The notes beneath the pieces are model-generated. The model was not told where the DNA came from. It saw nothing but the letters and a program-made list of their open reading frames with translations, and ran no database searches. This document shows, piece by piece, positions 1 through 64,000 of a stretch of DNA of 64,000 bases. Position 1 is the first letter of the stretch; each line of letters begins with the position of its first letter. The position numbers and the translations under genes were made by a program. The stretch comes from Eledone cirrhosa (Eukaryota), in the NCBI GenBank assembly GCA_964016885.1, contig OZ024758.1, positions 9,486,001 through 9,550,000 on the forward strand, in the 5' to 3' direction.

Positions 1-15623: not shown

Positions 15624-18065
15624 AGACATAGATTACCAATCAGCGTGACTAAATATTTTGCCATTAATAATAATTGAAGTGAAAACCTATCATTAAAAGT
15701 ATACCGGTCAGGATCCCTCTGTCTTTTTTATTTGGTGAATAGCCCTATATAATATATACTCCCCCTTTTTTAAAGGAAAAGTCAGAAAAATTTTATTTGA
15801 TTGTTGCTAGTTTTAGTATGACAAGCGACCATGAAGAGGATCACATGTTGATTTGAAAGGAAATGGTTGAAGAACAGATGATAAAGATTTGTTTTGACGA
15901 GGTGTAACCATATAGATTTCTGGGAAAATGTAATAAGGTATGATGTTCAGAGATTCTTCAATTAACAGCTCAAGTGAGTGTCAACAATTTAAGATGGGAT
16001 TACCGATGTTTAAACCTTAGATCAGACGTGATCTAGCAGGTAAAAAAAAACTTTCCAGCCTTGACCATCCTGTATATCAGGCATAGTTTATCTGGGAATA
16101 CAGTAGCCGATTGTTAGTGTGTTCTTTCGTTCCATGTTGGCCCTAATTGCACAGACATATGATCATAGTTTTTTCTAGCCGCGATTATCCAAGGCATGAT
16201 ATACCGCAGACTACATGATCAAATGTGTCGTACCTTTTTTCTTTAAAGATATTAGTGTAGAATTTGTGGGAGATTTGGCTGTTAATTCTAACAGATCGTG
16301 CGATCATATAGAGACTGCCTCGTTAACTCAAAATCGAGGTTGATAGCAATGACGAGTGTTCTGTTATTACTGGTGGTGGTGATGATGGTGATGATTTAAA
16401 TTGATACATTGAATCTACTGAGAAAAAACGATATGGATTCTTAACACAAACAGCAATGTCAATATAACCCAAAGCGGTTCCAAATGTGAATCGAAACTTT
16501 ACTGCTACTCTACATTTTAGATGAAGAGTATAGTTAGTCACCTAGAGTCTGTTGTCTGGAGCGGCTTTTGTGTTTGTTGCTCTTTCCCACGAAAAACACA
16601 TAATATACATTGACCATACTTAAAGAAAAGGTGTCTTCCGGGAAGACCGATCTCCTCGTCTTCCTCAAGTTACTGTGTCTCACCGACTAGATCCGGGTTC
16701 TTGACTCCTATATACTTTTATCGACCCGAGAATGATGAAAGACAAAAACGACTTTGGTGTGACTTGAAGGTGCGTATTTAACCACCACGAGGTATTTTGG
16801 CCAGTAAGTACTCAATCGAATTTGCCAGTAATCGTGACTGCTTACACCAGTTTCATGAATTGTTCAACAAGCTGGCCATAACAGCTAAACTTCTTAACGA
16901 ATCACACTGTATTTGAAACAGTTTGAGCTGTCAATCGAAAGTGGGTCTTTCCCTTCAACAGTTTACTGTTACAATATTAAGGCAGGTGGGTGTGATTGGA
17001 AAGAGATATTATACCGGACACTGTAATTCTTAATATACAATATCCTTCATATACAATGCGACGTGATAGTCACGACTGGAATGCAGTTGATCATTGGCCT
17101 ACTCTATCAGTCCTGACATCAGCAGAAAACCTTGAATGTGTGTAGTCAATTGATTTGAGAGTTAAACATGAGTTAGCATTTATTTTATCGACCCTAGTGA
17201 GATGAAAGTCTTTTTTTTCTGTTCATAATTCCACTCACATCTAGAATGTTTTATAGAAATATTAAATCGATCTCCAGTACTTCAAAGGTACATTATTTTA
17301 TCGATCCTGGAAATTTGATAGGCCAAGTTGAACTTGGTGTGATTCGAACTCAACGTAGAGGAATATAACAAAACATACTGTTAGGAAGAACCGATTCTAT
17401 AACTCGATGCCTACTATGTAAGAACACGTGTGTTTGTGTGTGTATTCCTGCATAGTTTAGGAGTCATTGAATATCAGAATCAATAATTCGTTGAAGTAAA
17501 TACCGTATAGTACACTTCACACTCGCATATATCAACATTTCCTTTAAACATGTATTGAAAATAGGACTGTGTTTTAAGTGTTTCTTTTATATTATTGGTT
17601 TGTTTTTCTTTTATATTTTAATGTAAGTTCTTTAACAATCCAAACAAATAATAATGAACCCCCCCCCCCGACAAACAATAATGAACCCCTCCTTCCCCAG
17701 GAAATATGAAGGTTCTCCTTTATATTTCCCTTTGAGTCTGTTTACCGTTTCTGTGTAGCGGCCTCAGTTTAAATAAATATACGTACGTATATCATCTGGC
17801 ATTGTTTTTCCTGCATTCTTTTTTTCTTTTGTCTCTCTATCTCTGTCTCAATATTATTGGTCAGCTATACCACGAAGACCAGTAGCAGCACCACTAACTA
17901 GCCAACTGCTTATCGCCAGAGGACTTTATATTACATTCCAGGCGGATTAGCGAATTTAACAAAGCAGAAAAAAAAAAGTAAATTTCCACAATTTTACTAG
18001 TTACAGTGGTAGAACTATTATGTCTTTTTAATTTGCTTTAGGACCTAATCGTCCTATTTACTCAC

Positions 18066-18132
18066 CTTCCTGGATTTCGGGGAACCTCGTCAAAACTACA
18101 GCCGGCCACCGAACCCACCCAGGAATTTTCTC
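18066..18132 (-). other. Candidate spliced exon (67 nt)
   Basis: tattcttgtag acceptor, GAAG|GTGAGT consensus donor, GC-rich unique core, two open frames. Confidence 0.4.
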
Positions 18133-18213
18133 CTACAAGAATATTCATGGAATCATGGCGAAGGGGGTATTATTATTATTTTATTACTATCGTCATTGAT
18201 CTAGGTTCACCTC

Positions 18214-18245
<32 letters not shown>

Positions 18246-18419
18246 GTACCGTCATTCCGTTACTTATCATTTCATGCGATTTCGACCCAGCCCCTGTTTG
18301 TAACCCCACCCCCTGTAATATCCCCCATCTGTAACCCCCCTGTAATATCCCCCCCATAATATCCCCCCCGTCTGTTACCCTTCTGTCAATAATAAAGAGA
18401 TATAATAATTATCATTATT

Positions 18420-18575
18420 CATGCTTTCTAGCACAGTTACGTCTCTTCACGGTCTGAGTTCAAATCCCGCCGAGGTTAACTTTGCCTTTCATCCTTACGG
18501 GGTCGATAAAATAAAGTACCAGTAATGTATTGGGTAATTGCTGGCCTTGTGCCAAAAGTAGAAACAATTATTATT
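18420..18575 (+). mobile_element. SINE family A, 5'-truncated
   Basis: B box, Nin-like domain, GTAGAAACAATTATT tail. Confidence 0.85.
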
Positions 18576-18963
18576 AATAATAAAAGTACCAGTCAAGTAT
18601 AACCGACTTTCCTCTCCACCTAAATGGCTGGTCATGTATCTAAAATAAATACTGTTACTATTATTATTACAACGGATCCTTGTTTACCGTCTGAGTTTAA
18701 CGCCTGTCGAGTTCTGAGGTTTATAAAGTACCAATCAAGTACTGGGGTCGATTTAATCGACCACCCCCTCTCATATCATTTTCTGATCTATGTAAGAAAA
18801 CCATTATTGTAATGGAAAGCGAAGTGGCAGACGACAAAATGCGTTGCAGTATTTTGTCTTTTTAAAGTTCCAATCTCGCCAGGATCGACCTACTATTCCC
18901 TCTCCCTGGGGAGAGGAGGTGTCGATACAATAATATATATCAGTCAATTATACCCAACCCCCC

Positions 18964-19211
18964 TTAACTTTTTTGGCACCGGCCTGGCCTGACCAAAACC
19001 GCCCCTCTTTCTATGAAACACAAAAAAAAAACAAACAAAAAACACACACCCATTTTGAATAAACCCTTCCAACAATTTTATATACGAACATATATTAAAG
19101 TTTCTATCTTTGTAATGAAATAATTAACATTTTAGTCAACCCCTCTAAATTCCTAATTAATTAATTGAAATACAGTACGTTTCATTAGAATTAAATTAAT
19201 TAAAGGGTTAA
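18964..19211. mobile_element. TTAA-flanked piggyBac-like MITE (degenerate)
   Basis: TTAA at both ends, right end AAAGGGTTAA; homologous to 63001-63236. Confidence 0.5.
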
Positions 19212-19479
19212 TTAGTGGTATTTTGTCAAAGTTAGAAATCATTATTGTTGCTTTAGTGTCGATGTAAACAATCGGCAAATTGCAGTGATGATTCAGTTTC
19301 ACCTCCCGATTGAATCTTCTCGGTTTTCATTATTCATAGTTGATCAGGCATGGCTGTATGGTTAAGAAGTTTGTTTATCAACTACATCGTTTCGGGTTCG
19401 ATCTCGCTGCATGTCACATTGGGCGTAGTTTACTGTATATATATGGAAGTGTCACTCCCATTGGAGCCGTAGGGGCGCC

Positions 19480-19700
19480 ATAATAACATACGACGTGTTT
19501 TTGGTGTTTTAAACCTGGCAGAGTCCATCCTCTCTCCAGGTTTGAACACAGTCGATTCCTTCCACAGAAGGAGAGAGAGAGGTGAGAAAGAGATATAGAA
19601 GAATAATCAATCCCAGTACTGGACTGGTACTTTTTTTATCGACCTCGAAAGGATGAAAGACGAAGTTGACTGCGGTGGGGATGAATACCACAAAACATAT
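19480..19700 (+). repeat. Dispersed repeat (TTTAAACCTGGCAGAGTCCAT...CCAGGTTTGAACACAG), often joined to a reversed Nin-like SINE part
   Basis: Homologues at about 24065-24190 (-), 35990-36200, 40790-40970, 56935-57040. Confidence 0.65.
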
Positions 19701-20144
19701 CCGACGTTCTAGCGACTAATCCGTTGCCTTATTCTGTTTTTGCGTGATAGACTTCTGTTGCCCGTTTTAACACTACTTGGCCCTTGGGTAGAATTTAGTG
19801 GCGTCCACTCTTGCAATAATTAGAGCCCCCGTCTGATAATAACAAACGACGCCTCACCAATTTGGAAGCCCTAAAGTAGGACATGGGTTCTAGCTTCCTC
19901 CTTTAAATCGGTAACAAAAACTACCCTGTCTACTCACTTGGTATAATGCTTCATATCTTTTAAAAATCTGCCTTGATTCTTCTTGAGAAGCCCTTCATTT
20001 TAAGGGTATGTAAGCATACTCCATGTGTCTTTCTTTGTGTAAAGGACAATGGGGTACGAGTTGAGGGACATTTTACTTCTCTTTCCATCTGGTCGAGCGA
20101 CTGCATTAATGTTCTTTAATTGTGTGTGTGTGTGTGTGTGTGTT

Positions 20145-20178
<34 letters not shown>

Positions 20179-20684
20179 TGAGAGAGAGAAAGAGAGAGAT
20201 GAGAGAAATTACCGATTTTCCAACTCCCCCTATTATTTGGGACCCGAGAGTACTCGTTAAGTTTTTACATGTAAGGGGCTATCAGTAGTCTCTAGACACG
20301 TTTATCCCATAACATTTGAACATTAAAACACCTGTTTACGGCCGAATTGGTTACGAAGTTCTCTTCGCAATCATGTGGATTGATCTCTGCATGTTAGGCA
20401 GGTCTACTTAAGCCTCGGATAGTTAGATTCTTATAATTCTGAGAGATTCAGCGGGAGTCACCCTCTCTCACCCCGTTACCCCCCCCCCCATTCTATTGTG
20501 GGGGAGTCGATTGTGAGCATGTCGGAGGTCAGATTAGTTGAAAATACAAAAAAAAAAAAACAAAAAAAAACTAGGAAAAAATAAATTTTCTTAATGATTC
20601 CTCGCTGGTGCTTTTTTTTCGATCATTCCATGAGAGTATCTTGGTCAGCCTATGAACTTTTCAGCCTATACACTTCACTTAATA

Positions 20685-20880
20685 CAAGCGTTGGTTGAAA
20701 GGTTCATAGGCTGACTATGAAGGAGTGATGCTAGAGCTGTGAAATCTTGCATGCATTAATTCCAACTCTTATTAATAACTGTATTGTTTTCTTTCCAGAA
20801 ACTATGTTGAAAAACAAGCCTCATCTGGTCATTCCTTGAGAGTATCTTGGGCAGCCTATGAACTTTTTAGCCGACCCCCT
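20685..20880. mobile_element. Mariner-like MITE
   Basis: TIRs GTTGGTTGAAAGGTTCATAGGCTG / CAGCCTATGAACTTTTTAGCCGAC, TA flanks; extra right end at 20622-20668. Confidence 0.7.
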
Positions 20881-20949
20881 TAACAGTTTAAAATTAGGGT
20901 GGCGGGTGGTGCTACATTTTGTATCTGAGCTGGGTCTCTCAATACTTGT

Positions 20950-21218
20950 ACATGCTACCCAACCCTTATCTCACCTATCTTCTACATGGTACCCCACCCT
21001 TATCTGACCTAGGTTTATCTTCTACATGTTAGCCCAGCCACCCTTATCTGACCTAGGTCTATCTTCTACATGCTACCCCACCCTTATCTCACCTACCTTC
21101 TACATGGTACTCCCACCCTTATCTGACCTAGGTCTATCTTCTACATGCTACCCCAGCCACCCTTATATCACCTATCTTCTACATGCTACCCCACCCTTAT
21201 CTCACCTATCTTCTACCC
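20950..21218. repeat. Variable 30-41 bp minisatellite
   Basis: Recurring CCACCCTTATCT(C/G)ACCTA...TCTTCTACATG. Confidence 0.85.
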
Positions 21219-21821
21219 CAGCCATTTCACTAAACATCTGCTCCACTATTAACAGAAACTGTCTTCTCCCGTCACACCAGTGTTATCCTCCTACATATCC
21301 TTTCTTTTTCTTTCTTTCCATAATCTTCTTCTTCTTTGCCTTTAATTTCTCTCTCTCTCCACCTCACCTTTTATTTCTCCCCCCCCCCCCTCCCTCTCTC
21401 CCCCTCCCTCTCCCCCCTCTCCCCCTCTCCCTCTCTCCCTCTCTCCCCCTCTCCCTCTCTCCCCCTCTCCCTCTCTCCCCCTCTCTCTCTCTCCTTCTCT
21501 CCTTGTCTTTTATTTCTCTCCCTTCTCTCCTCCTATCCTTTTCTCTCATTTCCTCTCATTTCCTCTTCCTCTTTATCCTTCTCTATCACCCCCCCCCCCT
21601 CCTCCCCCCTCTCCTCACCACCACCTTCCCCACTCCTCACCACCACCCTCCCCCTCTTCTCACCCCCTCTCCTCACCACCCTTCCCCCTCTCCTGTATTA
21701 TATTCTGTACAACAAAGCGGAATAATGGATAAAAGGTTTATTATTGGCAGAAGGAGTTTATCGTCTTTTTAATTATATATATATATATGTAAACACACAC
21801 ACGCACGCGCGCACACACACA

Positions 21822-21900
21822 CAGGGTGTTCCAAAAAAATGTATACACACTGTGATTAGAATGCTGTTGAAATATATATACATTTTTGGGGGACACCCTG
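21822..21900. mobile_element. 79-bp Tc1/mariner-type MITE
   Basis: TIRs CAGGGTGTTCCAAAAAAATGTATA / TATACATTTTTGGGGGACACCCTG followed by TA. Confidence 0.8.
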
Positions 21901-22020
21901 TATAAATATATATTGATGGTCACGAGAATAAGTACTCAATATCATAGTAGAGATTAATATATTCTTAATACGGCCAAGCTTGGAGTTATTACAGACTAAC
22001 GAGCTTCAGTTTTGACTTCA

Positions 22021-22067
<47 letters not shown>

Positions 22068-22193
22068 CAAAAGGGATATTCAATAAATATAAATGTTTAT
22101 AACTGATTCAGAGCACTCAACAGTTTTTTTTTTTCTGGAGTATAATATACAATGATATTAAATAAATGGAAACTATATTTATAAAACCATATT

Positions 22194-22254
22194 TATTCTA
22201 TTATATATATTTCAAGGGTACCAAAACTTTGGTACGCTCTCATCAGATAAAATA
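22194..22254 (-). ncRNA. Type I hammerhead ribozyme (mirror copy)
   Basis: Reverse complement of 22367-22427. Confidence 0.75.
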
Positions 22255-22366
22255 CAAAGTTTGTTTTATAAATATTGACATAACCAAGGAACATACCTTA
22301 ACGGTTCAAGTTTTTTCGTTAAGGTATTTTTCCTTGGTTATGTCAATATTTATAAAACAAACTTTG

Positions 22367-22427
22367 TATTTTATCTGATGAGAGCGTACCAAAGTTTCGG
22401 TACCCTTGAAATATATATAATAGAATA
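22367..22427 (+). ncRNA. Minimal type I hammerhead ribozyme
   Basis: TATTTTAT-CTGATGA-GAGCGTACC(AAAGTTTC)GGTACCCTT-GAAA-TATATA-TA-ATAGAATA; 8-bp stem I, AUA cleavage triplet. Confidence 0.8.
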
Positions 22428-22478
22428 AATATGGTTTTATAAATATAGTTTCCATTTATTTAATATCATTGTATATAT

Positions 22479-22670
22479 ATATAGAATACACAAGAATCAA
22501 AGCATGTTAGAACATTTAATTGCTTTAATTCTTGTGTATTCTATATAACTGCTCTGTATAACAACTGATGTTCTTACATTGAGCTATTTCTCTTACTGGT
22601 AATAAGGTAGTAATAAATTACTGACCTACCCTGTTTATAGATAGTATCCTTATAAATAGTATCCTTAATA
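22479..22670 (+). mobile_element. Second small fold-back plus tail element in (TA)n
   Basis: TAGAATACACAAGAATCAAAGCA / TGCTTTAATTCTTGTGTATTCTA arms, about 125-nt tail into (TA)n; no ribozyme seen. Confidence 0.5.
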
Positions 22671-23400
22671 TTATATATATATATATACACACATAGTGAA
22701 ATATTCTGTTTTTAGGTTACTTTACTAGGAATCTACCTAGTGAATGATGCTTGTGAAGTTTTCTTGTTTTAGATTTCTTTACTGGGAACCTACCTTGCTC
22801 AAAAACACAGCTCACAACCCAGTCCAGGAAACGAACCCACGTACTTCCACTTCAAATTACATTACCTTCATAAAAAATTAAAATCACATTGGATAATGTA
22901 ATACTGAAAAAGGGAGTTAATCTCACGGGCGCATTCGATTATGCTGACCAGAGGTTAAACAATAACGGCCTCAGGTGCATGGTAAAAATACCACTAGTGT
23001 ATAACAGAGTTTAAATGATATTTAATTAAGATAATTCTTACAGGTTACACGGTTATTAATTAAAATTTAGTTTGAATTTCTTAAAATCAAACAAATACTT
23101 TTTTTTTAAACTTTGAACTCAAAGCTACTGTTTTAAATAAACGTGTCATTCCCTAGTTTCTCACCTGTGCAATTATTACTATATAATATATATATATAAA
23201 ATATTCATTTAAATTTGGTGGTTCACCACTGTATAGGACTGGTCATTCCGTATAGTTGACAGGATAGTGTTTGCAGGAGTAAAACTTTGAAGGAATTTCA
23301 CCAGTTCGGCCTCGCGTCATTTTACTCAATATATATATAATAGATAGATGTAAACACCTAGATGTAAACACCTAGATGTAAACACCTTGTCTATATTTAC

Positions 23401-23461
<61 letters not shown>

Positions 23462-23704
23462 ATGTATGAACTTGTAACTCCTGATGGAGTGGTAGGAGTA
23501 CCTTAGAGATATACAACGGGCCTCGAGCCCTTGATGGAACCCATCCCCTCTCCAGGACAATGCATCTACGTTGACAGAAAAAGAAAGATCAATCGTATTC
23601 GATTCAATCCTAGGTTGGGAACTATCCACAAACATGCTGATGATAAACCTACTGTTATTAGTGGCTTAAGTAATCTGGGGAGATCAATATACATCTGTTT
23701 ATAT

Positions 23705-23890
23705 CAGGGTTTCCCAAACTTTTTCAAATGCAGAACCCTTTTAGGTTCAGAAACTTTTGGAGGAACCCAAAGTGTAATACTGTTATATGATCATAATATA
23801 AATACACTCCTCTACCTTTTTTTTCATGGAACCCCAGACACTCGTTTGTGGAACCCTTGGGTTCGATGGAACCCACTTTGGGAACCACTG
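23705..23890. mobile_element. hAT (Charlie-like) MITE
   Basis: TIRs CAGGGTTTCCCAAA / TTTGGGAACCACTG, subterminal GGAACCC repeats, 8-bp TSD GTTTATAT/GTCTATAT. Confidence 0.85.
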
Positions 23891-24469
23891 GTCTATATAC
23901 ATTATTGAGAGGTTTTGAATTGGTAAAGTCATTAGAACGTCAGATAGGATGTTTTGCGGTTTTCATTCCGGTTCTTTCCGCTCAGGTCAACTTTATCTTT
24001 CATCCTTTCGAAGAAATACCAGTCTTATAGGTGTCAATTCGTCCTCTTTGTCTCTCTTTCGCTTTCCTTTCTTCTCTGGAAGAAATCTGCTGTGGTCAGA
24101 CCTGCAGAGGGGTTGGGTTCTGACAGATTAAAAAAGACCCCTACCGTCAAACGCAGTATGTCACTACGGCAGCCCCATGACTCCAGGTGTTACAGAGACA
24201 CACAGTATTGACTTAAAAATCTATAGAATATACTATACATTATATAATCTATGGTGTACCCCAAACGATGAAACGTGGTACACTATAAAACCTGTTGAAA
24301 GAAAGTATTGCTAATGCATCAGTAAACCGTGTCATTTTTACACATCGTTAGTTTGTTTTACTTCTTCGTATAATCGTTCCATCTGACTTAATATATATTA
24401 TTGGTGGCATCAATTGTATTTATTATGTTTGACATTTATCTTCTTTGTGACCGTATAATAAATATATAA

Positions 24470-24509
<40 letters not shown>

Positions 24510-24561
24510 TATATATTTATATATATATATAAGTGGTAACACAACAGTTAGTTCACTATAC

Positions 24562-24607
24562 CGAGAACAATTGTTCAATTGTTTCACCCTAGCGGATCTT
24601 CAGCTCG
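24562..24607 (-). ncRNA. Minimal type I hammerhead in an 84-bp insert (24531-24614) within (TA)n
   Basis: CGAG-CTGAAGA-TCC(GCTAG)GGT-GAAA-CAATTGAACAATTG-TT-CTCG. Confidence 0.7.
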
Positions 24608-24610
24608 TAC

Positions 24611-24656
<46 letters not shown>

Positions 24657-24658
<2 letters not shown>

Positions 24659-24833
24659 ATTGTTTCTACTTTTGGCACAAGGCCAGCAATTACCCAGTAC
24701 ATTACTGGTACTTTATTTTATCGACCCCGTAAGGATGAAAGTTAAAGTTAACCTCTGCGGTATTTGATCTCAGAGCTAAAGGGCCGTAACTCCATGCTGC
24801 ACAGCGTGGCCTCAGACCCTCTACCGATACTGC
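24657..24833 (-). mobile_element. SINE family A
   Basis: Colinear with 3105-3293. Confidence 0.85.
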
Positions 24834-25079
24834 TGGTGAATTATACTATTTATATTTACGTTATACATGTTACTTTGTTACTATTTTGTGACAATATATA
24901 TATTACTTAACCTTGAATGATGAGGTCAGGGTGCTACTGGTACCATTTAACCCAGTACAGTTTTCATGGTCGAATAATCGGCGACTAAATCGGCTTTTTG
25001 TGTTGTTGGAGTTCCAATTACTCTCCTCACCAGACCAGGACCTTGTGGGGGGAGGGTAAGTGGAACCCCAGCAGCACAC

Positions 25080-25110
<31 letters not shown>

Positions 25111-25382
25111 CAAGAACTGTTAAAAGGGAGATTGAATTCCTCAGAGTGAACGGCCATCTACTCCAACGATGGGTTGAATAACCTCACTAACTCGCAATTG
25201 GCCAAGTGGGGGTGAGTACGGCTACGTTCCTGACATGACGAAAAGGAAACAGAAAGCGGAGGAGGTCAACCGGGTGGGTTCTTCCAGCAGGAATGAGAAG
25301 GCCCTGGATTGGACTGGATTATATTGCTAGGATAGCATACCATTGATTGTCATACATACGTTCTACTTTATACTATTAGTAA

Positions 25383-27041
25383 GTGGATTGGCAGAATCGG
25401 TAGAGGGTCGGACGCCATGCTAGGGCGGTGGATTGGCAGTATCGGTAGAGGGTCGGACGCCATGCTAGGGCGGTGGATTGGCAGTATCGGTAGAGGGTCG
25501 GACGCCATGCTAGGGCGGTGGATTGGCAGTATCGGTAGAGGGTCGGACGCCATGCTAGGGCGGTGGATTGGCAGTATCGGTGGAGGGTCGGACGCCATGC
25601 TAGGGCGGTGGATTGGCAGTATCGGTAGAGGGTCGGACGCCATGCTAGGGCGGTGGATTGGCAGTATCGGTAGAGGGTCGGACGCCATGCTAGGGTGGTG
25701 GATTGGCAGTATCGGTAGAGGGTCGGACGCCATGTTAGGGTGGTGGATTGGCAGTATCTGTAGAGGGTCGGACGCCATGCTAGGGTGGTGGATTGGCAGT
25801 ATCGGTAGAGGGTCGGACGCCATGCTAGGGTGGTGGATTGGCAGTATCGGTAGAGGGTCGGACGCCATGTTAGGGTGGTGGATTGGCAGTATCGGTAGAG
25901 GGTCGGACGCCATGTTAGGGTGGTGGATTGGCAGTATCGGAAGAGGGTCGGACGCCATGTTAGGGTGGTGGATTGGCAGTATCAGTAGAGGGTCGGACGC
26001 CATGTTAGGGTGGTGGATTGGCAGTATCGGTAGAGGGTCGGACGCCATGTTAGGGTGGTGGATTGGCAGTATCTGTAGAGGGTCGGACGCCATGCTAGGG
26101 CGGTGGATTGGCAGTATCGGTAGAGGGTCGGACGCCATGCTAGGGCGGTGGATTGGCAGTATCGGTAGAGGGTCGGACGCCATGCTAGGGTGGTGGATTG
26201 GCAGTATCGGTAGAGGGTCGGACGCCATGCTAGGGTGGTGGATTGGCAGTATCTGTAGAGGGTCGGACGCCATGCTAGGGTGGTGGATTGGCAGTATCGG
26301 TAGAGGGTCGGACGCCATGTTAGGGCGGTGGATTGGCAGTATCGGTAGAGGGTCGGACGCCATGCTAGGGCGGTGGATTGGCAGTATCGGTAGAGGGTCG
26401 GACGCCATGCTAGGGCGATGGATTGGCAGTATCGGTAGAGGGTCGGACGCCATGTTAGGGTGGTGGATTGGCAGTATCTGTAGAGGGTCGGACGCCATGC
26501 TAGGGCGGTGGATTGGCAGTATCGGTAGAGGGTCGGACGCCATGCTAGGGCGGTGGATTGGCAGTATCGGTAGAGGGTCGGACGCCATGCTAGGGCGGTG
26601 GATTGGCAGTATCGGTAGAGGGTCGGACGCCATGCTAGGGCGATGGATTGGCAGTATCGGTAGAGGGTCGGACGCCATGCTAGGGCGGTGGCTTGGCAGT
26701 ATCGGTAGAGGGTCGGACGCCATGCTAGGGCGGTGGCTTGGCAGTATCGGTAGAGGGTCGGACGCCATGCTAGGGCGGTGGATTGGCAGTATCGGTAGAG
26801 GGTCGGACGCCATGCTAGGGCGGTGGATTGGCAGTATCGGTAGAGGGTCGGACGCCATGCTAGGGTGGTGGATTGGCAGTATCGGTAGAGGGTCGGACGC
26901 CATGCTAGGGTGGTGGATTGGCAGTATCGGTAGAGGGTCGGACGCCATGCTAGGGTGGTGGATTGGCAGTATCGGTAGAGGGTCGGACACCATGCTAGGG
27001 CAGTGGATTGGCAGTATCGGTAGAGGGTCGGACGCCATGCT
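25383..27041 (+). repeat. 37 tandem copies of the first 45 nt of SINE family A
   Basis: Unit AGGGCGGTGGATTGGCAGTATCGGTAGAGGGTCGGACGCCATGCT, exact 45-bp period from 25411 to 27031. Confidence 0.97.
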
Positions 27042-27190
27042 TTCCAGCATAGTTACGTCCCTTTACGATCTGAGTTCAAATCCCGCCGAGGTTGACTTTG
27101 CCTTTCATCCTTACGGGGTCGATAAAATAAAATACCAGTAATGCACTGGTGTATTGCTGGCCTTGTGCCTAACGTAGAAACAATTATTAG
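26997..27190 (+). mobile_element. SINE family A body continuing from last array unit
   Basis: B box, Nin-like domain, tail; TSD TATTAGTAAGT at 25374-25384 and 27185-27195. Confidence 0.9.
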
Positions 27191-27838
27191 TAAGTATATA
27201 TATATAAGTAGAAGGTATCATCATCATCATCATCATCCTCGTGGAAAGTGGACGTTAAACGAGGATGATGATGATGATAATACCTTTTACTGTGAGTGGC
27301 CATATCATTTATACTGTTGGTATTATATCATTAGTCACAATTATTGACTGCCGCAGCCGTTCAAAACGACAGGTGAAACTATTCATACATTATTCGCCTA
27401 AAGACTTATCACTTTCCATTGAATAGTAAACATTTAATACCAATAATTTATAAATATCATACTGCATACCACTCGTTGAAAATGATAGATAACAGCGGTG
27501 ATTAAATTTCACAATCACTCGTTTCATGTTAAATGAACATTTGTGTGTGTGTGTGTGTTTTTTTACTGGTCCATTGAACGGTTTACTAATAGTTATAGTA
27601 GCTGTTCCTTAAGATACACTTTCAATAGAAAGAAGAGTAGAAATATCCAGCAAAGTTTGTGAAATCACTGTCTTAAGTTATGCCATTCTCCTCCATCTAC
27701 ATTTCTCTCTTTATATCTATATTTTTTAATGTGTATCACAATATAGATATAATGTCAATTTCATTTCATCAAAAGATTTTTTTTTTTAGTAAACTTGTAA
27801 GATCGTACGTGTGTGTATGTATAACTATATGTCTGTAA

Positions 27839-27897
<59 letters not shown>

Positions 27898-27924
27898 TAA
27901 ATGTCAACATCCAGAGTTGACATT

Positions 27925-39837: not shown

Positions 39838-40429
39838 ATACAGAACAAAACAGGATGTCGACATTCAAGAACTTCATGTGATCCAATCTATATAAATGGA
39901 CAGAAATATTATGAAGGCTGACAACCATTCTTCATGTGTGTACATGTTCACATGTTTCTGAGAATGTGTGTTTTATGTTCTATATTTTAACAGGCTGGCG
40001 ATTTCAGCTATACGTTGCTTGAAAGCAAAGAGCTGTTTGTTATTCATTTTAAACATTCTCGCATAGGAATATTGTATGTTAATACAAATATGATTGACAT
40101 ACGTAAGACTCTTCAATACTAACAATAGCAGAAAAATAAAATAAAATAAAATAAACCACTACTAAAGAAAGAAAAAAAATCGAAATTTGCTGACGTCTGG
40201 AGTGTCGACGACTTTTGCTTTAGTCTTTTGTAAAAACAGGTACCGCCACAAAAAACATACTAGCAAATAGTCTTTACTCCAGCAAATACACTTATCACAC
40301 ACACGGACCTATGTACTTACATGACTTTTTATATTTTCATTGAATGAATAGCTTTTATGTAGTTACAATTTACTCACAAATACATGACTGGTTGGTGTTT
40401 TAGCAGCGTATGTTAGCGTACTTACAAAG

Positions 40430-40482
<53 letters not shown>

Positions 40483-40517
40483 CTTTGTAAGTACGTTAAC
40501 ATATATATATGTACGCT

Positions 40518-40566
<49 letters not shown>

Positions 40567-40629
40567 TACTTTGTAAGTACGTTAACATATATATATATAT
40601 ATGTACGCTAATATATATATATATATACG

Positions 40630-40668
<39 letters not shown>

Positions 40669-41076
40669 TATATATTTATGTTTATACACAGAACAAAAGC
40701 GCTACCTAAGGTTTCAATGCCGAATATTGACCAGATCTCCATACACACGTACACACGCATGCATGGTCCCGTAACTGGGGGGAAGAGCTGGAGGGGTGCC
40801 GTATTGACATGGGGGTATTTTCAAACCTGGCAGAGTCCATTTCTTCCTTTCCAAGGTTCGAATAGAGTAGGTTTCTTCCAGAGTAGAAAAATGAAGTGAG
40901 GAAGTGATATAGAGAAATAATCGACCCAGTACTAAACTTATACTTATTGTCCTTGAATAGATGAAAGGCAAAAAACAATTACTGCTACAGCTGCACCTTT
41001 GGAGTACAGAGTACCAAGTCAACCATACATGGCTTTGACCAACCCTGATTATAAGACATTTGCGATATATATATAT

Positions 41077-41270
41077 AGGAACAAGTATGACCCCGACGGC
41101 AGAGCTCAAGCCGTTTCGACGGCTATTTCTGGACGTCCAGAATTAGCCATCGAAACGGCTTGAGTTCTGCCGTCGGGGTCATACTTGTTCCTATTACCCA
41201 ATCTACTACCCTAAGTATTGAGTACTTTGGTGCGTTATGGTCCATCTGGTTCCTTAACACATTTCCTTCG

Positions 41271-41272
<2 letters not shown>
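41077..41272 (+). mobile_element. Family H fold-back copy
   Basis: About 58-bp arms centred on GACGTC, same tail as the 14 kb copy, (TA)n flanks. Confidence 0.8.
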
Positions 41273-41310
<38 letters not shown>

Positions 41311-41343
41311 CTTACGGGCGACTTGTTGATTTTATGAGATAAT

Positions 41344-41597
41344 GAGATCGAGATCGTGTAGGTGTCACGAGAAAAAACACTCAGTCCACGCTGCAATGTG
41401 GTCGTGTAGGTAACACGGTAACACTGTAAATGTGGTTGGTGTTAGGAAGGGCATCCAGCCGTAGAAAACCTGCCAGATAGTCCTATATGAGCGAGACATG
41501 GTCACCCGACCAACCTTGCCTCAAGTGGGACAACTCCCGTCTAACCCATGCTAGCGTGGAAAAATGGACGTTAAATCAAAGATGATGATGATGATGA
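41344..41597 (+). mobile_element. SINE family C with RTE-derived 3' tail
   Basis: GGTTGGTGTTAGGAAGGGCATCCAGCCGTAGAAAAC central domain; CCCGTCTAACCCATGCTAGCGTGGAAAAATGGACGTTAAA then (GAT)n matches RTE end at 39770-39837. Confidence 0.85.
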
Positions 41598-43885
41598 TAT
41601 ATATATATATGTATGGTTGAATTGGTAGTCTGTACTCCAAAGGTGCAGCTGTAACAGTAATTTGATTCATCATCATCATTTTACGCCTCAAAGATAAGTT
41701 TACATTCTGAATGGGTTTTTGAGTTGCCAATATATCTGAGTTTCTGACATATCAGGTAGCCATCTGCTTGTTCTCAGGTGTTGGAGACAAAGGAAGGAAT
41801 ATTCATAAATAGCCTGCTCCCAGAGTCAAGGATGACAGCTGCAGTGCGGTGTTGATTCCTAGCAGTTATGATATAGTCCACTGCTTTACACAGACTCTGT
41901 GGGTCTTTCTCTCTCGGCCAAGCCAGTAAAATTCATCTCATCAACAGAAGTTTGGTAAATACATTTTTAATATTACCTTTGCAAGCAAACACGCTTACAC
42001 ATCATCCCGAGACATAACATCACACAATTCAACTCTGGTTGTTTGTTCTTCATGTATTGTCATATAACTTTGACGAAAGTTATGTTTAATAAATTAGTAA
42101 CATAGCAGTTTTGTGTTGTTGTGGTTTATATATTTCATTTCCTACATGATCCTAAATCACTTACCCAAGGAAACATCATCATCATCATCATCTTAATGTA
42201 CACTGTTACTCACTTACTTGCACACCCGCAATCTCTGGTCACACTGTATCAGGTACATCAGTCTTCCCTTGCCTACAATCTACACAACAGTGACCACACA
42301 ACAACCAAATCAATACCACAACACCACCATTCACCCCAGCATTAGATCTGCTATACAGCTTTGTCACATTGTTACATGGTATACACTAGTTACTGCAAAA
42401 GTAACTAGTGTATACCATGCTTATAAATAAAATATGGATTGGTGTCTGGCAGAGCTCTCAACTATAGAAACACTATCTCAAATCCCACCCCACCCATATC
42501 AGCATGTCCCCCCCCCCCCCAAAAAAAAAAACCGACATAAAAACCATGATGTTGATGATGCTGTCATCTTCATTATCATCATTTAACATCTATTTTCCAT
42601 GTTTGTATGGGTTAGACAGATTCATGTACTGAGGCTAGACAGGTCAGATGGCACTTTCTTTCTCATATGTTCCACTTTTGGTTTGGTTTCTATGGCGGAA
42701 TGCCATTCTGGTGACAATACAGTCAACTCTTGGTTGGCCTATTAAGCTCAAATATGTGAAGCAATTGTTAAAAAAATTATGGATGTAATACAAACAAAGA
42801 CATTCTTTCAGAACAATAGTTTTTGTCAGCCTGCCTAGTAAACTCTCATTAGTTTAACTGTTAGTAGTGTGTATATTTTGTTGAAGGATAAAAGCTACCC
42901 ATATTTTAGAAGAAATGGATGTAACAGATGACCTCATCAATGTTAAAACCATAAATTCATAATGAGATACCTAATAATATTTTGGAAAGAAACAAAGAAG
43001 TGGAGATATACTATTTGAAGAGGACTCACTTAATCCATGCAAACATCAATGGACATAAAAATGATGTAGAGGACAATGACTTGCTTTAAACTTTCTCCAT
43101 TTGCTAACTAAATTAATGATTTAACTCAAGTGCATTAGATAGAACACACTATGTTAGATAGAATAAACTGAAAGTGTGTTAGATAGAACAGACTGTATGT
43201 TAGATAGAAGAACATTGTTATATAAATATTTTTTTTGTGTTTTATGATGTTTATTTCTCAAACAGTTATTTTTCTTTTCCTTGTCTTTATAAATATCCAC
43301 ATTATTATTGTTAATTAAGATATCCTTTTAAATCTTACTACACAACCAATTATTGTTTCAAATTTGATGGTTAAGAGTAAAATTATTCATTTTGCACTAT
43401 GGATTTTGTATTATTTTTCCTTTCACTTTTTTCTTTCACTTTTTTCTTTCACTTTTTTCTTTCACTTTTTTCTTTGAATTTTTCTTTTTCTTTCTAGTTT
43501 ATTTTTTTAATTATTATTTTATAAACTGAAATCAAGAGATGACAAACAAAAGAAAATTAATCAAAATAATTTTTAGGAAATTGAAAGTCAAACATGCATC
43601 ACTATCAGATTATTTTCTTTGGCTGCATCTTCTTCCCCAAACATATCTAACCACCTAGATATTTGGTGCTGCTCTTTTAACTTTGATTGACTCTTCGCAT
43701 GTTCTGCTATCTCAAAAAAATAGAAGTCCAAATGTTATTAATGATTACTCTGCAAAAATATAGAATTGTTTTTGTTCTGTTTTAAAATAAATCGCCATTT
43801 TAGCATGTTAAGTAGGATATTATGAAATTTTAGCTTTTATTTAACATGTCATATGTTGAGTTATAAATTATACCGATGAGAAATA

Positions 43886-44217
43886 CAATGGAACCTTCGT
43901 TTATGCCTGTCATCATAAACAAATCGCTTCACAAACAATTTTTCCAGATATAAAACATCTCTTCATAAACAGTCTGGAGTAATAAACATGCAACCTGGCA
44001 ACAACAATTGGCAACAAGCTGGGAGTATCAGTGGGAAAGTGTCACTTGCTGTGTAGTTAGTTACTGCGGTGATACCTGTCTTTCACACACACACACACAC
44101 ACACAGTCTCTCTCTCTCTTACTGTATTTCTCTCACAACATTTAGCATGGGAAAACTAGTTTTGGTTTATGAACGACCTTTGGGAATGAATTAGGTTTGT
44201 GAACCAAGGTTTCACTG
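43886..44217. mobile_element. Tigger/pogo-like MITE
   Basis: TA-CAATGGAACCTTCGTTTA ... TGAACCAAGGTTTCACTG-TA. Confidence 0.7.
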
Positions 44218-44887
44218 TACATGAAATGTATATATTGACACACACAACACACACACATACACCACACACCACACACATACACCACACAACGCACACAGGG
44301 TTATGTGGTAACACAATTTATTTCTAGATATTGGTACAGCTATAACAGGAGTGTAACATTCAATACTAGGTCAACTATTTTTTCTTTGATTATATATATA
44401 TTATTATAATGGGAGTGGCTGTATATTGAAGAAAGTACTAGTGGTTTTTAATTATGGTTTTATTCAAATTTAAGTTTCAGTTTACAACTGTAAATTTATG
44501 AAAACATAATCTTATGATTATTCATCTGAAATTTGAAACAAATTTGAAAAAAAAAAAAAATTTGAAGTAAATTCATTTGATTTGAAATTTCAGTTATAGT
44601 GTGCTAAGCCTAGATTAAATTCCTGTTGGGAATAGTTTTATGTTCTGAATTTATTTAATATTTTAGAAGCTGAAGTATAAATGTTACAGCATTCTTCAAG
44701 TGTAGTGTCCAACATTAATAAATCATGTGAGGTAGAAAATTGATACCACCAATTGTCACTCACAATAAATGTATTTCTCTCTCTCTCTACCCCTATCTCT
44801 CAGCTCTCTGCAATCTCAGTTCTCTGCAGCCATTGCATATTTTTCCACGTGCTTCTATTATCACCTCCTCAAATTTAGGCCATCAAG

Positions 44888-45025
44888 CAATGAATCAGCC
44901 TGAAGTTTCTGGTCTGGCTGGAGAAAACTCTGTCAGAAGCACTCAGAATACTGCAGCAAGGGTACACAGATGAGATGATGCCACGCTCACGAGTTTCTGA
45001 GTGGCACAAAGGTTCAAAGATGACC
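44888..45025 (+). pseudogene. Mariner transposase N-terminal HTH fragment
   Basis: Q*ISLKFLVWLEKTLSEALRILQQGYTDEMMPRSRVSEWHK. Confidence 0.75.
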
Positions 45026-45402
45026 CCAGGGTAGGGGTAGTGGATTGGGGTGTATATTTGGTTAAGAGGTGCCTACTGACTGAAGGTTTCGCTTTGTACA
45101 TAGGCAAGGTAGGTCTTCTATATTATTGCGTAGCACCAAATATAGACATGTGTATGTGTGTGTGTGTGTCATTTGTCTTTACATTATATTAAATTTCCTT
45201 TTAAAAATGGAATTTAATTATTTATGATAGATTGAAATATTTTTGAAAAATCTTCTGAATTAAAATATATTTTATTAATTTCTTAAAATGGAATTAAAAT
45301 TGTTATGAGGAAGGAAATTAAGAAAATTTCATATTGATTATCAATACATGGAATTTAGAGAACATTATGAATACAAACCATCTTCTAAGTCATTATTATA
45401 AT

Positions 45403-45480
45403 GGGCGGTGGATATAAAGTATCGATAGAGGGTCGGACACCATGCTTTGCAGCATAGAGTTACGGTCCTTTATGGTCTGT
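45403..45480 (+). mobile_element. SINE family A head fused to another repeat
   Basis: GGGCGGTGG...GGTCGGACACCATGCTTTGCAGCATAG, stops before B box. Confidence 0.75.
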
Positions 45481-47428
45481 ATTTTGGTAAGAGGTGCCTA
45501 CTGACTGTAGGTTTCGCTTTGCACTTAGGCAAGGCGGGTCTTCTGTATTACTGCGTAGCACCAAAAATGGAAATCTGAATTAAAAAGATTGAAACAAAAT
45601 TAAGTAATGTAAGAAAGAGGTGTAAAGAAGGGCAGATCTGGCTGTATAGAAAAGCAGAGGAAAGGACTATAAATGAGAGGAAAAGAGCAAGGACTATTAG
45701 GTCATGGAAGAAGGGGAGAGGGTGACATGCTCTATGGAGGGGTGGTGGTATTTCAGCTGTACTCCATGGACAAAACTGTAAAGGCATATGTCCTTTAACT
45801 CTTAATATCCTGTATCACATGAAATTGTATTAGCACTATGACTGTCACATTAAAAATTACAAATTTTCACAATGATTTTTTACCCACTAAAGACTCTATA
45901 AGTATGTTTATATATAATGATGAATTTTTTTAATATAAGGAACTGTTTCTTTGTTTATTCATTATTTTATTAATTTATCTTGACTCTGTTTTCCGTTTAT
46001 TTTTCACCGAAAGTAGTTATTGAATGCATCTTCTCTTTTCATGATATCCGGATTACATTGAGTTCTTCATACGGATTGGACACTACCGTAAACTTTTGGT
46101 AGATTTATCTACATATATTTACAAACCCATTTTTTTAGTTCTTTTCTGCTAAATCAGTACAGGATGTTAAAAGTTTAATAGAGAGATTGTTGTTTGTCAA
46201 CCATGATTGAACACTGCTATGATCAAAAACATTTCAATTATGTCTATCCCATCGTGTTTGTTTACATATAACATATCGAATACTATATATTTTTAATTGT
46301 TTCATGCTTGTGAGAATGATAAATTATAGACTTCCTTGTTGTTGAAGGGCCAGAACTGTTCTATTTTTTTTTTTTTTTGATAAGTGTTTTTATGTGTGTA
46401 GTGATAGTCCTTTTGCTATTGTATCTATCAGAACTCTTCATTTGTGCCAAAGACATGACAACGTCTCTAGTATAGAGGATATACAGGACACTTGTACCCA
46501 GTACACTCTCTGTACAGTGGTCGGTGATAAGGCATCTAGCTGTAGAAAACCTGCCAAGTAAAGGACATCACAACCGCCTTAGTGTTGGTGCCATGAAAAA
46601 TGTATTTGGTAGAGCATGGGAATGTTTAGTGAGATATTGGTCCCCAATCAGCCTGAGCATTCAGTAGAGTGATTTACAGGTGTTTGGTTCTTCTGAGAGG
46701 ACAGTAGCTCTGCTTGAGAACTGACTTGGTCTGTGATGAGACGTCTAACTCTTGCTAGTGGACATTGATGATGATGATATCTTTGTTCTCTTGTTTTATA
46801 TTGTGATGGCATTTTTGTGTTGCCGGAGGAAAATTAGTTGTCCTGTTGCATTTAAAGAATATTTTAAAAGATTTTGCTCATGGGGTGGGGAGGGTAGAAC
46901 AGATTTGGCATGTTTAGGTCACATGTGGATGGCACCTTTGTGCAGAAGAAGGAAGATGAATGAAAGATGGTATCTGCATAAGATGTTGTATGCTTAGAAA
47001 TGGATGGGTCACAAAAACAAACTTGCACATTCACTCATGTATATACACTCAAGTGATACATACACTCTGTATGTATCACTTGAGTGTATATACATGACTG
47101 TATGTATCACTTGAGTGTATATACATGTCATGTATATTTGCTCATATATACACACATACACACACACACACTCATGTATATACTACACTCAATAAACTCA
47201 TATGCAATCATGTATATACACTCATGCAACACATACAGTCATGTATATACACTCTTGCAACACAAACACTCATGTATATACACTCTAGCAACAGATACAG
47301 TCATATATATATATATACACTCATGCAACACATACAGTCATATATATACAATCTAGCAACACAAACACTCATGTATATATACACTCTAGCAACACATACA
47401 GTCATGTATATATGCACTCTAGCAACAG

Positions 47429-47472
<44 letters not shown>

Positions 47473-47520
47473 TTTCTAGCAACACACAATCATGTATATG
47501 TACTCAAGTAACACAAACAG

Positions 47521-47568
<48 letters not shown>

Positions 47569-47941
47569 TCAAGCAACATATACACAGTCATGTATATACA
47601 CACAAACATATATACAAGCCAATGAAGGGACATTTATATTAAGCTCTTCTATATTTTGTTTAGGACATTAATAACCAAATAGACTCTTCCATTTCTTTAA
47701 GGCAGAATATATCTGGCTGCTATTTCTAGCAGATCAAGCAACCATGTATATATGCTCATTGGTTTATCTATATATGTTTACTGACATAATTTCCATCCTA
47801 TTATTGTGAATACAACATATGTCTGGGGCCTCTCACTCCATACATTGATATCTAACATAAGCACAAGGCCACTGTTTTGGGTTTCTGTTTACTCATGGTG
47901 GTATGGGTTATAATACAATGGCAGTGTATGTATGTGTATAT

Positions 47942-48017
<76 letters not shown>

Positions 48018-48215
48018 ATATATATATATATATATGCAATCATGTATATACACTATATAGAGAAGACCCGCCTTACCTAAATACAAAGTAAAACCTACTA
48101 CAGTCAGTAGGCATCTCTAACAAAATACACCCCGTCGCACCACCCCCACCCCATCCACACCGCCCCCTTCTATGTAAAGTTATGTTGGTGCCACACCATC
48201 CAGGCCGAAACAAAT

Positions 48216-48468
48216 GAGATCGTGTAGGTGTCACGACAAAAAAAACACACAGTCCACGCTGTAATGTGGCCGTGTAGGCAACACGGTAAAAACCTCCCAG
48301 ACCCACACTGTAAATGTGGTTGGTGTTAGGAAGGGCATCCAACTGTAGAAAACCTGCCAGACAGTCCTATGCGAGCAAGACAATCACTCTTGCCTCAAGT
48401 GGGAATACCCCCGTCCAAACCCATGCAAGCGTGGAACACGGACGTTAAACGTTGATGATGATGATGAT
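48216..48468 (+). mobile_element. SINE family C
   Basis: Colinear with 41344-41597, (GAT)n tail. Confidence 0.85.
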
Positions 48469-48841
48469 ATATATCCAACTTATATTCATCCAACTGAAAA
48501 TAAGAGCCATTCCTACTTTAATTGTTCAATAGATTTACTTTAACATGAGAAAGCATTATATATATATATATACACACACACATACATATGAGCATACATG
48601 AAATGGACAAGCAATGGAAAACCAGGGACATGTCCTTTTTATCATCAGCTGTTAGCTGGAGATTACAATGATTTCAGTGCATTAAAAACAGAACCATACC
48701 TTCCTTGTGTGTGTGTGTAAATCGCACATTTCTCTATAAAAAATGCCGTAAAAAACAATGCAACTAATTAACTGAACGTACAAAACCTCAATACAAAATA
48801 TATGGTACAATTGATGATGCCAAAGATCACCATTCAATACA

Positions 48842-48879
<38 letters not shown>

Positions 48880-49157
48880 TATTTTAATTTAGATTGCATT
48901 AAATAGACAGTGATTGAATGAAATAAGATATTTTATAGCATAAGACTATATTTCTGTTAAAAACTTTACATTTGATATACTATTTATAATTGTTCTCAAC
49001 AGCTACCAGTCCATAAAATAATAGCACACTTTAATAATTCATTTACTGATCAATACTCAAAAATATAATGATAATTATTGAATCCTATAATTCACTGTAA
49101 GTAAACTAATTCTTTGAATACCATATTGACAAATTGGGAAGCCAGTTGTTACAATGT

Positions 49158-49320
49158 ACGGATGCCATGCTTTCCAGCAAAGTTATGTCCCTTTACGATC
49201 TGAGTTCAAATCCCGCCGAGGTTGACTTTGCCTTTCATCCTTATGGGGTCGATAAAATAAAGTACCAGTAATGTACTGGGTAATTGCTGGCCTTGTGCCA
49301 AAAGTAGAAACAATTATTAT
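49158..49320 (+). mobile_element. SINE family A, 5'-truncated, CpG-decayed
   Basis: Colinear with other copies. Confidence 0.85.
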
Positions 49321-49841
49321 AGAGAAGTAGAGATGACCACTGCAGTGTGTTGTTGCTGTATTTTTGATATGTCATTTATTCTGTTTGATGAGCTTCAAAT
49401 TATGTTTTAATGTTTTAGATCAGAAAAAATAGAGAGAAGGTGTGTACATGCTAGGTGGCCAGAGTTATATGTTTCATAAGGAAATTAATGTTTCATATGA
49501 TTAAATAAAGTAGAATTATTAAATGTAGAAAATTAAGAGCTCATTAACATGAGTTTGACTTGTCAAACAGCCTTTCTTTTATACCTTCCCAAGCATGTAT
49601 TTACAGTTTTATTGGGTGTATTATGGGCAGAAATTTGCTTACTTTTAAATATTATTCTGGAGAATTCAGCCAAGCAAATAAAAGAGTATTGATAAGATTG
49701 TTGTATGTAACATGAGACCTCAGCTTGTCTACTAAAGCAACTGATACATAAATTTACACTGCGTGTGTGTGTGTTTAAACTCATACACACATTTCAAAGC
49801 ATAAATCAAAAAGTAAAAATACAGAATACAAAAAATAGAAG

Positions 49842-49882
<41 letters not shown>

Positions 49883-50068
49883 AAAAGGTAGATAAGCTTT
49901 TGTTTATGTATATCATGAAAGAATGTTTAAAGAAGAAAGCTGCTTACCAGAGAGTTTGACTCGACGGCATCCTTCGAATCGTATAACAACAACAAAATAC
50001 CCGGAATAACACCCCCAAACCTGGAACCAGGGAGGAAACCACACACCACACACTATACACGGACAAAC

Positions 50069-50491
50069 TGCAACTGCAGAAATCCCACCAATTGTCCTCT
50101 ATTGGGTAAATGCTTGTACAAAAATATAATTTACCAATGTGGGGTAAAATCTAAACTGGGGATATATAGATATGTGGGTTCCACTTTGAATATTTTCAAT
50201 AAAAGATGGTATGTGCACACCCACACATTTAAAAACCCCAGTTTATCTAGATCTACAGTCCTAGCAAAAGAAAACTGGGATCTCAAATGCGCTAATATTG
50301 AATACACACTACAATGGTCCATGCTAAAATTCGCTCGTCCATACCAGACTGAAAGACGCCCCTGTGAACTATGTTTGGTCGAAGTAATTGAATTAGTGAC
50401 CGGAAAGGACCTTCTAAATTCCCAGCATGATAGGATATTTAATTGCAAACACAAGGTTCTAAAAACCTTCGCTAAATACAAACTGGACTAG
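50069..50491 (+). CDS. GIY-YIG endonuclease domain of a Penelope-like element (partial)
   Basis: CNCRNPTNCPLLGKC, NIIY...YVGST...FNKRWYVH, STVL..W, CELCLVE, LLN, CKH. Confidence 0.85.
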   Translation, partial: CNCRNPTNCPLLGKCLYKNIIYQCGVKSKLGIYRYVGSTLNIFNKRWYVHTHTFKNPSLSRSTVLAKENWDLKCANIEYTLQWSMLKFARPYQTERRPCELCLVEVIELVTGKDLLNSQHDRIFNCKHKVLKTFAKYKLD

Positions 50492-50893
50492 AACAAGATT
50501 CGATCCCTAATACCTAGGTTTTACTACATCCTATTTGGTACATTTCCTGTGACATTTAAACTTTTCACACCCAATGGATTCAGTAATATTCAAAATAATC
50601 TCATTTTCTTAATTCCTTTTGCACTCTAGCCTATCTTAATCTCTACCCTATCTTTCTTTGTCCCCCTCTTTATACCTTCTCTACCCCTATATAGGGTAAA
50701 CATCAAAACCTTCACCTATACCAATGGTCAAAGAATAATTGTTCCACATCATAGCACATGGATTGATAGTGTGAAACTCTTTGTCCCCACTCCTTCTCCT
50801 TCTCTCTATTATCTCATGTTATTTTTAACTTAAACAAAAATCTCATTACTGAATTCTACAGCGTAATGAATAGCTGAATTCCACTACTATAGG

Positions 50894-51004
50894 TTTTCTG
50901 ATGAAGTGTAATAAATAATTAAGTATTGCATATGATTGAACAATATATGATGTTGTCAGCATTATGTTGACAATTTATAATAGGCACGGAAACATATGTC
51001 AAAG
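50894..51004 (+). ncRNA. Type I hammerhead ribozyme with long stem II insertion
   Basis: TTT-CTGATGA-AGTG...(about 75 nt)...CACG-GAAA-CATATG-TC-AAA; GUC triplet. Confidence 0.7.
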
Positions 51005-51062
51005 AAAATAAATTCATAATCTCTTCACGCCAATGTTTTATTTTTTTTTTGTGAAATACTTG

Positions 51063-51099
<37 letters not shown>

Positions 51100-51100
<1 letters not shown>

Positions 51101-51290
51101 CATCATCACCATTTAGCATCCATTTTCCACGCTAGCATGGGTTAGACGAGTTGTCCTGTTGTGAGACAAGCCAGGTCCGATGAGCATGACTTGCTCATAC
51201 AGGACTGGTCTTGGCTGGATACCTTTCCTTATGCCAACCACATTTACAGTGTGTGCTGGGTGCTCTTTGTTGTGACACCTACATGAACAC
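51100..51290 (-). mobile_element. SINE family C
   Basis: Reverse copy with (CAT)n and RTE-type tail. Confidence 0.8.
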
Positions 51291-51837
51291 TTTAAAGTTT
51301 GGGCTGGGCACTTTTTAACTATATATATCATCATCATCACTTTATGTCCATTTTTCCCTGCTTCTGCTCTAACTAGAAGCTTCATGTTGTTGATACTCAC
51401 ACAATGAATGGTTGTTATAATAAATTTCAGTTCAATTATTCAGGTGAAGAAAGGAAATGACAAAGAACTTGCGTAATGTGTCAGCTTTGAGTGATGGGTT
51501 TTTAACTAAATGACATGAAATAAGATTTAACTTTAAAGATCCACCCATGTTTATTAGTTCCTTGTCGTATGAAGATTTAGTAGTCAATAGTAAAACTGGT
51601 CCACAGCTTTTCAGAAAGTGACAGTAACAATGGGTAACAGAACGAATACAGGGTAGTTTATTTGAAAAAAAAAATTTTTATTTTAGTTTTCTTGCTGATC
51701 TTTACACACACACACTAGACGCACACATACACGCATGCCCACACGCGTGCGCACACATTGTCATCATATCCATTTTTCTATGGTGGCATGCGTTGGACAG
51801 GTTTTTTTTAAAAGCAGTGTTTATAGCATGTATTTTT

Positions 51838-52033
51838 GGGAACGATCGACTTTCGTCAAATCGAACCAAGGGAACAATGTTTCCGTTGGTCTTTCCAATT
51901 GCTAATACTATCTATCGGTCGCAACTCCAGGTAGCAGGAGCAACGTGAAATAGTGTCTTGCTCAAGGACATAACGCATCGCCTGGTCCAGGAATCGAACT
52001 CACAACCTTACGATTGCGAATCCAATTCTCTAA
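51838..52033 (-). mobile_element. SINE family B
   Basis: Colinear with 4109-4293; SINE A 3' fragment follows at 52078-52148. Confidence 0.85.
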
Positions 52034-52364
52034 CCACTCAGCCACACGCCTTCACCATAGCATGTATATTATGGTTAATATAATCGTTTCTACTTTAGGC
52101 ACAAGGCCAGCAATTACCCAGTACATTACTGGTACTTTATTTAATCGGCCCCGTAAGGATGAAAGGCAATACCACGACTTTGAGAATCTCCAGAAAAGAA
52201 ATAATACTGGTTACAATTTCAATATTTTCAAAGTACAGTTAATTTCGTTTTAAGAAATATTTGAACATTAGAACGACTCCTAAAATATCTCATCTCGCAC
52301 ATCTATTTGCGAGGAATCTTTAAATTTCTTGTCGTAGCGATTGGTCATTTCAGATTTTATGGAC

Positions 52365-64000: not shown

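Follow-up and report, generated by a model that had tools for sequence, protein, structure and literature searches.

The tandem array at positions 25374–27195 of the window, the 64,000-nt stretch of Eledone cirrhosa DNA analysed here, is one of at least 357 satellite arrays in this genome that are built from the head of a dispersed SINE. We tentatively read its 37 units as copies that may well have been made at the DNA level after the SINE had inserted, rather than as the products of 37 reverse-transcriptase (RT) jumps.

The architecture given in the preliminary description holds in full. On the chromosome the locus spans C19:9,511,374–9,513,195. There are 37 head-to-tail 45-bp units at 25385–27041 with zero indels, as established by TRF and register analysis, and direct reading confirms that the first unit is 5′-clipped, that the last unit continues into one SINE body and that one 11-bp TSD, TATTAGTAAGT, encloses the whole structure. 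TRF reports a single array (25383–27041) with a period of 45, 36.9 copies, 97% matches, 0% indels and a score of 3052. The register of the units was set from the join between array and body, where ...CCATGCT meets TTCCAGCAT at 27041/27042. The first unit reads TAGTAAGT where full units have AGGGCGGT, and is thus clipped to approximately unit position 9. The GT at the join of this unit is common to the TSD and the unit. Among the 36 full units, C5T occurs in 16, C44T in 8, G23T in 4 (units 9, 16, 20 and 25), G7A in 2 and A11C in 2 adjacent units, along with five singletons. Folding of the RNA corresponding to 26997–27184 gives a predicted MFE of −61.8 kcal/mol (z = −2.46), and the last base of the 5′ arm of the predicted apical hairpin, nt 45 of the SINE, coincides with the unit end. 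A search of the assembly for a second haplotype of the locus found none, and at 100% identity the 5′ flank occurs a single time. This flank otherwise corresponds to a dispersed repeat at roughly 80% identity.

Table 1. Features of the SINE-head array and of the full-length SINE copies in the window.
Feature	Position in window	Strand	Basis or remark
Full-length single-head SINE copy with its own TSD; defines nt 1	3106..3293	-	starts AGGGCGGTGG
5′ TSD copy TATTAGTAAGT	25374..25384	+	read directly; identical to 27185–27195
First head unit, 5′-clipped, approximately unit positions 9–45	25385..25421	+	register analysis; private T19A
36 full 45-bp units, AGGGCGG...CCATGCT	25422..27041	+	TRF and register analysis
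Predicted apical hairpin of SINE RNA, ATGCT-TTCC-AGCAT	27037..27050	+	RNA fold
Single SINE body, nt 46–188, tail ...GTAGAAACAAT	27042..27184	+	read directly; comparison of SINE copies
B-box-like GAGTTCAAATCC	27072..27083	+	within the sole SINE body of the structure
3′ TSD copy TATTAGTAAGT	27185..27195	+	read directly
Full-length single-head SINE copy with its own TSD; defines nt 1	56197..56384	+	starts AGGGCGGTGG; T at nt 44

The unit was said to equal nt 1–45 of a dispersed SINE, and comparison with two TSD-flanked full-length copies of this 188-bp element bears this out to within one base, the assignment of the leading A being uncertain for one dispersed copy. The window contains 18 SINE matches, TSDs are present, and genome-wide there are at least 11,807 full-length single-head copies, a pattern that fits a dispersed SINE of roughly 100–500 bp with variable 5′ truncation. 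What we take to be the A and B boxes (TGGCAGTATCGG; GAGTTCAAATCC) are so labelled from a motif-level resemblance to the Pol III consensus. ARAGORN called 0 tRNA genes in the window, an Rfam search with a full SINE copy returned no match at E ≤ 10, and the SINE sequence found no match when looked for in the texts of published papers.

The locus has many counterparts. The junction that joins nt 45 to nt 1 (45/1) has 5,948 occurrences across the 3.0-Gb genome (query GCCATGYTAGGGYGGTGGATTGG), compared with 0 matches for a reversed control. A search for other tandem-head loci, which the preliminary description had proposed as a check, yielded at least 357 arrays that end in unit, unit and body. All 10 arrays in C1:0–6.5 Mb end in one body, and these range from 11 units to approximately 60 kb. 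Sampled arrays carry from 2 to 48 or more units, with 2 units being the commonest size (17 of 68 arrays). A rarer second junction class, 50/1, is also present, and nt 50 forms the other edge of the predicted hairpin loop. Of 71 parsed loci, 34 have both a TSD and clean phase, each TSD being the locus’s own, and the first unit begins at unit position 1–14 in 30 of these 34. By rough counts, deep 5′ clipping of the first unit (positions 15–43) affects about 3 of 60 arrays versus about 16 of 62 single copies. Array size shows no correlation with body divergence (rho = 0.03), and alternating locus-specific subvariants are seen in two arrays (L084 and L048). The clustering of array 5′ ends at unit positions 1–14, where a random phase would be expected, led us to reject rolling-circle reverse transcription on a 45-nt circle.

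Unit variants reveal DNA-level turnover within arrays. In the window, register analysis finds rare variants recurring in non-adjacent units and in blocks, C5T and C44T being grouped in this way, and three of the four G23T units come after a T44 unit. Elsewhere, one array contains all 4 genomic occurrences of the unit type C16G+T44. The window units differ at 8 of 1,152 sites (positions 12–43), whereas the body has 4 private differences in 142 sites, and the units are therefore about fourfold less diverged than their own SINE body. This difference and the recurrence of G23T do not agree with the suggestion that all 37 units arose by reiterated template jumping at insertion. The other suggestion that had been made, of a satellite derived from a SINE head with copy number gained by later DNA-level expansion, is upheld by the recurrence of rare variants in blocks. 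The body itself is young and ordinary (98% identical to many single-head copies elsewhere), so that, beyond the fourfold contrast, the window array does not demonstrably postdate its insertion.

The same relationship extends beyond the window, where the heads of array-bearing SINEs are younger than their bodies. Array SINEs differ at 707 of 9542 body sites (7.4%) and at 72 of 1904 terminal-head sites (3.8%), whereas single-head SINEs passed through an identical filter give 5.4% for bodies and 7.1% for heads (p = 0.0013 for the contrast with arrays). The single-head controls are limited to sets of 22, 35 and 10 copies, and part of the counting was manual. Two candidate cases of related arrays were set aside. 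A unit carrying T5 and T23 that is found in the window and 8 times in the array at C6:3.84 Mb might have marked parent and offspring arrays, but the latter array has many changes at one CpG and the two share no unit order, and thus the similarity is read as recurrent mutation. Arrays at C2:20.27 Mb and C2:20.49 Mb, examined as possible segmental duplicates with differing unit number, have only array sequence in common and not their flanks.

Junction haplotypes are common to separate loci. When terminal junctions of 69 arrays are classified by nt 44 and nt 5, the counts are CC 14, CT 28, TC 18 and TT 9, which is a negative association (odds ratio 0.25, p = 0.013), and small and large arrays do not differ in these haplotypes (p = 0.62). 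T5 is seen in 15 of 27 small arrays and T44 in 9 of 27, whereas a hand count among the single heads listed gives 17 of 100 for T5 and 3 of 100 for T44. The state of nt 44 is nearly all-or-none per array (T in 27 of 27, 32 of 32 and 11 of 11 units in some; 0 of 20 and 0 of 17 in others), although the body-attached unit has C at this position with 3 exceptions among 66 arrays. The all-or-none state of nt 44 in an array also led us to reject a joining-up of independent 45-nt RNA fragments. A hand count of nt 44/45 at the junctions of 44 loci gives CT 28, TT 9, GT 4 and one each of TA, TG and AT, and among these loci the rare G44 junction is confined to C1:3.1–5.0 Mb. Similarly, 10 of 12 arrays in C1:1.3–5.3 Mb have in common a unit consensus with T5, C22T, G34T and G38A, while differing in TSDs and body types; G34T is found in 1 of 35 random single heads. 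Among arrays of 2–3 units, the neighbouring unit also carries 12 of the 22 variants seen in the body-attached head, compared with 9% for random pairs.

Arrays are also restricted in their chromosomal location. Of 67 arrays on C1–C4, 63 are situated in a chromosome arm's outer half (p = 1e-14), and this restriction is equally strong for arrays of 2–3 units and for those of at least 20. By comparison, 11 of 22 close single-head relatives of the window body lie in the outer half. Location-dependent loss of arrays could be an alternative source of the distal restriction.

On the reading that we favour, a SINE already in place, usually close to full length, would receive into its head array sequence copied from a genome-wide pool through homology-dependent repair, which might be ectopic gene conversion, synthesis-dependent strand annealing or integration of an array-derived circle. 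The recipient SINE would retain its own clipped 5′ edge, nt 44–45, body and TSD, after which the array would expand and contract by unequal exchange and arrays of one region would homogenize with one another. Since the unit runs from SINE nt 1 to the margin of the predicted hairpin loop, the primordial 45/1 junction, and the rarer 50/1 junction, would have been made once or a few times on an RNA or cDNA intermediate. An RT jump from the RNA 5′ end is possibly what created the 45/1 junction and is, we infer, its most natural origin. We put forward as a tentative possibility that a 45-bp head array spreads within the genome by invading resident SINE heads in distal regions, where recombination is active, via short-homology DNA repair.

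Several observations could instead be explained if one or more RT jumps occurred at each locus, from the RNA 5′ end back to nt 45 during target-primed reverse transcription, followed by expansion in situ. As expected of such jumps, the junction lies at the RNA 5′ end, with the unit beginning at SINE nt 1, and a single TSD encloses the structure. The complete AGGGCGGT is present in internal units but missing from the clipped first unit, and so the junction cannot come from duplication of a clipped copy. The prevalence of two-unit arrays and the variants that heads of small arrays have in common are also in keeping with jumping, and the hypervariability of nt 44/45, transversions included, would fit the non-templated bases that non-LTR reverse transcriptases may add at a jump. 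Furthermore, the copies whose bodies are closest to that of the window copy have a single head in 11 of 11 cases, which makes a special master element unnecessary. However, per-locus jumping predicts a chromosomal spread like that of single heads, and even arrays of 2–3 units are distal; it predicts a background level of T5, which small arrays exceed; and it predicts independent junction outcomes, whereas nt 44 is all-or-none per array and G44 is regionally clustered. Heads should also be as old as bodies but are about half as diverged, and deep clipping of first units should match the single-copy rate but is less frequent. In the window, the low divergence of the units and the recurrence of rare variants among them run against it as well. 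The common junction haplotypes and the distal restriction thus do not sustain an independent jump at each locus, as the preliminary description would have implied, and we consider this route unlikely.

Inheritance through RNA is a further alternative, in which transcription of one or a few master SINEs with multiple heads would begin in an upstream head and give a multi-head RNA able to retrotranspose, in a way resembling the 5′ monomer arrays of mouse L1. This would account for one common junction, haplotypes that recur between loci, the all-or-none state of nt 44 and the individual TSDs. In addition, first units end near the expected transcription start, and the units lack a run of four T, which is a Pol III stop. 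Nevertheless, array type does not track body lineage. Junction haplotypes are independent of body subfamily (T44 in 15 of 38 versus 11 of 28 arrays of two body clusters), arrays occur on all body types in approximately the proportions of single heads (counted by hand among the matches listed), array-bearing bodies appear scattered among single-head bodies, and the nearest relatives of the window body are the single-headed copies noted above. Retrotransposition of multi-head elements also provides no reason for distal restriction, young heads or regional unit haplotypes, and arrays of 60 kb cannot be transcripts, all of which renders this model improbable. Very improbable is RNA-templated repair of a break at the hairpin of a resident SINE, in which the broken bottom strand primes on a SINE RNA from nt 46 onward, grows as far as the RNA 5′ end and is joined again, and each event adds exactly nt 1–45. 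Such repair would yield the 45/1 junction together with junction damage at nt 44–45 of the upstream unit, and could account for the distal bias through its dependence on break frequency. The position of the unit end at the predicted hairpin apex, and of the second class at nt 50 on the opposite loop edge, also speaks for it. Yet a fresh junction in each event gives no common haplotype library, no T5 enrichment and no all-or-none nt 44, and the own transcript of a clipped copy would not begin with AGGGCGGT. That the copy number or structure of the window array is an assembly artefact is hardly to be credited, given that the internal variants follow an ordered, non-periodic pattern, that a TSD and unique flanks delimit the array, and that comparable loci number in the hundreds.

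The invasion of resident SINE heads by array sequence faces evidence of its own. On the body side, no more than 45 bp of homology is available for exchange, a short length for homologous repair that counts against this reading, and we observed neither a recipient–donor pair nor an array locus with an occupied single-head allele. The sharing of 12 of 22 head variants in small arrays is what copying from one RNA would give, and it fits DNA exchange only if the choice of partner is mismatch-sensitive or the neighbouring unit converts the terminal head.

Parallels exist in several known systems. Mouse L1 elements carry tandem, promoter-bearing 5′ monomers, the outermost usually truncated, upstream of one body, and are inherited via retrotransposition. 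The SINE arrays likewise have tandem 5′ units, a clipped outermost unit and a single downstream body, although RNA-borne inheritance is disfavoured for them. Products of non-LTR template jumping, such as U6/L1 chimeras and the end-to-end jumping of R2, are one-off chimeras between RNAs that are spread like other insertions. They resemble the arrays in having a junction at the RNA 5′ end, one TSD outside and variable junction-adjacent bases, whereas the array junctions are common by descent and regionally clustered. Classical subtelomeric minisatellites have units of 10–100 bp, distal clusters and interspersed variants, and turn over by unequal exchange or conversion. The SINE arrays match them in unit length, distal clustering, interspersed variant repeats and mode of turnover, but each array sits in a copy of one dispersed SINE and one unit is used throughout.

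The closest known case is that of the SINE-derived satellites (sSat) of squamates. In the available part of the report describing them, sSat units span 67–215 nt and comprise mostly internal or 3′ SINE parts, they occupy hundreds to thousands of loci with 2 to approximately 1000 units, and a first duplication, produced by unequal homologous recombination, is proposed as their origin (Vassetzky, Kosushkin, Ryskov 2023, PMC10702118). The authors state there that the existence of sSat outside squamates is not known, and the same part of the text contains no mention that we found of TSDs, reverse transcription or template switching (PMC10702118). As with the sSat features accessible in that text, the tandem unit here is a portion of a SINE (nt 1–45), a longer terminal unit reaches the SINE terminus (in the window and in all 10 arrays in C1:0–6.5 Mb), the arrays occupy many loci (at least 357) with a wide range of copy number and alternating locus-specific subvariants, and chromosome ends are preferred (63 of 67 arrays). 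Unlike the sSat units described there, the unit is exactly SINE nt 1–45, within the one-base ambiguity given above. A further comparison is offered by the TSD1-(SINE)n-TSD1 arrays of the blood clam, whose unit, according to the portion of the source available, is most of a SINE truncated at head and tail and repeated 4–15 times, the opening repeat having its head intact and the closing one its tail (PMC11481361). Both systems place several SINE-derived repeats, truncated at fixed positions, within one TSD; in contrast to the clam arrays as presented in that portion, only the 45-nt head repeats here and arrays reach tens of kb (PMC11481361).

The birth of satellites from dispersed repeats and their arrival at new loci pose a long-standing open question. 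Because each array is bounded by the TSD of its host, a clipped 5′ edge and a body, hundreds of loci permit the age of the host, the age of the array, the junction type and the chromosomal position to be read independently of one another. The data separate three matters, namely the source of the junction (putatively an RNA 5′ end), the distribution of arrays, and growth by duplication in situ. If arrays do invade SINE heads, thousands of dispersed heads would offer array sequence a place to land, and new satellite loci would arise with no need for an array to transpose. This would constitute a concrete and testable route of satellite dispersal, and would explain the SINE-derived satellites near chromosome ends in squamates.

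One tandem array was detected by TRF at 25383-27041 of the window, with a period of 45, 36.9 copies, 97% matches, no indels and a score of 3052. Its register was anchored where the repeat passes into non-repeated SINE sequence (…CCATGCT|TTCCAGCAT, 27041|27042), giving 36 full units at 25422-27041 preceded by a unit clipped at about unit position 9, which shows TAGTAAGT instead of AGGGCGGT. The TSD TATTAGTAAGT lies immediately 5′ of unit 1 (25374-25384) and immediately 3′ of …GTAGAAACAAT (27185-27195). BLAST with the last unit and body as query yields 18 more matches to the 188-bp SINE within the window. Both full-length window copies (table) start AGGGCGGTGG, so the unit is SINE nt 1-45 (the head; the body is nt 46-188). 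Direct reading, TRF and register analysis thus bear out the preliminary description of an indel-free array of SINE heads, clipped at its 5′ end, continuing into the SINE at its last unit and enclosed by one TSD. The A box of the SINE head and the B box of its body are putative, named by resemblance to consensus motifs, and neither ARAGORN nor Rfam recognises a tRNA in the SINE. ORFs of 574 aa (25417-27141, +) and 560 aa (25368-27050, -) run through the array because 45 bp makes 15 stop-free codons, and were rejected as gene evidence.

The same structure recurs across the 3.0-Gb assembly, of which the window is C19:9,486,001-9,550,000. In the search for more tandem-head loci that the preliminary description had proposed, the head-to-tail junction GCCATGYTAGGGYGGTGGATTGG has 5,948 occurrences, versus 0 for a reversed control. 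The unit-unit-body-start pattern gives at least 357 matches and a full head without a preceding unit at least 11,807, so that roughly 3% of intact heads bear an array. All ten arrays in the first 6.5 Mb of chromosome C1 have exactly one SINE body, at the 3′ end; the smallest has 11 units and the largest is a block of about 60 kb. At C1:3,016,000-3,084,000, two or more SINE bodies lie at the ends of head arrays that comprise hundreds to >1,000 units (~60 kb).

Seventy loci, taken in genome order from the unit-unit-body matches listed, were retrieved and parsed. Two (L090 and L112) are really single heads, SINE copies without tandem heads, whose TSD ends in CATGYT by coincidence, roughly the number expected by chance. 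The remaining 68 arrays, 3 of which extend past the retrieved DNA, include 17 of two units and 9 of three; 34 have at most 5 units, 27 at least 10 and 15 at least 20. A TSD with clean phase is present in 34 of 71 parsed loci (the window included); 30 of these begin their first unit at position 1-14 and 3 begin it at 44-45 (1-2 extra bases). Nearly all TSDs start TAT(T), extending the SINE tail …ACAAT (loci L048-L129 and window copies), which suggests that the RNA 3′ end pairs with the nicked target. Insertion right behind the tail of another SINE copy is seen several times (L121, L126).

The preliminary description offered two origins for the 37 units, reiterated template jumping during reverse transcription at this insertion or later expansion of a seed duplication. 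The rare transversion G23T occurs in four non-adjacent window units (9, 16, 20 and 25), three of which come straight after a unit with T at position 44 (T44); C5T forms blocks (units 8-16, 19-21 and 34-36), and A11C marks two adjoining units. These shared variants are marks of segmental duplication inside the array. Furthermore, 8 of 1,152 unit sites (positions 12-43) show differences, versus 4 private differences in 142 sites for the body, whose subfamily has other members 98% identical; most units thus postdate the insertion. Together, the shared variants and low unit divergence rule out 37 template jumps here. Expansion within the array stands, and what fails is a seed made by simple duplication of the clipped copy. 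Indeed, complete AGGGCGGT is always present in internal units and often absent from the first, as in the window and in arrays with a clear TSD at C1:1.30, 1.47 and 5.02 Mb. In-situ duplication of a clipped insertion cannot supply these missing 5′ bases, so their template, either RNA/cDNA or another array, must have had an intact SINE 5′ end. The C16G+T44 unit type has four occurrences in the genome, all within one five-unit array.

Units start at the first SINE base and end at the last 5′-arm base of a predicted apical hairpin (AUGCU-UUCC-AGCAU). Since the unit boundary coincides with the RNA 5′ end, the primordial junction or junctions were probably made in an RNA/cDNA step; this is the part of the proposed jump from the RNA 5′ end that may hold. 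Less common is a 50-bp-period class (unit ~nt 1-50), which ends at the opposite loop edge (…CATGCTTTGTA|AGGG), and 45- and 50-nt spacings are mixed in some arrays (e.g. L138, C2:20.272 Mb). Its block at C2:21.85-21.88 Mb exceeds 25 kb, with matches recurring at ~5.45-kb spacing.

Position 44 of internal units is nearly all-or-none in each array, with T in 27/27, 32/32, 11/11 and 12/12 units or C in 20/20, 17/17, 17/17 and 16/16, and is C in the body-attached unit of all except 3 of 66 arrays. At the terminal junction (penultimate-unit nt 44, last-unit nt 5), 69 arrays comprise 14 CC, 28 CT, 18 TC and 9 TT, a negative association (odds ratio 0.25, p = 0.013), and the junction spectrum is alike in arrays of 2-3 units and larger ones (p = 0.62). 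T at position 5 (T5) is found in 15/27 small arrays versus 17/100 single heads, and T44 in 9/27 versus 3/100, the single heads being counted by hand among the matches listed. T44 is equally frequent on both main body subfamilies (15/38 and 11/28). By hand count, the junction dinucleotide at the 44 loci listed is CT in 28, TT in 9, GT in 4 and TA, TG or AT in 1 each; the four with GT all map to C1:3.1-5.0 Mb. In 10 of the 12 arrays at C1:1.3-5.3 Mb the TRF consensus unit carries T5, C22T, G34T and G38A, while these arrays differ in TSD and have both CC-type and GC-type bodies; of 35 random single heads, one carries G34T. The ~60-kb arrays at C1:3,016,000-3,084,000 have this consensus in common with most others of the region. 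Junction variants thus behave as inherited haplotypes. Because junction and unit haplotypes are shared across TSDs and body types, arrays at separate insertion sites are related through their units, not their host SINEs.

Array-bearing elements show 707 differences in 9,542 body sites (7.4%) and 72 in 1,904 sites of the body-attached head (3.8%), the head being scored at positions unused for ascertainment. For ten single heads filtered in the same way, the values are 5.4% and 7.1%, respectively (p = 0.0013 for the contrast). Several arrays pair difference-free units with clearly diverged bodies (0/256 versus 10/142 at locus L076), and array size is uncorrelated with host body divergence (rho = 0.03). 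Deep first-unit clipping affects ~3/60 arrays versus ~16/62 single copies reaching nt 46, rough counts from which array-attached copies were removed by estimate.

Arrays are also restricted in chromosomal position. Across the four large chromosomes (C1-C4, 379-443 Mb), the outer halves of the chromosome arms contain 63 of 67 arrays (binomial p = 1e-14), with a median distance to the chromosome end of 13-27 Mb in each size class, arrays of 2-3 units included. Single-head copies most similar to the window's body lie in the outer half in 11 of 22 cases, with 105 Mb as their median distance. At C1:0-48 Mb, arrays number 11 per 100 single heads; at C1:48-388 Mb there is no array among the unit-unit-body matches listed. 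The window itself lies 9.5 Mb along a 40.2-Mb chromosome. The only four inner-half arrays (L105-L108) cluster at C4:164-205 Mb, which could be an internal stretch that behaves like a distal one, for example the site of an old fusion.

Other tandem arrays and minisatellites are unusually abundant in the window (table), so this region may be prone to tandem expansion. Beside the LINE-like ORF no similarity to the SINE tail was found, so nothing here marks that element as the partner LINE. The 5′ flank of the insertion (25100-25320) is a different dispersed repeat, with 1,531 first-look candidates, the best others ~80-83% identical.

Features of the window and locations of the 50-bp-period class
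Feature	Location	Strand	Remarks
SINE copy, full length	3106-3293	-	own TSD; BLAST and sequence
(TA)n, 3 kb	3492-6559		adjoins SINE copy 3106-3293
Tandem array, 28 bp x 27	7612-8365		
Tandem array, 49/98 bp x 21	12647-13840		
Inverted repeat	27212-27288		just past 3′ TSD; ~27-nt arms (ATC)n…CCTCG / CGAGG…(GAT)n, 18-nt loop
Tandem array, 35 bp x 27	30249-31193		
ORF, 744 aa, LINE-like	37573-39807	+	RVT_1 (E = 4.6e-30), then PHD finger
SINE copy, full length	56197-56384	+	own TSD; BLAST and sequence
Tandem array, 37 bp x 9	58041-58377		
50-bp-period class	C2:21,853,000-21,878,000		
50-bp-period class	C2:18,808,599		C2:18.81 Mb

SINE-derived satellites of squamates have a longer terminal unit extending to the SINE end, occupy hundreds to thousands of loci with alternating subvariants and prefer subtelomeric positions; their authors regard the existence of such satellites in other groups as unknown, and term look-ups in their paper turned up nothing on TSDs, reverse transcription or template switching (PMC10702118). 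Among tandem-like bivalve SINEs is a form, TSD1-(SINE)n-TSD1, that repeats nearly whole SINEs (PMC11481361), whereas the Eledone array repeats the head only. Neither a head-only array inside a TSD nor a satellite spreading into resident SINE copies was found described in searches of the SINE, tandem and template-switch literature.

A fresh reverse-transcription jump at each insertion, followed by expansion, accounts for the TSD-bounded structure, the complete 5′ ends of internal units and the head variants shared inside small arrays (12/22 versus 9% expected). It nevertheless leaves unexplained why even two-unit arrays are distally restricted, why junction haplotypes are shared and negatively associated, why T5 is enriched, why unit haplotypes are regional and why heads are younger than their hosts, and we consider it unlikely. 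Heritable multi-head SINE masters would explain shared junctions, but against them stand the independence of T44 frequency from body subfamily and the relatives of the window copy, single-headed in 11 of 11 cases; the position effect is again unexplained.

Most of these observations are covered by copying of array sequence at the DNA level into the heads of resident SINEs. We hold this reading tentatively, at slightly less than even probability: the stretches of homology are short, and neither a donor-recipient pair nor an array locus with a single-head allele was seen. Near-complete heads would be favoured as recipients, since copying requires homology, and the clipped 5′ edge, nt 44-45, body and TSD would remain those of the host SINE. 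Once copied, arrays would turn over through unequal exchange, and neighbouring arrays would become homogenised.
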